Source: Bacteroidota bacterium
GTDB taxonomy: Bacteria; Bacteroidota; Bacteroidia; Chitinophagales; Chitinophagaceae
Length of the DNA: 64,000 nt
Reading direction: 5' to 3'
NCBI GenBank assembly: GCA_040385725.1
Contig: JAZKGV010000194.1
Span: 21,900-85,899 of the forward strand
In this document: in pieces, positions 1 to 64,000 of the stretch
Position numbering within the stretch: position 1 is the first letter of the stretch
Layout of the letters: each line of letters begins with the position of its first letter
Translations under genes and position numbers: made by a program
The notes under the pieces: generated by a model
The model's input: only the letters and a program-made list of their open reading frames with translations
What the model was told of the DNA's origin: nothing
Database searches by the model: none

Positions 1-1
1 C

Positions 2-1117
2 ATTGGCGGCGAACAACAACGCATTACCATTACAGGCAAATCAAAAACAAAAATTACAACTACAAATGCTGTAACAGAAGAAAGTGAAATAAAAGTTGCT
101 GGCAGCAATAAGCAGATCAAAAAGATAAAAGGCAAATTAAAAGCACAACAGGCCAATGGCGAAGCTGAAGAACTTATAGCAGTAAACAATAACGAAAAAA
201 CAAACAACAATGAATCAATTATACCTACGGAAGAAAAAGAAGAACCTGCAGCAACGCAGGAAAAAGAAATAATTGCTGCAAAAACTGTCGATGTAAAACC
301 TGCGCCAGTTATAGAAGAAAAGAAAACAACAGCAATTGAAGCAAACAAAACAGACAATAAAAAAACAAGCCCGGTTGTTGCAAAAAAAGCCGTAAAAAAA
401 CATTGGTTTTTTGAAGCAGGTGCCATCCCATTGATTGCTGCATCGCAGTATAATGAAAACAGTTCTTTTTACCGTAACCATGTTGTAAACAACAGTGTTT
501 CTGTTTATAAGGCCAATCTTGTAAATGCATCCATTGAGCCGGCTGTTGCTTTCTCATTATTAATACGCAGGGAAGTAAGTAAAAAAATTGCCGTGGGCAC
601 AGGGCTGCAGTATATGTTGCTGAAAGAAAATATGAGCATAGAAGGAAAAGAAACCAATACCACTTATGCTTTTGTTGACAGGCTGGTAAATGGCCAGTTA
701 GTGCCTGATACAATAGCAACAATTACAGAAGGAGCAAGAGCTATTTCTGCCGTAAACAGCTACCAGCTGTTTAGCATACCGCTGTTTGTGCAATACAGCA
801 TTATTCAAAAACCCAAATGGAGTCTTGACGCTGTTGGCGGCCTTTATTTTAATATCAGCGGCAACTATAAAAATGAAATAAACCGCAATGCAGCAGCGCC
901 ATTGCTTGCGGCTCCCGGCACCACAAACAAAAGCAATACCGGCATGGACCTATTTGCCGGCATACGCATTGGCAAAAAGCTAAGCAAACGACTCGACTTT
1001 TTTGCCATGCCCTCTATGCGGTGGAGCCTTGCTAAATACAATGTAAAAAACAGTTTGCTGGATAAAAATATTAACCAGGCTGGAATAGGATTTGGTTTGG
1101 GTTATAAGATCAATTAA
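2..1117 (+). CDS. 5'-partial outer-membrane beta-barrel protein (PorT-like) with long low-complexity N-terminal linker
   Basis: Frame is open from position 2 (IGGEQQRITITG...), not only from 431. About 140 aa rich in K/E/T/N/A precede amphipathic beta-strands (HWFFEAG..., IPLFVQY, GGLYFNI, GIGFGLGYKIN). Confidence 0.75.
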   Translation: MGGEQQRITITGKSKTKITTTNAVTEESEIKVAGSNKQIKKIKGKLKAQQANGEAEELIAVNNNEKTNNNESIIPTEEKEEPAATQEKEIIAAKTVDVKPAPVIEEKKTTAIEANKTDNKKTSPVVAKKAVKKHWFFEAGAIPLIAASQYNENSSFYRNHVVNNSVSVYKANLVNASIEPAVAFSLLIRREVSKKIAVGTGLQYMLLKENMSIEGKETNTTYAFVDRLVNGQLVPDTIATITEGARAISAVNSYQLFSIPLFVQYSIIQKPKWSLDAVGGLYFNISGNYKNEINRNAAAPLLAAPGTTNKSNTGMDLFAGIRIGKKLSKRLDFFAMPSMRWSLAKYNVKNSLLDKNINQAGIGFGLGYKIN

Positions 1118-1129
1118 AAAATTACTGCG

Positions 1130-3853
1130 ATGAGATACTTTTTTACTGCTGCGATCTTGATGATTGCCCTGTTTGCAAAGGGCCAGATTGTGAATATACC
1201 GGATAGTAATTTTAAATGGAAATTGCTTAACTACCAATCCACCAACTTAAGCCTGCCAACTAATTACATTGATGCAAATAACGATGGCGAAATACAGGAA
1301 ACTGAAGCTCTTGCCATTACCGGTTTAGATTTATATAATGACCCTTCCAACCAAGGCTCTGCCGATCGCCCTATCCGTGACCTTACAGGAATAAAGTCAT
1401 TCAATAATTTAAGACGACTGAATTTAACAGCAAATGCGGTTCATAATATTGACCTTTCAAATATGATTAACCTTGACACTATAGTAACATCTCGAAACTC
1501 GATATTTAATATCAATTTGAATGGGTGTCATAATCTTAAAACAGTTAATCTTACCAACGAACCTGCCACAGCACTAATACTACATGATATGCCAAATTTA
1601 GCAGTAGTATTTTTAGCAAATGGCATTGATGACATGCAATACATAAGTATCAAAAATTGCCCGGCGCTAAATTATATTGCATGGCCTAATTTCAACGGCC
1701 TTACACATGGTTTAGTAGAACTTTCAAATGCAGCGTTGGAAAGTATTAGTGGCATTCCGTATGGCTTTACTGCCAACACAACAGTCATGTTAGATAACAT
1801 GTCAAGGCTAAAGACTTTTAATGTTTATCCGAGTATCGACTCTTTAATAATAAAGAATTGTGATAGCCTTGTCTCTATAGACGATCAGGCTTTTGGTGCA
1901 CAGGTTAATTATATTAAGGTAGATAATTGCCGAGAGTTAACAAGAATAGGTTTCTTTCAATATACAGGGGAATCACTTGACATTATAAATTGTCCCAAAC
2001 TATCCCTTTTGGGAAACAATAATTCATGGGCACCAAATCTTAAGTCGTTAAATATAAAAAATGGAATATTTACCGAATTCAGTATTCCATCTGTTCCAAG
2101 TCTTAGATATATATGTGCAGATGAAAGTGAAATAATAAATACAATCAATAAGCTGGCTGCCCATCCCTGGAACACAAACTTTACTGTGAACTCTTATTGT
2201 TCTTTTATTCCAGGTGGAACATATAATACGATTAAAGGAAATACAAGAGTGGATATAAATAATAATGGCTGCGATAGCAGTGATAGAAACATTAAAAATG
2301 TACTGGTAAAACTGACAGACACAACCGGGCAAACTTATGTTACTTCCTCAAATGAAGAAGGGAAATACTCAGTTTATACATACAAGGGAAACTTTACGTT
2401 AAGCCCATATTTTGCTTATCCGTATTTTTCAATTAATCCCTCCTCGGAAAATCTTCGCTTTGATACAGCTAACAATTTAATAGCTATAAGAGACTTCTGC
2501 ATCCAACCCAATGGCACTCACAACGATTTAGAAATTACTTTTCTCCCAACATGGCCCGTTGCAAGACCTGGTTTTGATGCCGCCTACACTTTAGTGTACA
2601 GAAACCGTGGCACCACCACTCTATCCGGAAATGTTGCTGTAAACTTCGATAACAGTAAAATTAATTTTGTTTCTGCTTCTGAAAATGTTGCTACACAAAA
2701 CACAGGACAATTAACTTGGAACTACAATAACCTGCAACCCTTTGAAAGCAAAACTATCAATGTAACTTTTAACTTATTGCCACCGCCGGTTAATAATATT
2801 GGTGATACAATTATTTTCTTATCAGCCATCACGCCTTCAGCAAATGATGAAACTGCTTTTGATAACAGCTTTATTCTTCCACAAACAGTAATTGGTTCTT
2901 TTGATCCGAATGACAAACAATGCCTTGAAGGAAGCAAAATCGATATTTCTAAAATTGGTGAATACCTGCATTACCAAATACGTTTTCAAAATGAAGGGAC
3001 AGATACAGCGTTCAATATTGTTGTAGCTGATATATTAAGTGATAAATTAGACTGGAACAGTTTTGAATTTATTGGCAGCAGCCACACTGCTGATGTAAAA
3101 CTTACCAATAACAAACTGGAATTTATTTTCCAGAACATCAATCTTCCTTACAAAGCAATTGATGAACCCGGCAGCAATGGCTGGATAGCGTTTAAAATAA
3201 AACCAAAACCTTCTGTTGTAATTGGTGATTCTTTAAACAATAACGCTGCTATTTATTTTGATTTTAATTTACCGGTGATAACAAATACTGCCACAACAAT
3301 TGTTTCATCGGCTTCAACTCCTGTTCCTGTTAAGCTGGAGTATTTTTCTGTAAACAAAAAAGAAAATACCAATCAACTCAATTGGAAAGCCAGTTGCACT
3401 TATGGCAACGCTGCATTTATAATTGAAAGAAGTGATGATGGAATAAATTTTAAATCCATTGGAAATATAAATGCTACAGCAGTGCGTTGCCAATTGCCTT
3501 TCAATTTTACTGATAACAATCCTGTAGCAGGTAAAAATTATTACCGCTTAAAAATTACTGACGCTGATGGAAAAAGTTTTTATAGCAAAACATTGGTTGT
3601 TGGAAATGGCAAAGCCGGAATTGAAATTACTGCTGTTGCAAACAACATTGTTTATCTCAGCAGTAATAAACAGCAAACAGTAACTATGAAAATAATTGCT
3701 ACAGATGGAAGAGCAATATTAAATCAAAAGCAAACTGTTGGCGCTGGCAGTAACAACATCAGTTTGCAAATGAAAAGTGCAGCAAAAGGAATTTATACTT
3801 TGATTGTATATACTGAAGAAGGAGGAATGATCACTAAAAGATTTCTAAAATAA
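1130..3853 (+). CDS. T9SS type A sorting domain protein, LRR + Ig-like (DUF7619-like) modules; paralogue 1
   Basis: Signal peptide, IPDxNFK cap, DxNxDGEI motif, DLTGIxxFxNL LRRs, YCSFxPGG junction, GSFDPNDK, PVPVKLEYF module, C-terminal TKRFLK sorting-domain ending. Confidence 0.88.
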   Translation: MRYFFTAAILMIALFAKGQIVNIPDSNFKWKLLNYQSTNLSLPTNYIDANNDGEIQETEALAITGLDLYNDPSNQGSADRPIRDLTGIKSFNNLRRLNLTANAVHNIDLSNMINLDTIVTSRNSIFNINLNGCHNLKTVNLTNEPATALILHDMPNLAVVFLANGIDDMQYISIKNCPALNYIAWPNFNGLTHGLVELSNAALESISGIPYGFTANTTVMLDNMSRLKTFNVYPSIDSLIIKNCDSLVSIDDQAFGAQVNYIKVDNCRELTRIGFFQYTGESLDIINCPKLSLLGNNNSWAPNLKSLNIKNGIFTEFSIPSVPSLRYICADESEIINTINKLAAHPWNTNFTVNSYCSFIPGGTYNTIKGNTRVDINNNGCDSSDRNIKNVLVKLTDTTGQTYVTSSNEEGKYSVYTYKGNFTLSPYFAYPYFSINPSSENLRFDTANNLIAIRDFCIQPNGTHNDLEITFLPTWPVARPGFDAAYTLVYRNRGTTTLSGNVAVNFDNSKINFVSASENVATQNTGQLTWNYNNLQPFESKTINVTFNLLPPPVNNIGDTIIFLSAITPSANDETAFDNSFILPQTVIGSFDPNDKQCLEGSKIDISKIGEYLHYQIRFQNEGTDTAFNIVVADILSDKLDWNSFEFIGSSHTADVKLTNNKLEFIFQNINLPYKAIDEPGSNGWIAFKIKPKPSVVIGDSLNNNAAIYFDFNLPVITNTATTIVSSASTPVPVKLEYFSVNKKENTNQLNWKASCTYGNAAFIIERSDDGINFKSIGNINATAVRCQLPFNFTDNNPVAGKNYYRLKITDADGKSFYSKTLVVGNGKAGIEITAVANNIVYLSSNKQQTVTMKIIATDGRAILNQKQTVGAGSNNISLQMKSAAKGIYTLIVYTEEGGMITKRFLK
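2789..3231 (+). repeat. 443-bp tract nearly identical to 5391-5833
   Basis: Read by eye: only 2 mismatches (2839-2840); 2841-3231 appears 100% identical to 5443-5833. Confidence 0.9.
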
Positions 3854-3875
3854 CCTAACTACAAAATTAACTGCA

Positions 3876-6455
3876 ATGAAAACCTTTATCACTTTCCTAT
3901 TACTTGCAACTGCTTTATTTACTAAAGCGCAAATTGTAAATATTCCAGATGCAAATTTTAAAGTCGCTCTCATCAACTTGGGCATCGATACAAATAATGA
4001 TGGTGAGATACAGCAAACAGAAGCAGATGTCGTGACAACGTTAGATATTGATTCTTTGGACTTAAGAGATTTAACCGGTATCCGCTCCTTTACCAACCTT
4101 AAAACGCTATACTGCTCCGCTAATAAACTGCGAATATTTGATATTTCTGGTCATACAAATATTGAGTCAATTAATATTCGCCGATATTTTAGTTTTGATA
4201 ACGATACAGGTATGGCTGTATTCAACGCAGAAAATTGTATAAGGCTAAAAACTGTAGACTTATCAACTCCAAACTGGCCAACACTTTATACGGCACTTAT
4301 GGCAAACCTGGTTAATTGTGACAGCCTTACCAGCATTAACTTATCCTTATGTCCTGTTGCAATTTTAGACGTCAGCGGATCAGGCATAAAACATTTAGGG
4401 GTATGGCAAGTAGGTACTCTAATTGCAAAAAATTGCACTTCACTAATCTCGATTGTACCAGACCAGAGCCTGACAGGGGGAATAGGAACTGTAGATGTGA
4501 CAGGTTGTACAAATCTTGAAAGCCTCTCCTATGGGGAAGCTGGATCGGTACAAACGATTGATCTAAGCACTTGCCCTAATATCAAAACAGTATTTGTTCC
4601 TTATACCTCTGTCAGCCCTCTTTATGTCAATTTGAAAAATGGTACCCGTATGGATAATTTTAGTGTAGGTATAATACCGTGGAATGGTTCCATACCTGTT
4701 CTCAATATTTGTGCTGATGATTTTGAAACAGACTCTGCCAGCAACTGGTTGCAGTTTGTAAATATGCACAATAATCCCCTTACTAATATCAATTCTTACT
4801 GTAGTTTCTTTCCCGGTGGAAGCTTTAATTCAATTTCAGGTAATATAAGGGTTGATATAGATAATAATGGCTGCGATAGTACAGACAATGTAGCGGATAA
4901 TTGTTTAATCAGGTTTTCAAGTACATCTGAACAAACATATATTACATCTGCCAACTATCAGGGAAAATTTAAAGCATATACCTACAAAGGAGATTTTACC
5001 CTAACCCCTTATTTTCCATATCCATATTTCACTATTAATCCATCATCAGAAAGTGTCATTTTTGATACTGCTAATAGCTTAACAGCAACAAGAAATTTTT
5101 GCATCACTCCCAATGGCATTCATAATGATGTAGAAATAATTTTTCTTCCCACCTTCCCACCAGCAAGACCGGGTTTTGATGCTGCTTATACCTTAGTTTA
5201 CAAAAACCGTGGCACCACCACTCTATCCGGAAATGTTGCTGTAAACTTTGACAACAGTAAAATGAATTTTGTTTCCGCTTCTGAAAATGTTACCCCACAA
5301 AGTTCAGGACAGTTATTATGGAACTACAACAATCTGCAACCTTTTGAAAGTAAAACAATCAATGTAACTTTTAACTTACTGCCTCCGCCAGTTAATAATA
5401 TTGGTGATACAATTATTTTCTTATCAGCCATCACGCCTTCCACAAATGATGAAACTGCTTTTGATAACAGCTTTATTCTTCCACAAACAGTAATTGGTTC
5501 TTTTGATCCGAATGACAAACAATGCCTTGAAGGAAGCAAAATCGATATTTCTAAAATTGGTGAATACCTGCATTACCAAATACGTTTTCAAAATGAAGGG
5601 ACAGATACAGCGTTCAATATTGTTGTAGCTGATATATTAAGTGATAAATTAGACTGGAACAGTTTTGAATTTATTGGCAGCAGCCACACTGCTGATGTAA
5701 AACTTACCAATAACAAACTGGAATTTATTTTCCAGAACATCAATCTTCCTTACAAAGCAATTGATGAACCCGGCAGCAATGGCTGGATAGCGTTTAAAAT
5801 AAAACCAAAACCTTCTGTTGTAATTGGTGATTCATTGAACAACAGCGCAGCTATCTATTTTGATTTTAATTTACCTGTTATAACAAATACTGCCACAACG
5901 ATTGTTACCTCTTCTTCTACACCTGTGCCTGTTAAGTTGGAATATTTTTCTGCAAACAAAAAGGAAAATACCAATCAACTTAATTGGAAAGCCAGTTGTA
6001 CTTATGGCAATGCTGCATTTGTAATTGAAAGAAGTGATGATGGAATAAATTTTAAAGCCATTGGAAATATAAATGCTACAGCAGTGCGTTGTCAATTGCC
6101 TTTTAATTTTAGTGATAACGATCCTGCGGCTGGTAAAAATTATTACCGCTTAAAAATTACAGATGCTGATGGAAAAAGTTTTTATAGTAAAGTTTTAGTT
6201 GTTGGTAATAATAAAGCTGGCATAGAAATTACTGCGGTTGCAAACAACACTGTTTATCTCAGCAGTAATAAACAACAAACAGTAATAATGAAAGTAATTA
6301 CTGCGGATGGAAGAGAAGTATTAAATCAAAAACAAACTATTGGTACCGGAAACAATAATATCAATTTGCTAATGAAAAATGCGGCGAAAGGAATTTATAG
6401 TTTAATTATTTGCACAGAACAGGGAGAACCAATTACAAAGAGATTTATAAAATAG
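3876..6455 (+). CDS. T9SS LRR protein; paralogue 2
   Basis: Same architecture as paralogue 1; ends TKRFIK. Confidence 0.88.
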   Translation: MKTFITFLLLATALFTKAQIVNIPDANFKVALINLGIDTNNDGEIQQTEADVVTTLDIDSLDLRDLTGIRSFTNLKTLYCSANKLRIFDISGHTNIESINIRRYFSFDNDTGMAVFNAENCIRLKTVDLSTPNWPTLYTALMANLVNCDSLTSINLSLCPVAILDVSGSGIKHLGVWQVGTLIAKNCTSLISIVPDQSLTGGIGTVDVTGCTNLESLSYGEAGSVQTIDLSTCPNIKTVFVPYTSVSPLYVNLKNGTRMDNFSVGIIPWNGSIPVLNICADDFETDSASNWLQFVNMHNNPLTNINSYCSFFPGGSFNSISGNIRVDIDNNGCDSTDNVADNCLIRFSSTSEQTYITSANYQGKFKAYTYKGDFTLTPYFPYPYFTINPSSESVIFDTANSLTATRNFCITPNGIHNDVEIIFLPTFPPARPGFDAAYTLVYKNRGTTTLSGNVAVNFDNSKMNFVSASENVTPQSSGQLLWNYNNLQPFESKTINVTFNLLPPPVNNIGDTIIFLSAITPSTNDETAFDNSFILPQTVIGSFDPNDKQCLEGSKIDISKIGEYLHYQIRFQNEGTDTAFNIVVADILSDKLDWNSFEFIGSSHTADVKLTNNKLEFIFQNINLPYKAIDEPGSNGWIAFKIKPKPSVVIGDSLNNSAAIYFDFNLPVITNTATTIVTSSSTPVPVKLEYFSANKKENTNQLNWKASCTYGNAAFVIERSDDGINFKAIGNINATAVRCQLPFNFSDNDPAAGKNYYRLKITDADGKSFYSKVLVVGNNKAGIEITAVANNTVYLSSNKQQTVIMKVITADGREVLNQKQTIGTGNNNINLLMKNAAKGIYSLIICTEQGEPITKRFIK
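5391..5833 (+). repeat. Second copy of the 443-bp tract (offset 2602 bp)
   Basis: See 2789-3231. Confidence 0.9.
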
Positions 6456-6483
6456 CTGATAATAATATATAAAACTTACTGCA

Positions 6484-9021
6484 ATGAAAACTTTTATCAT
6501 TTCCCTATTGCTTGTAGCCGCTTTGTTTACTAAAGCACAAATTGTAAATATACCTGATGCAAATTTTAAAAATTATTTGTTACAATATTCTCCTGCCATT
6601 GATATAAACAATGATAATGAAATACAGGTTACTGAAGCCGCTGCAGTTGGCCGTTTACTTATTTACGAATCTGTAAACAATCAAATGATCGCTTCTCTGG
6701 TGGGGCTTGAATCATTTAGCAACCTGACCTACCTTGAAACCTACACAAGGGTGCCGGTTATAAATACTGCCGGTTTAAATAATTTAAAAGAATACAGGGT
6801 TGGCGGTTATGTTAATACCCTTGACCTAACAGGATGTTTTAATTTAGAAAACCTTAATGTAGGGTGTGACAGTTTAACCACTTTAGATATCAGCCCCTGT
6901 GCAAACCTTAAAGAATTAATTGTTGGCTATAACCTTCGTCTTACTAATATTATTAAGGCCACACATGACAGTTTGAAAGTGGCAACTATTTATTACAATA
7001 ACAGTTTAAGGCAAATTGATTTCAGCAATCTTCACAATCTTTTACAGTTACATATTACAACTGATTGGCCTTTAGAACGGTTAAATGTTGACGGCTGTAA
7101 TGCCCTGCAGTATTTATCTATAACCGGCGGTCCCCCTATAACACCATTAAATACACTGGATCTAAGTTCCTGCTATAACTTACTGCATTTTGGTGCCAAT
7201 TACTTTCGCATCAATTATCTGAACGTAAAAAACGGAAGCTCTTTTATAGGCTTTACTTACGACTTCAACAATTCAGTAGAAATATGCGCCGATGAATTTG
7301 AGATACAGGATTTACAGCAACGGTTTATGTTTAATTTAATGACGCCTCCGCCTATTACTTCTTACTGTACATTTTTTCCTGGAGGCAATTACAATACCAT
7401 TAAAGGCAAAACAAGAATTGACTTTAATAATGATGGCTGCGACAGTACAGACAGGGTGATGCAGCAGGTAGCCATAAAAATCCAGGACACTTCTGGTAAT
7501 TCATTGATAAGATACACTGCACAATCCGGCGATTATGCACATTATTCATACAAAGGCAACTTCACTCTTACCCCTTATTTTCCGTATCCATATTTTATTG
7601 TAAACCCGGCAAGCGTCAACGTTTTATTTGATTCGGCAAATAACCTGGTATCTACAAAAGATTTCTGCATACAACCAAACGGCACTCACAACGACCTGGA
7701 AATAAGTTTTCTGCCCACATTATCACCTGCAAGGCCTGGCTTTAATGCTGCTTATACTTTGATTTATAAAAACCGGGGCACCACTACTTTGTCAGGAAAT
7801 GTTGCTGTCAATTTCGATAATAATAAAATGAATTTTGTTTCTGCTTCTGAAAATGTTACCACACAAAGTTCGGGACAGTTATTGTGGAACTACAATAACC
7901 TGCAGCCTTTTGAAACCAAAACCATCGATGTAACTTTTAATTTGCTACCGCCGCCGGTGAACAATATTGATGATACAATTTCTTATTTAGCAGTTATCAC
8001 TCCATCAGATAATGATGAAACTGCCTTTGATAATATTTTTATTCTTCCACAAAGAGTAGTTGGAAGTTTTGACCCTAACGATAAACAATGTATCGAAGGA
8101 AGTAAACTGGACATCAGTAAGATTGGTGACTATCTCCATTATCAAATACGTTTTCAAAATGAAGGAACAGATACTGCTTTTAATATTGTAGTGGTAGATA
8201 CATTGAGTGATAAATTGGATTGGAACAGTTTTGAGTTTATCAGCAGCAGTCATTCTTGTAATCCAACACTTAAAAACAACAAAGCAGAATTCATTTTTGA
8301 AAACATCAACCTTCCTTACAAAGCCATTGATGAACCCGGAAGTAATGGCTGGGTAGCTTTTAAAATAAAACCCAAACCTTCTGTTGTTATTGGTGATTCA
8401 TTAAACAACAGCGCTGCTATTTATTTTGATTTTAATTTACCAGTAATAACAAATACTGCTACAACAATTGTTACCTCTTCTTCCACGCCGGTTCCTGTTA
8501 AGCTGGAATATTTTTCAGTAAATAAAAAAGAAAATACCAATCAACTGAATTGGAAAGCCAGTTGTACTTACGGCAATGCTGCATTTGTAATTGAAAGAAG
8601 TGATGATGGTATTCATTTTAAAGCCATTGGAAATATTAATACTACTGCATTGCGTTGCCAGTTGCCTTTCAACTTTACAGATAACAACCCTGCGGCTGGT
8701 AAAAATTATTACCGGTTAAAAATTACGGATGCTGATGGAAAAAGTTTTTACAGCAAAATAGTGGTTGTTGGAAATAACAAAGCTGGTATTGAAATTACCG
8801 CTGTGGCAAATAATACTGTTTATCTCAACAGCAACAAGCAGCAAATAATACAATTGAAAGTGATCGCTGCCGATGGAAAAGAAATTGTAAACCAAAAGCA
8901 AATTTTTACAGCAGGAACTAATAGTATCAGTTTGCAAACGGCAAATACAGCCAAAGGCATTTACACCATTATCATCTATACAAATGATGGTAGCAGCATC
9001 ACCCATCGGTTTATTAAATGA
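6484..9021 (+). CDS. T9SS LRR protein; paralogue 3
   Basis: Same architecture; ends THRFIK. Confidence 0.88.
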   Translation: MKTFIISLLLVAALFTKAQIVNIPDANFKNYLLQYSPAIDINNDNEIQVTEAAAVGRLLIYESVNNQMIASLVGLESFSNLTYLETYTRVPVINTAGLNNLKEYRVGGYVNTLDLTGCFNLENLNVGCDSLTTLDISPCANLKELIVGYNLRLTNIIKATHDSLKVATIYYNNSLRQIDFSNLHNLLQLHITTDWPLERLNVDGCNALQYLSITGGPPITPLNTLDLSSCYNLLHFGANYFRINYLNVKNGSSFIGFTYDFNNSVEICADEFEIQDLQQRFMFNLMTPPPITSYCTFFPGGNYNTIKGKTRIDFNNDGCDSTDRVMQQVAIKIQDTSGNSLIRYTAQSGDYAHYSYKGNFTLTPYFPYPYFIVNPASVNVLFDSANNLVSTKDFCIQPNGTHNDLEISFLPTLSPARPGFNAAYTLIYKNRGTTTLSGNVAVNFDNNKMNFVSASENVTTQSSGQLLWNYNNLQPFETKTIDVTFNLLPPPVNNIDDTISYLAVITPSDNDETAFDNIFILPQRVVGSFDPNDKQCIEGSKLDISKIGDYLHYQIRFQNEGTDTAFNIVVVDTLSDKLDWNSFEFISSSHSCNPTLKNNKAEFIFENINLPYKAIDEPGSNGWVAFKIKPKPSVVIGDSLNNSAAIYFDFNLPVITNTATTIVTSSSTPVPVKLEYFSVNKKENTNQLNWKASCTYGNAAFVIERSDDGIHFKAIGNINTTALRCQLPFNFTDNNPAAGKNYYRLKITDADGKSFYSKIVVVGNNKAGIEITAVANNTVYLNSNKQQIIQLKVIAADGKEIVNQKQIFTAGTNSISLQTANTAKGIYTIIIYTNDGSSITHRFIK
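8380..8489 (+). repeat. 110-bp tract identical to 11092-11201
   Basis: TCTGTTGTTATTGGTGATTC...TCTTCCACGCC read identically in paralogues 3 and 4. Confidence 0.85.
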
Positions 9022-9057
9022 GGTATCTTTATTAATCTACTTTAAACCAAGAAACTC

Positions 9058-11730
9058 ATGAGAAAGTTTTTAACCGTTCTGCTCCTATTCAGTTCGGCAA
9101 TTATAAAAGCACAGGTAGTAAATATTCCTGACCAGGTTTTTCTCCGCAATTTGATAAGTGCCGGGGTGGACATTAATGCTGATGGGCAGATACAACAGAG
9201 TGAAGCGCTTACAGTAACGTATCTCCACCTTGCTTGTTATTCCCTGTGTACAGGGTGTCAGTACCAGCCAGTAAGTGACCTGACCGGGATTCAGGCATTT
9301 ATCAATTTGCAAACTTTAATGATTGAGAGCGATTGTTCAGGTTCAACCTTTGAAGGAATTAACTATCTCAACTTAAGTGGCCTCTCTAACCTTAAAAATG
9401 TAAGTGTTTTGGATGACGCCCCTTTGAGAAAGATTAACCTGGCAGGTTGTACCGGGTTGGAAACATTGTCAATTTCAATTTCTAGTGATGCTAATTCAGG
9501 AGGAACTCCTGATACAATTGATCTTCGCAGTTGTACAAACATAAATTATGTTTATTTAAAGGATGTCGTTTTTAATGTATTGAATGCAGAAAATTGCGCC
9601 AATTTGAGAAAATTGGAATTCTTAGGAACAAATTATAATGGAATTCTTCAGACGATCAACATACACAATGCAGTAAATCTGGAGTATTTTATCGCTCCTG
9701 CTTCATTCGGATGGCTGAATATAGACTTTAGCAACTTACCCAGGTTGAGAAGAATAAATATAGATCCATACGAATTGGCAGACGCTAATTTTACAGGCTG
9801 TACTTCACTGGATACTGTGGATATTGGCTGGAATACCTATACAAAAAGCATCCTTGATTTTAGTACTTGCCCAAGGCTTAAACATTTAAATATAGGTTTT
9901 TGGTCGTCTGGTTCTTCTTTAAAATTCCTTAATATTAAAAATGGCAGCAGTTTAAATACTTTTACAACTCCCACTAATTACGGCACATTTACAACAGTAT
10001 GTGCAGATGATTTTGAAGCAGCGTCAATAAGAACATACCTGGCGGCTCACAATAATCCAACCACTCATGTTTATTCCTACTGTTCTTTCTATCCTGGTGG
10101 TAATTATAACACTATTACGGGCAAACTAAGGATCAATGATAACAATAATGGCTGCGATAACAGTGACAGGCAATTGGTAAATATTCCTGTAAAATTCACA
10201 GATACAACGGGCCAGTCTGTAACGGTATTTTCTAATAATACAGGAGATTATTCTGTTTACACATACAAAGGGCTGTTCAGTTTTGCACCCTATTTGCCGT
10301 ACCCATATTTTACTATAAACCCGGCTAACCCTGTTGTAAGTTTTGATACAGCCAACAGCCTTGTCAACACAACAAATTTCTGCCTCCAGCCAGATGGCGT
10401 TCACAATGACCTTGAAATAAATTTTCTCCCCGGAAGAGCTTCAAGGCCAGGCTTTAATGCCACTTATATTTTAACTTATAAAAATCGTGGTAATACCACA
10501 CTCTCAGGTTCGGCCACACTTAATTTTGATAACAGTAAAATGAATTTTATTAATGCGTCTGTACCGGTTACTATCCAAAATACAGGACAGTTGGTGTGGG
10601 ATTATAATAACCTGTTGCCTTTAGAAACGAAAACAATGTATGTTACTTTTTATTTATTACCCCCGCCAATAAATAATATCAATGATACCATTTATTATTT
10701 AGCCACCATTACTCCTTCAGCAAATGATGAAACAGCTTTTGACAATAGTTTCATTCTTCCGCAAAGGTTAACAGGCTCTTATGATCCAAATGATAAACAA
10801 TGTCTCGAAGGAAGTAAACTCGACATCAGTAAGATTGGTGATTACATTCATTATCAAATACGTTTCCAAAATGAAGGAACAGATACTGCATTTAATGTTG
10901 TGGTAGCAGATACGTTAAGTGATAAACTGGACTGGAGTACATTTGAATTTACTGCCGGCAGCAATACATGCAATGCAAAACTTACCAATAATAAAGCAGA
11001 GTTCTTTTTCCCGGATATAAACCTTCCTCATAAAGCCATTGATGAACCAGGAAGTAATGGATGGGTTTCATTTAAAATAAAGCCTAAGCCATCTGTTGTT
11101 ATTGGTGATTCATTAAACAACAGCGCTGCTATTTATTTTGATTTTAATTTACCAGTAATAACAAATACTGCTACAACAATTGTTACCTCTTCTTCCACGC
11201 CAGTGCCTGTTAAACTGGAATATTTTTCTGTAAACAAAAAAGAAAATACCAATCAACTGAACTGGAAAGCAAGCTGTACTTATGGTAATGCAACTTTTGC
11301 AATTGAAAGAAGTGATGATGGTAATCATTTCACCAGTATTGGAAATATCAGTGCTACTGCGTTGCGTTGCCAGTTGCCTTTTAACTTTATTGATAACAAT
11401 CCTGTGGCAGGCAAAAATTATTACCGGTTGAAAATTACAGATGCTGATGGTGTTTCTTTTTACAGCAAAGTATTAGTTGTAGGAAATAATAAAGCTGGTA
11501 TAGAAATTACTGCTGTGGCAAACAATATTATTTATCTTAATAGTAATAAACAACAAACAGTAATAATGAAAGTAGTTACTGCGGATGGAAGAATAATCTA
11601 TAGCGGAAATAAAACGATAAATACTGGCAACAGCAATGTAAATTTATCAGTGAAAGAAGCTTCAGGAGTATATACATTGATTATTTATACAATGGATGGT
11701 AATGCTGTAATAAGGAAATATGTAAAGTAA
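9058..11730 (+). CDS. T9SS LRR protein; paralogue 4
   Basis: Same architecture; Cys-containing insert in the N-terminal cap; ends IRKYVK. Confidence 0.88.
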   Translation: MRKFLTVLLLFSSAIIKAQVVNIPDQVFLRNLISAGVDINADGQIQQSEALTVTYLHLACYSLCTGCQYQPVSDLTGIQAFINLQTLMIESDCSGSTFEGINYLNLSGLSNLKNVSVLDDAPLRKINLAGCTGLETLSISISSDANSGGTPDTIDLRSCTNINYVYLKDVVFNVLNAENCANLRKLEFLGTNYNGILQTINIHNAVNLEYFIAPASFGWLNIDFSNLPRLRRINIDPYELADANFTGCTSLDTVDIGWNTYTKSILDFSTCPRLKHLNIGFWSSGSSLKFLNIKNGSSLNTFTTPTNYGTFTTVCADDFEAASIRTYLAAHNNPTTHVYSYCSFYPGGNYNTITGKLRINDNNNGCDNSDRQLVNIPVKFTDTTGQSVTVFSNNTGDYSVYTYKGLFSFAPYLPYPYFTINPANPVVSFDTANSLVNTTNFCLQPDGVHNDLEINFLPGRASRPGFNATYILTYKNRGNTTLSGSATLNFDNSKMNFINASVPVTIQNTGQLVWDYNNLLPLETKTMYVTFYLLPPPINNINDTIYYLATITPSANDETAFDNSFILPQRLTGSYDPNDKQCLEGSKLDISKIGDYIHYQIRFQNEGTDTAFNVVVADTLSDKLDWSTFEFTAGSNTCNAKLTNNKAEFFFPDINLPHKAIDEPGSNGWVSFKIKPKPSVVIGDSLNNSAAIYFDFNLPVITNTATTIVTSSSTPVPVKLEYFSVNKKENTNQLNWKASCTYGNATFAIERSDDGNHFTSIGNISATALRCQLPFNFIDNNPVAGKNYYRLKITDADGVSFYSKVLVVGNNKAGIEITAVANNIIYLNSNKQQTVIMKVVTADGRIIYSGNKTINTGNSNVNLSVKEASGVYTLIIYTMDGNAVIRKYVK

Positions 11731-11796
11731 TCCGTGAAGTTAGTAAGCAGGCGATCGACAGAAATAGTTATATTAGCATTAATAAACTATAGTTTT

Positions 11797-13356
11797 ATGA
11801 AACCCTTCCTTACAACTTTATTCCTTTTCCTGGCATTGGTTTCACAAGCCCAGGTTATAAACATTCCCAATACAGCTTTTAAAAGACAATTATTATATAC
11901 CTACGACACAGATCACAATGGAGAACTGGAACAGTCAGAAGCGCTTGCTATCCGGAATTTGTATGTTGGTTGTTATCTTGTAAGTAGCGGAGGAGAATTT
12001 TTCAGTTATGCTGTTTCAGATTTAACAGGGATAGAGCATTTTACAAACCTTGAACGACTAACAATTGCTGGCACTTGTTCCGGGGGCGGAGGGGTTGAAT
12101 ATCCGAATCTCAGTGGCCTTTCAAATCTTACATACCTTTCCATCGGCGATGCAGACCGTTTGAGCAAAATCAACCTTACTGGTTGCATCAAACTGGATTC
12201 TCTTATTATAGGCGGCTCAGACTACGGCAATCCAAGCCCTCTTGATACACTTGATCTGAATAGCTGTACCAGTTTAAGATATGTAAACCTTTACTTTCTT
12301 TTTCACTTTAAAAAATTGATTGTTGACAGTTGTATTAATTTAAAGGAACTATACCTAAGCCAAATGTTTGGTGAAAGCTTAGACCTTAGCCATTTGGTTA
12401 GCCTTGAAAAACTTGGGGTAACAGATGCTTACAATAATATCAATTTGAATTGTTCCAATCTCACTCAACTAAAAACTGTAGACGTTATCACAGGCGACCT
12501 TGCAGACATACAATTCACCGGTTGTACAAATCTTGAAAGGGTTCTTGTTGATGCCGGTACTTTCCCTTCTTCATACTTAGACTTCAGCAGTTCGCCTAAC
12601 CTTACAAATTTGATACTGAATCTTTACTACAATCCCCCATCTCAGTTTTCCAACCTTAGATTGCTAAATCTTAAAAACGGAAGCCGTCTGAATCAATTCT
12701 TTTTTTCTGCCTCTCTCAATATACAACAGGTTTGTGCCGATGATTTTGAAGTTGATACTTTGCAACAGTATTTTATTAATGACAACCAAAATGTGAATGT
12801 AACTTCTTCCTGTTCTTTATTCCCTGTTCCTGTTAAGCTTGAATATTTTTCTGCAAACAAAAAAGAAAATACCAATCAACTGAACTGGAAAGCAAGTTGT
12901 ACTTATGGCAATGCCGCATTTGTAATTGAAAGAAGCAATGACGGTATTCATTTCAACAGTATTGGAAATATTAATGCTACAGCATTGCGTTGCCAATTGC
13001 CTTTCAATTTTACAGACAATAATCCGGTGTCTGGTAAGAATTATTACCGGTTAAAAATTACGGATTCTGATGGGAAAAGTTTTTACAGTAAAATTTTAGT
13101 TGTTGGTAATAGCAAAGCTGGCATAGAAATTATTGCAGTTGCCAACAATACGGTTTATTTTAACAGCAGTAAGCAACAAACTGTACAGTTAAAACTAATT
13201 GCAAGTGATGGAAAGGAAATACTGAGTCAAAAACAAAATATCACTTCGGGCAATAACAGTATTAATCTACAAATAAAAAATACAGCTAAAGGAATATATA
13301 CTTTGATTGTTTATACAAAAGAAGGAGAAACAATCACAAAAAGGTTTATGCAATAA
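11797..13356 (+). CDS. T9SS LRR protein; paralogue 5, lacking the central Ig-like/DUF7619-like modules
   Basis: ATG at 11797 gives signal peptide MKPFLTTLFLFLALVSQA. The LRR region joins directly to PVPVKLEYF; ends TKRFMQ. Confidence 0.85.
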   Translation: MKPFLTTLFLFLALVSQAQVINIPNTAFKRQLLYTYDTDHNGELEQSEALAIRNLYVGCYLVSSGGEFFSYAVSDLTGIEHFTNLERLTIAGTCSGGGGVEYPNLSGLSNLTYLSIGDADRLSKINLTGCIKLDSLIIGGSDYGNPSPLDTLDLNSCTSLRYVNLYFLFHFKKLIVDSCINLKELYLSQMFGESLDLSHLVSLEKLGVTDAYNNINLNCSNLTQLKTVDVITGDLADIQFTGCTNLERVLVDAGTFPSSYLDFSSSPNLTNLILNLYYNPPSQFSNLRLLNLKNGSRLNQFFFSASLNIQQVCADDFEVDTLQQYFINDNQNVNVTSSCSLFPVPVKLEYFSANKKENTNQLNWKASCTYGNAAFVIERSNDGIHFNSIGNINATALRCQLPFNFTDNNPVSGKNYYRLKITDSDGKSFYSKILVVGNSKAGIEIIAVANNTVYFNSSKQQTVQLKLIASDGKEILSQKQNITSGNNSINLQIKNTAKGIYTLIVYTKEGETITKRFMQ

Positions 13357-13381
13357 TACTTGCTGGAAAAGAGTAGTGCCG

Positions 13382-13414
13382 AACAACCGATGTTTTTTAA
13401 ACTTCGGTTGTTTT
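13382..13414 (+). terminator. Probable intrinsic terminator after the LRR array
   Basis: AACAACCGA...TCGGTTGTT inverted repeat followed by Ts. Confidence 0.5.
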
Positions 13415-13434
13415 CGTTATAGCTTGCCTACATA

Positions 13435-14508
13435 ATGAAGATAAATGAGGTTGCTTACCTTTACCCCATGCGCTTCTCTCACATACCGAATGCAGCTGTA
13501 AGCAATAATAACGACCGGCCCATGATGCAGAAAGAAGTGTATCCTGTAAGCACTGCCCTGCAACAATACCTTCAGCAATATAAAAAAGACACAGCGCTTC
13601 CTGTTGCATATACAGAACTGCTGCATTACGAATACACCAATGCCATTAAAGATGACAAAGGCAAACACATCCATTGGGAAAGAGTGGTGTACAGCAAAAA
13701 ATTACTGGCTGAACTAAAACAAAAACTATCGCTCTTATATACGCTGTTAAAAAAAGAAGGAGACATCCAGATCGACTCCATAGATTTTTGTGAATACGCC
13801 AACAGCATGCCTTTCCGCATCAATATCACCCATACAAAAAATAATCAACCCGATCTGTTCTATATCAAATCAGCCGATGCTTCCAGGATTTACGGGCTGG
13901 AACTGGAGCAACTGCTCACCAAAAACCACATCAATTTTTTGTATCACCAAAACACCCTGGTGGAAGAACATATTGATGGCATACCCGGCGATAACTTTCT
14001 GGAAACGGTGAATGAATTAAAGGAAGAAGAAAAGAAATTACTGGCTGAAGCCTTTATAAGTTTTAATGAAAGCTGTTTTGCAAGATTGCTGGGTGATATG
14101 CGTAGCTACAATTTTGTGGTGGTAAAAAACAACAATGCTCAAAACCCTTTTACCATTAAAGCCATTGATTTTGACCAGCAGTGTTATGAAGGCAAACTCA
14201 ATTTATACCTGCCGCAGTTTTATAAAGAGAACTACCAATATGTACAATTGGCCACTTCATTATTAAGTGATGTAAGCATTGATGCAATAAGAATGGCAGA
14301 GAGAAAAGAGCTGGTCGGGCATTTTATCAACAACAAACAACAGTTAATTGCCCTGCTGCAGGTGATGGAAAAAGAGGAGATATCCGAACAGTACAAAGTG
14401 GTTTCCTTACGCAAAGAGTTGAACCAGTACCACCACACCCAGCATTTCAGCGCCTGCCACACTATGGGCAGCCTGGTAAGGCATCAACTGGAGCAAATGC
14501 TTGGTTAA
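13435..14508 (+). CDS. Hypothetical protein with protein-kinase-like motifs
   Basis: Ordered motifs [28 protein letters not shown]. Confidence 0.65.
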
Positions 14509-14579
14509 AGGCTGATTTTAGCGTTTACTCAGTCCTTTTGGCTGCCAAACCAGGCGGTATTTATAAAAGTAAAACCATT

Positions 14580-14587
14580 TATCTTTG
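14580..14587 (+). promoter_or_regulatory. Bacteroidota primary-sigma -7 box (TAnnTTTG) for clpX
   Basis: TATCTTTG ending 5 nt before the ATG at 14592. Confidence 0.6.
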
Positions 14588-14591
14588 CAGT

Positions 14592-15830
14592 ATGGCAAAA
14601 CAAACCACACTCCATTGTTCTTTCTGCGGCCGCAGCCGTGATGAAGTGAAGATCCTGATAGCAGGGCAGGAAGGTCACATCTGCGAAAACTGTGTAGAAC
14701 ATGCACAGGAAATAATCAGCCAGGAGTTGATGATATACCCTGAAACAAAAGCCGCTACCCACTCACACAAACTAAGTGTTAAAAAACCATTAGAGATAAA
14801 GAAGTTCCTTGACGATTATGTGATCGGGCAGGATGATGCAAAGAAGATCTTAGCCGTTGCAGTATATAATCACTACAAACGCCTTAATCAAAAAGTAGAG
14901 AATGATGTAGAGATCGAAAAGAGCAACATCATTATGGTGGGTGAAACAGGTACCGGCAAAACATTACTGGCAAAATCAATTGCCCGTATGCTGAATGTAC
15001 CTTTTGCTATTGTGGATGCAACTGTATTTACTGAAGCCGGTTATGTAGGAGAAGATGTGGAAAGCATGCTGAGCCGTTTGTTGCAGGCCTGCAATTATGA
15101 TGTGGCCGCTGCTGAAAAAGGAATTGTATTTATTGACGAGATCGATAAAATTGCCCGTAAAAGTGATAACCCATCCATCACCCGTGATGTAAGTGGTGAA
15201 GGTGTACAACAGGGTTTATTAAAATTGCTTGAAGGAACAGAAGTGCTGGTGCCACCACAAGGCGGCCGCAAACATCCTGAACAAAAACTGGTAAAGGTTA
15301 ACACACAAAATATCCTGTTTATCTGCGGTGGCGCATTTGACGGCGTTGATAAACTAATTGCCCGCCGTGTGAACACACATGCTATCGGTTTTAATGTAAA
15401 CAAAGAACTACAGGAGTTTCAACAAAAGAATTTATTGCAGTTTGTAAACGCAGTTGACCTTAAACATTTTGGTTTGATACCGGAGTTGCTGGGCCGTTTA
15501 CCTGTTGTTACCTATCTCAATCCATTGGATGCCCCAACGCTCCGCAATATTTTAACGGAACCAAAGAATGCATTGATAAAACAGTTCACCCGTTTGTTTG
15601 AAATAGAAGGAATCGCCCTCACATTTGAACCTGCGGTGTATGACTTTATGGTGGAAAGGGCACTTGAATACAAATTGGGTGCAAGAGGATTAAGAAGTAT
15701 CTGCGAAGGTATATTGACAGATGCAATGTATGAACTGCCTTCACAGAAAGTAAAAACTTTTGAAGTAACATTGGAATATGCACAAAGGAAATTCAGTACG
15801 AGCAAGATGAGTATGCTGAAGGTGGCGTAA
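14592..15830 (+). CDS. clpX: ATP-dependent Clp protease ATP-binding subunit ClpX
   Basis: CSFCG...C..C zinc-binding domain, GETGTGKT Walker A, VFIDEID Walker B, HAIGF loop, GARGLR. Start moved to ATG 14592. Confidence 0.97.
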
Positions 15831-15865
15831 ACAATGGAAAATTGAAAATTAATAATTGATAATGG
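15831..15865. repeat. Degenerate tandem heptamer array (5 units)
   Basis: ACAATGG AAAATTG AAAATTA ATAATTG ATAATGG. Confidence 0.6.
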
Positions 15866-15890
15866 TGCAACTTTAGGGTTGCACTTTTTT
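15865..15890 (+). terminator. Intrinsic terminator of clpX
   Basis: GTGCAAC-TTTAGG-GTTGCAC followed by T6. Confidence 0.75.
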
Positions 15891-15925
15891 ATGAGCCAGG
15901 GTTTGGAATATCTATTTAGCTGCGG

Positions 15926-15945
15926 TGGCGTCGCACTCTTGTACT
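15926..15945. repeat. 20-bp dispersed intergenic repeat, copy 1
   Basis: TGGCGTCGCACTCTTGTACT, identical at 47965-47984. Confidence 0.8.
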
Positions 15946-15975
15946 TCGTAATATAATTATGCTTTTTGCTAACTA

Positions 15976-16497
15976 CTAAAAATTACAATTGCAAACCTGG
16001 AATGTTGGCTTTATTATTTTCTCCGATCTGGAAAAAATATTAAATCTGAAAATAGGTGTGTCAAAATAGTAGCATTCAAACATAGTTTTAAAACCATTGT
16101 AACCTCTTCTTAACCTATAACCTGCTCCTTCATTTAATACGAGGTTGCCGCTTTCGTCAAAAACTTTGATTCTTCTAAAACTATTTGTACTGTCTGAACT
16201 TGAATTCACAATTAAAAAAAGTAATTCTTTCTTATTGTAGTATGAAATGGTAATTTGGTTCAGGTTAAAACTATGCAAAGTGTCAGTTTTAAGAAGATTT
16301 GAATCGATCTGTTCCTGCGCCCATTCAAGCGGATGCATTCCAAATCTGTAATCTGTTTCTCTTTGTATTAGGTCTCTTGCCTTTTTAGTACAAGAATCAT
16401 AGAATTTATGATATTGTCTATTAAACAATGGTTCTTTTTGTGCTAGGCCTATTTTGCACAAAAAAACAGCAAAGAACAAAAAGTAAATTTTAAACAT
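15976..16497 (-). CDS. Hypothetical secreted protein
   Basis: 173-aa ORF with signal-peptide-like N-terminus (MFKIYFLFFAVFLCKIGLAQ); no recognised family. Confidence 0.6.
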   Translation of the reverse strand: MFKIYFLFFAVFLCKIGLAQKEPLFNRQYHKFYDSCTKKARDLIQRETDYRFGMHPLEWAQEQIDSNLLKTDTLHSFNLNQITISYYNKKELLFLIVNSSSDSTNSFRRIKVFDESGNLVLNEGAGYRLRRGYNGFKTMFECYYFDTPIFRFNIFSRSEKIIKPTFQVCNCNF

Positions 16498-16529
16498 GAT
16501 TTTTTTTCTGTCTCAGAATGATTTGCTTT

Positions 16530-18083
16530 TTAAAACCAACTCTTCGTCTTCGAGCTCTTCCTGCTTCTTCCTCCCAAACCCAACGCACCCAACAAAGAAC
16601 GTACAATGATATTCCCACCTGTACGCACCATACTTTTTACAATGGTATTATTAGCCACTTTTTCCAGTGTGGATGGCTCTTCTTTTTTAGAACCTTTCTT
16701 TTCATCTTCTGCTTCACCTCTCTCTGCAGCTTCTTCCAGTTTGGCCGTTAACATTTCATAAGCGCTGTGGCTGTCTATCACCTGGTTGTATTTGGCAACC
16801 AGTTTTGATTTTGCATTGATGGCATCAATTTCATTTTGCTGTAACACATCCATGCGGCTACGTGGCGCACAAAGCATGGTATGCACCAGCGGCGTGGGAA
16901 TACCTTTTTCATTCAGCATCGTTACCAATGCTTCGCCAATACCGAGTTGTGTTATCAGGTCTTCTGTTTTATAAAATTCTGTTTCAGGATAATTTTCTGC
17001 CGTTTGTTTTATCACTTTCCTGTCGGCAGCAGTAAAGGCACGTAAAGCATGTTGCACTTTCATACCCAATTGCGCCAGCACACTGGCGGGTACATCCATC
17101 GGGTTTTGTGTACAGAAGAAAATACCAATGCCTTTTGAGCGTATCAGTTTTATAATGGTCTCAATTTGTTGCAACAAAGCACTGCTTGCCTCCTGGAATA
17201 TCAAATGAGCTTCATCAATAAATAATACCAGTTTCGGTTTATCTAAATCGCCTTCTTCCGGACAAGAAGCGTACAACTCTGCCAACATCTGCAGCATAAA
17301 GGTTGAGAACAATTTTGGCTTATCCTGCAGGTCGGTAACACGTAAAACATTTATCACTCCCCTGCCCTGCTGGTCAATACGCATCAGGTCGTCCACTTCA
17401 AAACTTTTTTCACCAAAGAAATTATCTGCGCCCTGTTGCTGCAGTTCTATCACTTTACGTAAAATCGTTCCTGTGCTGGTGGTGGAAATTTTACCATAGG
17501 TTTTTTCCATTTCTGCTTTGCCTTCATCGCTTACAAATTGCAACACTTTTATAAAATCTTTCAGATCAAGTAAGGGCAGTTTGGTATCATCACAATACTT
17601 AAATATCATGGCAACAAAGCCAGCCTGTGTATCATTCAGCTCTAATATTTTACTTAATAATACAGGGCCAAATTCGCTAACGGTTGCCCTCAAATGCACC
17701 CCGTTTTTACCTGTAAGCGTCAGCAATTCCGCAGGAAATAATGAAGGCGTATAAGTAAGATTCAGTTTTTGATAACGGTCAGTTATTTTATCATTGGCAG
17801 TACCCATCGCAGCTATTCCACTCAAATCGCCCTTTATATCCATCACCAACACCGGTACACTGGCATCACTCAGCATTTCACTTATCACCTGCAATGTTTT
17901 TGTTTTGCCCGTACCGGTAGCGCCAGCGATCAATCCATGACGGTTCATTGTTTTTAATGGCAACCTTACCGCTGCTTCTGCAATTGCTTCACCATTTAAA
18001 ACACCAGCGCCTATTTGTACGGCTTCTCCTTTAAAACTATATCCATCTTTTACTGCCTGTATAAATGCTTCTTTATTTGCCAT
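16530..18083 (-). CDS. HerA-like ATPase, DUF853/YjgR family
   Basis: NRHGLIAGATGTGKTKTLQ Walker A, LFIDEAH Walker B, RSKGIG, TQNP, QHALRAFT. Confidence 0.9.
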   Translation of the reverse strand: MANKEAFIQAVKDGYSFKGEAVQIGAGVLNGEAIAEAAVRLPLKTMNRHGLIAGATGTGKTKTLQVISEMLSDASVPVLVMDIKGDLSGIAAMGTANDKITDRYQKLNLTYTPSLFPAELLTLTGKNGVHLRATVSEFGPVLLSKILELNDTQAGFVAMIFKYCDDTKLPLLDLKDFIKVLQFVSDEGKAEMEKTYGKISTTSTGTILRKVIELQQQGADNFFGEKSFEVDDLMRIDQQGRGVINVLRVTDLQDKPKLFSTFMLQMLAELYASCPEEGDLDKPKLVLFIDEAHLIFQEASSALLQQIETIIKLIRSKGIGIFFCTQNPMDVPASVLAQLGMKVQHALRAFTAADRKVIKQTAENYPETEFYKTEDLITQLGIGEALVTMLNEKGIPTPLVHTMLCAPRSRMDVLQQNEIDAINAKSKLVAKYNQVIDSHSAYEMLTAKLEEAAERGEAEDEKKGSKKEEPSTLEKVANNTIVKSMVRTGGNIIVRSLLGALGLGGRSRKSSKTKSWF

Positions 18084-18246
18084 TATAAAAATTTTACCGA
18101 AAGATACAAAGCTGGTGTAAATACAAACCCTGTTTTTTTAGACAATAACAAATGATTTTAAGTATCAACCGGACATTTCTACAATATGCATCATGCCGCC
18201 TATCAAAATCATTAATACTATTTTATGCTTAATATCTACAACTGCC

Positions 18247-18254
18247 TATTTTTG
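18247..18254 (+). promoter_or_regulatory. -7 box upstream of the M16 pair
   Basis: TATTTTTG about 100 nt upstream of the ATG. Confidence 0.4.
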
Positions 18255-18357
18255 GCGCTCAAACAAAAATTATGAAATGAGCCAAAACAACAGTTGACAA
18301 CAACCAACGCTGTTTATTGGCGAATTCCATGTGACCTAAATCAATAAAAATAAACAC

Positions 18358-19671
18358 ATGAAACCGATCATTACTTCCATTTCCTTTTTGATGCTGGCAC
18401 TTTCGACAACCGCACAAAAAGTGGCATTTACTGAATACGATTTAAAAAATGGCCTGCACGTGGTGCTGCACCAGGACAAAACCGTTCCTGTGGTAGCAGT
18501 GTCTGTGATGTACCATGTGGGTAGCAAAGATGAAGAAACCAACCGCACCGGCTTTGCCCACTTTTTTGAACACCTGCTGTTTGAAGGCAGTGACAACATC
18601 AAACGTGGTGAGTTTATGAAATTAGTGAGCAGTAACGGTGGGCAGAACAATGCCAATACTTCCCAGGACCGTACATTTTATTACGAAGTATTTCCTTCCA
18701 ACCAATTGGCAACCGGCATCTGGCTCGAAAGCGAACGCATGATGCACCCGGTGATAAACGAGATTGGTGTAAAAACACAAAACGAAGTAGTAAAAGAAGA
18801 AAAGAGAATGAGGGTGGATAATTCGCCCTATGGCAATTTTTTTGCAGAAACTTTTAAGCGCCTCTTCACCAAACATCCATACACATGGACTCCTATCGGC
18901 AGTATGGCCGATCTTGATGCCGCTACATTAGATGAGTTTAAAGCCTTTAATAAAAAATATTATATCCCAAACAATGCTGTGCTGGTAATTGCAGGTGATA
19001 TTGATATTGCAAAAACAAAAACACTGGTAGAACAATATTTTGGACCAATACCTGCCGGCACACCGGTAACACATCCAAACATTAAGGACGACCCAATTAC
19101 AAAAGAAATTGTTGATACAGCTTATGATGCCAACATACAGCTACCAGCTATACTGGCTGCTTACCGCATACCCGGCATGACAAGCAGTGAAACCAAGGCG
19201 CTTGAAATGGCTTCGTCTGTATTGAGCCAGGGCAGCAGCAGCCGTATGTATAAAAAAATGGTGGATGATAAAAAGAACTCTGTGCAGGTCGGGTCATTCA
19301 GTTATACACTGGAAGATTATGGTGCTTACATTACGTATGCTTTGCCAAACAATGATACGCCATTAGATACATTGATAAAAGATATGGATGATGAAATTGC
19401 AAAGTTGCAAACCACCCTTATCAGCGAAGCCGAATTTACCAAATTGCAAAACCAGGCAGAAAATGATTTTGTAGGAGCCAACAGTAAAATGCTGGGCGTG
19501 GCTGAAAACCTTGCAGATGGTTACACCTTTCATAATAAAAACACCAATCATATCAATACCGAACTGGATGAAATAAGAAAAGTAACAAGACAGGATATAC
19601 AGAATGTGGCAAAAAAATACCTGAATAAAAACCAGCGTGTGGTTTTGTACTACCTGCCAAAATCAAACTAA
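18358..19671 (+). CDS. M16 (pitrilysin) family zinc peptidase, catalytic subunit
   Basis: GFAHFFEHLLF inverted HxxEH motif; signal peptide. Confidence 0.93.
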   Translation: MKPIITSISFLMLALSTTAQKVAFTEYDLKNGLHVVLHQDKTVPVVAVSVMYHVGSKDEETNRTGFAHFFEHLLFEGSDNIKRGEFMKLVSSNGGQNNANTSQDRTFYYEVFPSNQLATGIWLESERMMHPVINEIGVKTQNEVVKEEKRMRVDNSPYGNFFAETFKRLFTKHPYTWTPIGSMADLDAATLDEFKAFNKKYYIPNNAVLVIAGDIDIAKTKTLVEQYFGPIPAGTPVTHPNIKDDPITKEIVDTAYDANIQLPAILAAYRIPGMTSSETKALEMASSVLSQGSSSRMYKKMVDDKKNSVQVGSFSYTLEDYGAYITYALPNNDTPLDTLIKDMDDEIAKLQTTLISEAEFTKLQNQAENDFVGANSKMLGVAENLADGYTFHNKNTNHINTELDEIRKVTRQDIQNVAKKYLNKNQRVVLYYLPKSN

Positions 19672-19714
19672 TGTTTTACCATCTTATTAAACCATGTTTA
19701 AATTATTTTATACA

Positions 19715-21862
19715 ATGAAAAAATTAATAATAGTTGCAGCCGGTGTTTTTTGTTTACAGCACGGCATTGCACAGCCTAAACCAAAAACTGCAAAAAAAGC
19801 AAGCGTTGCAAAAACTACTATTGCAGGCCCGCTTGACCGCAGCAAAAAACCAGCAGCGGGGCCAGCGCCTTCTATTTCAATTAAAGACCCTGTTATCTTC
19901 AACATGCCAAATGGTATGACAGTGCTGGTGGTTGAAAATCATAAACTGCCAAGAGTGAGGGCATCATTTTTTGTTGACTATGGCCCGGTATACGAAGGCA
20001 AAAAAGCTGGTGCACTCGACCTGATGGGTGGTATGCTCAGCGAAGGAACCACCAACCTGCCCAAAGATAAATTTGATGAAGAAGTGGATATGATCGGTGC
20101 CGATGTGACCCTTAGTGCCAGCGGCGGCTCTGCAGGAGCACTAACGAGGTATTTTGAAAAAGCTTTTAACCTGTTGGCGGATGCGTTAAAAAACCCAGCG
20201 TTTCCACAAGAGTCATTTGATAAATTAAAATCAATGACCATTACCGGTTTAAAGTCTGAAGAAAAAAGTACACCCACCATTGCTAACAGGGTGTATAATG
20301 CGTTGAGCTTTGGGAAAAGCACCGCACTGGGTGAATTTACGAGTGAAGAAACGGTGAAAGGTTTAACCCTTGCGGATGTAAAAGATACTTATAAAAATTA
20401 TATCACGCCATCACGTTCATACTTAACTTTTGTTGGCGACATTACACCTGCTGCTGCAAAAGCACTGGCAGAAAAAGCTTTGGGCAACTGGAAAGGTAAA
20501 AAACTACCGGTGCCTGCTGTCCCAATAGTAAAAAACCCATCTACAACTGAAATTGACTTTATAGATATTCCTACTGCCGTGCAAGGTGAATTAAGGGTGG
20601 GCAATATTGTAAACAATCCATTAAGTGGTAAAGATTATCACTCTTTACTCCTTGCAAATTATATATTGGGTGGTGGTGCAGAAGCAAGGTTGTTTATGAA
20701 CCTGAGAGAAAAACACGGCTTTACTTACGGCGCTTATTCAAATGTGGGCAATGGCCGTTTCCCTGCATTATTTACAGCCAGTGCTGCAGTGCGTACAGAT
20801 AAAGTGGACAGTGCCACTTCCGAAATGTTCAAGGAAATACTCGGCATGAGGGATGGCAAGGTTTCAGCGGAAGACTTGGCGAACGCAAAAGCAAAATACA
20901 ATGGCAGTTTTGCCCTCGGCATGGAAGACCCTGCAAAAACGGCTGATTATGCAAGGAATATTCTCATCAATGGTTTGGCAAAGGATTATTACAGGACTTA
21001 CCTGCAAAAAATAAATGCTGTAACGCTTAATGACATAAAAGAAGTTGCTCAAAAGTATTTTAGTGAAAGCAATTCAAGAATTGTTATTGCAGGCAATGCT
21101 TCCAAGATCATTCCTAAATTAATGAAGTTTGGTTATGCAATAAAAAAATATGACAGGTATGCAGAACCGGTAGTGGAAAAACCAGTAGATGTAAATGCAA
21201 CTGAAACAGCAAAGACCACTGAAAGTATTTCTGCGTATGAAATTATTAATAGTTACCTGAAAGCAGTAGGTGGAAAAGAGGAGATTAAAAAAATAAACAC
21301 TCTTTCCGCTGTTATTTCGCTTGATATGGGGGGAAGGGTATTTACAGGCGATTATAAAAGAATGAGTCCTGATAAACAGTTGATGGAATTGAAAATGGGT
21401 GCTATGACAATTATGAAGTCAGTATTTGATGGCGGACAGGGATACCAGATGCAGGGGCCACAAAAAAAGGAAATGGACGAAAAGGAAATAAAAGAAGCAA
21501 GAGACGAGAAGGCAATTATTCCTCAATTGTTTTATGCAACAGATACGGCTTACAAAGCTGATTATCTCGGCACGGGCAAAGTAGGTGAAGAAGATACTTA
21601 CCGCCTGAAAGTAACCATGCCGAGTGGTAAGGTTTCTATCCAGGAATATGCCACTAAATCTGGTTTGTTGCTGAAAGAAGAAGCCACATCAATGGAAGAA
21701 GGCCAGGAATCAACAGAAACTATCGAATACAAAAATTATGTGAAAGTGGGCGCCATTATGCTGCCGTCGGAAATAATAAGAACCGAAGGTGGCCAGGAAA
21801 TCCCTTTTAAACTTTCTGATTACAAATTGAATGAAGGCGTAACCGAAGCTGATTTTAAATAA
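19715..21862 (+). CDS. M16 family non-catalytic partner subunit with C-terminal extension
   Basis: M16 fold motifs (RLFMNLREKHGFTYG) but no HxxEH; start at MKKLIIV. Confidence 0.85.
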   Translation: MKKLIIVAAGVFCLQHGIAQPKPKTAKKASVAKTTIAGPLDRSKKPAAGPAPSISIKDPVIFNMPNGMTVLVVENHKLPRVRASFFVDYGPVYEGKKAGALDLMGGMLSEGTTNLPKDKFDEEVDMIGADVTLSASGGSAGALTRYFEKAFNLLADALKNPAFPQESFDKLKSMTITGLKSEEKSTPTIANRVYNALSFGKSTALGEFTSEETVKGLTLADVKDTYKNYITPSRSYLTFVGDITPAAAKALAEKALGNWKGKKLPVPAVPIVKNPSTTEIDFIDIPTAVQGELRVGNIVNNPLSGKDYHSLLLANYILGGGAEARLFMNLREKHGFTYGAYSNVGNGRFPALFTASAAVRTDKVDSATSEMFKEILGMRDGKVSAEDLANAKAKYNGSFALGMEDPAKTADYARNILINGLAKDYYRTYLQKINAVTLNDIKEVAQKYFSESNSRIVIAGNASKIIPKLMKFGYAIKKYDRYAEPVVEKPVDVNATETAKTTESISAYEIINSYLKAVGGKEEIKKINTLSAVISLDMGGRVFTGDYKRMSPDKQLMELKMGAMTIMKSVFDGGQGYQMQGPQKKEMDEKEIKEARDEKAIIPQLFYATDTAYKADYLGTGKVGEEDTYRLKVTMPSGKVSIQEYATKSGLLLKEEATSMEEGQESTETIEYKNYVKVGAIMLPSEIIRTEGGQEIPFKLSDYKLNEGVTEADFK

Positions 21863-21884
21863 AAAATATTTGGTACGGTTTTAT

Positions 21885-21921
21885 TACGAAAGCTACCTGT
21901 AACGGGTAGCTTTCGTATTTT
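21885..21921 (+). terminator. Intrinsic terminator
   Basis: TACGAAAGCTACC...GGTAGCTTTCGTA 13-bp stem followed by Ts. Confidence 0.8.
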
Positions 21922-22124
21922 AAGTGTAATTGATAATACAATTATAAAGCCTGACAATACAATAGCGTTTTACTGAAAATTGTTATTGGGAATATTTGAG
22001 TAAAAAGAACCTCAATTAAAGGAGGAAAAGCTTTTTCCAAAAATACCTTTAACAAAAAATTAGTCCCTATATTAGCCTGATTAAATAACGAAATGATTTT
22101 ATTTGTTAATAAACTATACAAATT

Positions 22125-22823
22125 ATGGAAGCAACGACAAAACCGAAAATACTTTTGTGTGAAGATGATACCAACCTCGGTATGGTACTCAAGAATTATC
22201 TTGAACTGAACGACTATGATGTGATCTTGGAAAGGGATGGACGGCTTGGCCTGGCTGCATTCCAGAGAGAGAAGTTTGATATTTGCCTGCTGGATGTAAT
22301 GATGCCGAATATGGATGGCTTTACATTGGCAGAAGAGATCCGTGATATCAATCCTGATGTGCCCTTATTCTTCCTTTCTGCTAAAACAATGAAAGATGAT
22401 ATTATACAGGGTTACAAACTCGGCGCTGATGATTATATCACCAAACCATTCGACAGTGAAGTATTGTTGCTGAAGATAAAAGCGATCCTGAAAAGAAATG
22501 AAGAAATGCACAGGGAAGAAGTGAACGCAGAATTTGACCTGGGCAAATACCACTTTAACCCAAGGCTGAGAGAGTTGACCGTAAATGGCAAAACTCAAAC
22601 ACTAAGCCCTAAAGAAAATGAGTTGCTGAAAATGATGAGTGAATATAAAAATGACCTGTTGCCAAGAGAAGCAGCATTGAAAAAAATATGGGGCAGTGAT
22701 ACTTACTTTAACGGCCGCAGTATGGATGTGTACATTGCCAAATTGCGTAAATATTTAAAAGAAGATGAGGATATTGAGATCGTAAATATTCATGGCAATG
22801 GTTTCAGGCTGGTGGCGCCATAA
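22125..22823 (+). CDS. rprY: OmpR-family response regulator, RprY-like
   Basis: Receiver (LLCEDD, LLDVMMP, KPF) and winged helix (YFNGRSMDVYIAKLRKYL). Confidence 0.8.
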   Translation: MEATTKPKILLCEDDTNLGMVLKNYLELNDYDVILERDGRLGLAAFQREKFDICLLDVMMPNMDGFTLAEEIRDINPDVPLFFLSAKTMKDDIIQGYKLGADDYITKPFDSEVLLLKIKAILKRNEEMHREEVNAEFDLGKYHFNPRLRELTVNGKTQTLSPKENELLKMMSEYKNDLLPREAALKKIWGSDTYFNGRSMDVYIAKLRKYLKEDEDIEIVNIHGNGFRLVAP

Positions 22824-22842
22824 ATTACTAAAGCCTATTTTT

Positions 22843-22873
22843 CAAATGGCCTCGAAAAAATCGAGGCCATTTG
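22843..22873. terminator. Bidirectional terminator between convergent genes
   Basis: CAAATGGCCTCGA-AAAAA-TCGAGGCCATTTG perfect stem. Confidence 0.75.
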
Positions 22874-22876
22874 CTT

Positions 22877-23188
22877 TTATTTCTCCTCCGCTTCCCTTGC
22901 CTCCACTTCAAACTTATTATTGTAGTACCCTTTTCTTAAACTCTCCCACAAATATTTAATAATAAACCCAACATACCCATGTTGCTTGTATTGCCTGACA
23001 TGGCAAAGCTCATGCTTCAGCCATTTTTTATTGCTGAGAAAATCTTCTTTGCTGCTGTTCCATAAATGAATAGTGCTGCCAAATACAATGGCTACAGAAG
23101 ATGTTTTTAATTTTCGGGCTGCTATTTTAGCCAACCATGAATTTTCTTTTATGGTAAAATGTTCATCAGCCAATTTGTTTGAAGGCAT
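22877..23188 (-). CDS. DUF4157-like small HExxH protein
   Basis: AIVFGSTIH, WLKHELCHVRQY, FEVEAR. Confidence 0.75.
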   Translation of the reverse strand: MPSNKLADEHFTIKENSWLAKIAARKLKTSSVAIVFGSTIHLWNSSKEDFLSNKKWLKHELCHVRQYKQHGYVGFIIKYLWESLRKGYYNNKFEVEAREAEEK

Positions 23189-23639
23189 TTAAAATTTCCT
23201 CGGTATGTTGCTTGCTTCGTGGCTTTAAAAATATTTTGCGGATCACACCTTTTTCGTCAATTAAAAAAGTGGTGCGGTATAATCCCATGTAGTGATTGCC
23301 AAACATAACTTTTGGTCCCCACACACCATATTTGTCAATGATGGTATGCTTTGGATCGGCTAATAATGTAAATGGCAGGCTGAATTTATTTTCAAATTTC
23401 TTGTGCTTCTTCTCATCATCCGGGCTTACACCCAAAACAACAATACCTTCCTTTTTAAGCAATGAAAAATTATCTCTCAGGTTGCAAGCCTGCTCTGTAC
23501 AGGTGGGTGTATCATCTTCAGGATAAAAATATAACGCTACTCTTTGTCCTTTAAAATCAGCTAAAGAAACTTTGTTGCCGTTTTGGTCTTTGCTGCTGAA
23601 TGCAGGTGCTTTTTGCCCTTCTGTTAATGTTGTTGCCAT
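23166..23639 (-). CDS. bcp: Thioredoxin-dependent thiol peroxidase (BCP/PrxQ)
   Basis: LYFYPEDDTPTCTEQAC motif. Confidence 0.93.
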   Translation of the reverse strand: MATTLTEGQKAPAFSSKDQNGNKVSLADFKGQRVALYFYPEDDTPTCTEQACNLRDNFSLLKKEGIVVLGVSPDDEKKHKKFENKFSLPFTLLADPKHTIIDKYGVWGPKVMFGNHYMGLYRTTFLIDEKGVIRKIFLKPRSKQHTEEILNAFKQIG

Positions 23640-23646
23640 TGTTGTT

Positions 23647-23759
23647 GCCCCAAACCCCTGAAGGGGCTTTTAGATTATGAATATTGTTCGTTCTTTCTGT
23701 TTCGTAAACAGTGAGTGTTCATGAACTCTTGCCTTTAAGCCCCTTTAGGGGTTTGGGGC
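23647..23759. repeat. Inverted pair of REP-like palindromes
   Basis: GCCCCAAACCCCTGAAGGGGC (23647-23667) and GCCCCTTTAGGGGTTTGGGGC (23739-23759) are reverse complements with 1 mismatch. Confidence 0.85.
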
Positions 23760-23763
23760 GTCA

Positions 23764-25467
23764 TTACCTCGTAAACTTATAAACTTTCTCCACCTTATTC
23801 CCTGCACAATCTTCCACGCTTATTTTTAATTCATGTTCTCCCTCACCACAATGCTCATCAAACTTATAAATAAATGTTTTGCCTTTATCATTGCTGAAGC
23901 GGAGCCATTTGCCATCCAGTTCTGCACGGAAGTTTTTTAATTCATCTGTTTCATCCCTTATAACAAAAGCAATACGGTTTAGTTTAGCTGCATTCATACC
24001 ATCCCTGAAACCAACAGGAGTTATTGTTGGTGGTATTTCATCTGCATACAATTCCACATTGCCTATTGCTTTAAAAGAAGACCTAAACCAGCCACCTTCT
24101 TCCTTCTCCGCTTTTGCAAAATCATCTTTTGCTCCCCACCAGCGGCGCATTACCATTCTGTCGGGGTTAGCAGCGTTACTGTTCTTAATTTTTACAGGAT
24201 AAAAAGTATGTATTGGCACTTCGCCACCATGCAACTGGTAAGCAATACCGCCTGCATGTGTTGCATTAATGGGTGCTACTTTAAAATACACCGAATCATA
24301 CAATTTATTTTCATCAAGGTAAAAACTGAGGTTATTGTTTTCAAAAACATTTACATAACCAGGTTTAAATAATTGACCTGTGGGTTCAAAATATACTGAT
24401 GTTGCTGTTGACCTCACTGAAAACTCAATTACTGTTGTATTCCCTTCTGTATCCTTTACCTCTACTTTTATATTATGTGCAGTTCCATCACTTATATCAA
24501 TCACACCATCACCATGCACCTCCTTATAAATGCTGTTGTTATACCCCGGCAGCCGGCTAAGATGCTGTAACCACGGCCCACCATTTGCCTTCGTTCTAAA
24601 ATCAATATGTGCATTCATATACCTTGTTTCATCATAACTGATGCTGTCGATCTGGAAACCAACAACAGGTATATTGTTATCATATAGTTCTGCTTCGTAA
24701 ATACCGTTCTGATTAGTGGAGCCTGTGTAACGATCCACTGCCGTGATAGCAAAACTTAGTTTGTCAGTTGGCAAAGAAATAACAGCCGGTACTGTGGTAA
24801 AAACACCTTTCACCTTTTTTATTGGATACAAACGTGGGCTTTGCTGATAAGTGCTTTTTGTTCTGTCGTACACAGCCAACCGCATAACTGCCGGTGGAAT
24901 ATTATCTGGTATAGGCATTCCGAATAATAAAGGGTTAAGCACTTTATCCGTTTTTGTATCTCTTATTTCATAATGCAGGTGTGGGCCTTGCGAGCCACCG
25001 GTGTTACCGCTGTAAGCAATAAACTGTTGCTTCCTTACCGGGAACAGATCAGCAGGTATGTTTTCTAAAAACAATTGCCAGCTTTCGGCTTTGTATTGTT
25101 GTGCCTTGATGTATTCTTCCAGTGCAGGATAAAAATCATTTAAGTGTGCATATAAAGTGGTGAGGCCGTTGGGATGATTGATATAGATACACCTGCCAAA
25201 CCCATAAGGCTCGATCTTTACTTTAGCTATATAACCATCTGCTGCTGCCACCACCGGTACATTTTCTTTCTGGTCAGTTTTTACATCCAGCCCCATGTGA
25301 TAGTGATTGGGCCTTAGTTCCCCAAAGTTGGCGGCAATACCAATTTTTGCTTTCACCGGCCAGGCAAAATAATCCTGCGGATAATTTTTGGGTTGAAATA
25401 TCTGTGCAGGTAATGCAAAAGGAAATAAAATTACGGCGAGTGTGATGATGGCTCCTGTTCTTGTCAT
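23764..25467 (-). CDS. M23 family metallopeptidase
   Basis: HYHMGLD, YAHL, GPHLHYE motifs; signal peptide. Confidence 0.9.
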   Translation of the reverse strand: MTRTGAIITLAVILFPFALPAQIFQPKNYPQDYFAWPVKAKIGIAANFGELRPNHYHMGLDVKTDQKENVPVVAAADGYIAKVKIEPYGFGRCIYINHPNGLTTLYAHLNDFYPALEEYIKAQQYKAESWQLFLENIPADLFPVRKQQFIAYSGNTGGSQGPHLHYEIRDTKTDKVLNPLLFGMPIPDNIPPAVMRLAVYDRTKSTYQQSPRLYPIKKVKGVFTTVPAVISLPTDKLSFAITAVDRYTGSTNQNGIYEAELYDNNIPVVGFQIDSISYDETRYMNAHIDFRTKANGGPWLQHLSRLPGYNNSIYKEVHGDGVIDISDGTAHNIKVEVKDTEGNTTVIEFSVRSTATSVYFEPTGQLFKPGYVNVFENNNLSFYLDENKLYDSVYFKVAPINATHAGGIAYQLHGGEVPIHTFYPVKIKNSNAANPDRMVMRRWWGAKDDFAKAEKEEGGWFRSSFKAIGNVELYADEIPPTITPVGFRDGMNAAKLNRIAFVIRDETDELKNFRAELDGKWLRFSNDKGKTFIYKFDEHCGEGEHELKISVEDCAGNKVEKVYKFTR

Positions 25468-25605
25468 AATGATTAAAACAAAAATAAAGTTTAGTGAAAA
25501 ACTTTTGTGACATTAGTTACAACCAATATGTTAATAAACCGAAGCTTCCCTGAGAGAGATTTGCAGTTGTTGACTGCTTTGTATAAATTGTACCGCTATC
25601 GTCGT

Positions 25606-27078
25606 ATGAAACATGTCCTTTTCTTTTTATTATTTTTCTTTGCCGCACTTGTTGCTGTATCACAATCCCGCCAGATAAGGATAGGCCGTTATATACTTCC
25701 CAAAGACAACGACACAGAAAAATCATTGGTTTTAAAAATGCCATTTGGCAAATATTCCATCGACCACATCATTGGAGATACTGCAGCGTTTAGAAAAGCC
25801 GGCGAAGTAACGGTGGATATTATCTGCACCGACTATCCACCTGAGCAATCACTTATTAAGTTAAATGCCAACAGGCTGAAAGCATTTTACAATGCCTTTC
25901 CTTTTATTATTTCCGACCATGTTGGCAGGGTGCATTATTACCGGCAAACCGGCGGCACAGAAAGGGATAAAGCACAGCCCATGTTTCATGGTGTGGTGAT
26001 ACGCTGGCGGATTGCACAAAATGCCAATGCTGCAAAAGACGACTGGAAAAAGCTGGAGGGAATAGTAGCCCTGGCCCCTGCCATAAAAAAAACATCCTTA
26101 AGGGAGGGCTATTCACCCGTAACATTTTATAAAAAAGTAGAAAAGAAAATAAAAAATGATTCCACAGCAAAAGTTCCTTACTACGACCCTTCCATGAGCC
26201 TGGCTGACAAAAAAATAATTTACATCATTGGAGACACTGCCTGGTTGTATAAACGTTTTACCATGCCCGACTCTGTGCCCGTATTTGACTTTAAAAAAGC
26301 TTACAAAAAACATTTAATTACCAAGAGGGTTTATCAACAATTTAAAGATAAACGCTCCAGCTACTTAACCTTGTATGAGCCCTTGCCTGAAGAAATTCCG
26401 GTAGATTACAGTTATGCAACAAGAGATACCACTGACAATTCAAAAAATCAACTGCCCGACTCAACCATTATGGAAGTGCTGAAAAGAAATGTATGGAAAA
26501 ATGCAGTGGTGGTGGGAGATGTAACAGCAAGCATGTATCCATATACAGCGCAATTGCTGATATGGCTGCAATTATATTCATTGAACAGCCTTAGCTATCA
26601 ATATGTTTTTTTTAATGATGGTAATGATAAAGCTGACGAGAAAAAAAAACCAGGTAAAACAGGCGGCATTTATTACCAGCAATGTGTGCATTACGACCAG
26701 GTAAAGGAACTGATAAAACTGGCAATGGAAAAAGGCACCGGTGGCGATTTTCCTGAGAACGTAACAGAAGCATTGTTAGGAGCAGAAAAACAATTTCCAA
26801 AAGCAGCCTGCAATATGCTGATTGCTGATAACTGGGCTGCCATAAGGGATAAAGAACTGATAGGCCAATTGAAAAAACCTGTGATGGTCATTCTTTGTGG
26901 CGTACGGAACAATGATATCAATATTGATTATTTGAACCTTGCATTGAAAACAAAAGGTTCTGTGCATTTGATGGAAGATGATATTACCAACCTTTCAAAG
27001 ATGAAAGAAGGAGAAGTGCTTACTATCGGGAAGAAAAATTTTAAAATAAAAAATGGCGAGTTGGTAGAAGCAGAATAA
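25606..27078 (+). CDS. Secreted protein with C-terminal VWA-like domain
   Basis: Signal peptide from ATG 25606; VVVGDVTASM (MIDAS-like), FFNDG, GGDFPEN, LIADN. Confidence 0.7.
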   Translation: MKHVLFFLLFFFAALVAVSQSRQIRIGRYILPKDNDTEKSLVLKMPFGKYSIDHIIGDTAAFRKAGEVTVDIICTDYPPEQSLIKLNANRLKAFYNAFPFIISDHVGRVHYYRQTGGTERDKAQPMFHGVVIRWRIAQNANAAKDDWKKLEGIVALAPAIKKTSLREGYSPVTFYKKVEKKIKNDSTAKVPYYDPSMSLADKKIIYIIGDTAWLYKRFTMPDSVPVFDFKKAYKKHLITKRVYQQFKDKRSSYLTLYEPLPEEIPVDYSYATRDTTDNSKNQLPDSTIMEVLKRNVWKNAVVVGDVTASMYPYTAQLLIWLQLYSLNSLSYQYVFFNDGNDKADEKKKPGKTGGIYYQQCVHYDQVKELIKLAMEKGTGGDFPENVTEALLGAEKQFPKAACNMLIADNWAAIRDKELIGQLKKPVMVILCGVRNNDINIDYLNLALKTKGSVHLMEDDITNLSKMKEGEVLTIGKKNFKIKNGELVEAE

Positions 27079-27088
27079 AACTATTCTC

Positions 27089-27193
27089 TCACCGCCACAG
27101 CCAGTCGTCACCAGGGCCAGCTATTATTGTTTCATGTTGTTTTGTATTGCAGGAAAATACAGCAAGCAGAACAAGCAGGTTGATAAATTTCAT
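27089..27193 (-). CDS. Putative 34-aa lipoprotein-like ORF or gene remnant
   Basis: MKFINLLVLLAVFSCNTKQHETIIAGPGDDWLWR*: charged N-terminus, hydrophobic core, VFSC lipobox. Confidence 0.35.
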   Translation of the reverse strand: MKFINLLVLLAVFSCNTKQHETIIAGPGDDWLWR

Positions 27194-27356
27194 TTGGCAA
27201 ATTTTTTAGAGCAGTTTGTAAGGTATTGCTTATCAGGCAACACTTACACAATTTATCTATGTAAAACTAAGACAACCATTCAAAGTTTACATTTAATGAA
27301 GAATGGTATTCAATCACAACCCTTTTTCTATACATTCGTTACCCAAACTATTTTTT

Positions 27357-29399
27357 ATGATACGAAAGCAACACATATCTAAAGCAAGTGTATTGTTATT
27401 TACAGCAATGACGGTTTCGCTTATCAGCAACGCACAAGCTGTTACAAAATTTATTGACCCGGCCAACATGGACCTCACTGTCAAACCAGGCGACGATTTT
27501 TATATGTATGCAGGTGGGAGCTGGATAAAAAACAATCCTGTGCCGGCAAAAGAAACCCGTTGGGGAAGTTTTAATATGCTGAGGGATTTTAACATCAATG
27601 CGGTGAAAACTGTTTTAGAAAAAGCGGCTGCCAATAAAACAGCGGCTGACGGTTCGGTTGAAAAAAGAGTAGCTGATTTTTATACGGCCGGAATGGACAG
27701 CGTACTGATTGAAAAAAGAGGTATTAAACCTGTAGAGCCTTATTTAAAAGCTATTGAAAAAATAAAGGATAAAGCAACACTTATCAGCAAAGCAAATGAA
27801 TTAAGGGTATCATCTGTTGGCGGTGGTTTCTTCGGTTTTTTTATTGGGCAAGACAGGAAGAATGTTGAACACATGGTACCTCAACTGGCACAAGGCGGCA
27901 CCACATTACCAGACAGGGATTATTATTTAAAGAGCGATGCAAAAAATATCGGCATACAGGAAGCATATAAAAAATATATGACTACCATTTTTACACTTGT
28001 TGGTAAAACACCCGATGAAGCACAACAAAATGCCAGCAGCATTTATGAGTTAGAAAAGAAATTAGCAGCTGCACAAAAAAGCCGTGTAGAGATGAGAGAT
28101 GCCTATAAAACTTACAATAAATTTTTAATAGCCGACCTGAGTAAACAAACACAAAATTTTAACTGGAATAAAATATTGGGTGAATTAAAAGTTACCGGCG
28201 AAGACAGTGTTTTAGTAAACAACCCTTCTTTCTTTACATCGCTGGACAGCATTTTTGCTGCTGCATCTTTAGATGACCTGAAACTGTATTTGCAGTGGAA
28301 TGTTTTGAAAGGTGCTGCGCCACATTTAAGCAGTGCATTTGTAGATGCTAATTTTACTTTTAACCAGGTATTAAGCGGACAAAAAGTACAAACACCAAGA
28401 TGGCAACGCATTTCACAATTAACGGATGGTTCTGTTGGTGAGTTGCTGGGGCAGTTGTATGTAAAAGAATATTTTAAGCCGGAAGCAAAAGCCCGTATGG
28501 CTGAATTGATAAGCAACATGCGTAAAGCATTTGGCAACCGTATTCAACGATTAGATTGGATGAGTGCTGAAACAAAACAAAAAGCATTGGCAAAACTTGC
28601 CGCTTTCCGTCCTAAAATTGGTTATCCTGATAAATGGAAAGATTATGAAGGGTTGGAAATAAAAGCAGATAAATATTTTGAGAATGTAGTGGGTGCAGGT
28701 AAATGGGGTTATGATTTTATGATAAGCCAATTGGGCAAACCAGTTGACCGGGAACGTTATGGCATGACACCGCCAACGGTGAATGCTTATTACAGCGCCA
28801 CACTAAATGAAATTGTTTTTCCCGCCGGTATTTTACAGTTCCCATTCTTTGATGTGAATGCAGATGATGCGGTAAACTATGGCGGCATTGGTGCAGTAAT
28901 TGGGCATGAAATGAGCCATGGCTTTGATGACAATGGAAGCAAGTATGATGCTGACGGTACATTACGCAACTGGTGGACACCCGAAGACAGTTTAAAATTT
29001 GTTGCTAAAACAGTTGCCCTCGGAAAACAATTTGATGGGTACACAGTGCTGGATACGATTCATGTAAATGGCAAACTCACCATGGGAGAAAACATCGGCG
29101 ACCTTGGTGGATTGAATGTAGCGTATGAAGCATTTAAAATGACAAAGCAGGGACAATCAGGAGAAAAAATTGATGGCTTTACACCCGACCAGCGTTTCTT
29201 TCTAGGATGGGCGCAGGTATGGCGTGGAAACATTTTACCACAAACAGCTGCACAATTAATTATTACCGACACACATTCTCCCGGGCCATATAGAACGATT
29301 GGCGCACCGGTAAATATGGATGCCTGGTATAAAGCATTTGATGTGAAAGAAGGAGATAAACTGTATAAAAAACCAGAAGACAGGATCAGGATATGGTAA
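27357..29399 (+). CDS. M13 family (neprilysin/PepO-like) metalloendopeptidase
   Basis: VNAYY, GHEMSHGFD, GENIGD, HSP motifs; signal peptide from ATG 27357. Confidence 0.95.
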   Translation: MIRKQHISKASVLLFTAMTVSLISNAQAVTKFIDPANMDLTVKPGDDFYMYAGGSWIKNNPVPAKETRWGSFNMLRDFNINAVKTVLEKAAANKTAADGSVEKRVADFYTAGMDSVLIEKRGIKPVEPYLKAIEKIKDKATLISKANELRVSSVGGGFFGFFIGQDRKNVEHMVPQLAQGGTTLPDRDYYLKSDAKNIGIQEAYKKYMTTIFTLVGKTPDEAQQNASSIYELEKKLAAAQKSRVEMRDAYKTYNKFLIADLSKQTQNFNWNKILGELKVTGEDSVLVNNPSFFTSLDSIFAAASLDDLKLYLQWNVLKGAAPHLSSAFVDANFTFNQVLSGQKVQTPRWQRISQLTDGSVGELLGQLYVKEYFKPEAKARMAELISNMRKAFGNRIQRLDWMSAETKQKALAKLAAFRPKIGYPDKWKDYEGLEIKADKYFENVVGAGKWGYDFMISQLGKPVDRERYGMTPPTVNAYYSATLNEIVFPAGILQFPFFDVNADDAVNYGGIGAVIGHEMSHGFDDNGSKYDADGTLRNWWTPEDSLKFVAKTVALGKQFDGYTVLDTIHVNGKLTMGENIGDLGGLNVAYEAFKMTKQGQSGEKIDGFTPDQRFFLGWAQVWRGNILPQTAAQLIITDTHSPGPYRTIGAPVNMDAWYKAFDVKEGDKLYKKPEDRIRIW

Positions 29400-29414
29400 T
29401 CTATTAAATGATTA

Positions 29415-29449
29415 CAAAAAAGACCGGTTAAATGAACCGGTCTTTTTTT
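29415..29449. terminator. Bidirectional terminator
   Basis: AAAAAAGACCGGTT...AACCGGTCTTTTTT. Confidence 0.85.
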
Positions 29450-29466
29450 ATTACAGCATGAACGTT

Positions 29467-29964
29467 TCATTTTGTTTTCCTGTAATCATATTTTCTTTTG
29501 ATAGTTTCATCAGCGCCAAAATTTTCCGGTGCCACTTTACACAATTGCGCCAGCACACATTTCCATTCCCCTTTTTCTTTTATATAAGTATCTGTGTACA
29601 TCGACATTCCTTCCATCTCCTTACCATCTTTTATAACAACGTATTTATTTTGTGCATGCACCAATGCTGTGTTACCAAATATTTTTATCTCCTCGTTACG
29701 GTAATCCCAATACACATAACCATCAAATCCATGCAACCACCCTTCCAGATATTCTTTCCGTTTAATAGTACGGCCTGTACTTGTAATGCATACAAAGTCC
29801 GGGTGAATGATCCTGTTGTGTGAGACAGTATCATTTTTTACAAAATTATGAATGAAGGTTGCATTCAATATTCTGAGTTGTTCCATATCATCAGCATATG
29901 CCTGCTGTGAACTACATTCCAGGACAGCTGTACTAAGCAGACCTGCGATCAATACTTTTTTCAT
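29467..29964 (-). CDS. NTF2-like (DUF4440) protein with signal peptide
   Basis: HPDFVCITSTG, IKIFGNTALVH, YTDTYIKEKGEWKCV; start at MKKVLIAG. Confidence 0.8.
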   Translation of the reverse strand: MKKVLIAGLLSTAVLECSSQQAYADDMEQLRILNATFIHNFVKNDTVSHNRIIHPDFVCITSTGRTIKRKEYLEGWLHGFDGYVYWDYRNEEIKIFGNTALVHAQNKYVVIKDGKEMEGMSMYTDTYIKEKGEWKCVLAQLCKVAPENFGADETIKRKYDYRKTK

Positions 29965-30013
29965 GACTATTATTTTTGTCGGGTAAAAATAATAACCGCA
30001 GGAGAGGGGCACT

Positions 30014-30894
30014 TTAGAAATCTTGCTGAGTTTTTTGTTTTTGTCTAAAGCCTGATGGAGCTACCTTATGTTCTTTTTTAAATGCCACAGAAAAATTTTC
30101 AATACTATTGAAGCCGCAGGTGAATGCAATATCTGCCACCGGAAGCCCGGTTTGTATAATACCTCTGCCTGCTTCATGCGTAGCTGCAAAAGATATTGGT
30201 ATGGTGAATAGCCGGTGAAGGTTTTAAATATCCTGCTGAAATGAAATGGGCTTACATAGCAATGTCCGGCAATATCTTCCAGAGAAATATCTTGTGAAAG
30301 ATTTTTGGCCAGGTATTCCTTTGCTTTTTCAATTGTTACCAGGTGTTCTTTTTTTAACCGGACCGGTATTGTCAAAGGTATTTTGTGATCGGTAATGCTG
30401 CATACAACCAGTTCAAGCAATTCCATCACCCTGCTGTCTGTTTCAAGTTTCGTTTTGTTGTTTTTAATCAGAACACTTACCAATTCATTATGCAGGTATT
30501 CTGTTCCCGGCTTCAATTTCAGCAATAATGACTGCATATCTGCCTTATTGAAAAAAGAAGATTCCTTTATTCTAAACTGCTCCTTCAACCTTTCATAAAA
30601 TGCATTTGAAAAGCTTATGATAGTACATTCATCAGGTGCAATGGCAGGATGTGTGATGGTATATTCATATCCAGGTTTACTTACCAGCACATAGCCGGTG
30701 TAGGAATCTAATGAACCCCGGAAAGTATTATACAGGAAATTACCCTTGCGGATAAAACTCAGGGAAAAATTTTCATTATACTCCGTTTTTGACCTGGTGC
30801 ATTCCATGCACATACATTTAAAATCGCAGATGGTATAATGATCTGAAGAAAACAATATGTGAACAGCAGCTTCCACAAGTTTAAAATTACTCAA
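30014..30894 (-). pseudogene. AraC-family regulator with a 1-bp frameshift near 30157
   Basis: First HTH is intact (SLEDIAGHCYVSPFHFSRIFK). After EVL the second HTH continues in another frame (TGLPVADIAFTCGFNSIENFSVAFKK) to TAA at 30014-30016; the span is 881 bp, one short of a codon multiple. Confidence 0.8.
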
Positions 30895-30978
30895 TCATTC
30901 CAAGGCCTCAAGGAAATTATGTTGAAAGGGCTTTTATATTTTTTTTGGACATTCCTTTTAAAATAAGCGGCAACAGGG

Positions 30979-31320
30979 TCATTGCCGCTTATATTTTTCA
31001 GCCAGCTTTTTGGGTGCAGTATTGCAATAAGAAACAGTGAGTGCATCCAGCAGCATTTCCTTTTTTACTTTCTTCAATTCGATCCTTGTCCAGCCCTGCA
31101 GGCCCCATTTGCCCGGCACAGGATACATTACAGTTTTATCATACAAACAAAAAACAGCTTGCTCTTCCACTGTAAGTTTCACCACTACAATTTGTTTCGT
31201 TTCATCCAGCGTGATGAATATTTTTTTATTTACCCTGAAAGATGTTTTTTCAAAATGAGGTTGTTCTGTTACTTCATCAAAAGAAAGCGCCATTTTTAGA
31301 AAACTGCTGATGCTGATCAT
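30979..31320 (-). CDS. MmcQ/YjbR family protein
   Basis: PHFEKTSFRVNKKIF, WGLQGWT. Confidence 0.85.
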   Translation of the reverse strand: MISISSFLKMALSFDEVTEQPHFEKTSFRVNKKIFITLDETKQIVVVKLTVEEQAVFCLYDKTVMYPVPGKWGLQGWTRIELKKVKKEMLLDALTVSYCNTAPKKLAEKYKRQ

Positions 31321-31331
31321 ACATTATATTT

Positions 31332-31748
31332 TTAAAATGGTTCTGCTGTTTTTGCCATCTTCATATCTCTTGTATTTTTTTGTACTGCAATGGCAGCAAA
31401 AAGGCTTAATACAAATGACATGGCATAAAATCCTTTTTCACTTTTTGCCAGTTCTGCATTCCATAAACCAACTGTTAGTAGCACAATTGACAGCAATGTA
31501 GTAAACCATGCAATGCCATAATACAGGTTGGTTACAGGAATTCCTTCCAATTGATCTCTTACTGCTTTTTGCACGGAGATGCCGGAGAAAAGACCGAGTA
31601 TCAATACGGTGAAATAATAACCTTTTTCGTTCAGTTGCATCTCTGCGTTCCATAAACCAATAATAAAAGCGATCGATCCAATAAAAAGAGCTGACCAGGA
31701 AGCTGCAATAAAAGCAGCTGAAGGTTGTAAAATTTGTTTTTGTTCCAT
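31332..31748 (-). CDS. yiaA: Inner membrane protein YiaA
   Basis: Two YiaAB repeats (GLWNA...EKGYY / GLWNA...EKGFY), QKNTRD. Confidence 0.88.
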
Positions 31749-31827
31749 AATAGTTGTTTATGAAGCAAAACTATTCCTGTACAATATTTCAACTTTTGAC
31801 ATTCATCAAAAACACAAACTGCAATTG

Positions 31828-32391
31828 TTAAAGCTTGCTTCTTATCCTGCTCAATGTTTCCTGGCTGATACCAAGATAAGAAGCGATATGACCTAATGAA
31901 ACCCTTTCTAAAATGTGTGGCGTTTGTTGCAACAGGTCTTCATAGCGTTCTGTTGCTGTTTTAAACTGTGCATTTACAAATCTTTCTTCCAGCCTGATAT
32001 AATATTTTTCATACGCTATCCTCATCAACCTTTCAATTTCATGATATTGGTCGAACAAACCGGTGAGTGTTTCTTTTGAAATGCTCCATAGGATACTTCC
32101 CTCCAGCAACTGTATATTTTCCACCGCCGGTTCTTTTGTAATAAAGCTGTGAAAAGAAGTGACAAAATCATTTTCAAAACCAAACCAATGGGTTATTTCT
32201 TTTCCATCCAGGTTATAAAATCCTCTTAACGCACCTTTCTCTAAAAAATACAAATGCCTGCACACTTGTCCCTCATTCAGCAGGAATGTATTTTTCGAAA
32301 GGGTGATCTTTTCAAAACAGTCGTTAAGTGCATTCTGTGCATCTTCGCCAAGTGAAGAATAATTATTGATATGATCAAGTAGTCGCTGCAT
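31828..32391 (-). CDS. Crp/Fnr family transcriptional regulator
   Basis: cNMP-binding-like N-terminus; IASYLGISQETLSRIR HTH. Confidence 0.9.
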   Translation of the reverse strand: MQRLLDHINNYSSLGEDAQNALNDCFEKITLSKNTFLLNEGQVCRHLYFLEKGALRGFYNLDGKEITHWFGFENDFVTSFHSFITKEPAVENIQLLEGSILWSISKETLTGLFDQYHEIERLMRIAYEKYYIRLEERFVNAQFKTATERYEDLLQQTPHILERVSLGHIASYLGISQETLSRIRSKL

Positions 32392-32446
32392 AGATGAAAA
32401 TTAAAGATAAGTAAGCAACAGCTATTTTACTTACTATGGAAATGTT

Positions 32447-32507
32447 TCCCACTAAGGCGCAAAGTTCACAAAGTATTTTCCTTAGTTCCCTTGGTGGCTT
32501 TGTGGGA
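32447..32507. repeat. REP-like imperfect hairpin (CACAAAG/CTTTGTG type)
   Basis: TCCCACTAAGG..CACAAAG...CCTTAG...CTTTGTGGGA. Confidence 0.55.
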
Positions 32508-32529
32508 TAAATACATAACTTTATTAATT

Positions 32530-33504
32530 ATGCAAAGGATAAAAAACGGTTGGGCCATACTCAAACAATCGGGTATTGATTTTATTGACAACAGTGTGCC
32601 AAGGATGAGTGCTGCCCTCTCCTACTATACTTTGTTTTCGCTGGCCCCCATTTTATTGATCATGATAACGGTGGCAGATATTTTTTATGGCAGACAGGCA
32701 ATTGAAGGCAGTTTGTTTGGCCAGATAAAAAGCTTTGTTGGTGATGCTGCTGCTTTGCAGATACAGGAGATCATACGTAATGCCACCCAATCACAACATA
32801 CCAGGACTGCCTCTATTGTAAGTATTGCGGCATTGATATTTTCTGCCACGGGTGTGTTTACCGAAATACAAGGTTCTATAAACGCTATCTGGCAACTGAA
32901 AGCCAAACCACAAAAAGGCTGGCTTTATTTTTTATTGAACAGGGTATTAAGCTTATCAATGGTACTTGGGCTTGGTTTTATTTTATTGGTATCCTTGCTG
33001 GCCAATACATTGCTGGAATTACTTTTAAAAAGATTGTTATCCATTCTTCCCGACGGTTCTGTGTGGATCACTTACGGCATTAACATGCTGGTTACTTTTA
33101 TTGTCATCTCTTTTTTATTTGGTGTTATATTTAAATTATTGCCCGATGCAAAAGTGCAATGGAAAGATGTGCGGCAAGGAGCTTTTCTCACAGCTGTTCT
33201 GTTTATGCTGGGCAAGTTTGGCATTGGGTATTATCTCGGAAAAAGCAATCCTGGTGGTACTTATGGCACTGCCGGTTCTGTAGTGATCATTCTTTTGTGG
33301 GTTTATTTTTCTGCTATGATATTATATTTCGGTGCCTGTTTTACCAAAGTGAATGCACAGTTTACCGGCAGGCATATTTTCCCAAATAAATATGCAGTGT
33401 TTGTAAAACATATAGAGATCGAGAATAAGAAAGACCTGCAGGAGCAGCCGGAGCATAAGATCGTGGTGGAGAAGAAAGATACGAATGAAGAAAAAAATGT
33501 GTGA
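32530..33504 (+). CDS. YihY/virulence factor BrkB family membrane protein
   Basis: SAALSYYTLFSLAP, YGTAGSVVIILLWVYFS. Confidence 0.92.
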   Translation: MQRIKNGWAILKQSGIDFIDNSVPRMSAALSYYTLFSLAPILLIMITVADIFYGRQAIEGSLFGQIKSFVGDAAALQIQEIIRNATQSQHTRTASIVSIAALIFSATGVFTEIQGSINAIWQLKAKPQKGWLYFLLNRVLSLSMVLGLGFILLVSLLANTLLELLLKRLLSILPDGSVWITYGINMLVTFIVISFLFGVIFKLLPDAKVQWKDVRQGAFLTAVLFMLGKFGIGYYLGKSNPGGTYGTAGSVVIILLWVYFSAMILYFGACFTKVNAQFTGRHIFPNKYAVFVKHIEIENKKDLQEQPEHKIVVEKKDTNEEKNV

Positions 33505-33617
33505 TAACGATTGCACAACAGCAATCCAAAATTTAGCAGAATCAAATATCCTTAACTACAGTATTTGCATTTACTGATATTCAATTTATACATTCTTTAT
33601 TGCTGCCATAAAATAAA

Positions 33618-33656
33618 CAGTACAAGTGAGCCCCGCCATGGGCGGGGACGATGCTG
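33618..33656. repeat. AGTACAAG-type repeat containing a 17-bp GC hairpin
   Basis: CAGTACAAGTGAG-CCCCGCC ATG GGCGGGG-ACGATGCTG. Confidence 0.55.
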
Positions 33657-33714
33657 ACCGATGAACAAATGCCTGTAATCAAAAAAACAAAAAAATATTA
33701 AATCTGTTTTTCTT

Positions 33715-33722
33715 TACCTTTG
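33715..33722 (+). promoter_or_regulatory. -7 box for carB
   Basis: TACCTTTG about 60 nt upstream of the ATG. Confidence 0.55.
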
Positions 33723-33782
33723 GCCGCTTCGGAAAAACATTTAACTCCGTGGCACATTTTCAATCATCGTTTTTGAAAAAAT

Positions 33783-36626
33783 ATGCCAAAAAATAATTCC
33801 ATCCAGTCAGTACTCATTATCGGCAGTGGCCCCATCATTATCGGACAAGCTTGTGAATTTGATTATTCCGGTACACAGGCGGCCCGTAGCATCCGTGAAG
33901 AAGGTATTAAAGTAATTCTTATCAACAGCAACCCGGCCACCATTATGACGGACCCGATGATGGCCGACAGGGTTTATCTATTGCCACTCACTGTTGAAAG
34001 CATTGAACAAATTTTAGAAGAAAATAAAATTGATGCCGTGTTGCCTACCATGGGCGGACAAACAGCACTCAATCTTTGTAAAGAAGCAGATGAACTCGGC
34101 GTGTGGGAAAAATATGGTGTGCAGTTGATCGGCGTGGATATTAAAGCGATCGATAAAGCAGAAGACAGGGAGAAGTTCAGGCAATGGATGATCGAGATGG
34201 GTATTAATGTTTGCCCGGCACATATTGCCAACTCATTTTTAGAAGGAAAAGAATTTGCACAGGAAATAGGTTTTCCATTGGTGCTGCGTCCTTCATTTAC
34301 TCTTGGTGGAACCGGTGGTGGAATTGTATTTAAAAAAGATGAACTGGATGAAGCACTCAACAGGGCATTGACCGCAAGCCCGATACATGAAGTGTTGGTA
34401 GAAAAAGCTGTGTTAGGTTGGAAAGAATATGAACTGGAATTATTGAGGGATAATGCAGATAATGTTGCCATCATTTGTACGGTGGAAAATTTTGATCCCA
34501 TGGGTGTGCATACAGGCGATAGTATTACGGTGGCGCCAGCCATGACACTGAGTGATACGGCTTATCAAAAAATGCGTAACACTGCTATCAGCATGATGCG
34601 TAACCTGGGCAACTTTGCTGGTGGTTGTAATGTGCAGTTTGCTTTACACCCTGAAACGGAAGATCTGATCGTAGTAGAAATAAACCCAAGGGTAAGCCGC
34701 TCTTCTGCACTGGCAAGTAAAGCCACAGGTTATCCCATTGCAAAAATTGCCGCCAAGCTGGCGATTGGTTATAACCTGGATGAATTAAAAAACCAGATCA
34801 CACAAAGCACTTCCGCATACTTTGAACCAGCGCTTGATTATGTAATTGTAAAAGTGCCGAGATGGAATTTTGATAAATTCAAAGGGGCGAATGACACACT
34901 GGGCTTTCAAATGAAAAGTGTGGGTGAAGTGATGGCGATAGGAAGAAGTTTTGCAGAAGCGGTACAAAAAGCCTGTCAGAGTTTAGAGAATGAAGCGGTT
35001 GGTTTGGGTTACTACGGACAAAGCTTAATGAAAGCGGATGACCTGATCGAATACATCAAGATACCAAAATGGGACAGGATATTCCGGATCAAAGATGCGT
35101 TGATGGCCGGTGCCAGTGTAAAACGTATTTGCGAAAGTACAGGCATTGACCGTTGGTTCATTTACCAGATACAAAAGATCTGCAATTGCGAAAAAGAAAT
35201 TTCAAAATATGATTTTAAAACGCTGCCGGATGAATTATTAAGGGAAGCAAAAACACTTGGCTTTAGTGATGAACAGATCACCAGGATAATGAAGGAGGAG
35301 AATACGGAACTGTTGTACGAAAGAAGAAAGGCAATGGGATTGAAAAGGGTTTTTAAAATGGTGGATACCTGTGCGGCTGAGTTTGAAGCAAAGACACCTT
35401 ACTTCTACAGCACATTCGAATCTAAACTATCTGGCCCGGCTCAATTGCTTTCCAACGAATCAAAAGTTTCGGATAAAAAGAAAATTGTGGTGCTGGGTAG
35501 TGGCCCCAACAGGATCGGCCAGGGCATTGAGTTTGATTATTGTTGTGTACATGGTTTGCTGGCGATAAAAGAAGCAGGTTATGAAGCCATCATGGTGAAT
35601 TGTAATCCGGAAACAGTAAGTACAGATTTTGACATTGCGGATAAATTATATTTTGAACCGGTTTTCTGGGAACACCTCTGGGAAATAATTGAACATGAAA
35701 AACCGGAAGGTGTAATTGTTCAACTCGGAGGACAAACAGCATTGAAGCTGGCGAAAAAATTACATGCAAAAGGAATAAAAATTATCGGCACCAGTTATGA
35801 CAACATGGATATTGCGGAAGACCGTGGCCGCTTTAGTGATATGCTGAAAGAACTGGGCATTCCTTATCCAAACTATGGTACTGCTTACAATACCGATGAA
35901 GCTATTGAAGTGGCAAAACAGGTTGGTTATCCTGTTTTAATAAGGCCAAGTTATGTATTGGGTGGACAAAGGATGCGGATCGTAATTAATGATGAAGACC
36001 TGGAGAAAGGTGTATTGAGTTTGATCAAACATTTGCCCGGCAATAAAATTTTGATCGACCATTTTCTTGACCGCTGCCAGGAAGCAGAGATAGATGCCAT
36101 TTTTGATGGTGATGAATTTCATGTGATGGGTGTGATGGAACATATTGAACCGGCTGGCATACACAGTGGTGACAGCAATGCCGTGTTACCACAATTTAAT
36201 TTATCTCCCCTGATTGTTCATACCATGGAAGAGTATGCAGAAAAGATTGGAAGGGCGTTACAGATAAAAGGATTGATCAATATCCAGTTTGCCATTAAAG
36301 ATGGCAATGTGTTTGTGATTGAAGCCAACCCAAGGGCCTCCAGAACGACACCGTTTATTGCAAAAGCATACCAAATACCTTATTTGAATATTGCTACTAA
36401 AATAATGATTGGAGTAAACAAACTAAAGGACTTCACTTTCGAGAAAAAACTCACGGGCTTTGCTATTAAAGAACCCGTTTTCTCTTTCAATAAATTCCCG
36501 GGAGTAAATAAAGAGCTTGGCCCGGAAATGAAAAGTACGGGTGAGGCAATACGCTTTATAAAAGATCTGAGAGACCCTTATTTCAGGCAATTATACAAGG
36601 AAAGAAGTATGCACTTGAGTAAATAA
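33783..36626 (+). CDS. carB: Carbamoyl-phosphate synthase large subunit (short form, no C-terminal MGS-like domain)
   Basis: [18 protein letters not shown], two ATP-grasp halves, [10 protein letters not shown] close to the C-terminus. Confidence 0.97.
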
Positions 36627-36648
36627 AATATTCTGTGTATATTGGTGT

Positions 36649-38751
36649 ATGTCAAAACCCTTAGACATACCAATTTGGAAGAAAGCCCCAACAATAAGGC
36701 TGCTCATTCCTTTTACCATCGGTATTCTTATACAATGGTATTTGCAATTGCCCATTCTGTTTGCTATCATTGCTGTTTCCTGTTTCACAGTCGCATTCTT
36801 TCTTTTTTCATTTTTACCCATTGCAGAAAAATTCAAACTCAGTTTTGTACAGGGCTTGTTGCTGCAATTAATATTGGTTGTATTTGGAATGCTTATCACC
36901 TGGAACAAAGATGTCCGGCATCAAAACAACTGGTATGGTAATTACTACAAAGAAGGAGATCTTATTATCGCCACTATTAAAGAGCCATTGGTTGAAAAAA
37001 CAAAATCATTTAAAGCCGATGCTTACATTGAACAAATAATACATAATGATTCTGCTATTGCTGGCGAAGGAAAGTTGCTCTTATACTTCTCAAAAGATTC
37101 TGTTACTCCCGATTTAAAATATGGAGATAAAATACTCATCAGTAAAAAATTGATCGCCATTAAAAACTCCGGCAACCCCGGCGCTTTTAATTATCAGCGT
37201 TATGCCGCTTTTCAGCAAACCTTTCACAATGCTTTTTTAAAATCAAATGACTGGGTAGAGCTGGAAGAGAAAAATACAAATGCATTCCAACAGTTTCTCT
37301 ATTCTTCAAGACAGGCAATACTTACAAGCTTACAAAAAAATATCAACAGCGGCAAAGATGAATTGGGTATTGCAGAAGCTTTGCTGATTGGCTACACAAA
37401 TGACCTGGATAAGGATTTGGTGCAGGCATACAGTAATACAGGCGTAGTACATATCATTGCCATATCGGGTATGCACTTAGGATTGATATACGCCATGCTG
37501 GTTTGGCTCTTTGCAAGAATACCATTGATAAAAAAATCAAGAGCCACACAGGCAATTTTGATACTCACCTGTCTCTGGCTTTTCTCTTTACTTACCGGAG
37601 GCTCCGCTTCTGTTATCCGTTCAGCAGTAATGTTCTCCTTTATTACCGCCGGCAAAATGCTTTTAAAAAAGGAAGCATCTATTTACAGTTCACTGGCGGC
37701 TTCTGCATTAGTGATGCTTTGTGTGAACCCTTATTATTTGTGGGATGTTGGCTTTCAATTAAGTTACCTGGCCGTTGTTGGTATTGTTGCTTTTCAAAAA
37801 CCAATTTATAATCTTGTTTACATAAAAAATAAATGGATCGACAATGTTTGGAAAGCCGCTGCACTTACTACTGCAGCACAGATATTAACCTTCCCTGTTT
37901 GTATTTATTATTTTCACCAGTTTCCGGTTTTGTTTCTCTTTACCAATTTAATCGCTGTTCCATTATCAACAGGCATTTTGTATGCAGCAATATTTCTTGT
38001 TGCCTTTTCATGGGTGCCGTATGTTGGTGAGTTTGCAGGCAAAGTTGCCGGTTGGGGTTTGTGGCTGATGAATAAATTTATTTTATGGGTGAATGAATTT
38101 CCTTTTGCCGTGTGGGATAAAATTCCCTCCAATATTCTTACAACATGGTTGCTGTATGCAACCGTAATTGCTATTGCTACATGGCTTACCAGTAAAAATA
38201 AACGGGTGCTGCAATGGGCATTATGTTTTTGTGCTGGCTTTGTTTTATTGCATGCTGGTATTGGCTGGCAGGTAAAAAGCCAGCAAAAATTTATTGTTTA
38301 CAATGTGCCGCAGCACCAGGCCATTGATTTTGTGGAGGGGAATAACTATCGCTTTCTCGGCGACAGTATTTTGCTGGTGGATGGTTTATTGCAAAATTTT
38401 CACCTGAAACCGGGAAGGATCGCATTACAATTGAACAAAAGGGTTGACAGTATGGCTTCCTGCTTTGGTAAAGAGCAGTTTTATCATTTTGGCAATAAGA
38501 AAATATTAGTGCTTGATGAAGCGCTTTCATTTGAAGCAGGAGAAAAGAAAATGGATGTTGATTTTATCGTTATTTCTAAAAGCCCTACAATTTATATTCC
38601 GCAACTGGTAAAAACTTTTAACTGCAACAAATTTATTTTTGATGCGTCTAACAGTTTGTGGAAAATTGAAAAATGGAAACAAGACTGCGATAAATTAAAT
38701 TTGCCCTATCATTCAATCCCGGAAAAAGGGGCTTTTGTTACAGATTTATAA
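36649..38751 (+). CDS. comEC: ComEC/Rec2 family competence protein
   Basis: NPGAFNY, HIIAISGMHLG, SVIRSAVM, GFQLSY. Confidence 0.9.
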   Translation: MSKPLDIPIWKKAPTIRLLIPFTIGILIQWYLQLPILFAIIAVSCFTVAFFLFSFLPIAEKFKLSFVQGLLLQLILVVFGMLITWNKDVRHQNNWYGNYYKEGDLIIATIKEPLVEKTKSFKADAYIEQIIHNDSAIAGEGKLLLYFSKDSVTPDLKYGDKILISKKLIAIKNSGNPGAFNYQRYAAFQQTFHNAFLKSNDWVELEEKNTNAFQQFLYSSRQAILTSLQKNINSGKDELGIAEALLIGYTNDLDKDLVQAYSNTGVVHIIAISGMHLGLIYAMLVWLFARIPLIKKSRATQAILILTCLWLFSLLTGGSASVIRSAVMFSFITAGKMLLKKEASIYSSLAASALVMLCVNPYYLWDVGFQLSYLAVVGIVAFQKPIYNLVYIKNKWIDNVWKAAALTTAAQILTFPVCIYYFHQFPVLFLFTNLIAVPLSTGILYAAIFLVAFSWVPYVGEFAGKVAGWGLWLMNKFILWVNEFPFAVWDKIPSNILTTWLLYATVIAIATWLTSKNKRVLQWALCFCAGFVLLHAGIGWQVKSQQKFIVYNVPQHQAIDFVEGNNYRFLGDSILLVDGLLQNFHLKPGRIALQLNKRVDSMASCFGKEQFYHFGNKKILVLDEALSFEAGEKKMDVDFIVISKSPTIYIPQLVKTFNCNKFIFDASNSLWKIEKWKQDCDKLNLPYHSIPEKGAFVTDL

Positions 38752-38763
38752 CCTCACATTTCA

Positions 38764-40275
38764 ATGAACAAAAAGATCAAATCAGCGCTCATCTCTGTTT
38801 TTTACAAGGATGGGCTGGAGAATATTGTGCAGTTGCTTCACCAGTTGGGCGTAACCATCTATTCAACCGGCGGTACACAAAAATTTATTGAAGACCTTGA
38901 AGTGCCCTGTGTGCCAGTTGAATCATTAACTACTTATCCTTCAATTTTAGGAGGCCGTGTTAAAACATTACATCCATCTGTGTTTGGCGGTATACTAGGT
39001 AAAAGAGATGATGAACAGCATGTGGCAGAGATGGAGCAATATCATATACCTGAAATTGATTTGGTGATCGTTGACCTCTATCCTTTTGAAGAAACAGTGG
39101 CTTCCACCAATGAAGAAACTGCAATTATTGAGAAGATAGATATTGGCGGGCCAAGTATGATACGTGGCGCTGCAAAGAATTTTAAAGATGTGGTGGTAAT
39201 TGCTGCAAAAAAAGATTACAGCAAACTGGAAGAGATTTTAGCAACACAACAAGGGCAAACTACTTTAGAACAAAGAAAGAACTTTGCTGCACTGGCTTTT
39301 GAAGTGGTGGCACATTATGATGTGGCCATTGCAAAATATTTCAACCCATCTGACTCTTTATATTTCTTAGAATCAGTTACTAATCCAAAGCCAATGCGTT
39401 ACGGTGAGAATCCTCACCAGTCTGGTGTTTTTTATGGCGACCTGAATAAACTGTTTACCCAACTGAACGGAAAAGAATTATCATACAATAACCTAGTGGA
39501 TGTGGATGCTGCAATGCAATTGATAAAAGAATTCAGCGCTACAACATTTGCTATTATTAAACATACCAATGTGTGTGGTATTGCACAACGCAGTACCGTT
39601 AAAGAAACCTGGGACGCTGCACTGGCAGGAGATAATGAAAGTGCATTTGGCGGCGTGCTGGTTTGCAATGGCACTATTGATAAAGCAACTGCAGAAGCTA
39701 TCAATGAAATTTTCTTTGAAGTATTGATCGCACCAGCTTTTGATGAAGAGGCACTGGCAATTTTAAGATCGAAGAAGAACAGGATACTGCTGCAATTAAA
39801 AGCCCAGCCACAAAATAAAGAGCAATACAAATCTGTTTTAAATGGTGTGTTGATACAAGGCATTGATGAAGGAAACTTTGCCGAATGGAAAGAAAGTGGT
39901 GGAAGGGAAACAACAGCAGCAGAAAAAGAAGACCTGGTTTTTGCTAATCTTGTTTGTAAACATTTAAAGAGTAACGCCATTGCATTGGTAAAAAATAAAC
40001 AACTCGTTGGCAAAGGGTGCGGACAAACATCAAGAATAGATTCACTCAGGCAATCAATTGAAAAAGCAAAGCAGTTTAATTTTGATCTGAAAGATGCTGT
40101 ATTAGCCAGTGATGCATTTTTTCCTTTTGACGATTGTGTAAAGATCGCACATGCAGCCGGCATTACGTCATTCATTCAACCGGGTGGCTCTATCCGTGAC
40201 AATGATTCCATTCAATATTGTAAGGACAATAATTTAGCAATGGTGATTACAGGGTTGAGGCATTTTAAACATTAG
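38764..40275 (+). CDS. purH: Bifunctional AICAR transformylase/IMP cyclohydrolase
   Basis: GGRVKTLHP, IDIGGP, RYGENPHQ, ASDAFFPF, RHFKH. Confidence 0.98.
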   Translation: MNKKIKSALISVFYKDGLENIVQLLHQLGVTIYSTGGTQKFIEDLEVPCVPVESLTTYPSILGGRVKTLHPSVFGGILGKRDDEQHVAEMEQYHIPEIDLVIVDLYPFEETVASTNEETAIIEKIDIGGPSMIRGAAKNFKDVVVIAAKKDYSKLEEILATQQGQTTLEQRKNFAALAFEVVAHYDVAIAKYFNPSDSLYFLESVTNPKPMRYGENPHQSGVFYGDLNKLFTQLNGKELSYNNLVDVDAAMQLIKEFSATTFAIIKHTNVCGIAQRSTVKETWDAALAGDNESAFGGVLVCNGTIDKATAEAINEIFFEVLIAPAFDEEALAILRSKKNRILLQLKAQPQNKEQYKSVLNGVLIQGIDEGNFAEWKESGGRETTAAEKEDLVFANLVCKHLKSNAIALVKNKQLVGKGCGQTSRIDSLRQSIEKAKQFNFDLKDAVLASDAFFPFDDCVKIAHAAGITSFIQPGGSIRDNDSIQYCKDNNLAMVITGLRHFKH

Positions 40276-40305
40276 TCGCTGCCAGGACTAATTGAAATTA
40301 AAATA

Positions 40306-40680
40306 GTGAAAGAAAAAAAATTTATACAAAGCGGCCCACACCTGCCGGTAAAAAGTATCCGGCAAACACTGGATTATTACCGTGACAAACTGGGCTTTGG
40401 CAATGAATGGACGTTTGGTGATAAGGACGGAGGGATCAGCAGGGATGAATTAAAATTATTGTTTGCTGAAGACGATGCATTCCTGAACGATATGAACAAT
40501 GATAAACACCGGCTTCCATTATTATGGTTTGTTGATAATATTGATGAGGTTTTTTCAGAATTTAAGAACCGTGATATCCATATTGAAGATGATTTAAGAC
40601 AACATGCTTATGGCCTTAGAGAGTTTGCTTTCATTGATATAAACGGTTATTACATTCGTGTAGCGGAAAGTGTCGATTAG
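40306..40680 (+). CDS. VOC (glyoxalase/bleomycin resistance) family protein
   Basis: YYRDKLGF, YGLREFAFIDINGYYIRV. Confidence 0.85.
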   Translation: MKEKKFIQSGPHLPVKSIRQTLDYYRDKLGFGNEWTFGDKDGGISRDELKLLFAEDDAFLNDMNNDKHRLPLLWFVDNIDEVFSEFKNRDIHIEDDLRQHAYGLREFAFIDINGYYIRVAESVD

Positions 40681-40748
40681 AAATGTCGCTTTCATTCACA
40701 TCTTTGTCCTCAAAAAATCGTTGTAATTACTCAATCATTTAATAACAG

Positions 40749-41675
40749 TTGAATCAAAACAGAACAGGCGGTTATATTGCGCTCTGCACCACCAGCGTTG
40801 TGTGGGGCACCACATGGGTGGCCAGTAAAATTGGTGTGTCAAAAATCCCGGCATTTCAAATGGCTGCTATCCGTCAGTTGCTGGCGGGTTTATGTTTTGT
40901 ATTGTTCTTTATGATCTACAAAAAATTACCACTGCCAACTGCAAAACAATTTGGTATGCTGCTGGTAATGTCTATACTGATGTTTGTAGGCGCCAATGGA
41001 TTAAGCACCTGGAGCCTTGATTTTATTCCTACAGGATTAAGTTGTTTGATCGGTGCATTATACCCTTTAAGTGTGGTGATCATTGAAATGATATTTTTCA
41101 GAAACAGGAATGTATCTATTCTCACTTTCCTGGGATTACTCCTCGGCATTGGCGGCACATTCATTGTGTTTTATGAAAATGCTTTTCACGGCATTCGCCC
41201 AGCTGGTTTTTTCTTTGGTGTGTTTTTATCTTTTGTTGCCATGCTTACCTGGAGCATTGGTTCCATCATCATTGCAAAAAATAAAATGAAAATAGATCCT
41301 TATTATTCTATCGGGTGGCAAATGTTGATCAGTTCCGGTCTGCTGTATTTAATTGCATTGGCATCAGGCAAAAACTTAACGCTGGTGCAAATTCCCGGCA
41401 GCGGATGGTTAGCAGTAATTTATCTTGTTGTTGCAGGTTCTTTAATTGCCTATGCGGCATTTGTATATTCAATGAAAACATTACCGCCTGCATTATTTTC
41501 CCTATATGCATATATCAATCCATTAGTGGCGATGGTGGTAGCCGGGTTTCTGCTGAAAGAAAAACTTAACATGAATATTTTATGGGGCGCTATAGTTACT
41601 TTATCGGGTGTGTTCTTAGTAAACTACAGCATTCGAAAAAACAGGAAACAAATCATGGCTGAACCAGAGCAATAA
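40749..41675 (+). CDS. EamA/DMT family transporter
   Basis: VVWGTTW, ten hydrophobic segments, YAYINPLVA. Confidence 0.92.
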   Translation: MNQNRTGGYIALCTTSVVWGTTWVASKIGVSKIPAFQMAAIRQLLAGLCFVLFFMIYKKLPLPTAKQFGMLLVMSILMFVGANGLSTWSLDFIPTGLSCLIGALYPLSVVIIEMIFFRNRNVSILTFLGLLLGIGGTFIVFYENAFHGIRPAGFFFGVFLSFVAMLTWSIGSIIIAKNKMKIDPYYSIGWQMLISSGLLYLIALASGKNLTLVQIPGSGWLAVIYLVVAGSLIAYAAFVYSMKTLPPALFSLYAYINPLVAMVVAGFLLKEKLNMNILWGAIVTLSGVFLVNYSIRKNRKQIMAEPEQ

Positions 41676-42939
41676 ACTTTTCATAGCATTCACGCCAACC
41701 TGCAAATTTTCTATCTGTTCCTAAAAAATTATTGTGCCAGATAGTTATTAATGTTCCGTTTACTTCTCTGCAAATTTTTAAATAGTGCATTGATTCATCG
41801 TATGCCTGTTCTGCAGAAAAATGCTGTTCATAAAATGAATTGGCATCCATAAAACAAAAGGGATGGATGCGTAAATGAGTTTGTTCTTCCTTCTCAAGAT
41901 CGTACCAATAAAATGATGATGTTACAGAAGCCCTGAAACCATTGATGCTTCCATAGCCCATTGAGTAGTCATCTGTAATGCCGGCTTCCAGCAATCTCCT
42001 GTAACCTGATGGTAAATGAAAACGAATATAATGTTGCCTTGATCTTGTTATGTGTTTATCAATGATACTTTCTAATATTTTTTTCTCCTGCTTCAGCAAT
42101 AAAAAATTATCGCCGCTCTGCCAGCCTGGATGAATACCTGTTTCATATTTGTCCGCTTGATGTTTTACTAAGTGATGAAAAGCGGTTGTATTTGGCAAAA
42201 TGTTTTTATCATACAAAGTATTTTTTTGTGCTGCAAGAAAAAAATAGATCGGCTGCAGATTATGTTGCTGGTGCAAAGCATCCATCCACTCATACGAATC
42301 AAAAGGGTCTTTTTGTGAGCCTGATAAAACTTTTACTCTTTCAACTGACGGAGACTTCATAAATGCTCCAACAGTCCGAAGCCAACTTTTGTGTTTGTAT
42401 GAATAAGCTATATCAATGTCATACGTTGGAAGAAAATTGAAAGTTGAAAGTTTAAAATTGAAAGTTGGGTACTTAGTTTTCAATGCTTTTCTAAAATCAT
42501 TGATCCAGGTATTTATCAGCGGCAACTTTAAAAATCCTTCTTTAAAAGCTAGTGAATTTTCATGGGCATATCTTCCATACATATCTTTTTCATGTGGCAG
42601 GTATTCTTCATAACGGCTTAACAAATAAAAAGTGGCGGCGAAAATATCAAATGAAAGATCTGCTCCGTCAGTTTTAAAAAATGCTTTGTATCCATTTGCT
42701 TCAAAACAATCAATTGGCTGCTGTTGTATATTGTTTTCAAAAAGCAGGTTTACATTTCCAATCCTGTATTCCGTATTCGTTATTGGTATGTTAGAATAAT
42801 TAATTCTTACTCCATCAAATTGCTTGAACTTTTCAGCATCCGTTGTGATCTCAAAATCCACCTGCATCTGCTCTTTAAAAATAAAAGAACAGGTATATTG
42901 TAACCGGGGTGAAGTATTTGCAGTGTAAATCAATACCAT
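41653..42939 (-). CDS. Polysaccharide deacetylase-like protein (DUF7033-type N-terminus)
   Basis: DIFAATFYLLSRYEEY, PTYDIDIAY, ETGIHP, RQHYIRF, IWHN. Confidence 0.8.
   Translation of the reverse strand: MVLIYTANTSPRLQYTCSFIFKEQMQVDFEITTDAEKFKQFDGVRINYSNIPITNTEYRIGNVNLLFENNIQQQPIDCFEANGYKAFFKTDGADLSFDIFAATFYLLSRYEEYLPHEKDMYGRYAHENSLAFKEGFLKLPLINTWINDFRKALKTKYPTFNFKLSTFNFLPTYDIDIAYSYKHKSWLRTVGAFMKSPSVERVKVLSGSQKDPFDSYEWMDALHQQHNLQPIYFFLAAQKNTLYDKNILPNTTAFHHLVKHQADKYETGIHPGWQSGDNFLLLKQEKKILESIIDKHITRSRQHYIRFHLPSGYRRLLEAGITDDYSMGYGSINGFRASVTSSFYWYDLEKEEQTHLRIHPFCFMDANSFYEQHFSAEQAYDESMHYLKICREVNGTLITIWHNNFLGTDRKFAGWRECYEKFIALVQP
42437..42464. repeat. Tandem heptamers inside a coding sequence
   Basis: TTGAAAG TTGAAAG TTTAAAA TTGAAAG, within the TFNFKLSTFNF segment on the minus strand. 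Confidence 0.7.
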
Positions 42940-43006
42940 TATCCCACAAAATATAAAAGTTAACTGAAACTGGTTATTTTTGAACAGGATATAAAATCAT
43001 CCGGCT

Positions 43007-43108
43007 AATAGAAACACGGATTAAGCAGATGGATACTGATAAAGCGGATTTGTTCTTTTGTATAAGATCAGTCATATCCGTTTCAATCCGTAAAATCAGC
43101 GTATCTAT
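43007..43108. repeat. Composite REP-like hairpin (CGGAT/ATCCG type)
   Basis: Four left arms (CGGAT, CAGAT, CTGAT, CGGAT) mirrored by four right arms (ATCAG, ATCCG, ATCCG, ATCAG). Confidence 0.7.
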
Positions 43109-43122
43109 ATAAATATTACATT

Positions 43123-43881
43123 TTGACTTTACCACCCAATAAAAAAGTTTATTTTCTTTCCGATTTTCATCTCGGCACACCAGATGCCGCCACCAGCCTG
43201 CAAAGGGAAAAGACCATAGTATCATTTTTAGATTCTATCAAACAAGATGCAGCGGAAGTTTTTTTGGTTGGTGATATGTTTGATTTTTGGTTTGAATACA
43301 AAACGGTTGTTCCCAAGGGTTTTGTTCGTTTGTTGGGCAAACTGGCCGAATTGTCTGACAACGGCATCCAGCTGCATTTTTTTGTTGGCAATCATGATAT
43401 GTGGATACGGGATTATTTTCAAAAGGAACTGAACATGAAGGTCTATTTTGAACCAACCCGGTTTGAATTTAATGGAAAGAAATTTTTAATTGGCCACGGT
43501 GATGGACAAGGGCCCGGCGACCATAAGTATAAATTTTTGAAAAAGATCTTCCGCAGCCCCGTTTGCCAGTGGATGTTTGGTATTTTGCCTCCTGCAATCG
43601 GAATGGGCATTGCCAATTATTTTTCCCGTAAAAGCAGGCTGGCTGATAAAGGGCATGAAGAAAAATTTTTAGGCGAAGAAAATGAATGGCTCATTATCTA
43701 CAGCAAAGAAACGCTGCAGAAAGAATATTTTGATTATTTCCTTTTCGGCCACCGGCATTTACCCATTGATTTTCCACTTGACAACAACAGCAGGTATATT
43801 AATTTAGGTGAGTGGATAAACTTTAACAGCTATGCAGTATTTGATGGCATTACAACCACATTGCTGAATTATAAAAAATGA
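43123..43881 (+). CDS. lpxH: UDP-2,3-diacylglucosamine diphosphatase
   Basis: [30 protein letters not shown]. Confidence 0.9.
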
Positions 43882-44714
43882 TGCAGGCAAAAAAAATATT
43901 ATCTCTCTTTTTTATCAGCCTGCTGGCAACCGCATCATCATTTGCACAAACTGATTCTGTTTTAAAATTCAGCAAAGCTATCACCGGCGATTTTACTTAC
44001 TTCAATGTTGACAACCTCGACAATATCTATCTTGTAAACACCAATAACCAGTTAAAGAAACTCAACAGCAACGGCGATTCAGTCGGCTTGTTCAATGATG
44101 TTCGCAAATATGGCAAACTGTTTTATATAGATGTAACCAATCCATTGAAAGTGCTGTTGTACTACCAGAATTTTTCTACCATAGTTGTATTAGACAGGTT
44201 TTTAATGATCCGCAATGTGATCAATCTCCGCAGGCAAAACATTTTTAATGTAAAAGCGATTGCCACATCTTATGATAACAATATCTGGGTGTTTGATGAA
44301 GGAGACGCCAAACTGAAAAAGATAGGCGAAAATGGCGACCTGCTTTCTGAAACAGTTGACTGCAGGCTCATATTTGATACCATTCCGGCTCCTGTACAAA
44401 TAATAGACGAAGGTGGCTTTGTGAATTTATACGATCCCAACAAAGGCTTTTTCATATTCGATATTTATGGTTCTTTAAAAAACAAGCTGCCGTTTACAGG
44501 ATGGAAAAATGTGGAAGCAATAAACAAAACATTATATGGTTTTACAGATAGTTTATTGTACGAATACCAACCCGGCACATTAAATTTAAAAGAATACAAG
44601 CTGCCTTCCTTATTTAATAACGCCATACAAATAAAAGCTGCCAATAATAAAATTTATTTATTAAATGAATCCGGCCTGCAGCAATTCACCATCAGCCCGG
44701 TTAGCAGCAAATAG
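43878..44714 (+). CDS. Conserved hypothetical secreted protein, probable beta-propeller
   Basis: Signal peptide; repeated [10 protein letters not shown] / [10 protein letters not shown]-type blade motifs. Confidence 0.65.
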
Positions 44715-44727
44715 CTAATTTTACAAC

Positions 44728-45831
44728 ATGGATTTTTTAGATGAAATTTATTTTGACAATACAGTAAGAAATTACCTTATTGTTACAGGCATCATACTTT
44801 TTGTACTCCTGGTAAAAAGGTACCTGTCCCGTTATATTGTTTCGCTTATATACAAACTGGCTAAGCGGTTTTGGAAAACATTAGACAAAAAAAGTTTTCT
44901 TGATATGGTGGTGGAACCGGTTAAATGGTTCCTGGCAATTGTGATTTCTATATTTGCTATTGACAAACTCAACTTTCCAACTGCATTTGACTATGAAATT
45001 TACGGTCACAATGCAAAAGATATCTTGTCGAGAATTGGACCCGGCATCATCATCGTTACATTCATTTGGCTTTTATTAAGGCTGATAGATTTTATTGCTG
45101 TTGTATTGGAAGGCAAAGCTGATTTAACTGCCGATACAAGAGACAACCAGCTCATTGTTTTCTTCCGTGATTTTTTAAAAGTGATCATTGGCATCATTGG
45201 TTTGCTGCTCATCATCAAAGCCTGTTTTCATCAACCGATCGGCAGTGTATTGACTGGTTTAAGTTTGGTTGGCGCTGCGCTGGCATTGGCAGCAAAAGAA
45301 AGTTTAGAGAACCTCATCGCTTCTTTTATTATCTTTTTCGACAAACCGTTTTTTACCGGTGACACCATTAAAGTAAATGCTGTAACGGGCACCGTGGAAC
45401 GCATTGGCCTCCGCAGTACAAGGATACGTACCGCAGACAAAACACTGGTAACAGTGCCCAACAAACAAATGGTGGACAGTGCGGTTGATAACTGGAGCAT
45501 GCGTACAGAAAGAAAGGCTGATATAAAACTGGAGCTGTCTGCAGGCACTTCAGCAACAGTATTGGAAAAATTAGTGGTGGAGATCAAAGACCTGTTAAAC
45601 AAACATGCAGAAAACATTAACTCTTCAAATGTTTTTATTAAAGAGTTGTCAAAGAATTCATCTATGATAAGCATTGAATACTTCACTGCTACGTTTACCC
45701 TGAATGAATTTTTTGAACTAAAAGAGAAAATAAACCTTAGCATCAAAAGAATACTGGAAGCAAATCATGTGGAATTTGCCGGCGAATCAAGCAGTATTTT
45801 TATCCGATCAGAAAATAATACCGAGGGTTGA
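44728..45831 (+). CDS. MscS family mechanosensitive channel
   Basis: LALAAKESLENLIAS, KPFFTGD, GTVERIGLRST, VPN. Confidence 0.92.
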   Translation: MDFLDEIYFDNTVRNYLIVTGIILFVLLVKRYLSRYIVSLIYKLAKRFWKTLDKKSFLDMVVEPVKWFLAIVISIFAIDKLNFPTAFDYEIYGHNAKDILSRIGPGIIIVTFIWLLLRLIDFIAVVLEGKADLTADTRDNQLIVFFRDFLKVIIGIIGLLLIIKACFHQPIGSVLTGLSLVGAALALAAKESLENLIASFIIFFDKPFFTGDTIKVNAVTGTVERIGLRSTRIRTADKTLVTVPNKQMVDSAVDNWSMRTERKADIKLELSAGTSATVLEKLVVEIKDLLNKHAENINSSNVFIKELSKNSSMISIEYFTATFTLNEFFELKEKINLSIKRILEANHVEFAGESSSIFIRSENNTEG

Positions 45832-45893
45832 TCCCACACAAATTAGCAGAGATGGCCGCATAAAGAAATAATAGTGTTGAACGCAAGTTTAAA

Positions 45894-46307
45894 ATGACTC
45901 AAGCATTCTTAAAATATTATCAGGACTTGCCAGGCACAATGGAAGAAGCGGCAGTTAAAAATGAATTTATCAATTTGTTAGAGATAGCCTATAAGAATTC
46001 AATACCCTCTGGTTATGTATTTGACGCACTTTATGAACTTGCAGACCGGCAATACCACACATATTCGTATTTAGATAAATCGACGAAGCAAAAAATAGTT
46101 GAATGGTTGTTTAGGAATTGGGTAATTGACAGTAAATTTATTGAAACGATAGGAATGATTGTAGGTTCAATTGGACTTTCTGAAGTAATTCCAATGTTAA
46201 AAAAAAGTATTGATACAACACTCTCCAAAGAGATAAAAAGCCAACTAGAGAAAATAATCATAGAGATAGAGCCACACTGCGAAAATCCTTATCATGACTT
46301 AAAATAA
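45894..46307 (+). CDS. Hypothetical all-helical protein
   Basis: 137-aa ORF, AT-rich, no recognised family. Confidence 0.6.
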   Translation: MTQAFLKYYQDLPGTMEEAAVKNEFINLLEIAYKNSIPSGYVFDALYELADRQYHTYSYLDKSTKQKIVEWLFRNWVIDSKFIETIGMIVGSIGLSEVIPMLKKSIDTTLSKEIKSQLEKIIIEIEPHCENPYHDLK

Positions 46308-46310
46308 AAC

Positions 46311-46814
46311 CTACAGGCCAGCCTTTAACTCCTGCAAAAAGCCTTTCAGTTTTTTCAACGAATCAATAGCGGCAAATTTTTCTTCGGATCTTTTATTATT
46401 CTTAATAAAGTCTTTGGCGCCTTCAAGGGTATATTTCTTTTCTCTTGTAAGGTGGTGTATCAGTTGGATATTCTTTACATCTTCCGGGCGGAAAAGCCTG
46501 TCGCCCTTACCATTCTTTTTTGGCTTCAGCACATCAAATTCGTTTTCCCACAATCTTAATAGGGAGGGGTTTACCTTAAACCAGGTAGCCACTTCACCTA
46601 TTGAATAATACATTTTCTGGTACAATATTTCATCTTCCGGCACTTCCACCTGGCCAACTGTTTCACTTAGCTCTTTAATGCTCTTTCTTCCCCTTGTTGA
46701 TTTTATCTTTTCTACAACTGGCGGCGGTACCACCGTTTTCTTTTTTGCAACAGGTTTTTTTGCCGGCGCTTGTTTCGCCGGTTCGTCAAATGCAAATAGT
46801 GATGTTTGTTTCAA
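46311..46814 (-). CDS. MerR family transcriptional regulator
   Basis: YYSIGEVA, SLLRLWENEF, KPKKNGKGDRLF, YTLEGAK; TTG start. Confidence 0.9.
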   Translation of the reverse strand: MKQTSLFAFDEPAKQAPAKKPVAKKKTVVPPPVVEKIKSTRGRKSIKELSETVGQVEVPEDEILYQKMYYSIGEVATWFKVNPSLLRLWENEFDVLKPKKNGKGDRLFRPEDVKNIQLIHHLTREKKYTLEGAKDFIKNNKRSEEKFAAIDSLKKLKGFLQELKAGL

Positions 46815-46833
46815 GTCTCTCTTTTTTCAAATA

Positions 46834-46841
46834 CAAAAATA
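46834..46841 (-). promoter_or_regulatory. -7 box for the MerR gene
   Basis: Reverse complement reads TATTTTTG. Confidence 0.45.
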
Positions 46842-46887
46842 AACAAGTACAATTTAGTTAACATCCTAATCTTTTGTGCAAAACATT

Positions 46888-46909
46888 TCCCCCTTTAGGG
46901 GATAGGGGC
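46888..46909. repeat. CCCCTTTAGGGG-type REP-like palindrome
   Basis: TCCCCCTTTAGGGGATAGGGGC directly after the M23 stop codon. Confidence 0.75.
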
Positions 46910-46910
46910 G

Positions 46911-47882
46911 TTAATCAAAACTTTTGGCACTTCCGGTTGCTGCTATCTTCAGCATCCTGTCATACTGTTCTGCATTCAGGTCATTAAAGAAAAAGTAAAC
47001 AGGGTCAACAGGGTGTTTGTTAATATGAACTTCATAATGAAGATGCGGCCCTGTACTGGCACCAGTGCTGCCCACCCAGCCAATCACTTCACCACGTTTT
47101 ACCTGCTGCCCCACCCTTGCTTTCACCCTCACCATATGCATGTACACTGTTTCGTATCCATACCCGTGATTGATGATAACATGATTTCCGGTTCCGGTTC
47201 CCGGGCCTGCCATGGTAACACGGCCATTGCCCGTTGCATAAATAGGTGTGCCCTGCGGCGCTGTAAAATCAAGCCCGTTATGCATTTTAGGAATAGCATA
47301 AATCGGGTGGATACGCATACCAAAACCGCTGGCCACCCTCGATAGGTCTTTATTACTCACAGGCTGTATGGCAGGAATGCTGGAGATCTTTACATCCTGG
47401 TTCTTTATCAGGTTTTCTATGGTATCATAACTGTTGCGCTGGTACGAGATCCTGGCGCTGATATTATTCAGTTGCGAAGTAATATCATGGCTCAGCTCAT
47501 TATCATTCTGCACATTTACCTTTTCAAATTCTTTTGATTTTTCCACCAGTTTGGCCCTTGCACTATCGGGCAATGGGTTGGCTTCAAAAATAGAACGGTA
47601 CACATCATTGTCCCTCTTCTCCAGTTCATCCATCTCCTGTTCCAGTGTTTGTAATTTAGCCGACAGTTTGTTGTAATCCTCCGAGATCATCCGTATGCGT
47701 TCATTCGCAAATTTGTCCTTCGGTTTGGGAATGAATTTGGTGTACACCCAGATAACCATGCCAGCCGTCACCAAAAAAGCACTGATAAATCCAAATAACC
47801 GCAGCAGCTTCACCCGTAGAGGTGTCACCAGTTTTTCGTACCGGAGCGTATTGGTGTTATAGAAATATTTTATTTTTTTCAT
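46911..47882 (-). CDS. M23 family metallopeptidase (NlpD/MepM-like)
   Basis: KMHNGLDF, YMHM, GPHLHYEV. Confidence 0.93.
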   Translation of the reverse strand: MKKIKYFYNTNTLRYEKLVTPLRVKLLRLFGFISAFLVTAGMVIWVYTKFIPKPKDKFANERIRMISEDYNKLSAKLQTLEQEMDELEKRDNDVYRSIFEANPLPDSARAKLVEKSKEFEKVNVQNDNELSHDITSQLNNISARISYQRNSYDTIENLIKNQDVKISSIPAIQPVSNKDLSRVASGFGMRIHPIYAIPKMHNGLDFTAPQGTPIYATGNGRVTMAGPGTGTGNHVIINHGYGYETVYMHMVRVKARVGQQVKRGEVIGWVGSTGASTGPHLHYEVHINKHPVDPVYFFFNDLNAEQYDRMLKIAATGSAKSFD

Positions 47883-47964
47883 GCTTTGCAGCCAGGGATG
47901 GTTTTACAAAATATCAGATCTTAATTTTTTTGTACCAGGCTTTAGTGCTGCTATTGAACTTCAT

Positions 47965-47984
47965 TGGCGTCGCACTCTTGTACT
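47965..47984. repeat. 20-bp dispersed repeat, copy 2
   Basis: Identical to 15926-15945. Confidence 0.8.
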
Positions 47985-48068
47985 GAAAATCTTTATTGAA
48001 CTTTTCCCACATTATATTTTTTTTTGCGATGGCTGCGCCATCGCCCCGTCATTTGTTGTTATTGCTCA

Positions 48069-48113
48069 CGGCGGGTTACACCCGCCGCTACCAATATATC
48101 GCTCCTACGGAGC
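48069..48113. repeat. Double-hairpin REP-like element
   Basis: CGGCGGG-TTACA-CCCGCCG followed by GCTCC-TAC-GGAGC. Confidence 0.65.
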
Positions 48114-48191
48114 TGCAAAACTCCTTTCAAATCGATTGCTCGAAATTTTGCAAAATCAAATTGCATCTTGTGGCATTGAACTCTTTCTGGT

Positions 48192-48215
48192 TCCCCCTTT
48201 AGGGGGCGGAGGGGG
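48192..48215. repeat. CCCCTTTAGGGG-type REP-like palindrome
   Basis: TCCCCCTTTAGGGGGCGGAGGGGG. Confidence 0.75.
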
Positions 48216-48228
48216 TGAGTGTTTTCCT

Positions 48229-48236
48229 TACATTTG
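48229..48236 (+). promoter_or_regulatory. -7 box for alaS
   Basis: TACATTTG followed by CAC. Confidence 0.6.
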
Positions 48237-48306
48237 CACCACGCCAACCATAGCGTACAAATATATACTGTAAAATCGCAAAAATCAACCCAAAAAGATA
48301 ACGGTT

Positions 48307-50928
48307 ATGATGACGGGAGCTGAAATAAGACAGCAATTTTTAGAATTTTTCAAATCAAAGGGACATACGATTGTTCCCTCTGCGCCTATTGTTTTAAAAG
48401 ATGACCCTACACTGTTGTTCACCAACGCAGGTATGAACCAGTTTAAAGATTATTTCCTTGGCAACAAACCAGCGCCTTATAAAAGAGCAGCCGATACACA
48501 AAAATGTTTACGGGTAAGCGGCAAGCATAACGACCTGGAAGAAGTTGGCGTTGATACCTATCACCACACCATGTTTGAAATGCTGGGCAACTGGAGCTTT
48601 GGTGATTACTTTAAAGCAGAAGCCATTGCCTGGAGTTGGGAATTACTGACGGAAGTGTATAAGCTGGATAAAGAAAAACTGTACGTTACCATTTTTGAAG
48701 GTGACGAAAAAGAAGGCCTGCCAAAAGATGAGGAAGCATACAACGAATGGAAAAAATACATTGCGGTTGACAGGATCTTGTTGGGCAATAAAAAAGATAA
48801 TTTCTGGGAAATGGGTGACACAGGCCCTTGCGGACCATGCACCGAAATACATGTGGACTGCAGGACAGATGAAGAGAGAAGAAAGGTGAATGGAAAAACA
48901 TTAGTGAACAATGACCATCCACAGGTGATCGAGATATGGAATAATGTATTCATCCAGTTCAACCGCAAAAAAGATGGCAGCCTTGAACAGTTACCGGCAA
49001 AACATGTGGATACAGGAATGGGTTTTGAAAGGCTGGTGAGAGTGTTACAGGAAAAGCAAAGCAACTACGATACAGATATTTTTACAGGTGCCATTGCAGC
49101 AACAGAAAAAATTGTTGGTAAAAAATATAAAGCTGGTGATGATAAAGAGAGTGTTGCTTTCCGTGTAATTGCAGACCATATAAGAGCCATTGGTTTTTGT
49201 ATTGCTGATGGACAGTTGCCATCTAACACAGGCGCTGGTTATGTGATAAGAAGGATCTTGAGAAGAGCTGTTCGGTATTATTATTCTTACCTGGATTACA
49301 AACATCCTTTGCTGTTTCAATTGCTGCCTGTTATTGCAACGCAGTTTGATAATGTATTTCCTGAATTGAATGCACAAAGGGATTTTGTGGTGAAAGTGAT
49401 CAAGGAAGAGGAAGATGCTTTTTTAAGAACGTTAGATAAAGGTTTAAAGAGAATTGATGATGTGATTGCAGCTTCACAAGCATCAAAAATTATTGATGGC
49501 AGAAGTGCATTTGAGTTGAATGATACATTTGGTTTTCCTATCGACCTTACAAAATTGATTGCGTTAGAAAATAATTTAAGTGTGGATGAGGAAGGCTATG
49601 AAGCCGCAAGAAAAGAACAACAGGAAAGAGGCAGGGCTGCTACTTCATTAGAAACAGAAGATTGGGTAACACTCATTGATAACGTTTCTAACAAGTTTAT
49701 TGGTTATGATACTCTGGAAACAAAAAGCAATATTCTTAAATACAGGAAGGTTACAGCCAAAGGAAAAACTTCTTTTCAACTGGTATTAAACGAAACGCCT
49801 TTTTATGCAGAAAGCGGCGGACAGGTTGGTGATACAGGCACTTTACTATTTGGCGAGGAAACAATTGCTGTAACCAACACCAAAAAAGAAAATGACCTCA
49901 TCATTCATTTTACAGAAAAATTACCGGCAGTAATTGAAGGCGACGTAATTGCCAAAGTAGATGCAGCAAGAAGAAAATACATCACAGTTCATCACAGTGT
50001 AACACATTTAATGCACTCTGCTTTACGCAAAGTATTAGGCAATCATGTGGCGCAAAAAGGAAGCCTGGTAAATGAAGAACACCTGCGTTTCGACTTTAGC
50101 CATTTTGCCAAAGTAACAGATGAAGAAATAGCACTGGTGGAAACATTGGTGAATGAAAAGATAAGAGAGAATGTACCTGTAGTGATAAAACAAATGAGCA
50201 AGGATGAAGCAGTGGCAATGGGTGCGATGGCTTTGTTTGGGGAAAAATATGGCGATACCGTAAGAGTGGTGATAATGGACCCTAACTATTCCATTGAACT
50301 TTGTGGCGGCACACATGCTGGCAGCACTGGCGAACTCGGCATCTTTAAAATAAAAAGCGAAAGCGCTGTGGCAGCAGGTGTTCGCCGGGTGGAGGCTGCC
50401 TGTGGTAAATCGGCTGAAGATTTCATCAATGAAGAGTTTGATGCTATCAGATCGGTTAGGCATACACTCAAACATCCAAAAGATATTGGCAAAACAATTG
50501 AAAGCCTGCAGGCAGAAAATGCTTTATTAAAAAAACGTATTGAAAGCCTGGAAGCAAGACAACTGGTTGGTATAAGAAATGAGTTGTTGCAAAAAGATGA
50601 GATCATCAACAACGTAACTTTTGTAGGTGACATTGTGGAAGTAAGCAACGCCGATGCGTTAAAAAAACTGGCCGCTGATACAAGGTCGCATTTGCATGAT
50701 TCGGTGGTTACACTTTGTGCTAATATTGATGGCAAGGCTTATGTCGCTATCAGTATTGCTGATACAGTAGTGGCAGCAAAAAATTTAGACGCAACAAAAA
50801 TTATCAAAGAACATATTGCCGGTTTAATAAAAGGCGGCGGCGGCGGGCAGAAAAATTTAGCTTCGGCAGGAGGACAGGATATCAGCAATTTGCAGGGCGT
50901 GATTGAGAAAGTAAAGTCATTATTATAA
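48307..50928 (+). CDS. alaS: Alanine--tRNA ligase
   Basis: FTNAGMNQFK, HHTMFEMLGNWSFGDYFK, DTGMGFER, HxxxH and CGGTH editing motifs, GGGG. Start is 48307 or 48310. Confidence 0.98.
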   Translation: MMTGAEIRQQFLEFFKSKGHTIVPSAPIVLKDDPTLLFTNAGMNQFKDYFLGNKPAPYKRAADTQKCLRVSGKHNDLEEVGVDTYHHTMFEMLGNWSFGDYFKAEAIAWSWELLTEVYKLDKEKLYVTIFEGDEKEGLPKDEEAYNEWKKYIAVDRILLGNKKDNFWEMGDTGPCGPCTEIHVDCRTDEERRKVNGKTLVNNDHPQVIEIWNNVFIQFNRKKDGSLEQLPAKHVDTGMGFERLVRVLQEKQSNYDTDIFTGAIAATEKIVGKKYKAGDDKESVAFRVIADHIRAIGFCIADGQLPSNTGAGYVIRRILRRAVRYYYSYLDYKHPLLFQLLPVIATQFDNVFPELNAQRDFVVKVIKEEEDAFLRTLDKGLKRIDDVIAASQASKIIDGRSAFELNDTFGFPIDLTKLIALENNLSVDEEGYEAARKEQQERGRAATSLETEDWVTLIDNVSNKFIGYDTLETKSNILKYRKVTAKGKTSFQLVLNETPFYAESGGQVGDTGTLLFGEETIAVTNTKKENDLIIHFTEKLPAVIEGDVIAKVDAARRKYITVHHSVTHLMHSALRKVLGNHVAQKGSLVNEEHLRFDFSHFAKVTDEEIALVETLVNEKIRENVPVVIKQMSKDEAVAMGAMALFGEKYGDTVRVVIMDPNYSIELCGGTHAGSTGELGIFKIKSESAVAAGVRRVEAACGKSAEDFINEEFDAIRSVRHTLKHPKDIGKTIESLQAENALLKKRIESLEARQLVGIRNELLQKDEIINNVTFVGDIVEVSNADALKKLAADTRSHLHDSVVTLCANIDGKAYVAISIADTVVAAKNLDATKIIKEHIAGLIKGGGGGQKNLASAGGQDISNLQGVIEKVKSLL

Positions 50929-50949
50929 CAGCAACTTCTTTTTACAATC

Positions 50950-50978
50950 AAAGGGAAGTGTAATTACTTCCCTTTTTT
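50950..50978 (+). terminator. Intrinsic terminator after alaS
   Basis: AAAGGGAAGT-GTAATT-ACTTCCCTTT followed by Ts. Confidence 0.7.
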
Positions 50979-50989
50979 AATTTTACACA

Positions 50990-51496
50990 ATGAAGATCAT
51001 TTTGGAAACAGAAAGGCTTTTTCTCCGCCAGTTCACTGAAGCAGATGCCGTATTAGTAAGGCAATTAAGTGCAGCTCCGGGTGTGTTGCAATATATACCA
51101 GAACCGGTTCCTGCATCCGATGAAGAAGCAAAAGATGTTATCATCAACATCATTTTACCACAATACAAAAATGGCCTGGGCCGCTGGGCAACGCATGTAA
51201 AAGATACCAATGAATTTATTGGCTGGTGTGGTCTAAAGCTGGTGAAGGAAGATATTGACCTTGGCTATCGTTTCCTGCCATCTGCATGGGGTAAAGGTTA
51301 TGCAACGGAAGCTGCAAAAGCAACATTGCAATACGGCCATCAAAATTTAAAACTGGAAAAGGTCATCGCCCATGCACATATTGATAATATCGCTTCGCAA
51401 AAAGTGTTGGAAAAAATAGGGATGCAATTTGTTGGTGAAGGTATAGATGATGGCGGGCCGGTAAAAGGTTATGTTTCATTCAGCAACAACCTTTAA
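50990..51496 (+). CDS. GNAT acetyltransferase, RimJ/RimL-like
   Basis: ETERLFLR, WGKGYATEAA, NIASQKVLEKIGM. Confidence 0.92.
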   Translation: MKIILETERLFLRQFTEADAVLVRQLSAAPGVLQYIPEPVPASDEEAKDVIINIILPQYKNGLGRWATHVKDTNEFIGWCGLKLVKEDIDLGYRFLPSAWGKGYATEAAKATLQYGHQNLKLEKVIAHAHIDNIASQKVLEKIGMQFVGEGIDDGGPVKGYVSFSNNL

Positions 51497-51507
51497 TTTT
51501 ATGGCTT

Positions 51508-52392
51508 ATGATAAATTACAATCCTAAAGAGTGGTTCACTTTTATTTTTCGTTTTCATAAGGCAGATACGTTTAGAAAACTGATGCCGCTGATCATCGGC
51601 GTGGCTATCTATGCTGCCATTATTGGCTACCTGGAAATAGAAGTATTTCACATATCAGATAAAAGCTACCTTAAAAATATTCCTGTGATGCACAGCTTGC
51701 TGGGCTTTGCTATTTCAATGCTGCTGGTATTCCGTACCAATACCGCTTACGACCGTTGGTGGGAAGGAAGAAAACTCTGGGGCAGCCTTGTAAACAACAG
51801 CCGCAATCTTGCCATCAAGTTATCTGTCATGCTGCCTGAAAGTGAAAAGGAACAAAGAACATTTTTCAGGAAAACCATACCAGCGTATGCGTATGCTTTA
51901 GTGAACCACCTGCGGTCAGAAAAAACAAGGATAGAATTGTTTGACGGTGATGTAAAGCATCCTGCATTTAAGCAGATCGATACACAAAAACATATTCCCA
52001 ACCAGGTGGCATTGCTGATGTTCAAACATATCCAGCAATTGTACACCGAAGGAAAGATCAATGGCGACCAGTTAATTGTTTTAAATGCAGAGATGCAATC
52101 TTTTACTGAAATATGTGGTGCCTGCGAAAGAATAAAAAATACGCCGATACCTTTTTCTTATAGTGTGTTCATTAAAAAATTCATCTTTTTTTATATAATG
52201 ACGTTACCTTTTGGATATGCTTTTACATTAGGTTATTATATGGCGCCGGTTGTTGCCTTTATATTTTATGTATTGGCCAGTCTTGAATTAATTGCTGAAG
52301 AAATTGAAGATCCTTTTGGCGGAGATAGTAATGATGTGCCTACGGAGAAGATTGCGATGAATATTCATAAGCATGTGGCAGAAATTTTATAG
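51508..52392 (+). CDS. Bestrophin family channel (YneE-like)
   Basis: VFRTNTAYDRWWEGRKLWG, ERIKNTPIP, EEIEDPFG. Confidence 0.93.
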   Translation: MINYNPKEWFTFIFRFHKADTFRKLMPLIIGVAIYAAIIGYLEIEVFHISDKSYLKNIPVMHSLLGFAISMLLVFRTNTAYDRWWEGRKLWGSLVNNSRNLAIKLSVMLPESEKEQRTFFRKTIPAYAYALVNHLRSEKTRIELFDGDVKHPAFKQIDTQKHIPNQVALLMFKHIQQLYTEGKINGDQLIVLNAEMQSFTEICGACERIKNTPIPFSYSVFIKKFIFFYIMTLPFGYAFTLGYYMAPVVAFIFYVLASLELIAEEIEDPFGGDSNDVPTEKIAMNIHKHVAEIL

Positions 52393-52409
52393 TTGCCATG
52401 TATTTTTTT

Positions 52410-52482
52410 GCCATCCCGATAGCTATCGGGACACAGATGAACACAGATTTTTTTGCCACGAATAGCACGAATGGACACGAAT
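52410..52482. repeat. Composite repeat: 18-bp perfect palindrome plus CACAGAT x2 and CACGAAT x3
   Basis: TCCCGATAGCTATCGGGA (52414-52431) embedded in GCCA...CACAGATGAACACAGAT, then GCCACGAAT/GCACGAAT/ACACGAAT. Confidence 0.8.
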
Positions 52483-52501
52483 TTATTTTACTTATTCTCC
52501 C

Positions 52502-53215
52502 TTAGCCTTTAACTAAAGTGCCAACCTTTTCACCGGTAACAACTTTCATTAAATTACCCGGTGTATTCATGTCAAACACAATGATAGGAAGTTCGTTTTC
52601 CATACACAGCGTAAAAGCAGTCATGTCCATTACCTTCAGGTTTTTGCTGATGCATTCGTTGAAAGTGATCTGGGCGTATTTTTTTGCGGTTGGATCTTTT
52701 TCAGGGTCGGCAGTATAAATGCCATCCACCCTTGTGCCTTTTAAAATTACTTCGGCCTTTATTTCAATGGCCCTTAGTGAGCCTGCAGTATCTGTTGTAA
52801 AATAAGGATTGCCGGTACCAGCGCCAAATATTACCACACGGCCTTTTTCCAAATGCCTCATGGCACGGCGGCGGATATATGGCTCAGCTATCTGTTCCAT
52901 TTTAATAGCGCTTTGCAACCTTGTATAAACACCTGCTTTTTCAAGCCCGGCCTGCAATGCCATGCCATTAATTACTGTGGCCAACATACCCATATAATCA
53001 CCATGTGCCCTTTCAATACCGGTTTCACTTTCGTTCATGCCACGGTAAATATTGCCACCGCCAATCACTATCGCCACCTGCACACCTAATTCTGTAATGC
53101 TTTTAATATCCTGTGCATATCTTGAAAGTACTTCGCTGTCGAGCCCGAAATTCTTGTCCCCCATCAGCGATTCACCTGAAAGTTTCAATAATACCCTTTT
53201 AAACTTTGGTAACAT
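52502..53215 (-). CDS. pyrH: UMP kinase
   Basis: [31 protein letters not shown]; start at MLPKFKR. Confidence 0.97.
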
Positions 53216-53410
53216 TGGTAAAAATTTTTGCGAAGATATAGGTTTAAACTGTTCGGAAAAATATGATTTGCAACACTTGCAGCCCAATGTATAAAGCAGT
53301 ATTTGTATGATTTTGACAGGCGGCGGCAAACAACACCTCCGGTATTACAAACACTCGGTTTTTCTGTTTACTTTTATGCCATCAATTCATTCCTTTTTAA
53401 TCATCTTGTC

Positions 53411-53860
53411 ATGTCACCATTTAATTTAAAACTGCCCGTTGCCATTGGTTGCGACCATGCAGGCTTCGATTGCAAGGAAGACCTTATTTCTTTTTTAGAA
53501 GGAGAAGGTGTTGCATTTAAAGACTTCGGTACTTATAATAAAGACTCTGTTGATTATCCTGATTTTGCCCACCCGGTTGCCTCGGCTGTTGAAAAAGGCG
53601 AAGCAGCTTTTGGCATATTGCTTTGCGGCAGTGCCAATGGTGTAGCGATTACTGCCAATAAACACCAGGGAATAAGGGCTGCCATTTGCTGGGGAGAAGA
53701 GCTGGCAGAACTTGCAAGGAAACATAACGATGCCAATATAATTTGCATACCAGCCCGTTTTGTAAGGGATGGCGATGCAGAAAAAATGCTGGATGTGTTT
53801 ATGAACACTGCATTTGAAGGCGGCCGCCACAGCAACAGGGTTGGCAAAATTGCCTGTTAA
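53411..53860 (+). CDS. rpiB: Ribose-5-phosphate isomerase B
   Basis: GCDHAG, DYPD, CGSANG, HNDAN, FEGGRH. Confidence 0.95.
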   Translation: MSPFNLKLPVAIGCDHAGFDCKEDLISFLEGEGVAFKDFGTYNKDSVDYPDFAHPVASAVEKGEAAFGILLCGSANGVAITANKHQGIRAAICWGEELAELARKHNDANIICIPARFVRDGDAEKMLDVFMNTAFEGGRHSNRVGKIAC

Positions 53861-53909
53861 AATCATTCAATTTTTAACTTTTATCTAAATATAAGAGCAG
53901 GATATTTGT

Positions 53910-54209
53910 ATGATGTTGAGAATAGATCTTTCAAACCCTGGAATAAAAAAAGCAGCTATGGCTGTATTGTTTTATCCCGTGTTTTTTCTCAGCTGTTTTT
54001 TATTGGAAAAAGCAAGTCCTTCGGGGCCATGCACCCCGGGCTTAGGAATGATATTTCTTTTTTTATTGCCATTTATAAGCGCCATTTTTTTAATTGTAAA
54101 CGCAGTTAAACTGTATAATGGAAAAAAAGAAAACAAGAAATCTGCCTTGGTTCATCTTATGGCATTAATAACTTACCTGTTGTTTTTTTACATAAATACC
54201 AATTCGTAA
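53910..54209 (+). CDS. Small hypothetical membrane protein
   Basis: Three hydrophobic segments; no recognised family. Confidence 0.55.
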   Translation: MMLRIDLSNPGIKKAAMAVLFYPVFFLSCFLLEKASPSGPCTPGLGMIFLFLLPFISAIFLIVNAVKLYNGKKENKKSALVHLMALITYLLFFYINTNS

Positions 54210-54240
54210 ACCACAATAATCTTGTATTTAATCTTATTTC

Positions 54241-55827
54241 ATGAAGAAAACTGTTTTATCCTTTAGCTTATCGCTTTTATTCTGTACCGCTTTTTCACAA
54301 AAAGATGTTTCTGAAAAATATGCTGGCCACATTACTGGTGATAACCTTAAAAAACATTTATCCGTTATTGCAAGTGAAGAAATGGAAGGGCGTGAAACCG
54401 GTACTGAAGGACAACGGAGAGCAGCTGCTTATATTGAAGCAACATTCAAAAACACCGGGCTTAAACAACCAGCCGGTTTGCAAGGCTACCAGCAATTATA
54501 TCCTTTGTATGAAGATTCTACTGATGTAACATTAAGCAGTTTAAAAATTGCCAACACAGACCTGGCCTATGGTGAACATTACTTTGTAAATGTAATGGCC
54601 AACAGTTCTAAAAATATTTCGGCAGCGCAATTGGTGTTTGCAGGTTATGGCATCAGCGAAGCAAACTACGATGACTATACAAACATTGATGTAAAAGGAA
54701 AAGTGGCAGTTATATTTTTAGGCGAACCAAGACAAAATGGTAAGTTCCTGGTAACCGGCACTTCCAGTTATTCAAAATACACTTACCCGGGTGTAGCTGA
54801 AAAGATGCGTATTGCTGCAGAAAAAGGAGCAGTTGCCGCTATTATCATCAACCCAACAGCAGCAACGATCAGCAATGCAATTGTTACCGCTAATAAAAAA
54901 TCAAAACAGTACCTGCCACCATCCGGCCACGAAAATGCGGCCAATTATCTAGTAGCATCACATAGTGTTTTTAAAACATTCTTTCCCAGCTGGAATCCTG
55001 ACAGTTTACTACAGGCAGCAAAATCCTTTGTACCGTTTAATGCAATGGCATTACCCACATTAAATGAACCTTTCAATTTCAATTATAAAAAAGAAAGACA
55101 GGTAGTAAATGCAAGTAATGTGCTTGGCATTATTGAAGGAACCGACAAAAAAGATGAATACGTTTTTTTGACAGCGCATTATGATCATCTTGGGAAAAAA
55201 GGTAGTAAAATTTATTATGGTGCAGATGATGATGGCAGTGGCACCTGTGCAGTGATCACAATGGCGGAAGCATTTGCAAAAGCAAAGGCGGAAGGCCACG
55301 GGCCAAGAAGAACGATCGTTTTTATGACAGTAAGCGGCGAAGAAAAAGGTTTATGGGGAAGTGAATATTATACTGACAATCCTGTGTTTCCATTGAATAA
55401 AACCAGTGTGGACCTGAATATTGATATGGTGGGGCGTGTGGATAGTGAAAGAGAAAAAGAAGACACCCTGAATTATATGTACGTTGTAGGTCACGATAAA
55501 ATAAGCAGTGAATTACCCGTGATAAATGAAGAGGCAAACAGGAAATACACAAACCTCGTACTGGATTATAAATTTGATGACCCTAAGGATTCAGAACGTA
55601 TTTATTACCGCAGCGACCATTACAACTTTGCCAAAAAAGGAGTACCTGTTTTGTTTTTTTATGATGGCATGTTAAAAGCAGATTATCATAAAACAACTGA
55701 CACCATCGAAAAGATCAACTGGGACCTATACCAGAAAAGGGTGCGGTTGATCTTTCATACTGCCTGGGAAATGGCAAACAAAGATGCTATGTTGAAAAGG
55801 GACAAACCTTTACCTGCTGAAGATTAA
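54241..55827 (+). CDS. M28 family peptidase with PA domain
   Basis: AHYDHLG, GADDDGSG, GEEKGLWGS, NIDMVGR, RSDH, YHKTTD. Confidence 0.93.
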   Translation: MKKTVLSFSLSLLFCTAFSQKDVSEKYAGHITGDNLKKHLSVIASEEMEGRETGTEGQRRAAAYIEATFKNTGLKQPAGLQGYQQLYPLYEDSTDVTLSSLKIANTDLAYGEHYFVNVMANSSKNISAAQLVFAGYGISEANYDDYTNIDVKGKVAVIFLGEPRQNGKFLVTGTSSYSKYTYPGVAEKMRIAAEKGAVAAIIINPTAATISNAIVTANKKSKQYLPPSGHENAANYLVASHSVFKTFFPSWNPDSLLQAAKSFVPFNAMALPTLNEPFNFNYKKERQVVNASNVLGIIEGTDKKDEYVFLTAHYDHLGKKGSKIYYGADDDGSGTCAVITMAEAFAKAKAEGHGPRRTIVFMTVSGEEKGLWGSEYYTDNPVFPLNKTSVDLNIDMVGRVDSEREKEDTLNYMYVVGHDKISSELPVINEEANRKYTNLVLDYKFDDPKDSERIYYRSDHYNFAKKGVPVLFFYDGMLKADYHKTTDTIEKINWDLYQKRVRLIFHTAWEMANKDAMLKRDKPLPAED

Positions 55828-55838
55828 ATTTTTTATAC

Positions 55839-56438
55839 ATGATCTACGAGTTTGATAGCTACAGGCCTGTGATACATGAAACTGCATTCATACATCCGCA
55901 GGCATATGTTACCGGCAATGTTGTTATTGGCGCAAAAGTATATGTTGGCCCGGGCGCTGCTATCCGTGGCGATTGGGGAAGAATTATTATTGAAGACGGT
56001 TGCAATGTACAGGAGAACTGCACCCTCCACATGTTCCCCGGCGTTACTGTTCTGTTGAAACAAGGTGCACATATTGGCCACGGTGCTATTATACATGGCG
56101 CCACTATCGGCAAAAACTGTTTGATAGGAATGAATGCTGTGATAATGGATAATGTTGTGCTGGGTGATGAATGTATTGTGGGTGCATTATCATTTATTAA
56201 AGCAGATGAAGTTTTTGAAAACAGAAGTTTGATCGTTGGTAATCCTGCAAAGAAAATAAAAGACGTGAGTGATGAAATGATTGGATGGAAAACAGAAGGA
56301 ACCAAGCTGTATCAACAATTACCTGCAGATATGTTTGCTTCTTTTAAAGAATGTGAACCGTTGAGGCATCTTACGCTTCAAAAGCCCCAGGAGCCAGGTA
56401 AAAATTATTTTACGTGGAATGAGAATAAGAACAGCTAA
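55839..56438 (+). CDS. Hexapeptide-repeat gamma-carbonic-anhydrase family protein (PaaY-like)
   Basis: [22 protein letters not shown]. Confidence 0.88.
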
Positions 56439-56469
56439 TTGATGTTCCCAACCTCACTTTTCAATCCAT

Positions 56470-56477
56470 TATCTTTG
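56470..56477 (+). promoter_or_regulatory. -7 box for obgE
   Basis: TATCTTTG ending 9 nt before the ATG. Confidence 0.6.
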
Positions 56478-56485
56478 CCCCACTC

Positions 56486-57493
56486 ATGGAGAATAAGAAT
56501 TTTATAGACTACATCCGCATTTTTTGCCGCAGCGGGCATGGCGGTGCAGGAAGTAAGCATTTTGCCCGTACAAAATACAATGACATGGCTGGCCCTGATG
56601 GCGGTGATGGTGGCCGGGGTGCACATATTATTTTAAGAGGCAGTACACAATTGTGGACACTGCTGCATTTGCGTTATTATAAAAACGTACATGCGGAGAA
56701 TGGCGAAGTCGGTTTAAAAAATAATCAGACAGGCAGAAGTGGTAAGGATATAATAATTGAAGTACCGTTAGGAACTATTGCAAGAGATGAAGAAACAGGA
56801 GCCAAAGAAGTAGAAATATTAGAAGACGGGCAGGAAGTGATATGGGTGAAAGGTGGCCGTGGAGGTTTGGGTAATACCAATTTTAAAACTGCCACTAACC
56901 AGGCGCCTGATTATGCACAACCCGGTGAACCCGGCGTGGAAGGCTGGAAACTGCTGGAATTAAAAGTGCTGGCTGATGTAGGGTTGGTTGGTTTTCCCAA
57001 TGCAGGCAAATCAACATTGTTATCTGTTATTACCGCAGCCAAACCAAAAATTGCTGACTATGCTTTCACTACATTAATACCACAATTGGGTATGGTGGAT
57101 TACCGGGATGGAAAAAGTTTTTGCATTGCCGATCTGCCTGGTATTATTGAAGGTGCTTCTGAAGGCAAGGGATTGGGCCATCGCTTCCTCAGGCATATTG
57201 AACGCAATTCTGTTTTACTGTTTTTAATTCCGGCTGATTGTGATAACCATAAAAAAGAATTTGAAATACTGGTGAATGAACTCGAGCAGTACAATCCCGA
57301 AATGCTGCAGAAAGATTTTATCATTGCTGTAAGCAAAAGCGATATGCTGGATGATGAGCTGAAAGCAGCTATTGCAAAAGAACTGCCTGCCAATATTCCG
57401 CATGTGTTTATCTCTTCTGTTACAGGATACCATTTGCAGGAGTTGAAAGATGTGCTTTGGGCAACGCTGAATGCGCCGGCGAAAGATGTTTAG
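56486..57493 (+). CDS. obgE: GTPase ObgE/CgtA
   Basis: [33 protein letters not shown]. Confidence 0.97.
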
Positions 57494-57502
57494 TTTCTAT
57501 TT

Positions 57503-57597
57503 ACCACAAAGGCCACAAAGAAATACTGCACCAGGTTCACCAAGGTTATTTATTAATACACTGTGCCCTTAGTGCTTTGCTTCGTATTCTTTGTGGT
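57503..57597. repeat. REP-like hairpin (CACAAAG/CTTTGTG type)
   Basis: ACCACAAAGGCCACAAAG ... CTTTGTGGT terminal inverted repeat. Confidence 0.65.
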
Positions 57598-57618
57598 TAC
57601 TCTTCTAAATAATTCTAT

Positions 57619-58545
57619 TTGCAGCAAATCTTCAAATACATAAGATCCTTTTACGAAAAAGAATTTAACCTCTTTTACCTGCTCATCATAATTGCCATAT
57701 TAGCAGCAATTATCTATCTTAATTACTGGCACGGTTTAGAAAAGAAGTATGCTGCATCAGGGAAAACATGGCTGGCAAATTTTACAGGTTATTATTTCCT
57801 TTACTTAATTCCTTTTGCTGTAGCTTTTTTCCTGCAGTTGCTTTTTTTCAAAGATTGTAGTTATTATAAAAGCGGTTGGTTTTGGTGCATATTGCTTTTA
57901 GCCCCGGCATTTTTTTCTTTTCGTGTCAACTTTACTTTTCACCAGCCACTTATTAATGATCATTGGCAGGCCCCGGAAAATTTATTTTATTTACGCAGCA
58001 TCAATTGGGTGGTAAGGGTATTTGTAGTGCTGATACCAGTGTTTATTATCTGGTGGCTAAAAGATAAAGCCAATCAACCATTTTACGGGACAAAAAAGCT
58101 GGAGAGTATTCACCCGTATCTTATTATGCTTTTAATAATGATACCCTTGTTGCTTTTAGCTGCTGCACAAAAAGATTTCCAGTCAGTTTACCCAAAAGCA
58201 AAATTTTTGCAAACCATTCCTGCAAAAAGATGGCAATACTTTGTATATGAACTTTGCTACGGCTTTGACTTTATCAGCATCGAATTTTTCTTTAGAGGAT
58301 TTTTAATATTAGCATTGGCAAAAATCTGCGGCACACATTGTATCATACCCGTTGCCTGTTTTTATTGCTCTATTCATTTGGGCAAACCAATGGGTGAAGC
58401 TATCAGCAGTTTTTGGGGTGGTTTATTGCTGGGGATAGTTTCATACAATACCGGCAGCATTTGGGGCGGCCTTATTGTCCATTTGGGTATAGCATGGCTG
58501 ATGGAGTTGTTTGGGTGGCTGGCAATGTTAAAGCTACCCCTGTGA
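57619..58545 (+). CDS. CPBP (CAAX/Abi) family intramembrane glutamic endopeptidase
   Basis: IEFFFRG, YCSIHLG, LIVHLG; multiple TM segments. Confidence 0.88.
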   Translation: MQQIFKYIRSFYEKEFNLFYLLIIIAILAAIIYLNYWHGLEKKYAASGKTWLANFTGYYFLYLIPFAVAFFLQLLFFKDCSYYKSGWFWCILLLAPAFFSFRVNFTFHQPLINDHWQAPENLFYLRSINWVVRVFVVLIPVFIIWWLKDKANQPFYGTKKLESIHPYLIMLLIMIPLLLLAAAQKDFQSVYPKAKFLQTIPAKRWQYFVYELCYGFDFISIEFFFRGFLILALAKICGTHCIIPVACFYCSIHLGKPMGEAISSFWGGLLLGIVSYNTGSIWGGLIVHLGIAWLMELFGWLAMLKLPL

Positions 58546-58602
58546 AACAACATTTATATAATAAATTCGTTGCATCATAAAAGCTTTTATCTTTAATCTC
58601 AA

Positions 58603-59145
58603 ATGAAAAACCTTTTATACACAGCACTCTCCTTTTTGCTCTGTATTGTATTATGGGGTTGTCCTTACGAATCTTTCTATGCAATAGATACACAGCCGCA
58701 ACAATACGTTGATGAAAGCCTTGTTGGCAAGTGGGCTGCTTTTGTGTCAAGGCCGTCTTACGAAAACGAATACATCGAATCCCCGGTAAAAATAATTTTT
58801 GAAAAGAAAAACGATATGGAATATGATGTGGCCATTACCGGCTACATTGATGATCTGAAAAAATACAAGGTGATTGAAAATGATACTATTAAAGGAACAG
58901 CCTTTATTTCTGTAGTTGACGGAAGGCAGTTTCTCAACACCCATATCCACGGGAAATATTACATCACCGAGATCAGGAGGGAGAAGGATGCTATCAGCCT
59001 GCTCACCCTTGCCGAAAAATTCACCAGCAAATTTGTAAAGAACAGCGAAGGATTGCGGAACGCCATCAGTGTGCATTTTAAAACAAAAGCAGAACCTGCT
59101 TATGATGATTGGTTTGTTGCAAGGAATCTTCAAAGGGTGAATTGA
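58603..59145 (+). CDS. Hypothetical lipoprotein
   Basis: Lipobox LWGC after a hydrophobic core. Confidence 0.7.
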   Translation: MKNLLYTALSFLLCIVLWGCPYESFYAIDTQPQQYVDESLVGKWAAFVSRPSYENEYIESPVKIIFEKKNDMEYDVAITGYIDDLKKYKVIENDTIKGTAFISVVDGRQFLNTHIHGKYYITEIRREKDAISLLTLAEKFTSKFVKNSEGLRNAISVHFKTKAEPAYDDWFVARNLQRVN

Positions 59146-59153
59146 TTTTTCAT

Positions 59154-59209
59154 TATTGATTACTAATTATTAATTATTGCCGTTTGCTTATTGCAAATTG
59201 CCTATTGAA
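59154..59209. repeat. Degenerate tandem heptamer array (8 units)
   Basis: TATTGAT TACTAAT TATTAAT TATTGCC GTTTGCT TATTGCA AATTGCC TATTGAA. Confidence 0.7.
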
Positions 59210-59217
59210 TATTTCCT

Positions 59218-59225
59218 TAAGTTTG
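59218..59225 (+). promoter_or_regulatory. -7 box for the ureohydrolase gene
   Basis: TAAGTTTG ending 17 nt before the ATG. Confidence 0.55.
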
Positions 59226-59241
59226 CCCAAACTAAAAACTG

Positions 59242-60369
59242 ATGTACGACCTGCATGATTTTTTATCTCCTGTTGATATTCATTTACTCAATGAAGACAG
59301 TGGCTACAACGACGGGCAGTTTGCCAAACATATAACCATCCATAGTGAAGAACTTCCAGATATTACAGATGCAGATATTGTGCTGGTGGGTGTGGATGAA
59401 TTTAGAGGCAGCGGAAATTTTAATGATAACATTAATGCGGCCAATATCATCCGCAAGCGATTGTACCAACTACACTACTGGCATTTTGATACAAAGATCG
59501 CAGACATCGGCAATATAAAAACCGGTGCTTCTTTAAATGACAGCTATGCTGCGGTGAAAACAGTAATTGCAGAATTACTAAGAATGAACAAAACAGTTGT
59601 TATCATCGGCGGCTCACATGATATTACACTGGCACAATATTTTGCTTACAAAGAATTGAACAAGGCCATTGAAGCCACCTGTATTGATGCCACGATCGAC
59701 CTGCGTGGCGAAAGCCCTCTCCGCAGTGAAAACTTTTTACTGGAAATGCTGACCGGCGAACCCAACTTTATCAAGCATTATAATCATATTGGCTTTCAAA
59801 GTTATTTTGTACACCCACGCATGTTGGAAACAATGGATAAGCTCCGCTTTGATTGCCACCGTGTGGGCAGGGCAAAAGAAAATATGGAAGAGATGGAACC
59901 AGTGCTGCGTAATGCACACATGGTGAGTTTTGATATCAACGCTATCAAATACAGCGATGCACCTTCAGGTAAATGCAGCCCCAATGGTTTTACCGGCGAA
60001 GAAGCCTGCGTACTCACCCGCTATGCAGGAATGAGCAGCAACCTCAGCAGCTTTGGAGTGTATGGCTATGTGCCTGCAGAAGATGTGAATGAACTGACCG
60101 CATTACAGATCGCACAGATGCTCTGGTATTTTATTGATGGCAAAAGCCGCAGCAAACAGGAAGCTGCTTTTAATGAAAGCAGCCTGTTCAATGAATTTAA
60201 TACTGCTCTTACAGATGAAGGCACTTTGTTTTTGCAAAGCCGCCGTACCGGGAGATGGTGGATGCAACTACCTGATAAAAAATTAATTGCCTGCAGCTAT
60301 AATGATTATGTAAGCGCCAGCAAAAATGAAATACCGGAGAGATGGATGAGGGCGCAGGAGAGAGGATGA
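59242..60369 (+). CDS. Arginase/ureohydrolase family protein (formimidoylglutamase-like)
   Basis: DIGNI, GGSHD, SFDI, PNGF motifs plus a C-terminal extension. Confidence 0.82.
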   Translation: MYDLHDFLSPVDIHLLNEDSGYNDGQFAKHITIHSEELPDITDADIVLVGVDEFRGSGNFNDNINAANIIRKRLYQLHYWHFDTKIADIGNIKTGASLNDSYAAVKTVIAELLRMNKTVVIIGGSHDITLAQYFAYKELNKAIEATCIDATIDLRGESPLRSENFLLEMLTGEPNFIKHYNHIGFQSYFVHPRMLETMDKLRFDCHRVGRAKENMEEMEPVLRNAHMVSFDINAIKYSDAPSGKCSPNGFTGEEACVLTRYAGMSSNLSSFGVYGYVPAEDVNELTALQIAQMLWYFIDGKSRSKQEAAFNESSLFNEFNTALTDEGTLFLQSRRTGRWWMQLPDKKLIACSYNDYVSASKNEIPERWMRAQERG

Positions 60370-60401
60370 TTTGAAAATTTCGCAATTTGAAAATTTGAAA
60401 A
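60370..60401. repeat. Tandem 8-mer array (TTTGAAAA x3 plus one variant)
   Basis: TTTGAAAA TTTCGCAA TTTGAAAA TTTGAAAA. Confidence 0.6.
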
Positions 60402-61693
60402 TGGGCAACAAGCATTACAAGTACTTTTATAGTTTATGTTGCCTGTTTATGCTGTTGCAATCCTGCTCTGTATCCAAACAAATTAATAAACAAGCCCACA
60501 AAATTTTACTGCAGGATAGTGTGATAAATACCGGCCATATCGGTATCAGTATTTATGAACCTGCCACCAATACTTACTGGTATAATTATAATGCGGAGAA
60601 ATATTTTGTGCCTGCCAGTAATACTAAGTTGTTTACGTTGTATGCCGGGATGAAATGTCTGGGAGATAGTTTAGTAGGATTGAGATATAGTGATAAGTTC
60701 CAAGTAAAATTCACAGGTGATCCAACTTTCTTACATCCTGATTTTAAAAAACAACCTGTGTTTGAATTTTTGAAGACCCAAGAAAATGTATTTCTGGATC
60801 CAGGTTTAAAGGGTGGTGGTGGTTATGGTATAGGTTGGGCCTTCGATGATTATTTGGAAACCTTTACACCTACGGCCAACAGTTCTCCCATTTATGGTAA
60901 TTTAATAACCGTGAAATGGGTTTCGAAAGATAGTGTTACTGTATCACCAAAATTGTTTGATCGTTTAGCAACGAAACAAGGAACAATGAAAAATGGCTTT
61001 GATGTGTTTAAAGATATATATGATAATCATTTAAGGATATCTGCAGGAGACATAAAGATCCAAAAACTACCTTTTTCACCATTTAGTAATGATGTAATAG
61101 AGTTACTGTTAGATACCCTGCCTAATTTGAAGTTTTTTTTTACCAGTTATCTTAAAAATGCAGATTATAAAATTTTACACTCCCAACCCACCGATTCCGT
61201 CCTCACACCAATGATGCACAACAGCGACAACTTCTTCGCTGAACAAACTTTACTCATGGTGAGCAATGAACACTTGGGTTACATGAATGACGAAGCCATC
61301 ATTGATACTTTACTAAAAACAGATTTGAAAGACGTTCCTCAACAACCAAACTGGGTAGATGGCAGCGGCCTGAGCCGGTACAATTTATTTACACCACAAT
61401 CATTTGTTTATATTTTAAACAAAATGAAAAATGAATTTGGTTTGGAAAGATTGAAAACAATTTTGCCAACAGGTGGGCAAGGCACTTTAAAAAATTACTA
61501 CAACAGTGACAGCAGTTTTATCTACGCCAAAACAGGCAGCCTCAGCAATCAAATTACATTAAGCGGTTTTTTGATCACAAGACAAAATAAGCTGTTGGTA
61601 TTTTCTCTTCTTACAAACAATGCCATGGGTGATGGTTGGAAAGTACGCAGGGCGTATGAGCTGTTTTTAAAAGGGATCAGGGATAAATACTAA
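60401..61693 (+). CDS. dacB: D-Ala-D-Ala carboxypeptidase/endopeptidase, peptidase S13 (PBP4), lipoprotein
   Basis: PASNTKL (SxxK), SDN, DGSGLSRYN, AKTGSL; LQSC lipobox; ATG at 60401. Confidence 0.92.
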   Translation: MGNKHYKYFYSLCCLFMLLQSCSVSKQINKQAHKILLQDSVINTGHIGISIYEPATNTYWYNYNAEKYFVPASNTKLFTLYAGMKCLGDSLVGLRYSDKFQVKFTGDPTFLHPDFKKQPVFEFLKTQENVFLDPGLKGGGGYGIGWAFDDYLETFTPTANSSPIYGNLITVKWVSKDSVTVSPKLFDRLATKQGTMKNGFDVFKDIYDNHLRISAGDIKIQKLPFSPFSNDVIELLLDTLPNLKFFFTSYLKNADYKILHSQPTDSVLTPMMHNSDNFFAEQTLLMVSNEHLGYMNDEAIIDTLLKTDLKDVPQQPNWVDGSGLSRYNLFTPQSFVYILNKMKNEFGLERLKTILPTGGQGTLKNYYNSDSSFIYAKTGSLSNQITLSGFLITRQNKLLVFSLLTNNAMGDGWKVRRAYELFLKGIRDKY

Positions 61694-61784
61694 AATATTT
61701 TTACGGTCAGGCATCACATTTCCCCCCTATAGTATCTATCCTTTACCCAGGTAACAAACTTCAATACTTATAAAATCGCCAGGT

Positions 61785-64000
61785 ATGAGAAAAATATTTA
61801 CCCTCCTCTTTTCGCTGACTGTATTATATGCCTCAGCATTTGCAAGGCCGGATTCAACATGCAATCCTGCGTTTTCATTTACAGTAGATAATGCCACCAA
61901 TACGGTGCAGTTTGCAGCAGTTGCCGGAAATACTTCTGTAATGCCGGAACATTCGTGGAGTTTTGGTGATGGCTCCGGCTTTAGCGGTGTTTTTTTTCCC
62001 AACCCGTCACATTATTATGCAAATGCAGGCACGTATCATGTAGTGCATGTGATAACATACAGGTCTCCAAACGATAGTACTATTATCCTCTGTTCTGATT
62101 CTGCATCGCAATTGGTAACGATTGCCAACCAGGCACCCTGTAATCTGCAGGCGAACTTTTTTGTTACGAGGGACAGCACTTACCCTAACATCGTTTATTT
62201 CAACAACACTTCTACCGGCGTAACCAGCAACATGTCAATTCACTGGGATTTTGGCGATGGCACTTCTACTTCTTCTATTAATGAATACAGCACTACCCAT
62301 ATTTACCAACAGTCAGGCACTTATACTGTTTGTTTTTCAGTAAGGCGTGATAATTCATGTTCGGCAGATACCTGTAAAGTAATTGAAGTACAGGTACCCA
62401 CAACTACCTGTAACCTCGTGGTTAATTTCAGCAACCATGCTGATTCTGCCAACCCACAGTTAATGCATTTTACTGACCAGAGTACACCGCAAACAGTTGG
62501 CCTTGATTCGTTGCAGTGGTCTTTTGGTGATGGAACAGGTTCAATGGAAGAAAATCCCTCTCATTTTTATACACAAGCCGGCACTTATACTGTTTGCCTT
62601 CGCATTAAAAGAGCCAATGGTGTGCTGCCCTGTATAAGAGAATATTGCCGTACAATAGTAATTGCTCCGCAACCACAACCTTGTAACGTTCACGCTTCTT
62701 TCAGTTTTGTAAGGGATAGCATTCAACCCAATAAAGTATATTTTACTAATCTTTCATCGGGAATAAATCCCAATACCATTACCTACTGGAGTTTTGGTGA
62801 TGGCGCTTCTTCTTACGATCAAAACCCAACACATATTTTCACCACATCTGGCGCTTATACAGTTTGTCTTAATGTAAAAAGGGACAATGTATGTATGGAT
62901 GACACCTGTGTATTTGTACAGGTGCAGGCACCCACAGGCAACTGTAATAATCTTTTGGTTAACTTCAGCAACCTATCCGATTCTGCCAATTCACGCCTTG
63001 TTCATTTTGTCAACCAAAGCACGCCATTATCAGCAACAGATTCTGTAACCTGGCATTTTGGCGATGGTACTATTTCACATGATCTTACAGCGGTAAACCA
63101 CACGTATGCAAACAGTGGTACTTACCTTGTATGCTTAGTGGTAAAGAAAAATGGTAACAGCACCGGGGCAGCTTGTGTAAGGGAATATTGCAGGCAAATT
63201 ATAATTGAACCAGCCTGTAACCTGGTTGCCTCATTTACTTTTCAGCCGGCTATCATTACAGTGCCACTCAGTTATACTTTTACCAATACATCTGCGCCGC
63301 TACACAATGTTGATTCAAGCTTCTGGAATTTTGGTGATGGTTCACCGGTTATTATCAATCCGGATAATAGGCCTACACATACTTACAGAACACCGGGTGT
63401 ATATGTTGTTTGCTTAACTGTAAAAAAAGTACAGCCGGGCACTATCAATATTATTTGTGAAAGACAAACCTGCCAAACGATCATAATAGATACACCACAA
63501 ACACAATGTAACCTGCAGGCATATTTTATGTACACTCCGGATAGTGTTTCGGTTAATAGAATTATTTTTTCTAACATGAGCAGTTCATATGAACCTTCCG
63601 ATAGTCTCCTTTGGACTTTTGGTGATGGCAGCTATTCTACTGAAGTAAGCCCGGAACATACTTACAATGCTGGCGGCACATACAATGTTTGCCTGAGGAT
63701 TGAAAGACATCAAACAGCCGGAACAACACCATGTGTAAGAGAATATTGCAGGCAGGTATTGGTGCAGCAACCAGCAACCTGTAATCTTGTTGCAAACTTT
63801 TTTGATAGTTCAATAAATAACAACAGTATTTATTTCATTAACCAGAGTACACCGTTGGCAAGTAGCGATAGCATCCGCTGGACATTTGGTGATGGAACAT
63901 CTTCTGTTGATGTGAACCCAACGCACACTTATAACCAGCCCGGCACTTATACTGTTTGCCTGAGGGTTAAAAAAGCACAAACAAACAGCACTGCACCTTG
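61785..64000 (+). CDS. 3'-partial secreted PKD-repeat protein (at least 8 repeats)
   Basis: Absent from the ORF track. Signal peptide MRKIFTLLFSLTVLYASAFA; eight WxFGDG motifs about 270 bp apart; frame stays open to the window end. Confidence 0.9.
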   Translation, partial: MRKIFTLLFSLTVLYASAFARPDSTCNPAFSFTVDNATNTVQFAAVAGNTSVMPEHSWSFGDGSGFSGVFFPNPSHYYANAGTYHVVHVITYRSPNDSTIILCSDSASQLVTIANQAPCNLQANFFVTRDSTYPNIVYFNNTSTGVTSNMSIHWDFGDGTSTSSINEYSTTHIYQQSGTYTVCFSVRRDNSCSADTCKVIEVQVPTTTCNLVVNFSNHADSANPQLMHFTDQSTPQTVGLDSLQWSFGDGTGSMEENPSHFYTQAGTYTVCLRIKRANGVLPCIREYCRTIVIAPQPQPCNVHASFSFVRDSIQPNKVYFTNLSSGINPNTITYWSFGDGASSYDQNPTHIFTTSGAYTVCLNVKRDNVCMDDTCVFVQVQAPTGNCNNLLVNFSNLSDSANSRLVHFVNQSTPLSATDSVTWHFGDGTISHDLTAVNHTYANSGTYLVCLVVKKNGNSTGAACVREYCRQIIIEPACNLVASFTFQPAIITVPLSYTFTNTSAPLHNVDSSFWNFGDGSPVIINPDNRPTHTYRTPGVYVVCLTVKKVQPGTINIICERQTCQTIIIDTPQTQCNLQAYFMYTPDSVSVNRIIFSNMSSSYEPSDSLLWTFGDGSYSTEVSPEHTYNAGGTYNVCLRIERHQTAGTTPCVREYCRQVLVQQPATCNLVANFFDSSINNNSIYFINQSTPLASSDSIRWTFGDGTSSVDVNPTHTYNQPGTYTVCLRVKKAQTNSTAP

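Follow-up and report, generated by a model that had tools for sequence, protein, structure and literature searches.

A tandem array of T9SS-type LRR protein genes in a freshwater Ferruginibacter: diverged heads and gene conversion in the stalks

Five consecutive LRR protein genes, poorly alignable in their N-terminal heads and conserved in their C-terminal regions, raise the question of whether the locus is a system that produces variable heads or a surface-protein family of the usual kind. The original prediction likened it to variable-LRR receptor systems, with diversified heads on a constant stalk. We analysed the window, a stretch of 64,000 nucleotides, together with the same locus in related genomes. 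The array proves to be a gene family of the ordinary, putatively adhesin-encoding kind, well documented as such, and not a new variation system.

Locus and protein architecture

The host is an uncultured freshwater Ferruginibacter (Chitinophagaceae, Bacteroidota) whose sole known source is a watershed metagenome; the source genome is a MAG of 336 contigs at ~5x depth. According to the ORF list and translations, the array (1130-13356) consists of five + strand paralogues, and the ORF coordinates confirm the spacing of 22-66 bp noted earlier, with gaps from g1 to g5 of 22, 28, 36 and 66 bp. The features of the locus are as follows.

G000:C194:21081-21548, just upstream of the window: ECF sigma gene; its stop overlaps the start of the 491-aa membrane protein gene
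2..1117, + strand: membrane protein, 491 aa, 3' part in the window; ends 12 bp before g1
1130..3853, + strand: g1, 907 aa
1130-1327: g1 signal peptide and cap, aa 1-66
1328-2191: g1 LRR, aa 67-354
2192-2509: g1 D1, CnaB/SdrD_B-like, aa 355-460
2510-2899: g1 D2, DUF11, aa 461-590
2900-3313: g1 D3, DUF7619, aa 591-728
3314-3619: g1 D4, aa 729-830
3620-3850: g1 T9SS CTD, aa 831-907
3876..6455, + strand: g2, 859 aa; architecture as g1
6484..9021, + strand: g3, 845 aa; architecture as g1
9058..11730, + strand: g4, 890 aa; architecture as g1; head nearest to that of g5 (38-40% aa)
11797..13356, + strand: g5, 519 aa; signal peptide and cap, LRR, D4 and CTD only
12820..12834, + strand: g5 deletion junction, TTC CCT GTT CCT GTT (F P V P V)
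13382..13412, + strand: inverted repeat (14-nt arms, 3-nt loop) 26 bp past the g5 stop; the sole hairpin in any intergenic gap of the array

In the common architecture, the signal peptide is followed by the cap QIVNIPDxNFK, an LRR head with a cysteine ladder, a stalk of ~550 aa built of beta-sandwich domains (CnaB-like D1, DUF11 as D2, DUF7619 as D3, and D4) and finally the T9SS type A tail. Read from the sequence by eye, all five signal peptides follow the pattern M(K/R)xF...hydrophobic...(A/G)Q and then IVNIPD. Pfam and NCBIfam profiles identified DUF7619 in g1-g4 (E 1e-51 to 1e-55) as well as DUF11; LRR_EndoS scored above the Pfam cut-off in g1 and g4 and slightly below it in the other copies, and the Pfam match of the post-LRR domain D1 to CnaB/SdrD_B-like domains is weak. 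An AF2 model of g2 contains helices at residues 26-34 and 47-51, then a solenoid of 19 short strands spanning residues 55-279 (one strand per 11 residues, pLDDT 60-92), and then beta-sandwich domains, the stalk part being poor (pLDDT 25-60). Foldseek matches were tandem Ig/FN3 arrays and InlA/InlB.

The expectation of five alike copies with a full stalk holds for g1-g4 and fails for g5. The longest g5 ORF opens at GTG 11734; the real gene is 11797-13356, since ATG 11797 yields a signal peptide (MKPFLTTLFLFLALVSQAQVINIPN) like those of the other four. This gene lacks D1-D3 (~376 codons) through an in-frame deletion. The junction, SSCSLFP/VPVKLEYF, fuses a ...SYCSFFPGG... site to a ...TPVPVKLEYF site at a TTCCTG/CCTG microhomology, which occurs at both sites in full-length copies. 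The shared start context noted earlier is found in three genes (g1 TTACTGCGATG, g2 TAACTGCAATG, g3 TTACTGCAATG), and g4 (AAACTCATG) and g5 (AGTTTTATG) deviate from it.

The array belongs to an accessory module adjoining clpP/clpX, in the order lipoprotein, ECF sigma, membrane partner, array, unk357, clpX; the first three lie directly upstream of the array in every case. The sigma factor has Sigma70_r2 and r4_2 domains (TIGR02937, 77.9 bits; cut-off 42.9). The 491-aa protein, a putative anti-sigma or partner protein, starts with a cytoplasmic stub at its N-terminus, crosses the membrane with a single TM segment, continues through a linker rich in K, E and T and ends in a domain resembling an OM beta-barrel; it gives a weak PF13568 match. 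The sigma and membrane-protein pair also precedes the array in L033, L035, L036, L039, L042, G005 and L057. The TAnnTTTG -7 box is absent from every array gap, and no terminator-like site was found between array genes, the first being the hairpin after g5, a possible operon terminator. Given these absences and gaps of 12-66 bp, the array genes are probably co-transcribed, perhaps together with the ECF sigma and membrane partner genes, and the sigma factor may control the array. A search for the locus in RNA runs found it in none.

The TIGR04183 profile (cut-off 23 bits) scored 25.3 bits in g1, 23.8 in g3, 21.4 in g2, 21.2 in g5 and 16.4 in g4, and PF18962 (cut-off 27) scored 17.8-21.4 bits in all five copies. 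The array tails are homologous to one another and to ~45 other ORF tails (D4 plus CTD) in the genome. In addition, the same genome encodes PorV (NF033710; 303 bits) and, in pieces on separate contigs, SprA (TIGR04189; 1198, 841 and 317 bits); every one of these scores exceeds its cut-off. The predicted identity of the array proteins as T9SS-type cargo carrying LRR heads on a conserved stalk is supported.

Divergence of heads and stalks

The LRR regions had been described as poorly alignable next to conserved C-terminal regions, and this is borne out: identity among paralogues is 39-49% nt / 20-38% aa in the LRR and 59-67% nt / 51-63% aa in D1, versus 71-88% in DUF11, 80-97% in DUF7619, 81-90% in D4 and 60-81% in the CTD; the signal peptide and cap are 52-72% identical. 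The LRR (NG86 pS 0.70-0.88) and D1 (0.71-0.79) are saturated at synonymous sites, whereas dS among paralogues in D2-D4 is 0.13-1.2; dN/dS is ~0.05-0.16 in the stalk, D1 included. Synonymous divergence differs several-fold between head/D1 and D2-D4 of the same genes, a difference that protein constraint cannot explain, and a "constant stalk" needs more than purifying selection alone. The heads, rather than being freshly diversified, appear to be ancient, deeply diverged lineages, a reading which rests on the saturated synonymous sites and from which mutation hitting all head sites would look no different. A dN/dS-type check of the concave LRR face had been proposed; in a crude and weak test, the predicted concave-face positions show no excess change (identity 0.44 vs 0.42, p 0.5).

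Conversion tracts were detected between copies:

2841..3231, + strand: conversion tract in g1 (391 nt), identical to 5443-5833 in g2
5443..5833, + strand: partner tract in g2, matching g1 2841-3231
8380..8489, + strand: conversion tract in g3 (110 nt), identical to 11092-11201 in g4
11092..11201, + strand: partner tract in g4, matching g3 8380-8489

Over the g1/g2 tract, 112 polymorphic sites in a row are concordant (permutation p <= 0.0002); the g3/g4 tract has 17 concordant sites (p <= 0.0002), and a g2/g4 tract is significant as well. In an independent assembly of the reads, a single unbranched Logan unitig covers 2789-3231 at depth 10.6, versus ~5-6 in unique LRR unitigs, and mismatches the window at 2939, 2941 and 2974, so the exact 391-nt identity may be overstated; head-stalk joins within shared tracts could be mis-assembled. 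The tracts detected, like the clustering of copies by genome, lie in the constant parts (the stalk, and in bin34 the signal peptide/cap), and none was detected in the LRR core. The bin34 genes form a cassette mosaic, in which two have 100% identical heads and a third has the first ~50 codons and the stalk in common with them, yet only 32-66% nt identity across LRR and D1.

Trees of the different parts are discordant. Mapping the genome label takes 17 changes on the head tree (19.7 on average after shuffling), where cross-genome pairs are present. The same label takes 11 changes on the trees of D2D3 and D4CTD (shuffled mean 18-19; 0/200 shuffles as low), and there the copies of L039, L038, bin34 and G005 each form one clade. 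In short, stalks group by genome and heads interleave genomes.

Related loci and alternative explanations

The same locus carries one copy in L033, L035, L042 and L057, three in L036, four in L038, five in the window, at least four in G005 and seven in G041. In the close relative L036, the flanks are 91-92% identical at the nucleotide level (flank dS 0.18-0.45). Between the window and L036, blastn found no head matches; of all head pairs, those of g5 and the final L036 array gene are closest, at 51% aa identity (pS 0.78), and homology stops right after the cap (1217) and restarts in D4 of the last gene (12823). Head types are common to different species at 40-53% aa, with flanks far closer; the g2 type, for example, also occurs in gene C of G005 (40-46% aa), in bin34 and in P0002/L057 (48%). 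In most cross-genome pairs D1 co-segregates with the LRR. No relative has a near-identical head, and the top head hit in a search of 5.8 billion proteins reaches 48%. The locus is thus dynamic, as originally predicted.

We consider it likely that the array is an internalin-like tandem surface-protein family, exported by T9SS, which evolves by birth and death, with old heads and with stalks homogenised by conversion. Architecture, secretion machinery, conversion tracts, discordant trees and copy-number variation are the parts of this explanation that were observed. The proteins would be exported via Sec, with the signal peptide probably cleaved before the Gln of QIVNIPD, and the CTD would hand them to the type IX secretion system; anchoring at the surface is suggested by analogy with other type A cargo. 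A beta-sandwich rod (CnaB-like D1, DUF11, DUF7619, D4) would hold out the capped cysteine-ladder LRR solenoid of ~10 units, a putative ligand-binding part, and the proteins may accordingly be adhesins or receptors. The array would travel with the ECF sigma, membrane partner and lipoprotein genes as one accessory module. Tandem duplication, deletion and pseudogenisation could produce the range of one to seven copies, in which the head block (LRR plus D1) would represent old lineages common to several species. Meanwhile, ordinary RecA-type gene conversion between neighbours would repeatedly homogenise the stalk from D2 to the CTD within each genome, with a weaker effect on the signal peptide and cap.

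An alternative, which we regard as unlikely, is selected head-swapping: the signal peptide/cap and the stalk would serve as recombination handles for the exchange of LRR plus D1 heads within or between populations, and frequency-dependent selection by phages, grazers or hosts would keep old head lineages as trans-species polymorphism. The break and return of window/L036 homology, the head types shared across species despite far closer flanks, the sharp head boundaries in the bin34 mosaic and the co-segregation of D1 with the LRR would all fit such exchange. However, selection is not required for this pattern, which arises whenever conversion depends on identical seeds and the heads have diverged too far to recombine, and the predicted binding face lacks excess change in the weak test above. 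The direct sign of a recent swap would be a near-identical head on two stalk or genome backgrounds, and the nearest head in the 5.8 billion proteins is only 48% identical.

That the copies are old static duplicates under purifying selection, with a stalk constant merely through stronger constraint than the head, is improbable and already largely refuted. Low dN/dS in the stalk and D1, saturated heads and the absence of detectable switching machinery at the locus agree with it, but it does not account for the several-fold difference in synonymous divergence within the same genes, the significant conversion tracts, or the clustering of stalks, and not heads, by genome. Nor are orthologous arrays with near-identical LRRs found in relatives: copy number ranges from one to seven, and L036, for all its similar flanks, carries a different set of three genes.

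Variation machinery was searched for as well. There are no silent cassettes or partial head copies elsewhere in the genome, and no invertible promoters, flanking inverted repeats or recombinase at the locus; the LRR DNA contains no repeats, the gene starts no short tandem repeats, and the only homopolymer of at least seven is a T7 at 12700 inside g5. The array does not fit phase-variable surface genes, as neither an invertible promoter nor a 5' simple-sequence tract was found. Cassette-based antigenic variation and somatic LRR assembly were likewise rejected, with five complete genes, no donor cassettes, and conversion and low dS located in the stalk.

Programmed variation of the lamprey VLR, Neisseria pilE/pilS or Borrelia vlsE type, in which donor cassettes supply the sequence for rebuilding a single expressed gene, is accordingly contradicted and has very little probability left. 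Tandem paralogues that vary in the middle and stay constant at both ends do resemble such systems, and gene conversion does happen here; but every copy has its own start codon, signal peptide and tail, the conversion lies outside the LRR core, and the head DNA of paralogues (~40% identical) is too dissimilar for homologous exchange. Finally, it is barely conceivable that the array or its near-identical tracts arose from collapsed or chimeric repeats in a low-coverage short-read MAG, despite the ~5x depth, the doubled stalk depth and the three discordant letters, since independent unitigs bridge OMP-g1, g2-g3, g4-g5 and g5-unk357 without differences, a single unbranched double-depth unitig is what two truly identical copies should give, and the locus recurs in the long-read MAGs L035, L036, L039 and L042, with arrays of one, three and seven genes.

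Comparison with known systems

The internalin-like character of the family is reflected in its profile, built from 20 members, which matches Listeria InlJ (PDB 3bz5) over cap and LRR with E 1.8e-27 (profile positions 23-191 to InlJ residues 15-176), with weaker matches to InlA, InlK, InlB and InlH. Like the array proteins, internalins (InlJ; the inlGHE and inlC2DE islets) combine an N-terminal cap, a cysteine-containing LRR solenoid, Ig-like domains and a cell-surface anchor, and they too are encoded by several related genes, which lie in tandem islets and recombine with one another. In contrast, Listeria is a Gram-positive pathogen whose internalins have other stalk domains and LPXTG or GW anchors, whereas the window proteins belong to a free-living freshwater bacterium with a Gram-negative outer membrane; none of them contains an LPXTG or GW module, the C-terminus being a T9SS tail. 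As anchor and post-LRR domain differ, the family would work like an internalin but lies outside the Listeria family in the strict sense.

Generic T9SS/LRR proteins of Flavobacterium, Pedobacter, Aquimarina, Tenacibaculum, Aureispira and others likewise have a cap, an LRR_EndoS/LRR_4 head and a PF18962 tail, but most lack the DUF11-DUF7619 stalk. Among the 5.8 billion proteins, 606 match the g2 head at E <= 1e-10 with 27-57% identity, many over part of it only; Flavobacterium proteins among the head homologues show 28-46% identity, many also over part of the head.

The tandem LRR array of F. psychrophilum (~15-23 consecutive genes with TIGR04183 tails) is likewise a same-strand array in Bacteroidota with T9SS type A tails. 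Its copies are presumably highly similar to one another, the chief difference being how many near-identical LRR units each contains. Such repeats would fit the roughly 10-fold read pile-up reported for that array (PMC8400371). As described there, copy number differs among strains, a variation between related genomes that the window locus has in common with it; several members were found in the secretome, in amounts altered in gld mutants (PMC5682007). In the window array, the heads are only 20-38% identical and free of DNA-level repeats; its copies also differ in their ~550-aa CnaB/DUF11/DUF7619/D4 stalk and the attached ECF sigma module.

Partial concerted evolution is known for the adhesin paralogues babA and babB of Helicobacter. 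It has also been described for the mammalian receptor paralogues TLR1 and TLR6 (PMC2077338). As in the array, conversion homogenises one part of these genes and the ligand-binding part stays diverged; unlike in either pair, up to seven copies take part in the array, and the head lineages predate the species.

The five-gene array and its proteins

Five paralogous open reading frames (g1 to g5) stand in tandem on the + strand, as the original prediction had it, with gaps of 22-66 bp (22, 28, 36 and 66 bp when the start of g5 is taken at ATG 11797). This ATG yields a signal peptide resembling those of the other copies; the longest ORF of g5 begins at GTG 11734. The start context (T/A)ACTGC(A/G)ATG is common to g1, g2 and g3 and differs in g4 and g5. 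The window (G000:C194:21900-85899) comes from a 91%-complete MAG of 336 contigs, and the sole run with its sequence is a watershed metagenome at a depth of ~5x. The reads were assessed as Logan contigs of this one ~5x run, in which the listed joints are graph branch points with sides of 21-26 nt.

Features of the array (ORF calls; domains in g1 numbering)
1130-13356, + strand: five-ORF array
Before aa 67: signal peptide ending (A/G)-Q, then QIVNIPDxNFK cap
aa 67-354: LRR region
aa 355-460: D1, CnaB/SdrD_B-like domain
aa 461-590: D2, DUF11
aa 591-728: D3, DUF7619 (E about 1e-55)
aa 729-830: D4, unnamed beta domain
aa 831-907: predicted T9SS type A tail (CTD)

The assignment of the family, with LRR heads and T9SS tails, was upheld, and so was the predicted T9SS secretion route: SprA and PorV are both encoded in the source genome, the tails are of putative type A, and a D4+CTD-like tail is found on about 45 other ORFs of this genome. 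A profile built from 20 family members aligned with Listeria InlJ (3bz5) over cap and LRR (E 1.8e-27) and gave weaker matches to other internalins. In the AlphaFold model of g2, two cap helices are followed by 19 short strands (residues 55-279, pLDDT 60-92) that make up about ten units of 22-24 residues, and then by poorly modelled beta-sandwich domains. Foldseek with the whole model retrieved tandem Ig/FN3 rods and InlA/InlB; since this model is a flexible rod of several domains, the multi-Ig matches were generic (TM 0.1-0.2). The shorter g5 is without D1-D3; its frame is kept across the junction TTC CCT GTT CCT GTT (about 12820-12834), which sits at a TTCCTG/CCTG microhomology that full-length copies have at both sites.

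The D1-D3 stalk also occurs with other heads elsewhere in the source genome (C78:43735-45195, C78:46549-47961, C78:30569-31732, C333:2808-3899 and C81:2961-4070). In two neighbouring genes among these, the LRR is of the LTSLPALP type and the cap is the same (QYVNIPDxNFR); three others combine a propeller-like head with a different C-terminus.

Divergence of heads and homogenisation of stalks

The five copies differ in their heads far more than in most of their stalks.

Nucleotide identity among the five copies
LRR: 39-49%
D1: 59-67%
D2-D4: 71-97%, with one tract of 100%
CTD: 60-81%

Within the genome, Nei-Gojobori pS has reached saturation in the LRR (0.70-0.88) and D1 (0.71-0.79), as it has over most of the signal peptide plus cap. 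For the same array copies, D2-D4 give dS of 0.13-1.2 and dN/dS of 0.05-0.16. Protein constraint cannot lower synonymous divergence, so the stalk must have undergone homogenisation. Significant conversion tracts were found in three pairs by a Sawyer-type permutation of polymorphic sites: g1/g2 (2841-3231 = 5443-5833; 391 identical nt, 112 concordant sites, p <= 0.0002), g3/g4 (8380-8489 = 11092-11201; 110 nt, p <= 0.0002) and g2/g4 (p <= 0.0002). When the reads were assembled independently into unitigs, the g1/g2 tract came out as a single unbranched unitig of 443 nt (2789-3231) with a depth of 10.6, vs about 5-6 for the unique head unitigs; therefore, the shared tract is real. Inside it, the Logan unitig reads C, T and T at 2939, 2941 and 2974, where the window has A, C and C; these letters reflect either variation between strains or the differing consensus calls of the assemblers. 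The original prediction described a constant stalk, and on these comparisons its constancy reflects gene conversion and not only protein constraint.

The heads and the stalks also have discordant trees. On the head tree, genome labels were not clustered (17 changes vs a shuffled mean of 19.7), and supported pairs crossed genomes: g5 with L036 (the locus of the closest relative), g2 with G005-C and bin34, and G005-B with L033; L038 and L039 formed several such pairs. For D2D3 and D4CTD, the trees clustered the genome labels strongly (11 changes vs 18-19 shuffled, with 0/200 shuffles as low), and the copies of L039, L038, bin34 and G005 formed one clade each. D1 co-segregates with the head in most pairs. 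A mosaic was found in bin34 (loci L037 and L040), where two adjacent genes (L037 308-2968 and 2992-5515) have LRR DNA 100% identical over ~1 kb and stalks 78-98% identical; this could be a very recent head duplication, head-directed conversion or assembly collapse. A third gene of bin34 has the first ~50 codons and the stalk in common with them, and its LRR+D1 is only 32-66% identical in nucleotides. The tree discordance and the bin34 mosaic together amount to birth-and-death evolution combined with partial concerted evolution.

Head dN/dS is not estimable, since synonymous sites have reached saturation between the copies of this genome and also in the best pair across genomes. Replacement sites are saturated too, so the direction of mutation, and with it any A-specific pattern of a diversity-generating retroelement, is unreadable. 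When 5.8 billion proteins were searched for a closer allele of the g2 head, the nearest was 48% identical; therefore, an unsaturated comparison and a proper dN/dS are out of reach with public data. Within head types, a crude test whose motif parse caught only 3-7 repeats per head showed no added change on the predicted concave face (identity 0.44 vs 0.42 for the rest, p 0.5).

The locus in related genomes

The same locus order was found in many Ferruginibacter and Chitinophagaceae genomes: a lipoprotein (~600 aa), an ECF sigma factor, its TM/OM-barrel partner, the array, a 357-aa protein (unk357) and clpX. Most genomes of the same genus have no copy.

Array copies per locus
1 copy: L033, L035, L042, L057
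3 copies, of which the first is a pseudogene or a faulty consensus: L036 (genome G044)
At least 3 copies: bin34 (L037/L040)
4 copies: L038 (genome G045)
At least 4 copies, split across four contigs: G005
5 copies: the window
7 copies: G041

In L035, L042 and L057 the module from lipoprotein to array is inserted, beside tig, between clpP2 and unk357-clpX; in G011 (L051), clpP-clpP-unk357-clpX are contiguous and the module is absent as one unit. The module is therefore accessory and behaves as an island within a very conserved housekeeping cluster. unk357 (13435-14508) has no Pfam or NCBIfam match. It invariably separates the array from clpX and adjoins clpP/clpX even without an array; a second copy (42% identity) is on contig C65 of the source genome. 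The sigma partner (G000:C194:21541-23016, to 1117 of the window) has an inner-membrane anchor, a K/E/T-rich linker of ~230 residues and a C-terminus resembling an OM beta-barrel (PF13568, under cut-off). It evolves fast, with 48% amino acid identity between the source genome and G005, vs 92% for ClpX.

In L036, the flanks are 91-92% identical to the window in nucleotides (dS 0.18-0.45). Homology ends just after the g1 cap (1217) and restarts in D4 of the last gene (12823), and blastn of the L036 heads against the window heads gave no match. At the protein level, the closest heads are those of g5 and the last L036 gene (51% identity, pS 0.78). In G005, with flank dS of 1.0-1.7, the sole recognisable head partner is that of g2 (40-46% amino acid identity). 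The expectation of a dynamic locus is confirmed, with 1-7 copies in relatives and no L036 head matching those of the window by blastn. The first L036 array gene (7377-8303) has a signal peptide and cap 97% identical in amino acids to those of g1. Many stops interrupt its LRR part in each of the six frames, and a check for inversion or for similarity to any head found only faint LRR remnants; either the gene has decayed into a pseudogene, or the long-read consensus is poor across a region that varies between strains.

The proposed likeness to variable-LRR receptor systems did not hold: partial head cassettes were not found in the source genome, nor were DNA repeats inside the heads, homopolymer or simple-repeat switches, or inverted repeats bracketing a promoter at the array. 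A diversity-generating retroelement was set aside, mainly because the genes examined around the array include neither a reverse transcriptase nor a template repeat or C-type-lectin target, and such elements do not usually target LRR solenoids. Sigma-70-type promoter and terminator scans of the array were at chance level, and no array gap contains the Bacteroidota -7 box TAnnTTTG. The only intergenic hairpin of the array follows g5 (13382-13412), which fits, and does not prove, a single transcript that may start at or before the sigma gene. Among RNA runs, none was found that contains the locus.

Significance and comparison with known systems

The locus offers a clean, quantified example of how a T9SS-displayed adhesin family evolves in free-living Bacteroidota. 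Old, putatively binding heads stay apart while stalks and sorting tails homogenise, and whole arrays expand at a fixed clpP-clpX site, from a single gene up to seven. It also corrects an easy misreading, in which a constant stalk is taken as constraint alone. From its sequence distribution, the CnaB/DUF11/DUF7619 stalk appears to be a general display module of the source organism. Two leads emerge: the array is in fixed linkage with an ECF sigma module, and a non-pathogen carries a head like that of internalin J.

A broader scheme seems to us rather unlikely. The conserved signal peptide/cap and D2-CTD stalk, beyond being by-products of conversion, would serve as recombination handles by which a Ferruginibacter population shuffles an ancient pool of LRR+D1 heads; frequency-dependent selection by phages, grazers or partners would keep the pool diverse, as a trans-species polymorphism of surface receptors; and the ECF sigma/partner/lipoprotein module would sense the envelope and set array expression. 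The points of interest of the locus itself are modest: the great age of its head lineages compared with the flanks, cassette-like boundaries and the constant ECF sigma link.

The same head type is annotated on T9SS tails in many Bacteroidota, as found by a protein search with the g2 head. In Flavobacterium psychrophilum, LRR genes with T9SS type A tails stand in tandem, and their copy number differs between strains (PMC8400371); several of these proteins are present in the secretome, in amounts that change in gld mutants (PMC5682007). In the TLR1/TLR6 LRR paralogues, conversion is limited to the non-binding part (PMC2077338). The functional analogue of the array is the internalin islets of Listeria, and its head is homologous to that of InlJ.
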